Shown here piece by piece: positions 1 to 64,000 of a stretch of 64,000 nucleotides of DNA. The notes beneath the pieces are model-generated. The model saw nothing but the letters and a program-made list of their open reading frames with translations, was not told the DNA's origin and did not search any database. How positions within the stretch are numbered: position 1 is the first letter of the stretch; the number at the start of each line of letters is the position of its first letter. This DNA comes from Octopus vulgaris (Eukaryota), in contig OX597819.1 of assembly GCA_951406725.2 (NCBI GenBank), positions 90,954,001 to 91,018,000 on the forward strand, in the 5' to 3' direction. The position numbers and the translations under genes are program-made.

Positions 1-769
1 TTCCTCTCTATCATGCCAGAAATGGTATAGCTAATTTGCAAACCCTACCCTGATCCCATCATATATTTTTGCATGTGTATGTGTGTGTGTATACACACAC
101 ACATACTTACATACACACATATATGTATGGCAGAATTTCAGATCAGGATGCCCACATAAGTTTGTTGCTCTCCACTTTGATGGCGATTTTTACAATTTTT
201 TGCTTTTTGCCCATGGCTTTTGAAATGATGATGGTGAGGAATCTTTTTATGAAAAAAATTTTTTGAAAATTTATGATATTTTCTTCTTACTTCACCCACT
301 TCACCACCCCCATCTGGACCGATTTTGTCAATTTTTTTGGTGCTACAAACGTAAAAACCATGGGAGAAGCCTTTTTGAGAAAAAAAAAAAAAAAGAAATT
401 GTAAAAATTTTCAGACAAAAAGGTGTGTAATTTAAGGGAGATTTAACTGTTGTTTCTAGCACATCCCACAACCACCTTCCTCGTTTCTTTGTCACTCTCA
501 CACGTATTGATGTATTTTCATATTTTTCTACCCTCTCTGTTAATAATCCCTAGGGGTGGGACCTTTTCTTTATCTTGCAGCTTTTTTGGTGACCTCATTA
601 ATGCTGGTGCCATGAGAAAAAAACACCCAGCAGACTCTGTAGAATGGTTAGTAAAGGTCATCCAGCTGTAGAAACTACATCAAAGCAGACACTGGAGCTC
701 GATGCAGTCCTCCAGCTTGTTGGATCCTGGCAAACTGTCCAACACATGGGAGATAGATGATAAATGATA

Positions 770-800
<31 letters not shown>

Positions 801-1340
801 CGATGACGACGACAACAATGACAACGATGGTGATGATGATGTTGGTATATATACACACACTTTGTTATTGCCTTTTCTTCACTCCATAATTTCAAGGTAG
901 ACTTTTTCTACTGATACACATTTAACTTGTTCTCTGGGTCTTAAGTTCTTAGTTGTCTTCCACCACCCACTGGGAAGCTGTAAAACCAAGCTGATGAAAA
1001 GAGTAAAGCCCAGTGAGAAAGGAAATCCTGGTTAAGATATGTTGAATGTATGATGGACAATAAAATCGGAAGAGGAGAATGTTGTTGCATATTAAGTTCA
1101 GGAATGCTACATGTAATGCAGTTGAGGCTGCAAGCATTGTAATTCTTTAGATATAAAGAAATAGAACTCTGGCTATAGGTGTGGGAAGCTAAATCTCCAG
1201 GCCGCTTTGGATGTTACCTTTGTTTAATCAAAACAACATAGGATGAGATTGAACAAAGTGTAAAGATTATACTGCTGTTGAAATTTTAACTGAAAAGTAC
1301 TGATTCTGTTTGTAGATTTTGTAGCTCCATTAAACAAACG

Positions 1341-1390
<50 letters not shown>

Positions 1391-1951
1391 AAAGAAAAAT
1401 TTCTAAATTGGAAGATTAAAAAATATACCACACAAATTTTGTTGTTGAAGCATTAATTTCAATCTTCATCCTGGAGTGAAACTTTTCTCTGGTTTAACAC
1501 AAAACATAAAATATTCCAGCTGTTGACATAATAAAAACATTTTCGTTTGGTAAGAATTATATTTAAGAAGCCAGTAAAGCGTAATGTGAGCTAAAGATAA
1601 ATCCCTTCCCTGAGCTTACATGACTCACTGGTCTGGTTTTTATCTCCAGTTTCTGCAGTGTTAAACAGATAGATGGAAGGTATGTCTTCCTTGAGATAAG
1701 AGGTTAATCAATAACAGGTCAGCTTTCTAGATGGTTTAGTACTAGGTTTCTAGGTTTCTAGTTAGGTAGACTGATTATAAGAGTTGAAAAGTAGTAAATA
1801 CTTACCAGTAAACAGAGTCTGCTATGCAGGTTGAATTCTTGGTCAATCCATTTTACTTATTTGCTAACTCTTTGGCCCTACAATTTCCAGTTGTGGTCAA
1901 CGCTGTCATGGTGACTTGTTCATGTTGCATCATAATGATATATTTGGTCTG

Positions 1952-2490
1952 TGGAGGTGCATAGCTTAGTGGTTAGGGTATTTGGTTTGTGATCACAAGA
2001 TCATGAATTTGATTCCTAGTGGCATGTTGCGTCCTTGAGCAAGACACTTTATTTCATGATGTTCCAGTCCACTCAGCTGACAAAAATGAGTAGTACCTGT
2101 ATTTCAAAGGGCCATCCTTGTCACATTCTGTGTCATACTGAATCTCCCTGAGAACTATGCTAAGGGTACATGTGTTTGTGGAGTGCTCAGCCACTTGCAC
2201 ATTAATTTCATGAGCAGGCTGTTCTTATTTCTTTATTGCCCACAAGGGGCTAAACAAGGACAGACAAAGGGATTAAGTCAATTGACCCCAGTGCATAACT
2301 GGTACTTAATTTATCGACCCCAAAAGGATGAAAGGCAAAGTTGACCTCGGTGGAATTTGAACTCAGAATGTAATGGTAAATGAAATGCCGATAAGCATTT
2401 CGCCTGGTGTGCTAATGTTTCTGCCAGCTTGCAGGCTATTCTGTTGATCAGATCAACTGGAACCTTCATTGTTGTAACCAACAGTGGCAG
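1952..2490 (+). mobile_element. tRNA-headed SINE (family C), interrupted by a family B SINE (2226-2430) with a 12-bp TSD
   Basis: Head GGAGGTGCATAGCTTAGTGGTTAGGG...GAATTTGATTCC and CCTTGAGCAAGACAC. TSD GCAGGCT[G/A]TTCT at 2214-2225 and 2431-2442. Related heads at 29150-29240, 60301-60528(-) and 62392-62514. Confidence 0.8.
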
Positions 2491-5248
2491 TTTATTTGGC
2501 CTCAAGTTCTACTCTGGTTGGAGGGGTCTGGTTTGTGAACTTCCAGAATATGAACAGAATTTGAAATTTCCTAAAATACACTATATGTGTTTTATTGTGG
2601 CATCTCATGAACAATTTAAGGGATGTTTTTATTCAATAGGAATTAAGAGTGTTTCTATCTTGCACAAAAATGTTATAAACTAACAATCCATGAGCTGTTA
2701 GTGAAGGACCTCAGTTACTTGACTGGAAGAACTGAATGAAGGCAACACAGAGGGGACTCTTTAGTCCAGTTGGTTATATACACTGTAGGGCCAGTGGCCT
2801 GATAAAATGCATGCAGTCCATATTGTAACATAGTAGGTGATAGGAAAGGCATCTTGGAAAGAAAAAAAGTAGATGGTTGTAGCTGATGCACCTTTTGTTT
2901 TATTTTATATTATTGTTGTTTATTGAACTGCAAATAAAATTTTAAGTTCTTTTTTTTTGTGGGTATAGTAAGATGCTTGCTTCCCAACCACATGGTTCTG
3001 GGTTCAGTCCCACTACTTGGTACCTTGGGCAAGTGTCTTCTATTATAGCCTTGGACTGACTAAAACCTTGTGGGTGGATTTGGTAGGCAGAAGCTGACAG
3101 ACGCCCATCATATGTATGTATACGTATATATCTATATGTGTTTGTCTTTGTATCTGTGTTTGTCCACCCCTCATCACTGCTTGACAACCAGTATTGGTAT
3201 GTTTATGTCCTCATAACTTAGCAGTTCAGTAAAAAGACTGATAGAAAAAGTACTAGGCTTCAAAAAAAAAAACAAGTCCTGGGGTCAATTTGTTCAACTA
3301 AAACTTTTCAAGGCGTTGCTCCAGCATGGCTGCAGTCAAATGACTGAAACAAGTAAAAGAATAAAAGAATGAAAGGAAAAGTATATTTATAGATTCTTGT
3401 AGCATTCTGTGTACTGACTGAGAACTATGTATTGTGTATGTATATGTATGTATCCACGTAAGTGGTTGTACAGTAGTGTATTTATTGTGTATGTATGTTT
3501 ATGTATCTCTTTAGAGAATGTAAAGACTGCAAAAATTAAGAATTGAGATGGAAAAAAATTATGAAATGAAGTTACTTTTCGACTTTCAACCAATCTTATT
3601 ACTGACATAAATGATACATACATAGAGAAAAACTCTTAAATCTGAAAAATTTTGAAATGATTTTCATATTTTTTCCAGCTCTTTAGGTGGAAAGTTGGTA
3701 GAATTGTTAGCATGCCAGGTATAATGCTTAGCAGCATTTCACCTGTGTTTATGTTCTGAGTTCAGATGCTGCCAAGGTTGACTTTTCCTTTCATCCTTTT
3801 GGGGTTGATAAAATAGATACCAGTTGAGGACTGGGGCCCAATGTAATTGACTTTCCCCTTCCCCACAAATCATTAGCCTTGTGCTAAAATTTGAAATCAA
3901 TATTCCTTCCAGCTCTTTACATGCTGACTTATGATCCCACTAAGTACAACTATACTTTTCATGATTCTGGGGGTTGATAAAATGAAATAACCAATCAAGT
4001 ACTAGGGTTAATGTAAACACCCTTATCGTTCAAAATTGCTGGCCTTGTAACTGAAGTAGAAACCGTTACTCTCCCTCTGTAAAAGTGAAACAAATTGAGC
4101 AGAATATCAATGAATAAAAGTGAAAGACACAATAATTGGTCGAAGGCAGAAATAAAGAAACTGAAAGTAATTTTTCAGTAATGGGGGGAAATTTCAGTCT
4201 AAATATTACCTGCCTATGCACATACATGTATATATAAATACATATGTATTTACAACTGTATATCCTTACATAGATACACAAATAGATCAGTTCATCTATT
4301 CATAAATACATTATATATATGTGTGTATGTGTATACATATATTATACAGAATATGCATTGTTTAATTTACATAAGTGCCCGTGTCAGACAGAACATATGT
4401 GTATGCATGACTCTGTGTGTGTGTGTGTGTGTGTGTGTTTATGTGCGTATGTATGTGTATATATATATATATATACACACACATATATATAGTGAAATCT
4501 TTTTTAACTTTTTCTTTAACCCCGCCCCTCCATAAAAACCTAAAATTTTGTCTTTTTTCTCCAGATTTTATTTTTAATCATAACTTTAAAATATGGACAG
4601 TCCAAACCAGCAATTTGTTTCTCTTTATAATTTCAAAATAATTTTCAGGTATAAATGTGTGTCATTTAAGGGAGATTTAGCTGTTGTTTCTAGCAGATCC
4701 CACGACCATCTGCTACCTTACTTGTTTCTATGCCACTCTGACATATATTGATATTTTTCATCGAACTGGCAGAAATGTTAGCACACCAGGCAAAATGTTT
4801 AGCAGTATTTCGTCTGTCTTTATGTTCTGAGTTCAAATTCCACTGAGGTCGACTTTGCCTTTCATACTTTTGAGGTCAATAAATGAAGTACCAGTTGCAT
4901 ACTGGAGTCAATCTAATCAACTGGCTCCCTCCTCCAAAATTTCGGGCCTTGTGCCTAGAGTAGAAAAGAATATTTTTCCCCCCCATAAGCACATTTTCTG
5001 GAATGATGATGTTACTAGTATGTAAGCAACAACAACAAAATTTGTAATTTAAATTTTTAATCTCCCACTCCACATCAAGTGAGGCTATATGTGTATGCGT
5101 GTGTATGTGTAACAAAAACATATTTACTAACAGAAAAGTATGTTAGTAAAATGAATTATCATTTACCTGCCTCTTTTAAATCACTGTGTTGCCTTAATAC
5201 AATTCTTTACACAAATGCATACACACACAAACTTAGCATGAGCAATAT

Positions 5249-5903
5249 TGGAGGTGGTATCAAAACATTCCCAGATAAATTCTGTCGCATGCCAACAGAT
5301 GGCAGCACACAGTTACGTGTCCAGTGAGAGCTAGTAGTGACCTTCATGAAGCAGAGTGCTGAGTGATATCTCTGTGTTTACTTTGCAAGTTGTGAAATTT
5401 GTGTTTTTGTGATCATGTGTATGCTGTAGTCCATGATTTTGTCATGGAGAGGAACAAAAGGCCAATATGAAATTTTATGTTAAACTTGGGAAATGTGCTA
5501 CAGAGACATTGAGCATGCTTTGGCAAACTTACGGTGACAAGGCAAATGGGTCATACGCAATGTCTCAAGTGGTGTGGGCACTTCAAAAGCAGAAAAATGT
5601 CCTTGGATGACAATGAGCAATCTGGAAGATCTGCCATAAGTGTCTGAAAATGTGGTATTGTGCATTGAGAATTCATTCCTTGGGGCCAGACCATCAATCG
5701 AGAATTCTACTGTAATGTTCTGAAGCATTTGAGGGAGAACATTTAGTGAATGCGACCAGATGTGTGGAGCACAAAGAATTGGATTCTTCACGATGACAAT
5801 GCACCTTTTCATTGAGCTCTCCTCACTCATGAGTTTCCTACCAAAAACAACATAGTATCACTTTCACACCTGCCCTATTCACCAGATTTAACACCTGTGA
5901 ACT
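5249..5903 (+). mobile_element. Decayed, internally deleted mariner (Tc1/mariner) transposon
   Basis: TIR-like start GAGGTGGTATCAAAACATTCCC. Translated remnants SLDDNEQSGR (about 5600), LHDDNAP (about 5787) and HLPYSPDLTP (about 5866-5896, the mariner YSPDLAP motif), with frameshifts. Confidence 0.85.
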
Positions 5904-6290
5904 TACTGTAAATCCTTGAGTATAATCCGCATTTTTTTCTCAAAATTTAATGGTCAAAATCCCTAGTGCGTACTATATACGAGGTTAAAAATGAAAATTA
6001 TTTTCTAAGCAATGTCCGAGTCTCTATTTGCTGCCTGGCAATGTTTATTCCGATGCATTTTGTGATGTAGGGTGCAAAAATACCTTAAGCTAAGCCTGAA
6101 AGCAATGAAGTCCTAAAAGAATCATCCATAATTTGCTGTAATCAACATTTATTAAACGTTATTACTGTTATTTCTTTATTTTCTGCAAACAAAATGCACA
6201 AAAAAGCTACACGTTTGCATTATGTTATATATACAATAATAGTAAAGGACATTACTGTATACAGTTTTACAAACCAAGTTAGAGAAGGGA
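5904..6290 (+). mobile_element. pogo/Tc2-type terminal fragment abutting and truncating the mariner
   Basis: TA-CTGTAAATCCTTGAGTATAATCCGCA terminus and internal GCGTACTATATACGAG subrepeat, typical of pogo/Tc2 ends (from memory). The right boundary is uncertain. Confidence 0.5.
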
Positions 6291-7609
6291 TGCGTATTCC
6301 AGCACCTTCATAGTAGAAAGCATTTTCCCAGGGTGCTGCATTGTGGAACTGAACCCCAAACCATGTAGTTAGGAAGCAAATTGCCCAACCATACATCATG
6401 CCAGCATCTATATTATATCACTGGTGAATACAATATGAAAGAATTAGCAGATATGATGCCCATCATATCTGCTACTTCTTTGTTTTTTCAGTTTGGTCTG
6501 GCTGGCAGAAGAGGTTGTTCCATGCCTTTTGTAAGCCTTCCTCTTACCAATCAACATCTTCCTCCTCGTCATCATCACCATCACGACCACTACCATCATC
6601 ATCATCATTCTCTTTTTAACATCCATTTTTCCATGCTTGCATCAATCAGACAGATTATTAAGATAAATTTTCTATGGCTGGATTCCCTTTCTGTTACCAA
6701 CTGTCACCTGTTTCCAAACAAAGTAACATTTTCCCATGGCAAGATATGTTCTCACAGAACACTGGAAATGAACGACACTGCTTTTAAGACAGTGTCACTC
6801 ATTATCATCATGGTTTCGTTGTTTGATTGATACTCATTCTCTCTTCATTGTGAGCATAAAGTCTGAAATATATTTAACCCTCTAACATTTAAACTGATCA
6901 CATCTGACCAAAATATTCCAACTGTTTCATATCCAAACTGACCACATCCAGCTTCTCACATCTACGTGACAATGTTATCCTAAAAATAAACAATCACATC
7001 ATCAAAATCTTGAAGCTATGAGATAACACATGATTAATTCAAAGCAATGGGAATAAATAAGCATTACAATTGATAGAGTAATCTGAAGGATAAATGATTA
7101 AAATAATGTAAGGAAGTCATTGAAATAGAATTGTCAGTTAGATCAAGCAGATTGTTGTTGTTCAGCCCTATGCCTGCATGACTAAGTAAACTGATGACCA
7201 AAGACATTCCATTCATGACCACCACATATATTAAGATATTGTGTATCTTGAGCTGTGTTATCCAATGTATGCTGGTGCTACATAAAAAGTACCCAGTGCA
7301 CTCTGTAAAGTGGTTGGCATCAGGAAGGGCATCCAGCCATAAAAACCATGCCAAAACAGACAGTAGGGCTTGGTGAAGTCCTCTGACTTGCCAGCTCCTG
7401 TCAAACCATTCAAGATATACCACCATGGAAGATGGACGTTACGTGACAACTATGATTATGTATCTCTTTTCTTTGTGTCTTAGGCTCACCTGTGTCTAGT
7501 TTAAGACCAACACCTGGTTCTTTGTACTTTTAGTGATGTCCATTTGGTTGCAAGTGTGTAAACCAGGCTAGCTGTCTGATAATAACCCATGAGTCATGGT
7601 TTCTTTCTT

Positions 7610-8520
7610 CCATTTAAATGATCTTAGAACTCCTGCAAAAACACTTCATGGGCACAATGCCTTTCTTCCTCTATCAAAGCCATGACTTAAAAAGAAATAA
7701 ATATAAAACAGCATGATCTGATTTGAAGGGAATTTGTGCGCCGCTTCTTGCAGGCTGAGTGACAAAATAGTGGCTCCCTCAATTGAATACACTGTGCAGC
7801 AATAAAGAGGCTTTCTTTCTTTGAATGAATAACATTTGTTGATGAGACAAGTAACTATTTGAGACATGTAACCATTTGTGTATTTATAAATGTGGTTCTA
7901 ACAATCAGAGAACTCATCTGGCATAATCAGGCAAGGTCATATGTGCTTATCAAGATATGAATTCACTAAAGGAAAATCCAGCTTCTGACTACAAAGTTAA
8001 TACCAATGATGGTTTCTTAGATAAGAAGAAAATCTCACATTTATTTTTCTTTGACTAAAAAAACATCTGCTGGTTCTTCAACATCGTTTTAATTAATGTA
8101 TCATATTTTACCATATTTGCATGGAGCTAATATATCATCTTTCCCCCATTGTCCAGTTAATTCCTATATGACTGTAGATTCTGGTGGTGGTCACAATGAG
8201 AATGAGTAAAGTAGACTCAGTTGGAGCACAACAGTTGTTGCTTCTCAGCACTTATTGCTGGAAGTGAGCATCTTAAAACTGTGTTTGGGGTCAGTAAAGC
8301 TATTTCTGTATATGTGTTCCTTACACTTGTTTCGGTTGAGTGGGAAAGAGAAACAATGCCTTTAGGTTATTGTAGTTGTTTTACGCTGTTGTTTGTGTGT
8401 CTGGCTGTTTGAAAAGGAGTTTTCATGTAGTGACAGGGACTACTGACATTGAAAGTTGCTGAGACAAGAATCTGTACCTTTTAAAAATATTTGATGATGA
8501 GTATAGGAAGTGATGGTCTT
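7610..8520 (-). pseudogene. Possible highly decayed Penelope-like element C-terminus
   Basis: Remnants LFKQPDTQ and FIFISF*...ERHCAHEVFLQEF*DHLN loosely fit PLE RT-thumb and GIY-YIG C-terminal patterns. No intact GIY/YIG motif was seen. Confidence 0.25.
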
Positions 8521-8859
8521 GTATAAAGTTTTCACATGAATTTTTGTTGGGCTTTAGAGTTGTTTTAATTTTTCTCAGATTCCAGAGCCTGAGAATTTGG
8601 CATTATTGTTACAAATAATTGTTGTTATGATCAAAAGCACTCAAGCCATGCCCTTGTTATTTTTAGGATGCGTAGGAATGTATAATCTAATGTAACCTTC
8701 CCCTGCTTTTGTAAAATGGCAGAATGTGATTTGAGGGAGATTTAGCTGCTATATCTAGCAGGTTGTGCAACCATACAGAGACTCCCTCAATGTAAGAGTA
8801 TTTGTAAATGTTAGTAAGTACAGTGATTCCTTCAGCTTTTCTGTCTTTTAGGTTTACAT

Positions 8860-9243
8860 TTGAGGAGACCTATTGAGTCAAGTACATCAACATCAAAAAT
8901 CAATGGAAATTGTAGTTGTGATCCCTGTGCTGGTGGCACGTAAAAAGCACCATCCAAACGTGGCCGATGCCAGCACCGCCTTGACTGGCTTCCATGCCGG
9001 TGGCATGTAAAAAGCACCAAACGATCCTGGCCGTTGCCAGCCTCGCCTGGCACCTGTGCTGGTGGCACGTAAAAAGCACCCACTACACTAACAGAGTGGT
9101 TGGCGTTAGGAAGGGCATCCAGCTGTAGAAACACTGCCAGATCAGACTGGAGCCTGGTGCAGCCTTCTGGCTTCCCAGACCCCGGTCGAACCGTCCAAAC
9201 CATTCTAGCATGGAAAACGGACGTTAAACGATGATGATGATGA
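8860..9243 (+). mobile_element. RTE-LINE-3'-end-like repeat (family D) with internal tandem subrepeats and a (GAT)n tail
   Basis: Motif GTGGTTGGCGTTAGGAAGGGCATCCAGCTGTAGAAAC...AGCATGGAAAACGGACGTTAAACGATGATGATG, with three GGTGGCACGTAAAAAGCACC subrepeats. Other copies: 590-840, 6590-6780(-), 7260-7450, 11528-11850(-), 14640-14815, 28080-28196, 37925-38110(-), 39705-40110(-), 47060-47190(-), 47740-48110(-), 62240-62390. Confidence 0.75.
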
Positions 9244-9589
9244 TTTGTAATTTTATCTGGCCCTGATAATCTTTAAACTTTTTGCCTTTCATGTATATGA
9301 TGAGGTCAAGAAGTGGAGAAAATCCTGATCTTAGTGGAAAGTATATTTATTTTTTGTTTTAGTGTTTCTTTTTTAATGGTTGATTTTCAAGAAATGTTGA
9401 TAAGGTTTTTTAGTTTTGAAGTATGGGGTATAGTATTTGACATTGCAATTGTATCATGGAGAGTGGTGTAATTGTTACCGCTGATGTTGCTAATTACTCT
9501 GTGTAGTGTTTTCGTGTTAATTTTGTGGTTTATGTTGGATAGAGATTGTTGGTTACTTTCTGAATAGTTCTTTCCTTTTTTATTTTCGA

Positions 9590-9900
9590 GTTTAGTTTTA
9601 TTTCAGTTGTATGTGGTTTTGGTGTATTTGTCACAAGCTTATTTTGCTTCAGAGTAAATTCATTGTAATATGTTTGAAGTTTCATTTCATCTGTAGGTAG
9701 TTTCATTGTATTATGTTTGAAGTTTAATTTCAACTGTATTTAGTTTCATTGTATTGCTTGCAGTTTAATTTCATGTGTGTGTAGTTTCATTGTATCATGT
9801 CTGAAGCTTTATTTCATTTGTGTGTAGTTTCCTTACATTATGCTTGAAGTTTTTTTCATTTTTATGTGGCTTCAGTATACAGCATTTGAGGTTGGGTTGG
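9590..9900. repeat. Diverged minisatellite, unit about 42-43 bp, about 7 copies
   Basis: Recurrent GAAGTTT(A/C)ATTTCA....GTGTAGTTTCATTGTATTATGTTT. Confidence 0.8.
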
Positions 9901-10604
9901 GTTTCTAAGATATTGGTTGTTTCTTCTGTGTAACTGGAGTTAGATTTTTTTGTTACATTACTTGTGGGATATGCCTTTCGGATATATCTAAAATTATTTT
10001 CTTGTGTGGGTATTTCGTCCCTAACTTTCTTCAAATCACCTAAAATTTATCATCACAACACAATCACACATCAATGAAGACATTTTTACAAACTTTAAAA
10101 AAATCACAAAGAATTAGCAATATATTCTCTAAAGGTGATTGATTATGTTGTTAATTCTCAGGATTGCTGCTATTCTTGATGGCAGTTACCTCATTGTTTT
10201 TAGGTTTAATGTTTTAGCACAGAAAATGACGTCTGGGCTCTTACAATTGGTTTGTATGTGTAAATGTTTGTGTGAATTGTTTAAAATATAAAGAGAGTTT
10301 AGTTTTAACATGTTATGTTACCTCTTATTATCTGTATTATTTGAAAACCAGGAGATGTTGCAGGCATTGAAATCTCCCTTTATAATGATGCTTGTGAAAA
10401 TGTTAAAAAGTGTTGTAGCTGGGATGGATAAGGTGATGGAAGAATAGTGATGTTGATGATGATGATGTGTGTGTGTGTGCATGCGTGTGGAACAAAATGT
10501 CGTTCTTCAGCAAACTAGTGGATTCTATCACACCATCCAAGCCATGCTAGCATGGAAAACAAAAGTAAAATTATGATGATGATGATGATATATATATACA
10601 CACA

Positions 10605-11000
10605 CATTCTTTTATTCTTTTGTTTGTTTCAGTCATTTGACTGCGGCCATGCTGGAGCATCACCTTAAAGGGTTTTAGTTGAATAAATCGCCCCCAGGAC
10701 TTATTCTTTGTAAGCCTAGTGCTTATTCTATCTATCTTTTTGTCAAACCACTAAGTTATGGGGACATAAACACATCAGCATCGGTTGTCAAGTGATGGTA
10801 GGGGGACAAACACAGATACACACTTATATATATATATCTGACAGACTTCTTTCAGTTTCTGTCTACCAAGTCCACTCACAAGGTTTTGGTTGGCCTGGGG
10901 TTGTAGTAGAAAATACTTGTTTAAGGTGGCATGCATTGAACTGAATCTAAAACCATGTGGTTGGGAAGCTACCTTCTTACAACCAGACAGCCATACCTGT
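10605..11000 (-). mobile_element. SINE family A, near full-length copy (reverse)
   Basis: Reverse complement of 14008-14397. Confidence 0.88.
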
Positions 11001-11241
11001 GCCTATATATATATATATAGGTGACAAGCTGGCAGAATCATTAGTACGCTGGGCAAAATGTTTAGTGGTATTTTGTCTGCCACTACATTCAAAATTCCGC
11101 TGAGGTCAACTTAGCCTTTTATCCTTTCAGAGTTGGTTAAATAGGTACCAGTTATGCACAGGAATTGATGTAATCAACTTAATCCTTTTGTCTGTCCTTC
11201 TTCGTCCCCTCTATGTTTAGCTCCCAGTGGGCAATAAAGAA

Positions 11242-11272
<31 letters not shown>

Positions 11273-11396
11273 TATATATAAAGAATATGAGAGGTTTAGT
11301 TCATTTGTGATCTAAGCGAATAGGTACACTGGGTAGGTACTAAAGTTGGATCTAAGAATCCATGTTAGGGTTCTGTTATAACATGTATATATTATA

Positions 11397-11516
11397 TTAG
11401 AGGAAGAATTAAAACCAAAGCAGAATGAGTATCTCAGGTCATTTACCTTACCCTAATTAAATTATTCTATATGACCTGAGATACTCATTCTGCTTTGGTT
11501 TTTATTTTTACTCTAA
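11397..11516. repeat. Inverted repeat with a perfect 32-bp stem and 28-nt loop
   Basis: AAAACCAAAGCAGAATGAGTATCTCAGGTCAT (11411-11442) pairs perfectly with 11471-11502 and extends imperfectly to TTAGAG/CTCTAA. Confidence 0.95.
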
Positions 11517-13290
11517 AATAATATATATCATCATCATTTAACGTCTGCTTTCCATGCTAGTATGGGTTGGATGATTTGACTGAGGACTGGTGAACCAGAT
11601 GGCTGCACCAGGCTTCAATCTGATCTGGCAGAGTTTCTATAGCTGGATGCCCTTCCTAATGCCAACCACTCTGAGAGTGTAGTGGGTGCTTTTACGTGCC
11701 ACCAGCACGAGGGCCAGTCAGGAGGTACTGGCAATGGCCACACTCAATTGGTGTTTTTTATGTGCCACCTGCACAGGAGTCAGTCCAGCGGCACTGGCAA
11801 CAACCTTGCTCGAATGTTTTGTTCACATCCCACCGGCACAAGTGTCAGTAAGTCGGTAATTAGAATATTACATTTACCCTTTCCATTGGTCCCCAGACAC
11901 AATTTATGATGACATTTAAAGCAGATTTTCGTACCTCAGAGTCTTGAATAGTTTTGGCTTCAGCCAGACCAATCATTATGTTGATAGCATCTCACCGGCC
12001 CGAGGAGAGACTCTGTCAGGGGCTTCAAACCTTGAAGTAGCACTTAATCCAAATCAAACTGTTTTGAATAATACATGTAACTCCCAATAAATATGTTGAG
12101 TGCCCTTTCTTTCATTTGTCCACTCATATATATATACATAGTTAAAATTTATAGAAAAAAAACAAAGATGAGGAAAGTGCATTAGTTTGATGCACGGGAA
12201 AAATGGAAAAGTCTTTTACATTTTGAGCCTATGCTCTTTGACAGAAAGGTATAAGAGGAAATAGAGAGAGAATGAAAAAAATTTGTTGAGTCAGTGGTCC
12301 AATGTGCAGATACATACATGTTCATCATAATAATGTATTTAGTTTTGCTAGTTTTTTATTTTGAAGACCTGCATTTTTAATGTAATCTCATTTCCTATAG
12401 GCTTACAAATGTCATTTGTGACATCTACATTCTGAATGCTAGTTTTATATATATATATATAATAAAACTAACCTCCACAATGTAAAAAGTAGTCTGTCTA
12501 GTCTTGATCAGGAATGCTGTGTATTTGGTGTTCTGATAATAAGACTATTTCCTGAATCATCAACCACATGACTGTCAAGGCGGGGTGGCCTAAATGATAA
12601 AATCATTTAATCCCATGGAGCTTTTGATGCCTTTTGTTTACGCGGTTTATTTTTTATGTGCAAAGTGTTTATTTTTAAATGTATTCTAATGAAACATAAA
12701 GCATTATTATTATCATCATCATCATCATTATTATTGTTGTTGTTATTACCAGTTTCACTGACAATTTCCCCTACCATTGTATATTTTCTGGATTATTTTC
12801 AAATGTTGCTTGTGGGAATATTTTGTAAAAGACCATTTTGGGTGTATTTATTGTATTTTATCTCCATTTCGATTCATAACCAGTTGTTCTTTGGCAATGT
12901 TTATAATACATGTGATAAATATTTCTGTGTCAAATACATATTGTTATACCAGTCTTCTAGCTATGAGCATTCTGTCTTCTTTTCTGGCAGTATTAATTGT
13001 CCCCTGTGTATATATAAGCACAGACATGACTGTGTGGTTAAGAAGTGTAATTCCCAACCTAGCCATATGGTCTTGGGTTCATTTCCATTGTGTGCCATGT
13101 TGGGCAAGGACCTGCTACTTATAGCCTTAAGACAATCAAAGCTTTGTGTACGGGTTTGGTAGACAGAAACCGAAAGAAGCCCATTGTATATGTATCTATG
13201 TATGTATACATATAAATATATATATATATACACACATCCACATATATATACATAACAGTATCTATATACATATATGTATATATACACATC

Positions 13291-13330
<40 letters not shown>

Positions 13331-13657
13331 ATGTAGATGTATGGATGTCTGTCCGTCTTTCTTCCAATCTATCTATCTATATATATATATATATATTATC
13401 GCTAATAACAAAGGGTAAAATTAATTAATTAAGAAGTAATTAATAATTTCACCAAGTAGAATTCGGTATGAAAAAAGGACCATTTCACGGTAAGTTTAAG
13501 TAATACTAATAAAAAGGGTTCAGCAAAGATTTGCTTCACCACACACCAAAGTTTAGAAATATATATAATATATATTATACATTGATAGAAATGACATGAT
13601 GACAAATGAATGAAAGAGACCTCAATATTATGTAAATAGAGGAATTTATATGTAAAT

Positions 13658-13730
13658 ATATGTGGCAATTATTCGGTAGCCATGATAAAACTCAGAGTTT
13701 TAGCATGGCTACTGAATATTTGTCACATAT
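13658..13730. repeat. Palindrome with 36-bp arms and a 1-nt spacer
   Basis: ATATGTGGCAATTATTCGGTAGCCATGATAAAACTC-A-GAGTTTTAGCATGGCTACTGAATATTTGTCACATAT, 4 mismatches. Confidence 0.92.
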
Positions 13731-13858
13731 TATATTTACTCATATATATTATATATATATATGATATTATATATATATAATATATATATATGGAACGCCA
13801 TGTTGGATCGCTAGCCCCTACACGCAATTTTTTTCTCTCCTTGTTTCTTTTCTGTGTA

Positions 13859-13896
13859 TCTTTCTGTTGAAGAGTGTAGGCTCGAAATGTAAAAGA
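13859..13896 (+). ncRNA. Minimal type I hammerhead-ribozyme-like motif with atypical core
   Basis: TCTTT-CTGTTGA-A-GAGT-GTAG-GCTC-GAAA-TG-TA-AAAGA: stem I TCTTT/AAAGA, stem II GAG(C)/GCTC, GAAA, and a GUA triplet. A sister motif is on minus at about 52932-52969. Confidence 0.5.
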
Positions 13897-14007
13897 CTTG
13901 TTTTATTTCTATTCCTGAGCGCCATACTAATACATTATTTGTTTGTACTCCACCTGCCTTCGTCTTTTGTTTATTTTCGTAAACCTTCCGTTATATATAT
14001 ATATATA

Positions 14008-14397
14008 GGCGCAGGAGTGTCTGTGTGGTAAGTAGCTTGTTTACCGACCACATGGTTCCGGGTTCAGTCCCACTACGTGGCACCTTGGGAAAGTGTCTTC
14101 TACTATAGCCTCGGGCCGACCAAAGCCTTGTGAGTGGATTTGGTAGACAGAAACTGAAAGAAGCCTGTCGTATATATATATATATATATGTATGCATGTG
14201 TCTGTGTTTGTCCCCCTAGCATTGCTTGACAACCGATGCTGGTGTGTTTATGTCCCCATTACTTAGTGGTTTGGCAAAAGAGACCAATAGAATAAGTACT
14301 GGGCTTACAAAAGAATAAGTTCTGGGGTCGAGTTGCTTGATTAAAGGCGGTGCTCCAGCATGGCCGCAGTCAAATGACTGAAACAAGTAAAAGAGTA
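14008..14397 (+). mobile_element. Full-length tRNA-derived SINE, family A (representative young copy)
   Basis: tRNA-like head GGCGCAGGAGTG(G)CTGTGTGGTAAG...GGTTCAGTCC (A/B boxes), central GCCTTGTGAGTGGATTTGGTAGACGGAAACTGAAAGAAGCC block, internal (TA)n, and tail ...GACTGAAACAAGTAAAAGAG. Other copies: about 2960-3375(+), 10605-11000(-), 13020-13190(+), 14955-15285(-), 16455-16820(-), 27860-27940, 29520-29860, 30535-30745, 30970-31360, 31741-31820, 35785-36160, 48340-48930(-), 53415-53640, 60250-60720, 63885-64000. Confidence 0.9.
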
Positions 14398-14438
14398 TAT
14401 ATATATATAATTATATACATATGTATAATATATATATA

Positions 14439-14480
<42 letters not shown>

Positions 14481-16859
14481 TATATATTAGATATAATATA
14501 TATGTAATATATATATATATACATATATACATGTAATATATATATATATATATATACACACACATATATATGTATAATATATATATGTGTATGTAGATGC
14601 ATGTTGGTGTCTCCTCTGTCTTGACATCGCATAAAGTTGTAAACATTTCAATATCTTGCAAAATATATGTCTGATCATGGGGAAATATTTCTTGGGCACA
14701 GGTAAAGGTTGAAGATAGGAAGAACATCCAGCTATAGAAAATCTGTCTCAATAAACTCCATTCAACCCATGCAAGCATGAAAAAGTGTATATTTAAATGA
14801 TTATGATGATGATGATATTGGGTTGTCAGATTAATTTATTCATTTTTTTCTCAAGTATTTTAAACTGTTCCAATGTTGTTTGAATTAGCACAACAAATGT
14901 TTTTTTATCACAGGGTTTTTTTTCCTATCATCACAATTCTTCCCCTACAACTGTTCTTTTATCTTTTACTTGTTTCAGTTATTTGACTGCAACCATATTG
15001 GGGCAGTGTCTTGAAGGGTTTTAGTCAAGCAAATCAACCCCAGATTTTGTTGTCTTAAACCTAGTACTTATTCTATCAGTTCTTTTGCTGAACCACTAAG
15101 CTAAGTTATGGGGATATAAGCACTCCAACACCAGTTGTGAAACAGTGGGGACAGACAAACTGATATATGATGGGCTTCTTTCAGTTTCCATCTACCAAAT
15201 TGACTCACAAGGCTATAGTAGAAGGCACTTGCCTAAGGTGCCATGCAATGGGACTGAACCTGGAACCAGGTTGTTGGGAAGCAGTCTTGCCTGAAATTTT
15301 TGAAATTTGAATGAATTTTACCACTTTTTAGACACATGATGATGGAATACCAAGTAGAAAATCCTGACAAAATTCTCTGACCTACCAGTATAAGTATTGG
15401 TAGAGAAGTGTTTGAGGGAGATTTGGTATCAATTTCTTGCAAGCCTGCATAAAGGCTTCTTTGCTATACTCATACTGTCACACTGCACCCTTATGTCTTT
15501 GCCTTTTATCATTGAATTTCTGATCAAATATTATAACTGTCAGCTGGACAAAGACATGGTACAGGATGAGAAAATGGATCTATGGTTTGTCAGTTGTCTA
15601 CAAGCTATACGACTGCTTGATCAGGGCTGGCTTGAGACATCATCAGCTCCCTATGTGTGTGGATGTCATGTCATCTCATTTAAGAGTTCAATGTTTTAAG
15701 ATGAAATCTAGCAGGTTCTCTCAAGTCTTTCACTTTCCTCTAATACAGACCACCATGAATCGAGGAGCCTGTACATGTTCACTCACCATGCTGAAAATAG
15801 CAGTCAAATTTCCCTCAAGTCACATGCTATTATCTCACTAAAAGGAAAAATGCATTTGATTGGCATAGCCCTACTTATATTAATTATGAAAAAAAAAAAA
15901 AAATTAAATTAAATAAAAAAAAACTGGTATTGTCATAGCTGGAATGATTTTTTACTAAAGGTCTACTCAACTAGGACTGACAAACTTAAAATACATTTTA
16001 AGTAGTAAGCAACATCCATTGTCCTTACATGTTTCTCCTAGAAGTATTTAGTAATATATCATTAATTTCCACTCACTTGTGAGAGCATTGAGGGCTTAGT
16101 GAATAGTGTAGAAGACACTCAGCTAAGTGGTCAGTGGTTTGTAACCTGTCACCACCAACAACACTGTATACTAAGTAATTAATTCTAAAATTGGCTCAGT
16201 CCACCTGACTGAAAATAAGTACCATATGGGGTATGAACTGAATATCTTGCTGTTTTAAGCAGTAGCAACATTGTGGAATTGTTGTGTCACATTGTATGAC
16301 AGGTTCTGTCTAGTCTTTGAGTATGATCTGGAAAGCTGGGTCTTCAGTGTTTTGGTACTAAGAACATTTCCTGAACCATCACTATATAAAAATCAATCAA
16401 TCCCAGTTTTTTTTAATTCTTTTAGTTTTGAATTTAGATATTTGTCATCAACTTTTATCTTTTACTTGTCTCCGTCAGTAGATTGTAGCCATGCTGGGGC
16501 ACTGCCTTGAAGAACATTTTTAGTCAAACAAATCAATGCCAGTACTTTTTGTTTTTAAAAACCAGGTACTTCTATTGTATTCATTTGCTAAACTGCTAAG
16601 TTACAGCAGATATAAATACACTAACACCAGTTATCAAGTAATAGTGGGAGACAAATACAAAAAAACACACATGTACATCATGGGCTTCTTTCAGTTTTCT
16701 TCTACCAAATCCACTCAAGGCTTAAAGCTATTGAAGACTGCCCAAGGTGCCAAGCAGTGAAACTGAACCTGGAACCATGTAGTTAGGAAAGAAAGCTTCT
16801 TACCACACACCCATGCCTACAGTTTATTTTTTCTTGTGCAGTATTTTTTAAATGTATTT

Positions 16860-17300
16860 TGTGTACCTGGGACATTGTTTTTATCCTAGTTGTTACTATC
16901 AGTTTTACTGACATTTTTCTGGATGCATTATGCTGTTTGCCACACTGCTTCTTATGATAGGTTTGTAACTTTCTGATGTACATCAAGTGAACAGAATCAA
17001 CTCTTTTCAGTTTTAAGTTCTTTCCTGACAAACAGCCTTCTTTATATGTAAGGATAAAACAGCAACATATGACTTTTCTTGCTTTGTTCGATAATTCAGA
17101 AAATAAAAATTCTAGAATTATATTTGTGAAATTGTGTGAATGCAATAAATTATGATGTTCTTTGTAAAGTGAGGAGTAGCCTCTACCCATATTAGCAATC
17201 CTATCACAAGCTATACAGTATATTATAGTTGAAACCTTTTGGGTGTGCAGTGACAGCCTTTGTTAAATCACACTGCTGACTGAAGCTTCTACAGTCACTT
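16860..17300 (-). pseudogene. Possible highly decayed R4/Dong-like LINE fragment
   Basis: HPKGFNYNILYS followed, after a frameshift, by GRGYSSL resembles the HPKS...RLY.PR..GGRGL.S motif. This is a single weak motif. Confidence 0.35.
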
Positions 17301-20300
17301 CAAACTGCAGCCTATTTAGGTTAAAAATGGGAGTTTTAATCCCAAGTCAATTTTGTTTTGTTGATCTTTCTTCAACTTCCAGTCAATATTTAGGAAGTCA
17401 CATTCTACTAGCTGACACATTTTCAGGCTATAGGAGAGAAAATATTTTATACTGAAAGAAATTAAAATCTTTCATAAGTCTTCTTCACCAAAAATTGATC
17501 CTAGTACAAAGTAAACCAATCAAGCTACTCAATCACTTTCAAATTACTTTGCATTTAACCACAGTTTCATCCCCCACCCAATTCTGCTCTAAAAATGCTA
17601 AATTAAAATGGAAGTTAGAGAAATTCAATGCTTTCTCTCAGGACAGTGTAGTCAAAAGACTGATACTTAATTCAGTTAATACTGCATGTTAGTAGAAAAG
17701 TAAAAATCTAACTTTTAATACCTTGCAATATTTAGTTGTCCTTTCTCCACATTGAATCCAAATCCAGTCAGTAAAGGGAGAAGGGTACAAATTAAAGAGT
17801 AAAAAATGAAAATTCAACTTGAAAGTGACCAAGTAGCTTTGGTAGTTTACAACACCAAGATCAAATCTTGGACAAGAGACCTAAAAAAAAGAATTATAAA
17901 AAATAAATTTCAGTTTCTTCTCAGTATAAAATGAAATATATAATCTCAAAATATGTCAGGATAATGTGAGAGCCCTTCTTTTGACTTAGTTGGAAACTGT
18001 AGAAAGAAAACCAGGAAAATGAAATGACTGAACCAGGAATCAAGCTTACTTTCACATGAGCCTTTTCTAAGATGGTAGGATAGTATTCAAGGAATATTTG
18101 GTTTCAAACTACTGTGACATACCTGGTAAAATAAGTTTCAAGTATGTATATATACAACAAAGTTAATTCAATTCATTTCATCTATTTTGCAAATAAATTT
18201 GTTGTGTGGCCAATGCCAATTTTAGTGGATCATTTGTCTAAGCTTCACAGTTTTCCAAGTTGAAAATTTCTGGTTACAAAAGAAATGAACTTCCAGTAAT
18301 TAATTACACAAGCTAAAATGTTATTGTTGTTGTAGCTAAGATTCCAAGCTAACTTTGATCTTTTTTTTTTTTTTTAAACAATGGGCTGAGATGGAGATTT
18401 GGCTGTTTCTGCTAGGTCAAGTAATGATGTGACTGCACTTTTTTTTTTTGTTCCTTTCATAATCTTGCCAGCTCAGCTGAAGCAGCTGTTTTGGATCTTG
18501 GCATTTATCAATTAAAAACAAAGCCCTGCAGCAGGCAATTTTTTTTCCATGAAAACAATGCAATCCAAATTGTATTTTCCTCATTTTATGAACGAATATA
18601 GACCAATAGCAGCCAGATGCAATAAGATGGTAATCTCCTATTTGTAGGTAATTAGAATACGAAAGAAAAACTACCGGAATTCTCGTAGAAATTAGTGTGT
18701 ATGATGGAAATCCTCTGCCTTTTAATGTAATTAATAATCGGTAATCACTGAGCTAAGAACCGAGAGATTTAATGCTAATTTTCTAATCTGTATTAAAAAA
18801 AACCTTTTTGTAAATTCACTTGATTTAGTATTGTCAAAGAAAAATTACTTCTTACATTAAATGTTCAGGAGAGAAAATATATTTTAAGCAATAAATATAA
18901 AATGCTGCTTGTGTCCAAGCACTATCATCGTTGGTTAAAATTAACCCTAGACTATCAGTAAATTCTAATTTGCGACGTCTTAAAAATAAAATAAAATTTT
19001 AAAAAACCCTAATTTTTACGCTTAACTCTCCAAAATTCCAATTAAGCCAATATACGAATAATAGATCAATAATTAAAGTGCCTCCGGCAAGACCATGATG
19101 CGAAAGAAGGCCGCTTTGTTAATGCTATACCCACAGAAAAGCAATATGTTGTCAAGTCAGCCAGATTGTCAATTCAAATTACTAATTAAAATGTAGAGCT
19201 ACTGAAGATGAAATTGAAGTATTTCACTTGAACAACCTACGAATTCAAGGTAGGAGATAAAGCCATCAGTTTTAATTCATGGAACCCGACTTCACGATGT
19301 GACTAAAAATACACGATTCCATTTTCTCAATTTAGATGGCAATTCAGATTCGAGAAAAAAAAAAAATTCTAGCCACGTACACATTAAGATCCGTTATAAA
19401 TAAACATCAGGTGACGAAATAAAACTAGTTTTACATGTGTTGAATTCGTTTATATTAAACCGGGTGAATCTTGAGAGACTAATTCGGATAGGGTAATTAG
19501 TGGGCGAAAGCAATATGATTAATTAGCACGCTAAACAGTTAAAAGTCGGCGACTAGGTGTCTAAGAAAACTTTCAAACAATTTCAAAATGACTAAAATCA
19601 TAATGCATCACAGTAAGAATATTGGGTTAATTGTCAGTACATAATTAGGTAAAATACCCATAATTATATCTTCCACACAATACAGTAGACCTGAAAGAAA
19701 GGATTCAAATTAAAACTTTGCATAGCAAAATAACCAAAATAATCCATTTTGCGCAAAATCTTTAAATACGTTTTTTCAGCTCGGCATCAACCAATTTCAT
19801 TGACGAAACAAAATTAAAAGTACCAAAATTAAATAAATAAACAAATAAACCCTAACTATTCCATGGTACTATTGACATTTCCTTTGTGTTTGTAAACATC
19901 TGTTAATCTCCTGTTTAGTAGTTGTTGGCCAAGTTTCCACAATAGAGACGGCGGCGGCAGAGGACGTCGCCCCCACCACCACCACCACGATGACAGCCAA
20001 ACTGTTACATACACTTCCAGTCAGTCAGTGCGTGTATATGATGTGTGTGTGTGTGTGTATGTGTGCGCGTATTGTATACGGTACCTGTGTGTGTGTATGC
20101 ATGAGAGTTTGTATACATCTAATGAATTACCAGTAAAATAAAAGGCGGACTTTTGTTTACAGAAGTTTACCAGGAGGCTTCAAGCGAAGGAGGGAAAAGA
20201 TAAACGGACAGATGATCCCGCCAATAATTACGAAATCTAAACTAACTGATTGCTATTTTTTGGCTCCATAGAAAACAGATTGCGTTAATCAACTTTTTAT

Positions 20301-21454
20301 TGAGTTTATAACTTCCGATGCTAGATCAGAAAAGTTATCGGTAGTCAGAATAGTGGCATCTCAAAGCAAAATTCCAAAGTTTAGCTAATTATTTAGCGTA
20401 CCGATGAATTAGAAAAATAAAAAGTCAAAAGACTGTGCGTACAAATTAGCTTCCAAAAATAAGTTACGTATCACCATTAAAAATTAACTTTTTGACATTC
20501 AATAATAAAAAGCTTCAATAAATAGTTTAAGACGATCGATTTCGCCGTCGCCAGTTCAAATGGCATGAGAGGACACTGGGCTTTTTTTTTCCACCTCAAA
20601 TTTTCTCGAAATTGCTCTTATGAAATGGAGTATTAAAATAACCAACCAAATAAAAAAAAATTGTACACTATTAGACTAATTAATCAGTTACTATATGTGT
20701 ATTATCTATATATATTGTGACTATGAGTAAATAGTAGCAAAGAGAGAGAGTGATCTAAAAATAGGTGTTGTTATTCCTTGCTTGATAGGGGAGAGGAAGT
20801 GGCTCCTTTATATTACATAGCAACCACGGTCGATTGTCATATTTCGATATTTAGTCATCTATCCTGACGCTGCTGCTATTATTACGAGGGGAAGCCAAGA
20901 AAATATTTCAATGGTATTCATTCCATCTGCAGGAAATGGGGGGAAATATTTAACTTTGTACGCGCACTCAAAGACAAATATTGATTTCTGTATAGTGACG
21001 GGAGTATGGAAAAACCCCTATAATTTTAAGTATATTTCTATACAGGGAATGGGAAATGAATGTATGGGAAACGGTTTTCTGGTCTGATTGATCGAAGTCG
21101 GGAATTTTTAGATGACTTAACCATTCTTCAGGCAAAAATGAAGAAATCGTAAGTTTCATTGTTTGAAGTGATTGAAATAGCGAAACTGTCCAACCATTAC
21201 GAGAGATGTTTGTTTTCTTTAGTAAAACATATCAGTTTAGTAAGACAAAGAAAAAGGTGATAAAAAAAAAAGTATATACATACCATATTGATGGTTATTA
21301 ACAAGAGAAAGTGACAATTTAGTTCTACCTATCATTAATTTAACCAAAAAAAAAAAAAAAAAGGTGGTCAAGTTTAAAGTTAGGTATTAAATCTAACCAC
21401 AATTGGAAATATATAAATCTCCCAAACAAAAATATAAATTAAAAAGAAACATTT

Positions 21455-22190
21455 TAAATAAATTCATTACAATTTTATTGCAATTCTCTTTTTTGTTTTT
21501 TCATTTTTACTAAAAAAAAAATTATATAAAATAAAAGTTTCTGCAATTGGCATCTCGTACAGACATTTTAAAAAGACTAAATTGAATGCAGAGGTCAGGA
21601 TGATTTCATGAAAGACTTTTTGAAAAAAATTTATCAATGGATTGAAGTTTTGAGAGGGGGTGGGGGAACAGAATTTTGAGGGGAGGGGAATACGGTTGTA
21701 GATCAACCGAGCACCTTGAAAAAAAAAACTTATAAAAAAAAAAAACAACTTAATATTACTACCCTTTCGATGTTTACACTGAGGGAGGAAAAAAAAAAAT
21801 CTCTTGAGGTAAAAATGTTGAAAGTTTTCTTTTACCCCCCACCAGTGTCGAGAAGAGTTTCTTTTTTGTTCCCCAATACCAAGATGGCCAAAATATTTTT
21901 TGTTGCTTTTCATTTTACTACAAAATTACTCTTTTTTTTCAATCTATAAATGGGAGTCTTTTTCCTTAATATAATAGATTATTATATATCTCAAAAGCTT
22001 GAAATAACCATCATCCAATTAATTCAGAGTCCGTGAAACGAAAACAAGTCAAGAGATCCGTCGTATGTACAAATGTAAATTTTTTTTTTTTGTTGGTAAA
22101 TTTTTTTTTTCTAAAAAAAGTTAGGAAGTAGTTTTTTCTTCCAGCTTTCTTTTAAAAAAAATATTTTTTTTTTCTTTTATGGAAGGAGAT
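21455..22190 (-). other. Probable BTG 3'UTR ending at an AATAAA polyadenylation signal
   Basis: Minus-strand AATAAA at 21474-21479 followed by a U-rich downstream element (TGTTTCTTTTTAATTTATATTTTTGTTT). The region is repeat-free and contains several ATTTA pentamers and a TGTACATA Pumilio element at 22064-22071. Confidence 0.6.
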
Positions 22191-22832
22191 TTAACTAAAT
22201 ACACAAGTGGCCAAGTGTTTCATTGAATCTCCGGTAATGGGTAAGGAATTGATAAATTGATCCTTACAAGAGGAAAGTAGGGCAGTCCCTTTAGACTCTG
22301 ACTGAGATGTTGATGGTGAGGAGATGGTGAGATTGGTAGTGGTGTTGTTGTTGTTGGTGTTATTGTTTGGTCTCGGTGTGATGATGGAACTGTTGGAGAT
22401 GGAGGAAGAGAAGTTAGAAGTGTACGTAGTGTTGTTAGTGTTGTTGCCGGGCGTGCTACAAGACTCCAAACTACTGGAACTTGTGCCCCGGTAAAGTATT
22501 CCTATGCTGCCGTTTTCACCGATTCTATAAGAAACGTCCAGTGGATCTATCCACACAGTCAATTCACGAGGGAAGAATGTGAAGATTTCTTCCTCTGTAA
22601 ATCCGCACCTCTCGCCAGCTACTTTAATCAGAGGATCCATTTTGTGATTCATCCGGAGGCATCGGTAGCCACTGCCTTTGTTGGGTTTCTCCGGGAACCA
22701 ATGATCTCTATAGTGACTCAGAAGAAGGGACTGTAGGTAACATTTGAATAAATCTGTTTTCTCCGTACATATGGAGTGGGTCCTGAGAATACTGGACAGA
22801 AATTCGGTAGCGCTTGCTACTTCGTTCATCAT
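22191..22832 (-). CDS. BTG: BTG/Tob family anti-proliferative protein, BTG1/BTG2-like, 213 aa, single coding exon
   Basis: Translation shows the APRO domain: EVASATEFLS, HYRDHWFPEKPNKGSGYRCLRMN (box A), FPRELTVWIDPLDVSYRIGE (box B), NGSIGILY (box C-like, cf. DGSICVLY of vertebrate BTG1/2), and a C-terminal SCKDQF resembling BTG1 SCKEEL. The track ORF starts at a TTG (22871); the first in-frame ATG is 22832 (context gcACGATGATG, purine at -3). Stop TAA at 22191-22193. The family call is secure, but orthology to BTG1 versus BTG2 cannot be resolved. Confidence 0.96.
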   Translation of the reverse strand: MMNEVASATEFLSSILRTHSICTEKTDLFKCYLQSLLLSHYRDHWFPEKPNKGSGYRCLRMNHKMDPLIKVAGERCGFTEEEIFTFFPRELTVWIDPLDVSYRIGENGSIGILYRGTSSSSLESCSTPGNNTNNTTYTSNFSSSISNSSIITPRPNNNTNNNNTTTNLTISSPSTSQSESKGTALLSSCKDQFINSLPITGDSMKHLATCVFS

Positions 22833-23300
22833 CGTGCTGACAAAAACATTCAGAGATGGAACTTCAGTCAAAAGAAGGGATTAGCACAACGCAGAAGCAA
22901 TTTAAAAATTAAATTATATAATTATTGGTTTTCTTTTTCTTGTTGGTGTTTCGGTAGAGGTTCAGTTGAATACTGTTAGAATTATGAAGAACTTTCTGGC
23001 TTTTTCTAAAACAGTTGGCTTAAGTTTACGCTTCCGAAGAAAAGAGAAAAAAACGTAGATTTTCTTGCGTGAAGATAACAGACAAATAGGGGGGAAAAAG
23101 AATCAATTTTGTTCTCTATCCAACAACAGTCTGTTTGGTATATATATATACTTTGGTGGGTTTTTTTGTTTTTTCTTGGTTTTCTTTGAGAGCTGTAAAA
23201 AGTGGTTCTTTGTTTGGTCGCCAGTAAGGTAGGAAGAGAGAGAACTGCAGAAGCGTAATGGACGTATATATCAACAACAGGAACACAACTAACGCCAAAC
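22833..23300 (-). other. Probable BTG 5'UTR (about 450 nt)
   Basis: No minus-strand ATG between 22850 and 23342, although several are expected by chance at this base composition. Inr-like TTAGTT at 23287-23292. The TSS position is inferred. Confidence 0.6.
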
Positions 23301-23320
23301 GACAGAGGAGTAGGACGAGC

Positions 23321-23424
23321 AATAATATAAGGGAACTGACGTCATAAAACGATGACGATTTTGTCTAGCTATCCAATCAGATTCGGCTATTCACCCTCTC
23401 CCCCCATTTTCATACCATATATGG
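23321..23424 (-). promoter_or_regulatory. Putative BTG proximal promoter: TATA-like element, full CRE, half CRE, CCAAT box, CArG box
   Basis: TATA-like TTATATTATT on minus at 23321-23330; palindromic TGACGTCA 23337-23344; TGACG 23353-23357; CCAATCAG 23373-23380; CCATATATGG (CC[A/T]6GG) 23415-23424. All fall within about 100 bp, just upstream of an ATG-free leader. Confidence 0.75.
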
Positions 23425-24298
23425 TTGTTAACTCAGCAGTCAATGTTATGACACAGATTTCCCTACATACACAACAACACTCATGTTACATTTGCATACG
23501 GCGAAGCACACAACACACAGATACACACATATATATATACATACATCAGTATATACACTAAATGCGCACGCACATACATACAAACACCTAGATACTTCCA
23601 CGATGATACGCGCACACATCACTCTACGCACCTTTCCCCCCCCCCATCCTACACACAGAAACACACACATATCCAATCACGAAGATACGCATCCATGTCC
23701 CTCCCTTCTCTCCCCTCCCCATTGCATACGCAGCCACATGCATACATCTATGGTGATACTCTCATATCTAAGTACTTACACCCACACATACACACAGAAA
23801 TATATATTCCCCACCACATACATACCAGACTGTATTTAGTATGTAATTTTTATTGTTGCTACCGTCTTGTCAGCCATATTGGCTCTTTTCTCTCAAAATT
23901 CTATAGTTTATTTGTTTTTCTCAGTTTCAACTAAAAAAAAAAGCTTCCACCGGTGATGTTAAATTAATTCCGTACATTTGATGAAAATATATACATGTAT
24001 ATATACATATATATATTTATATTTATACCATCTAATATAAATATAATATATTACAGCTGGTTTGTTTCAAAGAATTCTTATTAGTTTCGTTGTGTGTGTG
24101 TTTTTTTTTTATGTAGTTTCATAAATAGCAAACTTGGTAGATTTAGTTCTTTCCTCTATTCTTGTGTTTGTATATATATATGTTTGTTCGGAAACTAAAA
24201 GTCCATTAGAAATAATTTCATAGGGAATAAAATTAACTCATCTCTCAGTACTTGGTACTTTTTAATCAGTGCCGGAGAGGATGAAAGGGAGGGAGTTG

Positions 24299-24336
<38 letters not shown>

Positions 24337-24384
24337 CTAATCCTTTCAGAATATTTTATTTCACTGTTCTGGGTTTTTTTTAAT

Positions 24385-24470
24385 TTTCCAAACTATTTAT
24401 GTAGCTCTCTGAATTATACAGAGAAAAAAAAATATAAGAATTAGCTATAGTTTCGTAGTTTTGTGTACAC

Positions 24471-24518
<48 letters not shown>

Positions 24519-24839
24519 TATACAAAACTATGAAACTCCCACGCGCGCACACACACATATAGACATCATAAAGGCTAAAGAGAAAGAAAAAAACTGATTC
24601 AGTACAAATAATCTTATTTTATTCCGATTAAATTGCAAGGGGACTATGACTCCGAAGTTTTGCCGGCTACCGTAATTAGACTATATGTGTGTGTGCAATT
24701 TCGATACCGAAAAATAAATCTAATGGCAAAATATGCTCGTATATTTTAGTTTTTACACATATGTTACACAGTTGATGTTCGTAGCTGAAAAGAATTCTCA
24801 AAGAAAGAAAAAGTTAGCAAAGATTGCTGTGTGTGCATA

Positions 24840-24909
<70 letters not shown>

Positions 24910-24928
24910 TGCTATATTCATATAAATG

Positions 24929-24985
<57 letters not shown>

Positions 24986-25212
24986 ATTCTCAAACAAGAA
25001 GGTCGATGTATTTTAAGATAAAGAAATCTTAGGAAGAAAGTATTGGTTGTATATGTATATATTTTTAAAGTTGGAACAAAATTATACAGCTATATAAGTT
25101 ATAAAAGGTGTTGAAAGTTTCCTTCCATATAGGAACAAATATATATATATATAATATGATTTGTTTATTAGATTATTTTTAATTCAGAGAGCTACGTGAA
25201 GAGTTTGGAAAA
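24385..25212. repeat. 32-bp inverted repeat pair about 800 bp apart
   Basis: TTTTCCAAACTATTTATGTAGCTCTCTGAATT (24385-24416) versus AATTCAGAGAGCTACGTGAAGAGTTTGGAAAA (25181-25212), 3 mismatches. Confidence 0.8.
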
Positions 25213-25563
25213 TAAAGATTCTATTAATCTTTTTCTTTTAAAATTTCCCAAAAGTTCTGGACACTTAGTTGGCAGCAAATATTTACTTTTAGCATTTTTC
25301 TTGGCTTTGTTTATTTTCTTCCCTTAATAATAAATTCAGTTTTATAAGAGTTATATGTACTTAAACAAAACAAAGTAACTAGTCGTTCACTCAAGTCATC
25401 ATAATACTACGTGGCCGATCATATTACTGAAAATAGCAACCAAATATCCTATTTACAGGCTATCTACTATCTTTCAAAAAGTAAAATAAATATAATTATA
25501 GTATATATTCTAAAAGAAAATAACAAAGGGTCAGAGCTCCTTAGATCGGGGTCTGTCAAATAA

Positions 25564-25622
<59 letters not shown>

Positions 25623-26849
25623 TATTGGATATAGTGCCACATATACTGAATATATAAAATAGAGGCAGGATGGTCATGGTAGGGTATTTTAAAACAGTAT
25701 TGACTTGGGAGCGAAGATTATTCAATAATAATATAATTCACCGGTGGTTTCTTTGGCACGGGTTTGGCCTATATATTTACTTTATAAAAGGCTACTGTTG
25801 GCCCATTGTGAATATATATCTTTATTTAAATCAAATTAATATACATAATTATCATGAGGAAAAAATGCATTCTAATAAAGTGGTAATATTCTGTTTTTCT
25901 AATTATATTTTAGTTCCATACTTCTTTTGTTTGTAACATGGAACAATTTTTTAATGTCAACAAAGGATGCCTCCCTTGCGATTAATACATAAATGTAAAC
26001 ACACACATACACACACACACGTGTCTATCTGTGTGAATAGTGCGCGTGCGTATGTGTGTGTGTATATATATATATGCATTTACATATGTATGTTTATTTA
26101 TGTTTATGTTTTCCAGTTTCAGCTCTTGAGCTGTGGCCATGCTGGGGCTACGTATATATATACATATGTATATATATATACATATATATATCTATATATA
26201 CATACATATATATATACATGTATATATATTGGCTAAACTGGCAAAATTACCATTCCGAAATACAACAACATATATATATATATACACACACACATAAGTA
26301 TGTATATTCTACGTTTATACACACATATGTATGTATATTTTATGTTTATACATATATATATAGTTTAGCTGGCTGAAACTTCGAAGTCATTCAACATTCT
26401 TGTTTAAAAAGAATAAGATTAATGCAAAACTGATTTTATTATATATAACTGGACATGAAAACAACAATATATATATAATCTATGTTATATCTGTATCATA
26501 TATGTACACAATAAATATAATATAAATGGGTAAATGTATATAATCTACATTTATAAGACGGTGCTCCAGCATGGCCGCAGTCAAATAACAAACAAGTTAA
26601 AGAATATATATTTATATTATATATATAGATGATTGCTATTCGTGTTATTGAAATTGTGTGTGCGATTGGAAAATATACTTTGGGGAACAAAAGTAATACT
26701 TTAGTGGGTATAATTTATTCAGTAGTAAAAATAAAATTAAGCTACAATTCCCCATTAAATCCCTTCCTTTTCTTGTCTTCTCATTGTTGGTCTGCCACGT
26801 ATACCTGACATTTTTGCGTTTTTCTATTTCTTGGGTTCTAACTTTTATA

Positions 26850-26948
26850 ATTCATTAAAATTTATAAAAGAGGAATATGAACGGGATAAACATTTTCTAT
26901 TCATTAAAATTTATGAAGGAGGAATACTTAACAGGATAAACATTTTCT
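26850..26948. repeat. Tandem duplication of about 49-50 bp
   Basis: ATTCATTAAAATTTAT(A/G)AA(A/G)GAGGAATA..AAC(G/A)GGATAAACATTTTCT repeated twice. Confidence 0.9.
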
Positions 26949-27363
26949 TAAATATTAATGAATAAATTTATCGGGGTATAGGGTTTGTTTATATCAGTCC
27001 CCACATCTCCCTTTGTTTACTTGCTGTTCACCTAAATAACACAGAAACATCAGCCACGGGAAAACCTCAGCCTACACTAAAAATAGCAGCTACGTGTCTC
27101 AACTAAAAATAAAACAGGATGGTCATAGGAACGTCTATGATCATAGGCCTGCGAGAAATTGAGGCTGACTGCTGAACAACAAAATAACATCAACATGACT
27201 TAGAACCAAAAAAAAAAACCAACGCGCACACGCACGTACTCCTCCACTATACACGAATATAGAGAGGGAGGGAGAGAGAGGAGGAGAGAAGCACTCTCGC
27301 ACGCGCACACCACACCACAACATAACACAAGCATTACAACGTGCGGCTTGTTTGTTGCCAAAG

Positions 27364-27470
27364 TGATCGAGGTCTACGTGATCGTCGTATCGTCTAGAAA
27401 TAACAACCAAAGCACTTGATCGAGGTCTACGTGATCGTCGTACAGTCTAGAAATAACAACCAAAGCACTT
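27364..27470. repeat. Recent 53-bp tandem duplication
   Basis: TGATCGAGGTCTACGTGATCGTCGTA[TC/CA]GTCTAGAAATAACAACCAAAGCACT repeated twice with 2 differences. Confidence 0.95.
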
Positions 27471-28412
27471 TCGGGCCCCGTAATACCATCTCTTACGATG
27501 CAAGCGAAGATTAAACAGGGGTAGTCTGAGATAAATATTTCCAAAACAAAACGAAACTACCAAACAGCAGGAACAGTAGTTTCAGCTTTTTAACACACAC
27601 ACATACACACAGATAAGAAGGGATGTGTAATTTGACGGTTTTGATGAGTAAAGATAGCTAAAATAATGGGGCTCTTAGCACTGTATACAGTAAACTCATT
27701 AAATATGATCTTGATGGCAATGGCCTCAATGGTCGTGTGTGTGTGTGTGTGTGTGTCATTTAGCTTTATTTCAAGATTTTTTTTTTGCTAATAGAATGTG
27801 TGTGTGTATTTATGTTTGTATATGTATGTATTTTTGTCTGTGTGTGCGCGCGCACGTTTCCTAACCATGTAGTTTCGGGTTCAGTCCCACTGCGTGGAAC
27901 TTTAGACAAGTGTCTTCTATTACCTCGGGCCAACTTAGAGTAAATTTATAAACGCAAAGTGATGTGTATGTATGTGTGTTTACCTCTCCGCCTTAACGTC
28001 ACGTGTAATTTTTGAAAACACATGTCAACACCATATAAGAGATATTCATTTTTAATCTTCCATTAAAAGATATCTACGAAACAAATGAGTCTGGTACAAG
28101 AGGGGCATCTGGCCATAGAAAATGTGCCTCCACTTTTGTTTGAGTCCCCCTCCCCTTGCAAGCATGGACAAGTGGATGTTAAAATGATGATGATGATAGA
28201 GAGAGAAATTTGGTGTTGGAAACAGGAGAAAGTAGCACATATATATTAATTTATTAGATGCAAAGCTAGATAAGTTTGCATTATCTTAACAGCGAATACA
28301 TATATCATCCATATCTACATATGTGACAAAGAAAGGTATATAAAATACCATGCTTAAATGATGATGTATATATATACACATATATATGCATACATTTATA
28401 TATATATATATA

Positions 28413-28622
28413 CAGGGTGTCCCAGAAGTCGCTCACCACCCTGGTTTTTTAAAAGATTACACCCTTTTTGATTTCAAAAACACTTTATTGAAATTAATCG
28501 TAACAAATGCTCAAATTGAGCACCTTCTACAATAAAACATGCAGAAAAAATATATAATAAAATAGAATGCTTTAATTATTTTAAATGAAAACCAGAATGG
28601 TCGCGGCTTCTGGGACACTCCG
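28413..28622. mobile_element. Tc1/mariner-type MITE
   Basis: TIRs of about 35 bp, CAGGGTGTCCCAGAAGTCGC...CTGGTTT and AAACCAG...GCGGCTTCTGGGACACTCCG, flanked by TA/(TA)n. Confidence 0.85.
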
Positions 28623-28653
<31 letters not shown>

Positions 28654-28689
28654 CTAAGTATATACATGGACATATGTATATTATATTTA

Positions 28690-29117
28690 GGGCAGTCAAA
28701 GCCAAACTGACTCACAAAACTTTCTGAATAGCATGACTAAATGAAAAATTTCTTCAAATTTTTTTTTAGTAATACATGTATGCACTACATAAGTATTACA
28801 GCAATTTTTACTTAAGGTAAAAATTTGTTTTTCTACATGTTTTAAACATAAGACGTAATAAAAAACATCACTAATTTATTATTTTTCCCCCCTATTATTT
28901 CCCCTCTTTGCATAAACCTAGCCTTTAAACCCTAACTCTAAGTCCCAAAGATGAAACCCTTACCTTAAACCAGTCATAAGCAACCTTTTTCGAAATACTG
29001 GCCACATAAGACAAGACTCATCATCAGACAGGCTGTACTAATAAAATTTGAAGAAATTTTTCATTTAGTCATGCTATTCAGAAAGTTTTGTGGGTCACAG
29101 TTTGACCATGACTGCCC
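28690..29117. mobile_element. MITE with about 80-bp TIRs and a degenerate CCCTAA-like interior
   Basis: Left TA-GGGCAGTCA...CACAAAACTTTCTGAATAGCATGACTAAATGAAAAATTTCTTCAAATTTT is the reverse complement of 29043-29119 (...TGACTGCCC-TA). Confidence 0.85.
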
Positions 29118-29341
29118 TAAACTGAATCTTTCCTTTCTGGATTGTTAAAAACGTGATTGTAAGACTATGGTTTCAATTCCTGGACATGGCGATACTTTGT
29201 GTTCTTGAGTAAAACACTTCATTTCATGCTGCTCCAGGCGTCCAGTCCATGTGCGGAATATATATTTGTCATGAAACTGGGAAATTGGCCCTTGTGTGTC
29301 GGCATGGCTCAAGAAGGTAACTTCATATGTATTGTTTAATG

Positions 29342-29492
29342 TACCGTATTTGATGGCATAAAAGATGCATCAGCACCAATTCCAGCAGTGCATATGTGGC
29401 ATCAGCTTATGGGAAACCCAACTTTGTATGTTGGACCTGGGGTGATTATTTTGAAAAAGAAAAGTGCACCTTAAATACTATCAAATAAGGTA
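29342..29492. mobile_element. pogo/Tc2-type MITE
   Basis: TIRs TACCGTATTTGATGGCATAAAAGATGCA and TGCACCTTAAATACTATCAAATAAGGTA. Confidence 0.7.
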
Positions 29493-32059
29493 TATGTAAT
29501 TTATATGGAATAACATATTCCTTGTGGTTAAGAAACTTGCTCCCTAATCATGTAGCCTTGGGTTCAGTGCTACTGCGTGGCATCTTGGGCCAGTGTCTTC
29601 TACTATAGCCCCAAGCTGACCAAAGGCTTGTGACTAGATTTGGTAGAAACTGGAAGAAACTCATCACACACACATATATATTGATGTATATATGTGTTTG
29701 TGTTGTCCCTATCTCCACTGTTTGGTAACCAAAGTCATGTTGACATTCGGCCTAAGGGACCAGCTGTATATCAGGCTTAGAGTAAAAGAAAATACTGGGG
29801 TTAATTTATTTGTCTAAAAATCTTCATGGAAATGCCCCAGCATGACTGAAACTTGTAACAGCTAAAATTTATATATTGTTAATATAGGTGCAGATGTGAT
29901 AGTGTGGTTAAAGATGTTGCTTAGCATGGGCTTCAGTCCACTGTATTTAGCACTTAGTTATCATAATAAGCTAGAGTTGTATAAAATAAAACATTTCAAC
30001 ACTGCTTTGTTTCCAGGACACCATGAAACTCAATGTTTTTATTTTGTCTAAAGTAGGTGGTTTCCAGGCAAAGAAGGTGAAAGTGTTTTCTTGAAAATAC
30101 AGTCTGTGCCAGTTAGATACTGCAAAACTTTCAGTGTGACATTGTCATTAAAGAAGTTAGATCCACCAAATATTTATTACTGAATTCCTAATTAATGTGA
30201 GCAAAGCATGGCTATTAACTAGTCATTACGAACACATTTTTCCAACGAAACTATCTCTTGTGCAAGTCATTCAGCTCAAGTATAATTGGATGTATGACGT
30301 GGCAAGAATTAAAATAGTCCATAAAAAACACACTGTTTTCGCAAAGGAAAAAACGTTTTTTTAACCTGGGAAATACCTACTTGTCACTATGTTAAAAAAT
30401 TCACTTTCATATGCCCCTGGAAGTCAATAAGTGTTTCTATTTATTATTACAGGAGAGTCAATATGAAAAGTAAACAAAAATATAATTATTTGAAAGTTGG
30501 AAAACACAAATATCTTTTTATTTGTCTGTCTGTCTATCCTTCCTTTTACTTGTTTTGTCATGGGACTGTAATTATGTGACACTGCTTTGAAGGGTTTAGT
30601 GGAACAAAACAACCCCAGTACTTATTTGAAGTATGATTCTTATTCTATCAGTTACTCTAAATTATGGGAACAGGAGTGGCTGTGTGGTAAGTAGCTTGCT
30701 TACCAACCACATGGTTCTAGGTTCAGTCCCACTGCGTGGCATCTGTACGTATATATATGTATAATGATTGCACCATTTCATGATTTTCTGTTCACTCCTC
30801 AGAGGAATCATACCTATTTGGTAGTACAGTGTGTTCATCTACTATACATGTCAGTCATCAGATATGCTATTATCTGCCTATTTGAACCTTAGATGGCTCA
30901 TCATTAAGTCTATATTTTATGCACAACACAGTGTGAACTAGGAGTACAGAAATAATTTTAAATATGACATAGGTGTGGGCATGGCTGTGTGGTAAGAAGT
31001 TTGCTTCCCAACCACATGGTTTTGGGTTCAGTCCTACTGCGGGCATCTTGGGCAAATGTATTCTATTATAGCCTCAGGCCAACCAAAGCCTTGTGAGTGG
31101 GTTTGAGAGGTGGAAACTGGAAAAAGCCTGTCATATATATTTGTATCTAATCTATCTGTGTCTTTGTGTCACTGTTTGATAACTGGTGTTGGTGTGTTTA
31201 TGTCCTCATAACTTAACGGTTCGGTACAGAGAACAATAGGATAATTATCAAGTTTTAAAAATATAAGTTCTAGGGTCTATTCATTCGATTATAAACTCTT
31301 CAAGGTGATGCCTCTGCATGGCTGCATTCTAATAACCGAAACCAGTAAAAGATAAAAGATGAGAAAACCCTTAGAGATATATTTAAGAAATATAAACATT
31401 TTCTTTCTATGCTTTTTGAAAAACAACTCTATCAGTTTCTAGACTATAGATAAACAAGAGACATGAACACAAAACAGGCATTTATGCAAACATACTTTGT
31501 TTACCTGAATATGATATGTACATATTTATATATATATATATATAACTTGTTTGCATGTAAATTGCACGTAGACACACTTGTAATTATATATAGGTTTTGA
31601 CTATTACTAGCCCAGGTCATGTCTACCTACTTCACCTGGATTAGTCTTATAAGACATGTTTTACAAAAAATACATATATACATGCTTACATATATTTATA
31701 TTATGTGTATATTGTATACACATTATATATGTATATATATAGGCGCAGGAATGGCTGTGTGGTAAGTAGCTTGCTTACCAACCACATGGTTCCGGATTCA
31801 GTCCCACTGTGTAGCACCTATCTATAAACTATATATATCATCATCAATCATGGACCAAATATTATTTCTTGAGGCAGTTCTTCTATGGATGCCCTTCTTA
31901 TCTTCTTACCACACAACCATGTCTGCATATAAGTATATATGTATGTATTATGCATACATATATGTGTGTATACATAGGTAAATGTGAGTGTTCCTAACAC
32001 ATACAATAGAGGAATCAGCTACCCTAGTTGACTGCAGTATGATAGTTAAAGCAATTAAG

Positions 32060-32876
32060 TATATAAAAGCAAGGTAACTCTCTGGTGCATCATGAGTCCC
32101 TATTGAGATGCTTAAAATATTGAGGATATGGCCTAGTCACGCCTACAGTTAATAAGGTTGTACAAGAAGGTGTTATACTTAGCAACTTGCTTAACAGCAT
32201 TATAGTCAACTGCATTAATGTTAAAGACGATTTCTTAGATAGAAGTAATTACAATGGTATCAAACTTTGGAACAGGTCCCGAAAGTTATGGAAAGTGTTA
32301 TAACCCAATTAATTAGGAAGAGAATTAGGTTAGATGAAATGCAGTTTGGTTTTGTGCCAGGAAGAAGCACTGCTCATGCCTTCTTTCTTGAAAGACAGCT
32401 GTAGAAGTATTTAGTTAATAGTAAACCTCTGAACTTAACCGCCATTGGCCTGAGAAAGCCTTCAACTGGGTCCTTCACTCTGTGATTTGGTGGTTCCTAA
32501 GGAAGCCAGGGCTAAACAAAAAGCTTGTATGAGCCATACAAGTATATTAAGGGGTACTATCAGTAAAATGTGAGTTACCATAAGCACAGCAACAAAGTTA
32601 GTGTACAGGTAGGAGTTCACCAGGGCTCAGTTTGCTGTCCCTTCATATTAATCACAGACCGTAACAGAGGAAACTACTATATGTTGATGATCACATTCTT
32701 ATAACTGAATGTGTAGTAAAATTAAAGAATTTCCAGGTGTAGAAGCAGAACCTGGAATCAAAGTGTTAAATTTAACTTACCAAAGGACCAAAGTTTTAAT
32801 TAGTGGGAAAGCACACACCACAACTCTACTTCCTTTAGGAAAATGATTCTGCTCGGAATGTAGAAAAGGAGTAGGT
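32060..32876 (+). pseudogene. Decayed RTE-clade LINE reverse transcriptase fragment
   Basis: Translated remnants DEMQFGFVPGRSTAHAFF, EKAFN, GVHQGSV, LYVDD and GK*FCSECRKGVG, with stops and frameshifts. Confidence 0.9.
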
Positions 32877-33647
32877 ATGTGTGTGTGTGAGACATGTAAA
32901 ATAAAAATGCTTGTGATTACAAATGCGGACAAATATCTTCTAAATCAGTCGAGCGTACTTTATTTAGTGATATTTACTTTGTTTACAAGAAAACCCTCAA
33001 GGTTGCTGCATATAATAGATAGAGAGTAATAACCAAAGCAACTTCAACTACACTAAAGCTTGCCAGATGGCTTAAGTTCAAGTATTACATTACCCACCTC
33101 ATTGTTTTGGATGTTGGTTGTAATGTCATGCCTCTGTTTATCTTACCTATTTCAGCTACTGATACATGAACTCTTGTTAGGTAGCTGTTTGTTTCACATT
33201 TTGGACTCCTCTCATTTGCAATATCTTTTCTGTTTTTCTCACTATTTTTTTTTTTTTACTCTAGTAGAAGAAAACCTCTCTTGCTACAATTAGAACATTT
33301 TCCTGATGTAATTAACATATTATCGCCTATGATAAACAACAGTAAACCCCCCAAAAAGCATAGATTTTAGATAATATGACAGTGCTATAATAATACTAAT
33401 ACTATTAATAATAATCCTTTCTTATTTTGGCACAAGGCCAGCAATTTTGAGGGGTGGGGAAGGGAATTACATTGACCTCCCCCAGCGCTCACTGGCACTT
33501 ATTTTGTCAACTCTGAAAGGATGGCAGCATTTGAACAACAACAAAAAATACTCAAGGAGCAGGGTTAGGAAGGGTATCTAGCTGTCGAAATCTTGCCAAA
33601 CACCCGAACTCACATAAAGAAAATTGCAAACAAAATCCCAAAACGAA

Positions 33648-33687
<40 letters not shown>

Positions 33688-33688
<1 letters not shown>

Positions 33689-33850
33689 TGAGAGGTTACA
33701 GAAAAGTTCTTCGCTTTGGGTAAAAGATAAAACAGAAGGATCTGTTTTGAATAAAATCATAAAATTATGATTTTATTCAACATATTCCCCTCTCAGGTTC
33801 ACAGACTTATTGCAGCAATCCTTCAGTTTTTCTAAACCCTGTAAAAAAAA
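33688..33850 (-). mobile_element. mariner-like 3' terminal fragment
   Basis: GAGAGGTTACAGAAAAGTTCTTCGCTTT TIR-like end followed by TTCAACATATTCCCCTCTCAG...CTTATTGCAGC, the antisense of a transposase C-terminus (GEYVE*). Confidence 0.6.
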
Positions 33851-34953
33851 CTTGGATTTATGCTTTTATACATACATACAAACATATGTACGTACATGTA
33901 CATGTGTGAAGAAGGAGAAGAAGAAGAATTGTTTTAAATTTTGTCACAAGGGCAGCAATTTGGGGGCGATGGGGACAAGTACTTATTTAACTGACCCTGA
34001 AAGGATGAAAGGCAAAGTAAACCATAGAGGAATTTGAACTCAGAACATAAAGACAGACAAAATACTGTAAAGCATTTTGTCCAGTGTGCTAACGTGTCTA
34101 CCAGTTCACTGCTATTACTACTGCTACTACTACTACTACTACTACTACTAATAATAATAATAATAATAATCATAATAATAATAATAACAATAATAGTCAT
34201 TTCTACCATAGGCACAAGGTCTGAAATTGTTTGAGAGGGAGCTAGACAATTACATCAACCTCAGTGCAAAACTGGTACTTATTTCATTGACCCCTGAAAG
34301 GATGAAAGGTGAAGTTGACCTGGGCAGAATTTGAAGTCAGAATGTAAAGATGGATAAAATGCTACTGAGTATTTTACTTACTTTGCTAACAAGTCTGCCA
34401 GCTTGCTGCCAATAATAATATTAATAATAATAACAACAACAACACAACAGTTTCTAACTCTGCCAGAGGGTAGGAATATGGTTGATTCATTAATTTTTCC
34501 ATCCGCCCACCTACCCATGTCACTCATATTAGTTCGCTTGTACTTATTTTATTTTACTAACACCTCAGAAGTCTGAAAGTAGAGTCAGCTGCTCAAGGAA
34601 TCTGATTGGAAAGTATAGAAGGACAGAACTAAATGCTATTAGGCTATCATAATATATGGTGTTGGTGATGGTGATGATGATGATGATGATGATGTTGACG
34701 ATGATGGGGAGGAGGAGGATTATAGAAAATTCTGCCATTTATCCTCTTCCTTTTCTCTCTCTCTATATATATATCATAACCTTTCCTTTTTACTTCTTTA
34801 GTTCTAAATATTTTAGAGTGATCTCTCACTCTTCTCTACTACTACTACTACTACTACTACCAGCAGCAGCACCACCACCACCATCATCAACACCTCTTCC
34901 ATTGTGACATTTACACTTGTTTGTTTACTTATTAATTGTATAGTATGCATGTA

Positions 34954-34989
<36 letters not shown>

Positions 34990-35784
34990 TATGCTTATAT
35001 GTATGAATGTCTCTCTGTCTACATATATGTATACATATATATCTATCTATCTGTCCATCTTTCTCATCTCTCTCTGTATATATATATATATCAACACAGT
35101 CTGCTGATATGTATAGCTGTTAGTGTTTGTCAACATTTAAAGGCTCACTACTGTTCTTTGCACTCAACTGTATTTCATACTTCAGCAAAGCCTTTTACTT
35201 GACATTTTCTTCCAACACTCAACTTATTTATTCTTAGCAGCTTCGAAGTCTCATTATAATGCAATTATATTCTAATTTCCCCTTTCCAGTAATAATTAAT
35301 AAAAGCCAAATTACCAACTTCACTTGGAATATGTCACTCACAAAACAATACACTTACTATCTTACTCCTCCACCACCACCACCACTGCCACCACCACCCA
35401 CCCTGTAGTCTCTTTCTCTCTGTTGGTCTATTGCTCTCTCCCCACCCATAGTCACATTTTAGTTATTTGGTACATCAGTGCAGACAGCATAACCAGTAGA
35501 GCATGGGGGCTCTAGAATGCTTTATTACTGTATTTAGTTTCATCTATCTGCCAGCAAGAGTTAAAAATTAGTTTGGGAGTCAGACTTATTTTTCATGCTG
35601 TTGAGAAATGATTAAAATTGAATGTGTATACCAATTCACACATGCACGCACACATATATACATATATAACTAAATCAAGGATATGGAAACAATTGTAGGT
35701 GAAATTGAGTTTGACATTGTTCAGAATTGTATTATGTTCTAATAAATTGATGTCTATATGCCAGTTTTTCCATTTTCTTTTTCT

Positions 35785-36160
35785 CAGTGGCTGTGTGGTA
35801 AGTAGCTTGTTTACCAACCACATGGTTCTGGGTTCAGTCCCACTGCATGGCACTTTGGGCAAGTGTCTTCTACTATAGCCTCGGGCCGACCAAAGCCTTG
35901 TGAGTGGATTTGGTAGATGGAAACTAAAAAGAAGCCGGTCGTATATATGTATGTGTATATATATGTGCTTGTGTGTCTGTGTTTGTCCACCCAACATCGC
36001 TAGACAACCAATGCTGGTGTGTTATGTTCCCATAACTCAGTGGTTCAGCAAAAAAGACTGATAGAATAAGTACTAGGGTTACAAAGAATAAGTCCTTGGG
36101 TCAATTTGCTCGACTAAAGGCGGTACTCTAGCATGACTGAAACAAGTAAAAGAGTAATAC
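35785..36160 (+). mobile_element. SINE family A, near full-length copy
   Basis: Colinear with 14008-14397 over head, central block and tail. Confidence 0.9.
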
Positions 36161-38479
36161 AAGAAAAGATTAAAATGCATATGTCTGCATGTCTAGCTGT
36201 GTATGTGAGTGCGTATATGTATGGTTGTGTGTATGTATGTATGTATGTATGTGTGCACTTATGTATTATATACTTAGTGTAACCAATTCACTCATTTTTT
36301 ACTCCCTTTTTAATCTATTTCATACCAACCTACCTGAGACTGCCCTTAGTTATATCATGCTCTAAATCACTCATTTTAAATTGTTGAATTAATGCGGAAA
36401 CCTCTACTGAGTCGCTTGACTTGCTAGATATAACACCCAAGTCTTCCTTAAATTACACCTTACTGTTTTAGAAAAAAGCATGACTAAAGGGTGGGAATAT
36501 ACTGTTAATGTTTGAACCCTGTCTCATACAAGTAATTTGTTTCAGTTAGATTTAAAAGGAGTGAAATGCCAAAAGCAACACTGAGTTAATGGAACCCAGC
36601 AGGCCTAGAACTGAAGCAAACACTGGGTAATGAGACCATCATAAAAAATTGCTCTGTCTCTCCAGTACCTAAATCTGGGGTGTTGTTTAATGCTGTAAAT
36701 ATATAGTCAAATGCATTTCAGCAGTAATCATCCTATTCTTTTAGGAATATCTAAAATGAAACTATTTAAAATACCCATCTGGTTTGAAAAAAAATCTTGT
36801 TTTTAATTTCTTCGTCAGAAGAGAAGAGTGCCTGGTGGTAGTTTTATCTGGGCAATGGATTAAGTCTACCACCCAATTAGGCCATGACAAGAATTGAGCT
36901 CAAGAGATATAGAGCCAGAAAAAAAAATCAAAAAGGAAAATACCCTCAAGACATTTAGCTTAATATTCTTATGGTTCTGCTAATCCTCCTTTCTGGATCA
37001 GCACTTTTTTTATCAACCCTTCCCACCACCCGAACCCCAAAATGATGAAAAGCAAAGTCGAACTTGGTGGGATTTGAACTCAAAGAGCAGAAAATGAGAA
37101 TAAATATCGTGGGGCATTCTATCCAGCAATGTAATGACTTTATCAATTACCCATCTTTTTAAATGGTTGGGTGTGACTGAGGGGCATATTGAAATTATTT
37201 CTAGCAGGTCAAACGACCACAGAGAGACTCTGTTATTGTCTTTTTTCAAGGCCATTGCATATTCTGTGTAAGTATTAATATACAGAGTGTGTGTGTGTAA
37301 AGAGAGTATATATTGTATTGATGTCTCCCTGTAGCATAAAATGCTTCTATTTTGACGAGCTTACCACTGTTACGTGCTGACTTTCTGTCCTTTCCCTTCA
37401 GTAATTTACTGTGAAACAGAAAGCTCCTTTGTTATGTTTTTAATTCAACATCCACCTGCTGGTTTAACCTAAATAGAAATAAAATATCAAATCTGATATA
37501 TGCATGGTTACAGTGCTTTTCAAAAGATATTTTCTGAAGATTAGGAAGTTGGCCTTAAAACAAAATCATATGGCTTGTTTAATGTGAAGGTTATTATAAG
37601 GGGTAATCTTAAGATAAATGAGATTTTAGAAAATGTGCGGATAAAGATTTAGACTGTTAATTATTTTTAGAATTTGCGTGTGTGTATGACTCTAGGGGAA
37701 TTTCTACATACAATTAACACAGAACTAATCTTTATTCGTAGAGATTCTAATGCATACATACATGCATCCATATAAATGTACTTCACTTTCTTTTTCTTTC
37801 CTTTCCTCTTTCTTACTTTCACCCTCTCTCTATGTATGTATGTATGTATGCATGTATATACATACATATATTGTACATATTATATGTATATAAATACACA
37901 CACACACATGTTTGTCAACTGCGTCATCGTTGTTGTTGTTCAATGCTCATTTTCCATGCTGGCATGGGTTGGACAGTTTGATGGGAACAGGCTAGTCAGA
38001 AAACTACACCACACTTTGTTGTCTGTTTTGGCATGATTTCTACAGCCCTTCCTAACAACACCAACCACTTTACAAAGGGCACTGGGTGATTCTTACATGG
38101 TACCCACAGCAGTAAAGTCACCAAATAACTTGCTGGACAAGATCCTTCAACTGAGTGACAGAAAGTTGTTTGTATTTGAAGAGAGATACAACTACCTCAG
38201 ATGGAGAAGAGAGAAAGATGGTGAAAATGTGACAGAGGGATCAGGGGCTCTACACCTAATTTACAGGGCAGTGTATACATTGGAGTGGATCAGGGACTGA
38301 AGAGCATGGATCAGTGGGTGAGTTCACAAAGTTTTGAAAGAAGAATGGAAACTAAAGGTGGGGGGAAGGGATTTAACTGGGACATATGCACAAGTAGGTG
38401 GACGTGTGAGGGAAAATGGAGGTAAGTGGGGGAATTATTGGTGGTAAACATAAGTGAGTTGTGGGGTAGTAGGGGGATT

Positions 38480-39265
38480 ATGGACATGGAGTTTTATCTG
38501 CTGGGCATGTCTTCTCAAGGACAGCATATCACCAGTTGTCTCAGTCTTCATAATTTCTGTAAGGCTCAAAATCTAAAGACCATTTCTCACCACTTCATCC
38601 TACATCTTCATGCATCTTCTTCTTCCAGAAGTTTCCGCCACATTTAGAAATTGGCACCTCTTTATGCAGGTGTTCTCATCCATATGCATCACATGACCAT
38701 ACCAATGCAGTCTTCTCTCTTGCACACTACAACTGATGCCTCTTATATCCAATTTCTCTCTAAAAACATTTACTCCTGGCATTGCACTTCCAGTAAAGCA
38801 TGCTGGCTTCATTGCTTTCAAGCCTTCTCATGTCCTCTGCTGTCATAACCCATGTTTTGTTGCCATGTAGTACAGCTGTCTGTACACAGGCATCACACAC
38901 TTAGTCTTTTAACTCTGAAGGAGAGGCCCTCTGTGACCAACAAAGGTAATTGCTCTCTGAACTTTGCCCAGCTAGTTCTTATTCTAGTAGTGGAGGCTGC
39001 TTTCAGAGTAACATCCACCATTACTAATTTGGTTACCTGGGTAACAAAAACTATCTACTACCTCCAATGATCTCCTTACATGCTTATGGAAGTCTGTTTC
39101 CTGCTCATCCTTAGTGTTCATTGTACCTGCACATTTACCACAGGCAAAAACTGCTTTTTATGTTAACCTTCCTGTGATTCCATTGCACTTCTTATGTGTC
39201 CATAGCTTGCACTGAGTGCACAGTATGGAATTTCTACCTGCATCTTTTTGACATATTGATGACAA
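38480..39265 (-). pseudogene. Decayed RTE-clade LINE, C-terminal part of ORF2
   Basis: SICQKDAGRNSILCTQCKLWTHKKCNG...FACGKC, then REKLDIRGISCSVQERRLHWYGHVMHMDE...CIKRC (RTE RLRW.GHV motif). Confidence 0.9.
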
Positions 39266-40719
39266 TTCAAAACCAACAAGACTTGGGTGATGAAGGCCTT
39301 CCTTCAGGAAAGTAAATGACCACAAGGGATACTAAGACAGAGCTGAACAAACAGGGTTCCAACTGGAGAGAAGCAGAAAAGACAGCCTGTGTGGAGGAAA
39401 GAGTCATTGATGGCCTTTGCATAAGGATGAAGGGCTTAAAGAGAAAAGATGAACCAACCAAACCCAACCTGCTGTTAATTTGATGAGTTAGTTACAAATA
39501 TTTTATGGTGTATTAACCCATTAATTTGTAAATATACAAGAATGAAGACAGAATGAAAAAGTCAGTTAGAATCAAGTAAGAAAGGCTTAAATTCAGTGCA
39601 GAAGTTTTTATATTTTGAAATAATAAAATATATCAATGTAAAATATTACTAAAACTCTTCTGACTGAAGGTATGTTGGGCAAAATTCAGCTGAGGTGCAG
39701 TCTTCATCATCATCATCATCATTTAGCATCCGTTTTCCATGATGGCATGGATTAGACATGGAGAGCTGGTAAGCTGGAGAGCTGTACCCAGCTCCAATCT
39801 GATCAGGCTTGGTTTCTACAGCTGGATGTTCTTCCTAACACCAACCACTCCACGAAAGTAGTGGGTGCCTTTTATATGTCACTGGCATGGTGCCTCTTAC
39901 ATATCACCAGCAAGGGTACCTTTTGTGTGTCACTGGCACCTGTGCCTTTTATGTGTCACCAGCACTGACCACAACTACAATTTCACTGGGCTTGACGTGT
40001 CTTCTCAAGCACAGCAAATCACCAATGGTCTCAATCACTTGTCATTGCCTCTGTAGACTCAACATCCATAGACCATGTTTCACCACCTTGTCCCATGTCT
40101 TCCTGGGTCTGTTTGCACATATTTATTTTATTACAAACTAAGCAATGTTAGACTAATCGTTTAAAGCAAAAATCAACCTATGTTGTTTAGTAAACATCCC
40201 ATCAGTCTGTCAACCCATCCAAAAATATGTTCTGTATATATTTTACTGTAAAATATGTCAAAAACTTTTTATTTGTTTACATAATTTATGCAAGCGTGTC
40301 AGTTTGCTGTGTATGAAAAATTGCAAAATTTACTGCAAGCATGATATTTTTATTTATATATTTAATACATTTAGTTTTAATCCATTCATGCTCATATTTC
40401 TAATGAAATATACATACACTCCTTTGTTGTTCAGCTGAGTTTTGAAATATTCCAGGATTTGAGGAAAGTTAACAGAATAACTAAAATTTTTAATATCAAG
40501 ATGTTTAGAATGTAACTTAATAAAGGTTTCATTTATAAAATCTAATTATGATGGAATGTGAATTCTTTAAAACAGATTTTGTATCACAACCCGAAGTTGT
40601 TTCAGGTAAGAGTTAAAGAATAGAAAAAGAACGATCTTTTCTCTAAAATATCTCTTTAAAAAGTAACAAGCAACACCTTCATTGTAATTTAATTATTGAT
40701 ACTTTCATAACACAAACAC

Positions 40720-41800
40720 AAACATTTAGATGCAGATATTGGTGCAACTTAACAACCACCAGTATGGTTTCTATAAAGCAGATCTACCAGTGATCTACTA
40801 CTCCTCTTTGTCACCCACCAGTGGACATATGTCCTGGAGAAATTTGGTAAAGCAATTTTGTTGCCATCCACATAAAGTTTTTGACTATATTTAGATGCAA
40901 TTTTTTAGATTGGTAGCTTCCTATAAGATACCACTATCTTGGTTTATATTCACAGAGCACTTTCTACCTATGATTTTATCATTTCTGGCATGTCACCCAC
41001 TCTTTTCCTTCCATGCATCAATGACTTATCTGCCATTGTGTCCAACACCACTTGTTCTTATGTAGATGACACTCCACTCAAGTGTTCCCTTACTTTCCCC
41101 GTCTATGCATCATCTACTTGTAACCTAGACACCACTTGCCAAACTTGCAATGACTATGAACAGATATTCAAAAATTTCCTCCAATTGTCATTCTTGTTTC
41201 TTCCAAAAGTAAGAAAACACAAACACTATTCATAGAAAAAAAAAACTATAATATCCCATCCCGCCTAACTATGGGCAGTATGCAATTAGAAATCTCTCAA
41301 TGACTCCAAAAGTTTGATCTCACTATCACTAAAGATCTCTCCTGGTGAAAGAACATCCTTAACATAGCTAGGACTGCATCCCAACAACTGGCCCTTCTCT
41401 TCAGGTCAAGAAGATACCTCATCCCCCCAGCAATTATTGACATTCCAGAAAGTTCAGGTATATATTACAATAGAGTATTGCTCTCCTATATGAGATGTTG
41501 CTACTGCAACATACACAGATATGCTTGACTGCTTCCAGAAAAGGGCTACCAGATTGAATGGCATAAAATCATTCACAGATATGCTCCAACCTCAGACCAC
41601 AAATCTGTGCACTGTCTCTTCTCTATTTTTTTCTTTCTCCACTATAATGGCTTCAACCATCCTTGTTATGCCCAACCCACCAGACTCTGTACTAATCACT
41701 AATGTTAGCGTTTTGGAAGTCCCTCTTTGCTTATGGATTTCCCACAGGTGTTGACTTACAAAGGTTCAAGAGGAACATGAATGACATTGCACTATCTAAG
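40720..41800 (+). pseudogene. Decayed CR1/L2/Jockey-group LINE reverse transcriptase fragment
   Basis: NHQYGF, SPTLFLPCINDL, SYVDDT, EYCSPI and LDCFQKRATRL remnants appear in the expected order. Confidence 0.85.
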
Positions 41801-42061
41801 AGGACCTTAGAAGGTCATGGGTAATAATCTTTTCTGCCAAACCAATAAATAAAAAAATAAATAAACTCATTCAGAAATTCTAACTTCACTGCAAGTTTTG
41901 AGAGTATAGTCTTCTATAATAATTCATTCAAAATTAAGATTCTTTATAGGAAAGTAATTGACTTTATTGATTGATTCCATCCCATTCCATACATACACAT
42001 GGAAGGATGACAGGAAGGCAGTTAACTCTAGAGGGTCTGAAGGATGAAAAGAAGGCTGTTG

Positions 42062-42425
42062 TTTTAGTGTGAGTCTTAGTTCTTTCTGTAAAGTTGGCCA
42101 GTACATTGGGCAGCAATACATCTCCAATAATACCCCCTTTTTTTAGCATAGTCACCTGCACCTTCCCATGTGATGCTAAGTTGCTTCAGAATGTCTTTGA
42201 AGGTGGTACACCATGTCATTTTAGCTCTCCCTCGCTTTTTTTGTCCCCCTGGTAGTACCCATTGTATATCTGTCTTAGGTATTTGTCCTTCTGGCAACTG
42301 GAAAACATAACTCACACGTTTCACTCCTCTTTCCACTACAATTTGCTCTAGGCTGCACAGATTGGCTCTTCTCTGGACTTCAGTGTTTGTGATTTTATCT
42401 TGAATATTCTGCGTAGATACCATTG
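42062..42425 (-). pseudogene. RTE/RTE-X LINE 3' fragment inserted into a family B SINE remnant
   Basis: DKITNTEVQRRA...QIPKTDIQWVLPGGQKKRGRAKMTW. Flanked by the direct repeat TCTGAA(G/A)GATGAAA(A/G)GAAGGC at about 42036 and 42427. Confidence 0.8.
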
Positions 42426-42821
42426 ATCTGAAAGATGAAAGGAAGGCAGTTGACTCTGGAGGGATTTGAACTCAGAACTCAGAACTCAGAACATAAAGAA
42501 AAGTAATGGAATACTGCAATTCATTTAATGTGACAATCTATTGTGCCTGTCTTCGTAAATCTGGAATATAAGGAAACTGAGGTGTTGATTCAGTCACTTC
42601 CGACAATCTAAAATGAAATGATTGATTTATTTTTTCAATAGAATTTTATGAATTAACAACACTCATTGAGTTAACAGCTCACTTTAAGTTGTTGTTCAGA
42701 ACTAATGAAGCAGACCTATAATCAAAGGCATTCCTTCTGCAACCATCCTTTTTTCCCCCTATCTGCAAGGAACCCAGGACCGTATTATCCAATGTATTTT
42801 TTTCTAAGAAGATAGCATATA

Positions 42822-42875
42822 ATTTGAGGGAGATTTGGTTACTATTTCTAGCAAGCTGAGCAACCATGTTGAATC
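42822..42875. repeat. Dispersed repeat family E core (TTGAGGGAGATTTGGCTGCTATTTCTAGCAGG...), representative copy
   Basis: The same motif occurs in either orientation at about 430, 4665, 8730, 15410, 15795, 18390, 25425, 27075, 36415, 37190, 44675, 50685 and 59030/59100. Confidence 0.75.
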
Positions 42876-43596
42876 TCTCACTCTCTCACCCACATATTTG
42901 ACCTCATTAAAGAACAAATATGTAGGTGTATTTATTGTTGTTTAACATCAGATCAATCTTGATCAAAGGTATTCCAGCTGTGACACCCTAGAAGCTTAGC
43001 AGTGTAGGAGTGTTGGTTATTGAACAATCATCATCATCATCTACTTACCTATGTTTGTATTGGTCAAATGAAAGTATGTTGAGCTCTGGGGTTAAAGTAA
43101 TTAACTAGTCCTCTCCCCACAAAATTTTAGGCCTGCTGACCTCAAAACATAAAAGATAGATGAAATGTTGCTAAGCACTTTGTCCAGCATGCTGAAGTTT
43201 CTGCCAACTTACCACTTTATGAGGAAGATATAAACAATAGTATTCATTTATTCTTTTGCATGTTTCAGCCCTAAGACTGTGGCCATTCTGGAACACTGCC
43301 AGTATGTAAAAAAATCAGTTGCTTTGGTCCATTTGGAAACCTCTGTCACGTTTATAGGAGATGTGGGTTCACAGGTCATGAGCAGCCTTTGATGTTTCCT
43401 AAGGGTTTTTTAATGCAATTTCATATGCTTCTATCTATCTACTTCAAATTCCACCAAGGTTGACTTTGCCTTTCATCCTTTAAGAGTCGATAAAAAGAAC
43501 ACCAGTTGCACACCAGGGGGTCAATGTAACTGACTAGCCCCCACCCCCAAAATTTCAGGCACTGTGCCTATAACAGAAAAGGTTATTTATCTGCTT

Positions 43597-44042
43597 TAAC
43601 CCTTTTGTTAACGTATTTATTTTGACATGCTCTGTGTTTCTTTCAATTAATTTTAAATATAACAAAGAATTTAGTAAAATAACTTAGTTACCTATTTCTT
43701 TACTACCCACAAGGGGCTAAACACAGAGAGGACAAACAAGGACAGACAAATGGATTAAGTCGATTATATCAACCCCAGTGCATAACTGGTACTTAATTTA
43801 TCGACCCCGAGAGGATGAAAGGCAAAGTCGACCTCAGCGGAATTTGAACTCAGAACGTAACAGCAGACGAAATACCGTTAAGCATTTCATCCGGCGTGCT
43901 AACGTTTCTGCCATTAAGCCATTAAGCTGGTATTAAGAACATAAATTCAGACTAAGGTTTGATGGAAGATTTTAATTCAAAACTTATGAACTTACTACAG
44001 AGCCAGAGATGGTTTCAGCTGGGTTGGTATCAAGAGAGTTAA
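43597..44042. mobile_element. piggyBac-type MITE (TTAA-flanked) with a nested family B SINE
   Basis: TTAA-CCCTTTTGTTA ... TATCAAGAGAG-TTAA. A related decayed copy lies at about 40377-40616. Confidence 0.7.
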
Positions 44043-46018
44043 AGTGGTAAGCTGGCAGAATCGTTAGCATGTCAGACAAAATGCTCAGCAGTATTTCGTC
44101 TGACTATATTCTGGGTTCAAATTCTGCCAAGGTCGACTTTGCCTTTCATCCTTCTGGGGTCAATAAAAAGTGTACCATTTGGACATTGGGGTCGATGTAG
44201 CCAACTACCCACCTCCTCCAAAATTTCAGGCCTTATGCTTATAATAGAAAGAACTATTTGTCTGCTTTGAGATCCACGGCTCCAAAATTATTTCCTGTTC
44301 TCTTGACTTTTATAAATTTTTAGAATATCAACAAGACTAATTATATTTTCTTTTCATATAATAATTTAGGGTAGTAGTCTCACACTCATGATTCTACATT
44401 GGGTTCCTCCATTTTAGACATCAGTCAACACCAAATAAAATATATTTTTGGCCTAATTTGAAATATCATTCATCAACTTAAAAATTAAACAATTAAGAGG
44501 GAAATATCATTTATTTCAATTAAAAGACATACAGAGAACTGTATGTCTTTTCTTATTTATATTCTGTGAAGTAGTGGGAATGTATGCTGATTGAGGCAGC
44601 CTTAGAGTTTCCTCTCCCCCACTAGGCACCCATAAGCTATATAGATTACAGCTGTGAGAGTCTCTATGTGATTACTTGACCTGCTAGAAATAGCAGCCAA
44701 ATCTCCTTCAAAGGACACATGATTGTCTATCGAAAAAAAATAGAAAAAGCAGTGTATATTGGATATTGTAGTTTTAAAAACATTTTATCTTGGGGAAAAG
44801 AAAACATAGACTGGATGGTCATACCCTAAATGCCTTTAATCATAGGTCTACTCAGTCTACATGATTTGGTATGAGCTGGGAGGGGTTGCAGGGTTAAACC
44901 ATCACCACCACCACCACCACAACAACAATAACTTGTGTTGTTTAAAGATGAAATAAACTTTCATTAATTCATGTTCATGCAAAACAGAGCCTCTCCGATC
45001 ATTTATATTTTGTGAACTATGTAGAAACTGGAAAATATATTTCCATAATGTGTCATGCCTTCTTGTTTTTGTTTTTATTCAAGGCTGTAATTTGACATGG
45101 CTGCCAACAAATTCAATATTAGCCACTGTGACTATTAAATTGTAGTGTGCAGACTGGAAATTTGTCAAACTATTAAAGTCTTGTCTTCTTCGCTGAATTG
45201 CCTGGAAGAGATTATTACTAGAAAGCTGGATATGAACAACCGCAGGAGTTTATGATAATAATATTAATACTTTGTAAGAGATTACTATCACAGTGATAAG
45301 ATAAAAGGGAGCTTCTGTTCAGAACTTATATACAAATGTATAAGTGCATGTGTGTTTGTGAATATAATTGTGTGTGTGTGTGTGTGTGTTTGTTTGCGTG
45401 TGTGTGTGTGTGTGTGCATGTAAAACCAACATCATTATGGTTGTACATGCACCTTTCTATGCAGCCATGGGCTGGGTGAGTTTCCTGAGATGGTTGGAGG
45501 ATCTTCATTTTACCTTTTCAGGCATATCTACTTACTATAAAACCAGAATACACACAATATGTGTGTATGTGTGTGTACATGCATGCATGAATGTATTTAT
45601 TTTAATCATCATGTTGCATCCAATTTCTATTATATGTATGTGTATATATAATATATATGCATGTATGTGTTACATATATAATATATACATGAGTATAAAC
45701 TGATTTAGCCTCTTTCATCTTCCCTAATTTACTAAAGGCATTCTAAGTGTGTGTGTGTGTGTGTGTGTGTGTGTATTAACAACTTCACTTGATCCTGTTG
45801 TCAGCTATGAATACCAAATTCATCTTCAGAGTCCTTTTGTTATATATTAACAGCTGAACTCAGTCCCACATTCACTGAATTTTCATTGGCATAAATCTTA
45901 TTTCAAGTTATCGAATAAGATACAATGAGTTACATCTATGAACGTTCAATGAATGCAAGACTGTGTCTGCCTGATATCATATGATATAAGAACTCTGAAA
46001 GACAAATTCGTTATTCAT

Positions 46019-46510
46019 AGCTGATGGCATGCATTGATGCAAAAATGCATTCATCCTACTATCTGATAATGCCAATCATAGCCCATTGTGTTTTCATGCA
46101 TTTTGTCCATGAGGAGAATTTTCTCCTGAGACTATTTTTGCAGTGAAAGGTCCAGTCATGTCTGAGAGCACACAAACATGTTAAATATAGTTGTACATGA
46201 TTATATTTTATTCAACACTGTTTTGTGTACTGCTAGCTATTTAATTCCAACTTGAACAAGCTTTAAAAACATCAGTAGATGTACTATTTGCTGTTATTAT
46301 AAATAAGAATGGCTGTTCTTATAGAGCTGTGAAAGATGAATTTGGAATTTGTAGCTGATGACATGCAATGATGCAGAAATGCATGTGTTTATGATCTGAT
46401 GACATCATTTATAGCCCAATGCTTTTTCACACATTTTGTCTGTGAAGAGAATTTTCTCCCAGGACTATTTCCACAGTGTACACAGACATGGTAAATACGG
46501 TCGTACATAA
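46019..46510. repeat. Diverged direct duplication (units about 160-180 bp, period about 333 bp)
   Basis: TAGCTGATG(G/A)CATGCA(T/A)TGATGCA(A/G)AAATGCAT...GAGAATTTTCTCC..GACTATTT..CAGTG at 46019-46200 and 46352-46510. Confidence 0.85.
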
Positions 46511-46768
46511 CTATGGCAAAGTACTACAAACTCTAGGCTATAGTAGTCAGAATTAGAAATTATCTAGAAAACTAAAGAGAGGAGAGCTGTATGAAAAGTA
46601 AGAGTCCTACTAGGTCATGACTTTGTTATTATGTACCCCAACTGTAACCATGGATTTTATTCTAATATTAGTTTTATAAACTATCTCAGAAACCAGTCCA
46701 CAACAAGTAAAGTTGCTAATCTGGTCATCTTCAGAGACATATAGAACGAATATCATGTATGATAAGTA

Positions 46769-47040
46769 TTTTGAAATATTTCTGTGCTCAGACAGCATGA
46801 ATTAGAAAATCTAAGATAAATTTAAACTAGTAAGACTACAGTTCATAACACCTACACTGTGGAAAGTAAACAAAAGTGAATTCATTTTGTTATTCTCTTT
46901 GCTAACATTAGCTTTCTGTTTATGAAGAAAATAAGGACATGCATTCATAACTGTTTACTTTCCACAGCATAGATACTTACTTAAAAACTTATCTTTGATA
47001 TTCTACTACATAATCTCTGAGCATAAAAATATTTTAAAAA
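46769..47040. repeat. Old degenerate inverted repeat (about 90-100 bp arms)
   Basis: CTGTGGAAAGTAAACA (46857-46872) pairs with TGTTTACTTTCCACAG (46952-46967). The outer AAATATTTCTGTGCTCAGA pairs with TCTGAGCATAAAAATATTT. Confidence 0.8.
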
Positions 47041-48339
47041 TCATTACACACACATCATTATCATTTAATATCCCTCCACCATGCTGGATTGGGTAGTTTC
47101 ACAATGTCTGCTTTGGCATGTTTCTATAGCTGTATGTCCTTCCTAATGCAAATTGCTTTATAAAGTGTGCTGTGTGAATTCTTTGTGGCACCAGCGCTTT
47201 TGAATCTTTCAAGACTAAAATCTCCCTCTCTGAGTGGGGCTACAGTACTGAAGGAGGCAGCGTTATGCTAGGTGATGAAAGGTTAGAGTATGAAGGAAGG
47301 GGCCTGAACAGGTTTCTTACTGTAGAAAAGATATTTGGCTACTCACATCATAAATGAGCAAGTGAAAGTAATTGGTGTGGAGTTGGAAGGAGAGATAAAT
47401 ATAGTGGTGACTAAGCACCAGGGTGGGCCCTAGGAGCAATAGAACTAGAAGGAAAAGCTGGATAGAAGGAGCAAGGATGGATGAAGAGAGTGTCAACCAG
47501 ATTCAGTCAGCCTGAGGTGATAATAAAGACATTTTCTCAAGTTGCTGCAATGTAGGACTGAATCCCAAACCACATGGTTGGGAAACAAACCCCTTAATCA
47601 CACCTTATGTGCCCTTCATATATGTGCATATACTGATTTTGTATATGCCTATCTAGAATGATATTCTTAGAAAATTTGAATTTTTCATGAATAATAAATA
47701 ATATGTAACATGAAAGATATATATATATATATATATATTTATCATCATCATCATCATCATCATCATCATTTAACGTCTGTTTTCCATGCTGGCATGGGTT
47801 GGACAGTTTGACTGAAAGGTGGTAAGTTGGGGAGCTGGACCAGGTTCTGATCTGATTTGGCATGGTTTCTATGGCTGGATGTCCTTCCTAATGCCAGCCA
47901 CTCCGAGAATGTTGTGGGTGTTTTTATGTGCCACTGGCATGGGTGCCATTGATTTCACACAGGCATCAGCCAAGACTATGGTCTTACTTGGCTTGACGGG
48001 TCTACACATGCATGGTATACTGCCAGTGGTCTTGATCACCTGTCACTGGCTCCATGTGGTTCAACGCTCGAGCGGTGCATTTTAAGTGCCACCGGCACAG
48101 GTGCCAGTCACTTCAATATCCAAATATTTATGAATAAAAAACTGATCTTAACCAAGAATAAAATTATTTGCTGAACTTGAGAACAAACTTTTTTTCTATT
48201 TCTTTAACCTTTTAACAGTGAAATTTAATTTCATTGTTATTCCAGCAACAATCAGTAAGTATCTACCAATCTACCAAAAAATAGAACTGGTATTTTCTGC
48301 AAGTCATGTTGCTTCATTAAACTTAACATATTTCTTCTA

Positions 48340-48930
48340 TATTCTTTTATCTTTTACTTGTTTCAGTCATTAGACTGCGGCCATGTTGGGGCAATGCCCT
48401 GACAAATTTTTAGTTGAATAGACCCCAGTACTTTTTTAAGCCTGGAACTTATTCTCTTTTGCTAAACTGTTAAATTATGTGGATGTAAACACACCAGATG
48501 TCAAGCAGTGGGGCAAGTAAACAAACACAGACACAAAAACACACATATATACGTGCATATATATATATATATGTTTCTTTATTACCCACAAGGGGCTAAA
48601 CAAGGACAGACAAACGAACTAAGTCGATTACATCGACCCCAGTGCGTAACTGGCACTTAATTTATCGACCCTGAAAGGATGAAAGGCAAAGTCGACCTCA
48701 GCGGAATTTGAACTCAGAACGTAACGGCTACACATTTCGCCCAGCGTGCTAACGGTTCTGCCGTGTACAACAGGCTTCTTTCAGTTTTCTTCTACCAAAT
48801 CCACTCATAAGACTTTGGTTGGCCTGAGGCTATAGTAGTGGACACTTGACTAAGATACCACACAATGGGATTGAACTTGCAACCATGTGGTTGGGAAGCA
48901 AACTTCTTACCACACAACCATGCCTGAGCC
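48340..48930 (-). mobile_element. SINE family A copy with a family B SINE nested in its internal (TA)n (about 48573-48765)
   Basis: Family A tail 48340-48545 and head 48770-48930 are interrupted by a family B sequence (ATTACCCACAAGGGGC...GGATGAAAGGCAAAGTCGACC). Confidence 0.85.
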
Positions 48931-51825
48931 TATATCTCAAAAGAATATACTTTCAAACATGACATTCCTCGACAAAAGATGAACTGGTATATAAAACAGC
49001 TTTCTGTGGTTGAGTAATGAAATTTGGGGCGAATATTATTTAGTTTTTCACAGTAAAATGGTTACCATAACATTTTCTTTTCTTTTTGTTCTTTTGTTTC
49101 ATTGATTACTGTTGAAGCAATTAATGTTTGAAACATTTATGAAAGCAGAAGGTTAAACCCTAAAATTGATATTATTTTTAGACTGACGTCAAATGGGAAG
49201 CCAGTTCTTTACATTGTTCTTCAAGTCCACAAATACACTATTCTCCATTGTATATTTTATTTTAAGAGAATAAATAGATTTCCCAAAGGAAAGGAAAAGA
49301 AATACGAAAAATTAAGAAATTGACCTTAACCAACACTAAATTTACTTGTCAAACTTGTTAACTGTAGCATAAATTAACTAATAAAACTCTAACAGACATT
49401 GATAAAAATGCTAAATATTTCCTGTTATATCCATCGGTCTGTCTGTCTGTCTAACTGGTTGTCTGTCTGTCTATCTATCTATCTATCGTTTGTCTGTTGT
49501 CTACTCTCTGTCTCAGTTTCTGTCTGTTTACTCTCTCTCTCTTTCATTTTAACTGTGTGTGTGTGTGTGTGTAGTAAAGAATTTTATTACATCTGAAAAT
49601 AAGTCTTATGAAAGTATATGATTGTTTACAGCAACTAAAAATCATCTGCAACGTTCCTCTATTTCAGCTTGATTTTTCCAGCATAAACCATTTGACAAAG
49701 AATGTCCCCCACCCTCTTCTGCTTGCAAGTTTAGTAGTAGTGCCACATATTTTTCGAAGGGATCTTTGCTTTATGTATAATTTATTGTATTGAAAAGAAG
49801 AAACTGCAAATTATGATTCATTGTCTTGTTTATATAAATTCTTTCAAGACAGATTTCTGATGAAATCTCTTTATCTTGTTAATATTAGTACTTCAAAAGA
49901 TCATTATTAAATTGCTGTTACAAATTTTTCTTGTTAAATGCATATAACGACCATCATTTTCATGAAAAACTGTTTCATTGCTTTTCAGCTGTACTTAGAA
50001 GAAAAGATTTTCTTGCAACTATATTAAATTAAAAGAGAAATATCCTTTAGTCTATTACTCTTCTTAAAATACTACTGTTTCATAGTCTCCTGTTTTCTAC
50101 CTATTTAATTATACATAAGTTGAAGAGGTTTAAAACCACCTAGAAACGAAAGAAAAATGTTGACAGCAAAAAAGCAAAAGATTTTGACAAATACCAACCT
50201 GAATTTGGCATCGCCTTTTCTTGAAAAAAATTTCTTTTATTTAATAAGGAATTCGTATATTGAATTACAAGTTTAAAATAAAACCAATAAACAAAAACTA
50301 AATCTATCTAATTAACCCTTTTTCTATTGTTTTCCTTAGACATCCTCTAATTATTATTACATCGCCTGACAAGAACAATGACCTACAAAAACACCAATAG
50401 TAATTATTTCGTTGTTTCTAAAGGATAAAAATATGTACAGGAAAAATTTAAAAAAAAGCCTAACTGATGACATAATTTTGATATTAACTAGACTTTTCTT
50501 AGACTCATTTCCTAACTTAATGATAGTGGATTAAGGTTAATTAGCATTGTACACCTTGTTTAGTTTAGTTTAATTCAGTTACAGGTCAGCATAGGAGTAC
50601 AACTGTTTTCTATTTGGCTTTATATTGTGTCTGTTGTGCACGAAGTCTGCTAGAAGAGCCACCACAGAAGAAAGTAGTGGTTAGGCAAATCTCCCTCAGA
50701 CAACAGCCTACTATTTTTTTTTTTTTAAGCTAGGACACTTTGGAGAGTGTAGTTGTAGCTCTGGATACATTGTGGTTGAATAGAAAGATAGTATGGTCAC
50801 GAGTAGAACACCTTTGATCATAAGTTTGCCTATCCTATTCTACCCTCAAGCTTAAACAAAAGCTCTATCTAGATTTATGCTACTTTCGAACTCTGAAGAG
50901 AATTTTTTAACACCACCACTACCAACAACAACAACTACAGATTTATTCTTTTGCTACTTTCCGTCTATCTGTCTGTTTCTAAGTTTCATGATTTTGTTCT
51001 CTGGGTTCTAGTTGAAAAACAAAGGAGGCAGACTGTGTTTACATCAATCAGTTCGCCTGAGGAAGGAAGTTGAAAGCTTAACAATAGCAGTTGCTTGACA
51101 AGTACGTGTCAGCGACTCTGCTTCTTATGGCTGTAGACGACGACGGTGGTAGTAACAAGAGAAAGCGCAAGTCCTGAACATTGAAAAGGGGGTGACGATG
51201 ATGATAATGATGGTGACGATAATAATAATAATAAAAATAATAATGATGGGGGTAGTGGTCGTCATAAATGTCAGTGGAAGGAGCGGGTGGCGAAGTCAGC
51301 TGTGCAGGCTAAGCTGGGTCACGTGCTGGAGGAAAGGAAGACACAGCAGATGGGTGATGTCAGCAACAAGACGAAAATAACAGAGAAACAGACTGTGTTT
51401 ACATACATACACGCCTCCCTCTTCCACTATTACTTCCAAAGTGGTGGCTGTATGTGTGTGTCTGTGTGTGCGTATCCGCGCGTGAGTGTGCCAGTGAGTC
51501 TGTGTGCGTACGTGCCAGTGTGCGCGTGTGTGAGTATATGTGTGTGCGCGCACAAGCCTACGTGCCTGTGTGTGTGAGTTTTGTAGGTGGGGGACGGAGA
51601 TGTGATGTTTATATGTCAGTTACTCGACAAGGTCACCACGAAAAACTAGGTCATCGCTGTTCATCAAACTATAACAGCCCCTTTGAAAAGAGTGTTTACT
51701 TTTTTCAAGGGAAGGAAGAGAAGGCGTGTCTAACTAGAGAACCTATATTTAAATATAAACAGTGGACAGACTATAACCTGTTTAGACCCTAGCTTCCCCT
51801 GTTGTTTTGGTTACTAGTCGCTTAG

Positions 51826-52386
51826 TGGGGTTCTCAAACGTTGAGAGAAAGGGCAGAAAAATATTTTTTATATTATTTTATGGCAGTGCTTTTTGTATTT
51901 TTTAAAAATATATAATCTCTAAAAAACCTAAGCTTGGGATTCGCGAAACAGAGAAAGTACTGAAAAATATTTTATATTAATAGCAATATCCTTTTTTTTT
52001 ATAACCCCTAAAAGGTATCTTTTCACTTTGAAAAGATTTTTAAAATAATTTCTTTGTAACTAAACACTTTTAAACTTCGTCTACTGGTAGTGTGTTACAT
52101 AAAACGTGAAAATTTCCCCTAAAAGTCTTGGGAATAGGGTTCGCGAAATTGAGAAGGGCTGACAAAAATTTACAGACATGTCTTGTTTTGTGTGTGTGTG
52201 TGTGTTGTGTGTATGTGTGTGTGAATGTATATCCCTTCCCCAAATCTTGCAGGTGGAGTTCGCAAAACTGAGAATAAGGGGCTGAAAAATCCTTTATATT
52301 ATTTTATTTTATTTTTTTAATAATCCCTAAAAATCTTAGGAGCGCGATTCACGAAATTGAGAAAGGCTGAAAAACATCTATATTAT
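51826..52386. repeat. Array of five diverged copies of a 50-70 bp motif with variable spacers
   Basis: Consensus approximately CCCTAAAAATCTT(A/G)GGA-GGGTTCGCGAAATTGAGAAAGGGCTGAAAAAT..TTATATT at about 51826, 51915, 52116, 52238 and 52324; partial copy at about 52003. Confidence 0.85.
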
Positions 52387-52832
52387 ACTTGAGTTTTTAG
52401 GGATCTTTTGTATGATCGGTTAAAAATATTGTTTTAAAAACTTCTAGTGATATTTCATGTAATTTGTTCTTCATTGGACACATAATCTAACATGCTTTGT
52501 TGTTTACAAATCCTTAATCTGTTTACTTATACATCTTCGGGAAAGAATATTCCGGAACGTGGTAGCGCTTTCTACTTCTGATGACGTGAGTCAGTATAGT
52601 ACTTAAAGTGCTCCCCACCCACCACTTAGCCTGACTTGACGTAGTTACGGATCATTAATATCATATATTTTATTGTATTGGATATGTGCGTGCGTGTACA
52701 TTATTTTATATCTCTTATGATAAATTATACATATAAAATATAAATACGATACTACACACCCACATATATATATATAGTTTATATATCTATCTATCTATCT
52801 ATCTATCTATATATATATATATATATATATAT

Positions 52833-53022
52833 AACGGGAAGCTTTATGAAAATAAACAAAAGACGAAGGCAGGTGGAAAACAAACGAACAATTGTATTAG
52901 TATGGCGCTCAGGAAATATAAATAAAACAAGTCTTTAACGTTTCGAGCCTACGCTCTTCAACAGAAAGATACACAGAGAGAGAAAAACACAGAAAGAAGG
53001 AGAGAAAAAAAATGCGTGCAGT
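52833..53022 (-). mobile_element. Short Penelope-pLTR-like repeat embedded in (TA)n; sister copies at 13818-13992(+) and about 12135-12290(-)
   Basis: About 170 bp reverse-complement similarity to 13818-13992. Contains a minimal hammerhead-like motif. All three copies adjoin (TA)n microsatellites. Confidence 0.75.
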
Positions 53023-54012
53023 TATATATATATATATATATATAGTTTATATATCTATCTATCTATCTATATATATATATATATAGTTTATATATCTATC
53101 TATCTATATAAATAAATATATATACATATATGGTTTATATATCTATCTATCTATATAAATAAATAAATATATATAGATATATGAATATATATATATATAT
53201 TCATAAATAATATACATTAGTATGTGTTCGTACGCACACAACTGTATATAATATATAATACACACAATACATCTGTATCATATGCAACTTATACATACGA
53301 TAGACATATGGGTCTTCCCAAATGTAGCAGACATTTATATGTATTTATGAGTGTTTGTACTTAGATATATATCTATACATACATATATTTGTATTAAATA
53401 TATCTATTCGAATATATATGTGTGTATCTTTATGTCTGTGTTTGTCGCCCCCACCGCTTGACAAGCGGTGTTGGTTTGTTTACGTCTCCCTAAGTTAGTG
53501 GTCCCTTTCAAAGAGTCCATTAAAATAAAGCACCAGGCTGAGAAAGAAAAATAAGTACTGGGAACGATTTGTTTGACTAAATTACTCCAAAGACGGTGCC
53601 TCGCCATGACCGTGTACTACACTGACTAAACAACTAAAAGTATATATATACTTTTAAACTTGTCTATTGTTCTCTCACCTGTCGTTTTTTTTGTGTAATT
53701 ATATATAGCCACAAATATCTATATACGCACATACATAAATATATCTTCCTACATGCAAATATATATATATATATATATATATTATGTATGTATGTATGTA
53801 CCCGTGTGTGAGCGCTGGCATATTTTGATTAATTTAATTTGGAAAGTTTCGTTTCGTGAGCCTTAAATCTAGGTCGCGTGAACTACTTTGTTATTAAAAG
53901 GCTTTTTGACTCAAATGTCTTTTAATGTATTTGGCTTGCTAGATTCTTGATGTGAATTCGTGTGTTGAAACAAATGACCCATCCAAGACACAAAACTTTC
54001 AATGTCTTAGAC

Positions 54013-54113
54013 GAGTGGTTCCCAACCTGTGGTCCACAAAGGTAGTACTGGGGGGGTCCGTGAACTAAATTCAAAATTTCATATCCTTGGTCGTGAAAAG
54101 GTTAGAACCATTG
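54013..54113. mobile_element. hAT (Charlie-type) MITE with 8-bp TSD
   Basis: Ends (C>G)AGTGGTTCCCAACCT and AGGTTAGAACCATTG; TSD TCTTAGAC at 54005-54012 and 54114-54121. Confidence 0.88.
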
Positions 54114-56278
54114 TCTTAGACATTTGTTCCAGTGTTTGTCATAAATCTGAATCTTTGAGATTGAATCATAATGTTATATGAATCACTTCAAACTATTCAT
54201 TTGTTGTTTTACAGTTTTATGTAATACCATCTTAAAATAACACTGAAGAATTAAGACGGGAAAATAAATGTATTCAAAAGCAAAACAAAAGAAAAAGAAA
54301 AGTATTTGTTTCGCCAACTAATGATAGAATATCGGTGTGTGTGAGAGAGAGAGAGTATAGAGAAATTCACTGAAGCTGGAAGTATTTCATGGTCACAATA
54401 GCCTAAATAAAAACCGTATGGAATTGTTGCCTGCCATATATAAACGAAAAGAAAAAAAAAACGTCACCGGTAAAAAACACTTAGATAAAAATTACAGAAA
54501 ATTTGTTAAATGATTTATGTTTTTCTATTTCATTGTTTTATCTAAAGTATTTAATAGAAGATGAATTCTCCCACCCCCGAATACGTGTAATACCCTTCAT
54601 TGTTTTCACCGTGTACTAGTCATGTTCTGCAAGTTAATCGACTTAAAATATTTACTTTAAAGTACTTTAACTGTCATTTATGATATTTAAATGAAATATT
54701 ATCTTTTACCAAACCAAAATTTGATCTGACCAAATACGTTATTTGCTTTCTTGACTAAATTTGAGACTTTTTCTCATGGCTCTTATATCAGTTCACCATA
54801 TAACTATGGAAACTGGAAATAAGACCTTTGTGTGTTTGTTCACAGGGAGAAGAAACACTATGTTGAAATGTAGGTTCGAGTTCTGTCTTCTTAATGATAT
54901 ACTATAGCAACGTCGACTCACAATAAAATTAGGTTGAAAGATCCGATCCCATTAATACCATAACAATGTGGAAATTGGATTTTCTTTTTAGAATACTTTT
55001 TGCTTTGATAGTATCGATTTCCTTTTATCAAACGCAGGGTCTAGTTAGTAAGGTGTGGGAATATAGACGGTTGAATCTAATATAACGTTTTATAGAGCTT
55101 TTTTTTTTTTATTGACCACTTTTCGTCTCAAGCTTAACAAGCTGTGCTAAAACCAGGCAAACTAGAACACGTTTTATAAAATAAATGCCATATGTTAACA
55201 CTTCTGTGTTTTATTGTTGAAAGAGTAGGCAGAAATAGACATTAGAGGAATGAATGAATTAACTTCGACTGGGAATGGAAACCAGCTTGCTTGGCGTAGC
55301 TTTTGGGCTTGGGAGACTCGTTGAAGCAGCGGAGAATATGTCTTGTGGTTCTCTAGGTACTGAGTTCAAACCCTATTGATATCAACTTCGTTTTCAATTT
55401 TTTTTTTTTTTACCAAGATCGAAAAAAGAAGTACTAGTTAAGTGCTGAGGTCAATTTGATCAAATAACCTTCCATTAAAAGAGCTGACATTGAGTCAAAA
55501 TCAGAAATGAATTTAGTCAGTTAAGGTGAAATGAGGAACAAAAGTTACAGATACATGAATAGAAATCAAAGGAAAAAAAGTTACAGCGCAAACTTGAAAA
55601 AAAGACATTGTTTTAAGATGTATAAATATTATAAATTGCCTTGTCATAGGAGTATATACAAATTGTATGTTGTATAAATTGTCTTGTCATAGTGTACAAG
55701 ACGTGTTGTCAATTAATATGCGATTTAAAGTATTTATTTATACTAACTATTATTCATGGTATTTAAATGACATGATATTTTTTCCTGTGACCTTTTATTC
55801 CCGTCCATCAATGCAGTGTCCATAACAGTCGCAGGCCCTCTGTCAGACAGTAAATTCTGAGTATTAGTTCCTCCAGTCTCATGTTTTATGAATATTGGTT
55901 TCTATTTTTGGAAAAAGCCAGCAATTTCGGGGAGGAGTAAGTCAAATATATCGACCCCAGTACTCAACTGGTACTTATTTTATCGACTTCAAAAGGATAT
56001 TGGCGGAATTTGAACTGAGAACGTAAAAATGTACGGAATACTGCTAAACATTTTGCCTGGTGTTGTAACGATCGTGCTGGCTCGCCGCCTTATGTTTTGT
56101 GAATATTGACTGCCATTTCTTCCACTTCTTCAACGACATTTCCATGATTTTGTGACACAAAGGAGTTGCATTTGAAAAGTTTTACTTTAGTCTGTGTTAC
56201 CCATATAGCAGGTTTTCCCTTTCCATGCTACAAATGTTGTCGAGGATGGGCAAGGACGGATACAGCTTGGCATCAGTG

Positions 56279-56859
56279 TCATTAGAGGACTTGGAAAGAT
56301 TTCTGCCCGTCCCCACCCATTTTCTCCCAATTGTTTTTGCCAAAATCCCCCGTTTTCGGATACGGAGGTTCTGGAAAATTGCCAAAAATCGGCATTGTGA
56401 AATTACCCCACCCCAATTCTTAAATTTTGACTTTTTTCCCTAACACGAACCCTAACCCTAAAACCCCAACTCTAAAACGCTAACCCTAACCCTAATCTTA
56501 ACCCTATGCCTAACCCTAAAACCATAACCCTAACCCAACACTAACCCCAAAACCCTAACTGTAACCCTAAAATCCTAACCCTAGCCGTAACTACAGAAAT
56601 GTTTTGAAATTGTTTTCAGAATCATAATGTCTGTATTTTTTTGCATATTTAGAAAAAAAAAATTTCTGAAAAAAGTTTTAAAATGAAGGAAATGGGGTGG
56701 GGTGGGGGGTAATTTAAAAATGCTGATTTTTGCCAATCTTTTTGCAGATTCGTATTCCTCGTAGCCAAAAGAGGGGGGGGGGGGTCGAAAAAAATGTAAG
56801 AAAAGGGTGGTTTTTGGTGGGGGATGTTCAGAAGTCTTGCTGAGGACTTGCCCTAATGA
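56279..56859. mobile_element. Non-autonomous DNA element with long imperfect inverted arms and a central degenerate telomeric (CCCTAA)n tract at about 56438-56592
   Basis: ATTGCCAAAAATCGGCATTGTGAAATTACCCCACCCC (about 56378-56414) matches the reverse complement of about 56699-56736. The outer TCATTAG...AAGATTTCTG and CAGAAGTCTT...CCCTAATGA also pair. About 20 variant CCCTAA units lie in the centre. Confidence 0.75.
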
Positions 56860-57143
56860 AGACAATGTTGGGTTTCCTTGTGGACATCAGTTCATGATTT
56901 ATAGTTTTCATTGTATACCTTCACTAATGTGTCCTCCTCACCCACCACTTTTGTTTCCTCACAAATTTCAGAAGAACGCATAATTTTTAATGATGTTTTT
57001 TCCAAATACCATTCAGATAGAGTAGATTTAGATTATATTGGAATTTGTGATGGAAATTATTTTCAGTGTTGGGGTGGTGGTATACCTTGTAGTATTTGAT
57101 TAAAACTGGTACGGTTTTTAATTACCCCTGAAAAAAATCAAAT

Positions 57144-57206
<63 letters not shown>

Positions 57207-57452
57207 CTCACTCATAAGGTATTGGAATCTTGCATTGTGTATAAACTCTATACTTGGAATGACCCATTTTAGATATTCTGTTGGATTTTACTCATAAGTT
57301 ATTGGGATCTTACATATATACCATTCTGCCTAAAAAATGGATCTACAAATTCAGTATCCCTACATATCTCACATCTATTCTTTTTCCTCCACCTTACTCT
57401 CTATTTTGTATCCTATCTAAATTAACTATTACTTAACCATCCTCTCACACCA

Positions 57453-57502
57453 TCTCTGATGAAGGGATATAATTAATAAATATCCTGGAAGCAGCTGTAA
57501 GA
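57453..57502 (+). ncRNA. Minimal type I hammerhead-ribozyme-like motif (mutated copy) in a Penelope-like terminal fragment (about 57200-57570)
   Basis: TCT-CTGATGA-AG-GGATAT-loop-ATATCC-TG-GAAG-C-AGCT-G-TA-AGA: canonical CUGAUGA, paired stem II, palindromic stem III loop and GUA triplet. GAAA is replaced by GAAG. Confidence 0.55.
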
Positions 57503-57567
57503 CCTATCTATAAATGTTCTAATACCTACACAGCCTTGGTTTTTTATCTCATTACACAAAAAATTCT

Positions 57568-57614
<47 letters not shown>

Positions 57615-57945
57615 GCAACGGACAGGAGACATTCACAGAGAAGAGGTAGAAACGAAAAAAAGAAAATCGAGTGATTCATAATTTAATTCAACTCTACAAC
57701 TGCGAACAATCGTTTTAACCAATCTTGCCAGACAGGCAAACTTATTCACTTGTTCCACTGATGAATATTGCATTATAGTAATAAATATATTGGAGTTTAA
57801 TGATATACTCATAATTGAGCTCTTGAATAATGGATATATTTTATGGAGTTTAAACACTTCTATATATTTAATATATATTGTATATTCCATCCATCAAGCT
57901 ATCTAGACATACCCACACACACACTCACACATGTATGTATACATA

Positions 57946-58829
57946 CAGGGTGTGATGGGTAAATTGTAGTGATTTTATTTTTAATTTCGTGCATGTGCAT
58001 GTTTTTTTTTGTATTTTGTCGAATACACAGTATTGTAGAGTCAGTTGGGCACTGTCTGTGAGAAAAACAGCACCCTGATGCAATTCACTCTGCCAGAAAT
58101 TTGGAAACGACAGGCTGTACTGCTTGGCATTCACACCAGAAGCTCTAATATGAACAGAGGGTGAACACATAGAACAACCGTTGGCTTTCTGTGTCCCCAA
58201 GACATGTACAGAGAGTGATAAAAATCAAATATGCAGTCAACAACATGGTGTTTGGAGTGATCACTAGTTATGGCAACGTCATGCCTCCATTCCTCTTCCC
58301 ATACGGCCTCAGACTCAACACAAAGGCCTACATCAAGTGCCTGGAGGAGGTAGTATTGCTCTGGGTCAAGAGGGTGGCTGCTGGAAGACCCTATGTCTGG
58401 CAACAGGACTCTGCACCATGCCACACAAGCAGTAGAACCCAGTCATGGCTGTCAGACAATTTCTGTGACCACACCACCTCTAATATCTAGTCACCTAACT
58501 CCACAGACTGCAACCTTCTTGATTATTATGTGTGGGGTGCAGTTGAGCGAGAGACCAACAAAACTCTTTGTAACACAAAGATGAATTGACAGTAAGGATT
58601 ATGGCAGCATTCACCAACTTAGACAAGGAAACTCTTCAGAAGAGTTGCAGAAGATTCCAAAGTTGCCTGGAGGCCATGGTTGAAGCCAATAGCGATTTTA
58701 TTGAATAAGTTTACTCTTCAGAATTTCAAGGTACTTTTATGTAATTTTGGTAAATATATCTGTTAAAATGGGATGTTAGTGTTATTTTCATTTTTGTGTA
58801 ATTTAGATGACAATATATTCACCACACCT

Positions 58830-58831
<2 letters not shown>
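57946..58831 (+). mobile_element. Internally deleted DD37D (maT-type) Tc1/mariner transposon
   Basis: TIRs CAGGGTGTGATGGGTAAATTG (after TA) and CAATATATTCACCACACCTTG. The remnant VFGVITSYGNVMPPFLF...VWQQDSAPCH...*SPNSTDCNLLDYYVWG has 37 residues between the second and third catalytic Asp and an in-frame stop at 58488-58490. Confidence 0.9.
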
Positions 58832-58865
<34 letters not shown>

Positions 58866-59013
58866 AATTGTGCGGTTAGTATGTGTGCATATCAATGTGA
58901 TGTTAAATTTCTCAGACGTTTAGAAAAGCCAATCAAAATAAGTACACCATCATAGCTCCACTCCGCTCACTACTACTACTACCGCTGTTGTTGCTGCTGC
59001 TACTACTAGTTGC

Positions 59014-59142
59014 TTGCGCATAGTTTAAGGTGAGTTTGCCTGCTATTTCTGGCAAGACTAGTGACTATGCAGCAAGGAAGCCCTCTGCATAGTCACTAGA
59101 CTTGCCAGAAATAGCAGGCAAACCTCATTAAACTATGCCCAA
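59014..59142. repeat. Near-perfect fold-back inverted repeat (about 58-bp arms, 12-nt loop)
   Basis: 59014-59072 is the reverse complement of 59085-59142 with about 4-5 differences. Confidence 0.95.
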
Positions 59143-60300
59143 CTAACTAATACAAAAGGATACACAAGTTAGCTATAACCTTAATGACAACATCAAATAT
59201 AATTTGACTAATGGATTAGTTGCTATGTACACATACATTTACATCTACCAGAGATTACAATTTAGTATCAACCACACCAACTTAATTAGTTTGGCAATGC
59301 CTGTAAAAGTTTTTTTTTTCTCAGCAACTAACAGCTGTTACAAATGTACAGAAACAATCATTGCTATTTGGATCAAAGCCTGTTCATTCCATCTTTTTGG
59401 ATTATAATTCTTTTTTTTTTTGCATGAATTCTGCATACAGTAAAGATTTTCCACTTGTACATCCAGTAAAAGGAGTACTAATGCCCTGTGATATCATATG
59501 GTTGCCGATAACCATGGAGGAGCTTTGAAATACACACTGTAAGGTTATTTATTACCCAGATGATTATATATATATATATATTATATATATACATATATAT
59601 ATATACACACACATATATATTTTTATACATATATATATATATATATATATTGTATTTAGGAATGGTCATTATATACATACATATATATATCACCATCACC
59701 GTGACCGACCAGGCTATCAGATGTTGCTACACATCGCTGGTCACAATGCACTTCGCATTGTTTTAGCCTTCAAATGACGCCACCCCACTGGCTAAGCTAG
59801 CAGGTCAACAGAAGAAAGAGTGAGAGAAAGTTGTGGCGAAAGAGTACAGCAGCGATATATTATATATATATGTGTGTATGTATGTATGTATGTATGTATA
59901 TATATATATACATATATTCATACATGCAGATAGTATTTGAACAGTTCAAATACTAAGAAATAAGCATACTTAATTTGATTTATACCAAATGATTTTGGAA
60001 AATGAATGGGTTATTTTCCTTGGATGTTAAAATGAAATATTTTAGATGTGTATAAGGACCCCTTCTAGGAGTCCTAGTATCGATGTTTTCAACAATCTGA
60101 GTATGCGATGAGGTTTCCAGACATGAGTTCTATTCACGTGTCGAGTGTCATTGAAATCAATAAAACGATGTAGGAGGATTTAGCTTACAACTCCACAAAC
60201 ACAGCCACAGACAGAATTTCCCACATATGTAGTAGATATATATATCTTAAGAGGCTTGCTTTGTATCCTTATGATTTCATATTCAGTCCCTCTGTGTGAC

Positions 60301-60528
60301 AAGGCTGGCCCTTTGAAATACAGGTACAGCAGAAACAGGAAGAAAGAATGAGAGAAAGTTGTGGTGAAAGAGTACAGCATGGTTTGCCACCCCCTCCCCC
60401 CGCCGAAGGCTTGTGGAGCTTTAAGTGTTTCTGCTCAATAAACACTCACAATGCCCGGTCTGGGAATTGAAACTGCAATCCTACAATCATGAGTCTGCTG
60501 CCCTAACCACTTGGCCATTGCACCTCCA
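60301..60528 (-). mobile_element. tRNA-headed SINE (family C-like), 5' part, nested in a family A SINE
   Basis: Minus strand reads GGAGGTGCAATGGCCAAGTGGTTAGGGCAGCAGACTC...GTTTCAATTCC. Shares the GAAGAAAGAGTGAGAGAAAGTTGTGG-GAAAGAGTACAGCA block with 59693-59853. Confidence 0.75.
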
Positions 60529-62525
60529 CGCCTTCTACTATAATCCTGAGCTGACCAATGCCTTATGCCTTTGGTAGATGGAAACTGCACTGAAGCCCAT
60601 TGTATATATATGTTTGTGTGTTTGTTCCCCAACAGCATTGCTTGAAAACTGGTGCTGGTTTGTTTACATCCCAATAACAGCCGTTTTGTAAAAGACACTA
60701 AAAAATAAGTACTAGGGTTGATTTGTGGAAGTTGTTGAACATTGCTTAACAAAACAAAGGCAAGGGTGAGAACTCCCAATAGAGAAATAGTAATTTTTTT
60801 GTGTTAAGTTATGATTCTGCTTCCCTTGATCAAAGAGTTTGGTTGCATGGAACAAAATCTTAAATATCATCGGCTTTACAGATAAATTAACTTCTAGTAT
60901 TTTCTATTTCTTTACTACCCACAAGGGGCTAAACACAGAGGAGACAAACAAGGACAAACGGATTAAGTCGATTATATTGACCACAGTACTCAACTGGTAC
61001 TTAATTTATTGACCCCGAAAGGATGAAAGGCAAAGTCGACCTCGGTGGAATTTGAACTCAGAATGTAACGGCAGACGAAATACGACTACGCATTTCGCCC
61101 GGCGTGCTAACATTTCTGCCAGCTCGCCGCCTTGTATTCCAGTATTTTCACCAGAAACTGATATTAGACATGAATACCAATTTGAGACAAAAAAGAAAAA
61201 AAACCCACTCCAATTGACCTGGTTTTATTTTAAAATGAAGGGTTGACTCACTGGGTCAAATTTCAATACTCTCTTGTCAGTTTCATGATAATCTCCATAA
61301 CATTTCAAGATCAATAATATTAATATTATCTGTACGCTGAATTTCAGTCTAACTTCCTCTGGTTCCAGAGCTTGCTGGTCTTATTGATTTCCAACATAGT
61401 CAACCAATACACCATCTCAGATTTGTTAGAGGTGAATAATGAGATTGGATAGCATGCATGCGTTTCTCAGGAGTGGAGAATGAGTAATATAAGTGAACTG
61501 AAATGGTTATGACTGGGAATTGAAACTGGGTTGCAAAATCGACTCCTTGAAAGCTTATACTTATTTTGTAGCATTCATCTGAAGTGCTATTGATTGTCAA
61601 AAAAAAAAAAACCCAAAAACATGTAAATGTTTTGTAAGCACTCAAGTGACCTCTGAGAGCTAATATCATCTCTAGTTTCAAGACATGAAGTTAAGAGGTA
61701 AACCAATCCATTGCAGGTAACATTGTCAGATGAGCTGGTTGGTACCTATTTCTGGCAGCTTGAGTGAGCTAAAGCAATGTAAATCAAATATTTTGTCTTA
61801 CAAAAACCCAATGAAACACCTGTAACAAATCGGAATTTGATAATCTGAAAAAATCATCATCTACATGATTCTTTTCATCATCTATTGATCAGTTTCTGTT
61901 TTTTTTTTTTCTTTTCCCATTGTATCTTCAGAAATTTCATGATGGTAACATTTTACCAACTAATAGTCATTTCTGTTATCTTTTTATTATTTCATTTGTT
62001 ATTTTATTCATCACCATCTGTGGAAGGGTTTTTAAAATTATTCTTTTAATTTTTGTAGACTTTAGTCTACTGGGGTTAAATAACAACATTTAATCCTGAG
62101 CTCTTTCTCTTTTGGCTAAACAGCAACAAACAAAACAATAGATAAAGATTTGGAAAACAAAAACAGAGAAAGAAGATTTATGTGATGCTGCTGTTGATGA
62201 ATTAGAGGCCAAGAAACCTATATCACACTAATACTTGCTGGGTGGTTGGCGCTAGGAAGGCCATCCAACTGTAAAAAAAACTTGTGAAAACAGACACAGA
62301 AGCCTGGTGCAGTCTTCTGCCTGGCCAGCTCCTGTCAAATCGTCCAACCCATACCAGCATGGCAAGTGGACATTAAATGATGATGATGTAGAGGGTATGT
62401 GGCTGAGGGATTAAGGTGTTGCACTCATGACTGAGATCATGATTTCGATTCCCAGAACAGGTGATGCATTGTGTACTTGACCAAAATACTTTATCTCATG
62501 TTGCTTTGTGACCATTTCAATATCT

Positions 62526-62941
62526 TATTTCTTTACTGCCCACAAGGGGCTACACACAGAGGAGACAAACAAGGACAGACAAATGGATTAAGTCGATTAC
62601 ATCGGCCTCAGTGCGTAACTGGTACTTATTTAATTGACCCCTCGAAAGGATGAAAGGCAAAGTCGACTTCAGTGGAATTTGAACTCAGAACGTAGTGGCA
62701 GACGAAATACCTATTTCTTTTTTACCCACAAGGGGCTAAACACAGAGGAGACAAACAAGGAGAGACAAATGGATTAAGTCAACTACATCGACCCCAGAGC
62801 ATAACTGGTACTTATTTAATCGATCCCGAAAGGATTAAAGGCAAAGTCAACCTCGGCGGAATTTGAACTTAGAACGTAGCGGCAGACGAAATACCGCTAA
62901 GTATTTCGCCCGGCATGCTAAATTTCTGCCAGCTTGCCGCC
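62526..62941 (-). mobile_element. Head-to-tail dimer of SINE family B, inserted into a family C SINE with an 11-bp TSD
   Basis: TSD TTTCAATATCT at 62515-62525 and 62942-62952. The two units join at about 62711 (CAGACGAAATACC|TATTTCTT). Confidence 0.88.
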
Positions 62942-63049
62942 TTTCAATATCTAACATGTGGCACACTGTGCAACTGTTGAGGCTGCCATTGATTCAATGG
63001 AGAGAGTGAGCGAATGCGTAACACAAACATTTGATTACTATAAACATAT

Positions 63050-63268
63050 TTAACTCTTTAACATTTAAACCGGCCATATCTGGCCAAAATATTCTGCCTG
63101 GTTTATGTTCAAAACTAGCCAGATCTGTCCTCTCACACCAACCCTACAATACCATTTTAAAAATTAACAGTTGCCTTATCAAAATCTCATGACTGCAGAA
63201 TTAATTCAAAACAATGTGAATAAAAAAGCATTACCTTTGACAAAATGCTTTGAATACTAAAAGATTAA
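63050..63268. mobile_element. piggyBac-type MITE (second family); another copy at about 6874-7095
   Basis: TTAA-CTCTTTAACATTTAAA ... GAATACTAAAAGA-TTAA. Colinear with 6874-7095 over about 200 bp. Confidence 0.7.
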
Positions 63269-63618
63269 ACCAGTATGATATATTTTAAATACAATTAAAA
63301 ATAAATAAATAAGATCTTTGTCAGGATGACATATGTCAGGGACAATGTGTTGTCAATGAGCCAAAACATGGCTTGATATTCCAAGATCCTGTAATAATTT
63401 CATTATGTAGCACTCACCTCCTTCAGTTATTTCCATCAAAATTTAATAAAAGCTGCCATGTTTAATAACATTGAGATGGTTCTAAACTTTCTAAGCTTAT
63501 GCAAGAAGTAGAATGATTTATTATAAGGATGTGAATTCTATTCCATCTTCTCATTAGTAAAAAGGTGGGGGATGGGGGTTGAGGCAAAAATTTTCAGTAA
63601 TACTTAGGCATGGTTTCT

Positions 63619-63851
63619 TATTTCTTTATTGCCCACAAAGGGCTAAACATAGCGGGGACAAACAAGGACAGACAAAGGGATTAAATCGATCACATCGACC
63701 CCAGTACGTAACTGGTACTTAATTTATGAACCCCAAAAGGATGAGAGGCAAAGTCGACCTCGGCGGAATTTGAACTCAGAATGTAACAGCAGACGAAATA
63801 CCGCTAAGCATTTTGCCCAGTGTGCTAACGTTTCTGCCAGCTCTCCGCCTT
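63619..63851 (-). mobile_element. SINE family B (Nin-domain-like core), full length with 19-bp TSD
   Basis: Core GCCTTTCATCCTTT(C)GGGGTCGATAAA-TAAGTACCAG resembles the Nin/Sauria-type SINE central domain (from memory of the family). TSD ATACTTAGGCATGGTTTCT at 63600-63618 and 63852-63870. Other copies: 2226-2430, 3685-4065 (two), 4763-4972, 11020-11243, 33415-33540, 33930-34110, 34198-34410, 36960-37100, 43440-43585, 43690-43915, 44044-44252, 55899-56091, 60905-61135, 62526-62941. Confidence 0.9.
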
Positions 63852-64000
63852 ATACTTAGGCATGGTTTCTCTCATATACATATAGGTGCAGGTATTGGCT
63901 GAGTAGTAAGAAGTTTGCTTACCAATCACACACTTTTGGGTTCAGTCCCTCTGTGTGACACCTTCTAGTAAAATCCCAGGGCCAACAAAAATCCTTGTGA

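Follow-up and report, generated by a model that had tools for sequence, protein, structure and literature searches.

A cluster of promoter motifs in Octopus vulgaris, at positions 23321 to 23424 of the 64,000 nt stretch of DNA analyzed (hereafter the window), probably is the real proximal promoter of a BTG1/2-type gene. It carries a module conserved in clams that likely binds SRF, NF-Y and CREB/ATF; a quick rise of the mRNA on cell stimulation is likely, and the encoded protein is predicted to hasten the removal of poly(A) from other mRNAs. Judged by its letters, the promoter is of a conserved SRF/NF-Y/CREB type. Since the motifs are real, lie at the true start of the transcript and recur in two clams, quick switch-on by cell stimulation is likely. 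What the analysis adds is the mapped start and the conservation of the module between octopus and clams; the kind of promoter and the gene family are already known.

The ends of the transcript were taken from assembled contigs of four octopus RNA runs (X6, X10, X12 and X14, among 24 listed), which were chosen for containing the gene and whose contig depth cannot rank genes. The X14 contig ends at position 23300 with a 24-letter loose end. We take this end to be a SMART-type template-switch adapter, and thus to mark the 5´ end of the cDNA, placing the main transcription start on the minus strand at 23300, at a pyrimidine-purine step and where the initial annotation had predicted it (near 23290-23300). 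The assignment is based on one adapter-ended contig and two nearby contig ends (X12 at 23313 and X6 at 23286), not on CAGE. The contig from the very deep X10 run extends upstream to 23506, and a faint piece covers 23552-23642; the X10 contigs over 23301-23642 could come from minor starts upstream of 23300, from upstream antisense RNA or from carried-over DNA. Non-templated poly(A) joins were found at 21459 in X10, X12 and X14, with cleavage 15 nt after an AATAAA poly(A) signal (21474..21479, minus strand). A single X12 contig covers 21459-23313, and no splice joints were found in the four RNA runs; together with the start and the poly(A) site, this defines an unspliced mRNA of ~1.84 kb and bears out the earlier description of the coding region as intronless.

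The coding sequence (22191..22832, minus strand) specifies a 213 aa protein of BTG1/2 type and is preceded by an unspliced 5´ UTR of 468 nt (22833..23300, minus strand). This leader had been described as ATG-free, but it contains one upstream ATG, at 22849, which opens a 6-codon uORF (MFLSAR-stop, 22829..22849, minus strand) whose stop overlaps the main ATG. The eight relative loci checked showed no matching uORF within 40 nt of their starts, and the element probably is ordinary. At 22903, X6, X10, X14 and X4 (DNA, from another organism) have an additional AAA that the window and X12 lack, which could be a leader polymorphism or an assembly slip. The 3´ UTR (21459..22190, minus strand, 732 nt) had been called AU-rich, a label that was not confirmed: its A+T content is 72% compared with 65% for the window, its five AUUUA motifs (one at the cleavage site) compare with a shuffle mean of 3.1, with 37.5% of shuffles reaching at least 4, and it contains no AU nonamer. 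Two nonamers (21433 and 21453) lie past the poly(A) site. A 4890-letter X6 contig passes this site and continues ~2 kb beyond 20500, representing either read-through or a longer 3´ UTR form that would include both nonamers, and the X17 run contained only a diverged 3´ UTR piece of BTG.

Motif mapping placed all of the elements of the cluster where the initial annotation had seen them. In transcript order, for this minus-strand gene, these are a CArG box, ATTGG, a half CRE, a full CRE and TATATTAT. The CArG box CCATATATGG, a predicted SRF site, occupies 23415..23424 (-115 to -124, no strand assigned), and the CCAAT box CCAATCAG, a predicted NF-Y site, lies on the plus strand at 23373..23380 (-73 to -80), reversed relative to the gene. 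The half CRE (TGACG) is at 23353..23357 (-53 to -57) and the full palindromic CRE TGACGTCA, a predicted CREB/ATF site, at 23337..23344 (-37 to -44), both again without strand. The TATA-like element TATATTAT (23322..23329, minus strand), which had also been proposed, has its first T at 23329, or -29, and one mismatch to TATAWAWR. Full CREs and CArG boxes each number two in the whole 64 kb window, and dinucleotide shuffling of the window brought a CRE and a CArG box within 100 nt of each other in 3 of 300 trials. The CArG-TGATTGG-CRE triple had one match in the octopus genome, and none in the control, and thus is unique. Further upstream, a second NF-Y-type CCAAT with the TATCCAATCA context repeated lies on the plus strand at 23673..23680 (about -375), and the most CpG-rich 400 nt stretch of the window (24 CpG, within 27000-27700), ~4 kb upstream of the BTG start, is a possible enhancer or another promoter.

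Motif conservation in other molluscs had been set beforehand as a check, and the module was found in two of the relatives. These relatives were the best 80 of 399 BTG-coding stretches from metagenome contigs, most of them too short for a promoter and only nine with at least 1 kb upstream; the promoter comparison therefore is of octopus with metagenome mollusc and arthropod loci. Runs X4, X17, X18 and X22, taken for closer cephalopods, had no cover of 23214-23474, a gap that says nothing for or against conservation in coleoids. Loci L043 and L061 each carry a perfect CArG box (CCATATATGG in L043, as in octopus; CCTTATTTGG in L061), followed by ATTGG and then TGACGTAA, in the same order and orientation as in octopus and with spacers of 37/24 and 39/23 nt, respectively, compared with 37/28 nt in octopus. 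The proteins of both group with those of Mercenaria, Mya, Dreissena and Mactra (support 100/99), identifying the loci as heterodont clams, two species of one lineage. The spacer letters of the clam modules cannot be aligned with those of octopus, the half CRE is placed differently, the clams having one between CArG and CCAAT, and no TATA was found after either clam module, such that the octopus TATA is not conserved, the clam starts being unmapped. By sequence, the order, orientation and spacing of CArG, CCAAT and CRE are conserved between octopus and clams, and we judge such conservation of proximal promoter order and spacing to be unusual.

The ordered module, a pattern written after the clam sequences were seen, arose in 0 and 1 of 2000 shuffles of the respective clam upstream regions, and a module in any order and orientation, which is nearest to the wording of the initial annotation, arose in 1.1% and 0.85%. 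Across the 2.8 Gb of octopus DNA, the spaced pattern has 15 occurrences, compared with 21 in the control. Among nine relative loci tested, ATTGG followed by TGACGT within 15-40 nt was present in five (L043, L061, L086, L093 and L040), of which L093 is copepod-like and L040 is mite-like, the pair in the latter possibly lying within the UTR; the CRE has the letters TGACGTCA in L086 and L093. No such pairing was detected in two others of the nine (L041 and L048), the ant loci L089 and L090 had half sites only, around an ATTGG, and the module was absent from two mite-like loci. CArG boxes were seen in 2 of these best 80 of 399 loci, of which nine have the 1 kb of upstream sequence, and the CCAAT and CRE sites are kept more widely than CArG among the relatives.

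The identification of the gene as a BTG gene was upheld by a Pfam match to the BTG/APRO domain (PF07742, boxA and boxB, residues 3-115, E 1e-36). The domain is followed by a boxC-like NGSIGILY, a Ser/Thr/Asn-rich linker and a short conserved C-terminal tail. The protein shares 99% identity with a cluster named Octopus sinensis BTG2-like and 77% with the Argonauta protein, and its best PDB match is BTG2 (E 2e-38, 135 bits, compared with 93 bits for Tob1). The boxC also compares with DGSICVLY in BTG2 and kGpvkVLY in Tob1; over a longer stretch, octopus has NGSIGILYRGT and mammalian BTG2 has DGSICVLYEEA, with three substitutions relative to human (D>N, C>G and V>I) among the first eight residues. 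The tail of the 213 aa protein is short and without PAM2, and Pfam reports BTG alone. From these sequence comparisons, the protein belongs to the BTG1/2 subgroup of the BTG/Tob family. Protein and PF07742 searches each gave one match in the octopus genome, a lower bound given that the searches were exon-wise and may miss a spliced Tob or BTG3/4. A short C-terminal motif outside the Pfam domain is common to mollusc and chelicerate BTG1/2: SCK..., with LA..V.S closing the protein.

Like octopus BTG, mammalian BTG2 (PC3/TIS21) and BTG1 have an APRO domain with boxA and boxB, a boxC-like strand and a short tail. Vertebrate BTG1/2 genes have an intron; octopus BTG differs from the mammalian genes in being intronless, in its one detected copy and in its long Asn/Thr/Ser linker. 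In human BTG1/2, boxC is described as mediating PABPC1 binding and deadenylation (PMC8632095). By analogy, we infer that octopus BTG would bind CAF1 and PABPC and stimulate deadenylation.

Vertebrate c-fos and Egr1 promoters combine an SRE, a CRE and a TATA box. The octopus promoter had been likened to that of c-fos, and the likeness stands for the CArG box, CRE and TATA-like element, all within ~130 nt of the start of a compact gene. It is a loose analogy in other respects, because octopus BTG has a single CArG box with no flanking Ets/TCF site, and an NF-Y-type site between CArG and CRE; its product also is an mRNA-decay cofactor, whereas those of c-fos and Egr1 are transcription factors. 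No Ets core was found within 30 nt of the CArG box in the octopus BTG, L043 or L061 promoters, which makes action of SRF through MRTF more likely than through an Ets/TCF partner.

A closer comparison is offered by octopus egr, whose promoter (G000:C2, about 56031700-56032200, minus strand, loci L131 and L134) lies ahead of a short first exon and an intron of ~10 kb. Like BTG, it has the same-lettered CArG, an ATTGG, a TTACGTCA CRE variant and TATAAA; unlike BTG, it has the long intron and three CArG boxes, two lettered as at BTG and one beside an Ets-type site. Induction of egr1 in cephalopods has been reported (10.1101/2025.10.16.682951; PMC9712504), and the octopus egr promoter is itself a candidate activity-reporter fragment. 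A second EGR-pattern match (L129) was rejected as a generic zinc-finger array. The srf and jun loci were located at L135 (G000:C10) and L158 (G000:C8), the latter presumably jun, as named from its sequence. Octopus jun, which is intronless, has a CArG box 455 nt before the ATG, two CCAAT boxes and two TGATGTCA sites, and octopus srf, whose product was confirmed against solved SRF, carries a pair of CArG boxes, 384 and 365 nt ahead of its ATG. Mammalian srf is autoregulated, and by analogy the twin boxes suggest autoregulation of octopus srf. All three of the classical SRF-target orthologues examined (egr, jun and srf) thus have a CArG box within ~600 nt of the ATG, compared with a background of 3 in 131 kb of unselected DNA (~1.4% per 600 nt), indicating that the CArG grammar is in use in octopus. 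A bZIP exon that we take to be CREB-like also is present in the genome, and fos was not clearly identified among eight bZIP matches.

Genome-wide, CArG and CRE pairs number 555, compared with 397 in the control. A single dispersed repeat family, in which CArG and a full CRE lie ~90 nt apart (for example L004 and L006-L008), accounts for 51 of the first 100 matches listed, counted by eye, and could be spreading signal-responsive sites. The pair was rejected as a genome-wide finder of immediate-early genes: 20 hand-picked non-repeat loci gave no identifiable gene, and 13 ORFs from them gave three domain matches, all to transposons. Non-repeat pairs at the centers of L145 and L151, as well as L138, L144, L152 and L157, two with TATAAA downstream, look like promoters or enhancers. 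Counts for ATTGG and CRE (778, control 3490) apparently are inflated by repeats and uninformative. The weight of the case for the BTG promoter accordingly comes from its location at the start and its conservation, not from the motifs alone.

In the mechanism we favor, NF-Y on the reversed CCAAT box would keep the promoter open, CREB/ATF at the CRE, which abuts the TATA-like box, would relay cAMP and Ca2+ signals, and SRF at the CArG box would relay growth-factor or actin signals. The short unspliced mRNA could be made fast, and the APRO domain of the protein would bind CAF1 and its boxC-like strand PABPC, such that shortened poly(A) tails would damp the response wave. The response probably is general, to growth factor, injury, stress and neural activity, and not specific to neurons.

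Among other accounts of the same sites, the one that survives best, although we consider it unlikely, is high steady expression, with NF-Y and CREB/ATF1 acting basally and SRF-MRTF in muscle or by cell state, the gene marking quiescent or differentiating cells and not acute stimulation. CCAAT boxes and CREs are common in constitutive promoters. BTG mRNA was present in all four octopus RNA runs, though these were selected for it, the AU-rich elements are unenriched and the CArG box has no adjoining Ets site, all of which would fit such expression, as would the quiescence signature to which Platynereis btg1/2 is reported to be tied (PMC12669781). The TATA-like box at -29, the compactness of the unspliced gene and the CArG grammar shared with egr, jun and srf argue against it.

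Less probable still is a promoter that answers mainly to slower stress (the integrated stress response, ER stress or toxicants), in which an ATF- or C/EBP-type bZIP protein would act on the CRE together with NF-Y and the CArG box would be secondary. The clam TGACGTAA sites, which are of a CRE/C-EBP hybrid type, point in this direction, as does the wider retention of CCAAT and CRE than of CArG, but the octopus site is a perfect CRE and the CArG box is held at fixed spacing in octopus and clams. The ER stress elements ERSE and ERSE-II have the forms CCAAT-N9-CCACG and ATTGG-N-CCACG, respectively, and neither had a match in the octopus, L043 or L061 promoters. Upregulation of Aplysia BTG1 in aged neurons and stress activation of bivalve BTG1 have been described (PMC8840921) and would be in keeping with a stress response. 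A chance grouping of short motifs, for which one could cite the modest excess of genome-wide CArG and CRE pairs over the control, is largely refuted by the position of the cluster at the mapped start and by its recurrence, with order and spacing preserved, in two clam orthologues.

Rapid induction by stimulation, the reading we prefer, has precedents in mammals: seizure induction of mouse Btg2 needs SRF (PMC5513048), Btg2 is activity-induced (PMC3720722) and mammalian BTG2 is induced by NGF, depolarization and cAMP (PMC13133959; CREB, SRF and CCAAT are absent from its text). Our literature search, with most subscription journals outside its reach, found no published induction experiments for any cephalopod BTG and no paper on a molluscan BTG promoter. 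In the available text, an octopus immediate-early gene preprint tests creb and egr1 only (bioRxiv 10.1101/2025.10.16.682951) and a second study uses egr1 as an activity marker in cephalopods (PMC9712504), with no occurrences of btg in either. A snail immediate-early gene screen that used 5-HT, caffeine and anisomycin has no mention of BTG in its text or supplement (PMC6584072), beyond which 37 names appear in figures. BTG likewise was not found in the supplement parts examined for PMC7665899, PMC5602346, PMC9712504 and PMC6584072, the remainder of which may list it. Squid btg1 is reported to go down under acidification (PMC11202396), which does not bear on induction.

Octopus BTG is a putative immediate-early gene and a candidate neuronal marker; its usefulness as a marker of neuron activity is possible, if somewhat doubtful. 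Similarly tentative is the broadest reading, that in animals BTG1/2 is ancestrally an immediate-early gene, with a CArG-CCAAT-CRE module whose order and spacing have been kept since the cephalopod-bivalve split and whose CCAAT-CRE half reaches arthropods. In that case the ~130 nt octopus fragment might be used directly as an activity-dependent promoter, and the mRNA could mark neural activity in cephalopods. Very few activity markers are at hand in cephalopod neuroscience. BTG can be tested directly as a second one, and its promoter is a candidate for reporters: the gene is compact and lacks introns, its start is mapped, and the motif module is conserved across molluscan classes. If the induction is true, mRNA-decay feedback through BTG would date far back in the immediate-early program and would not be a vertebrate addition.
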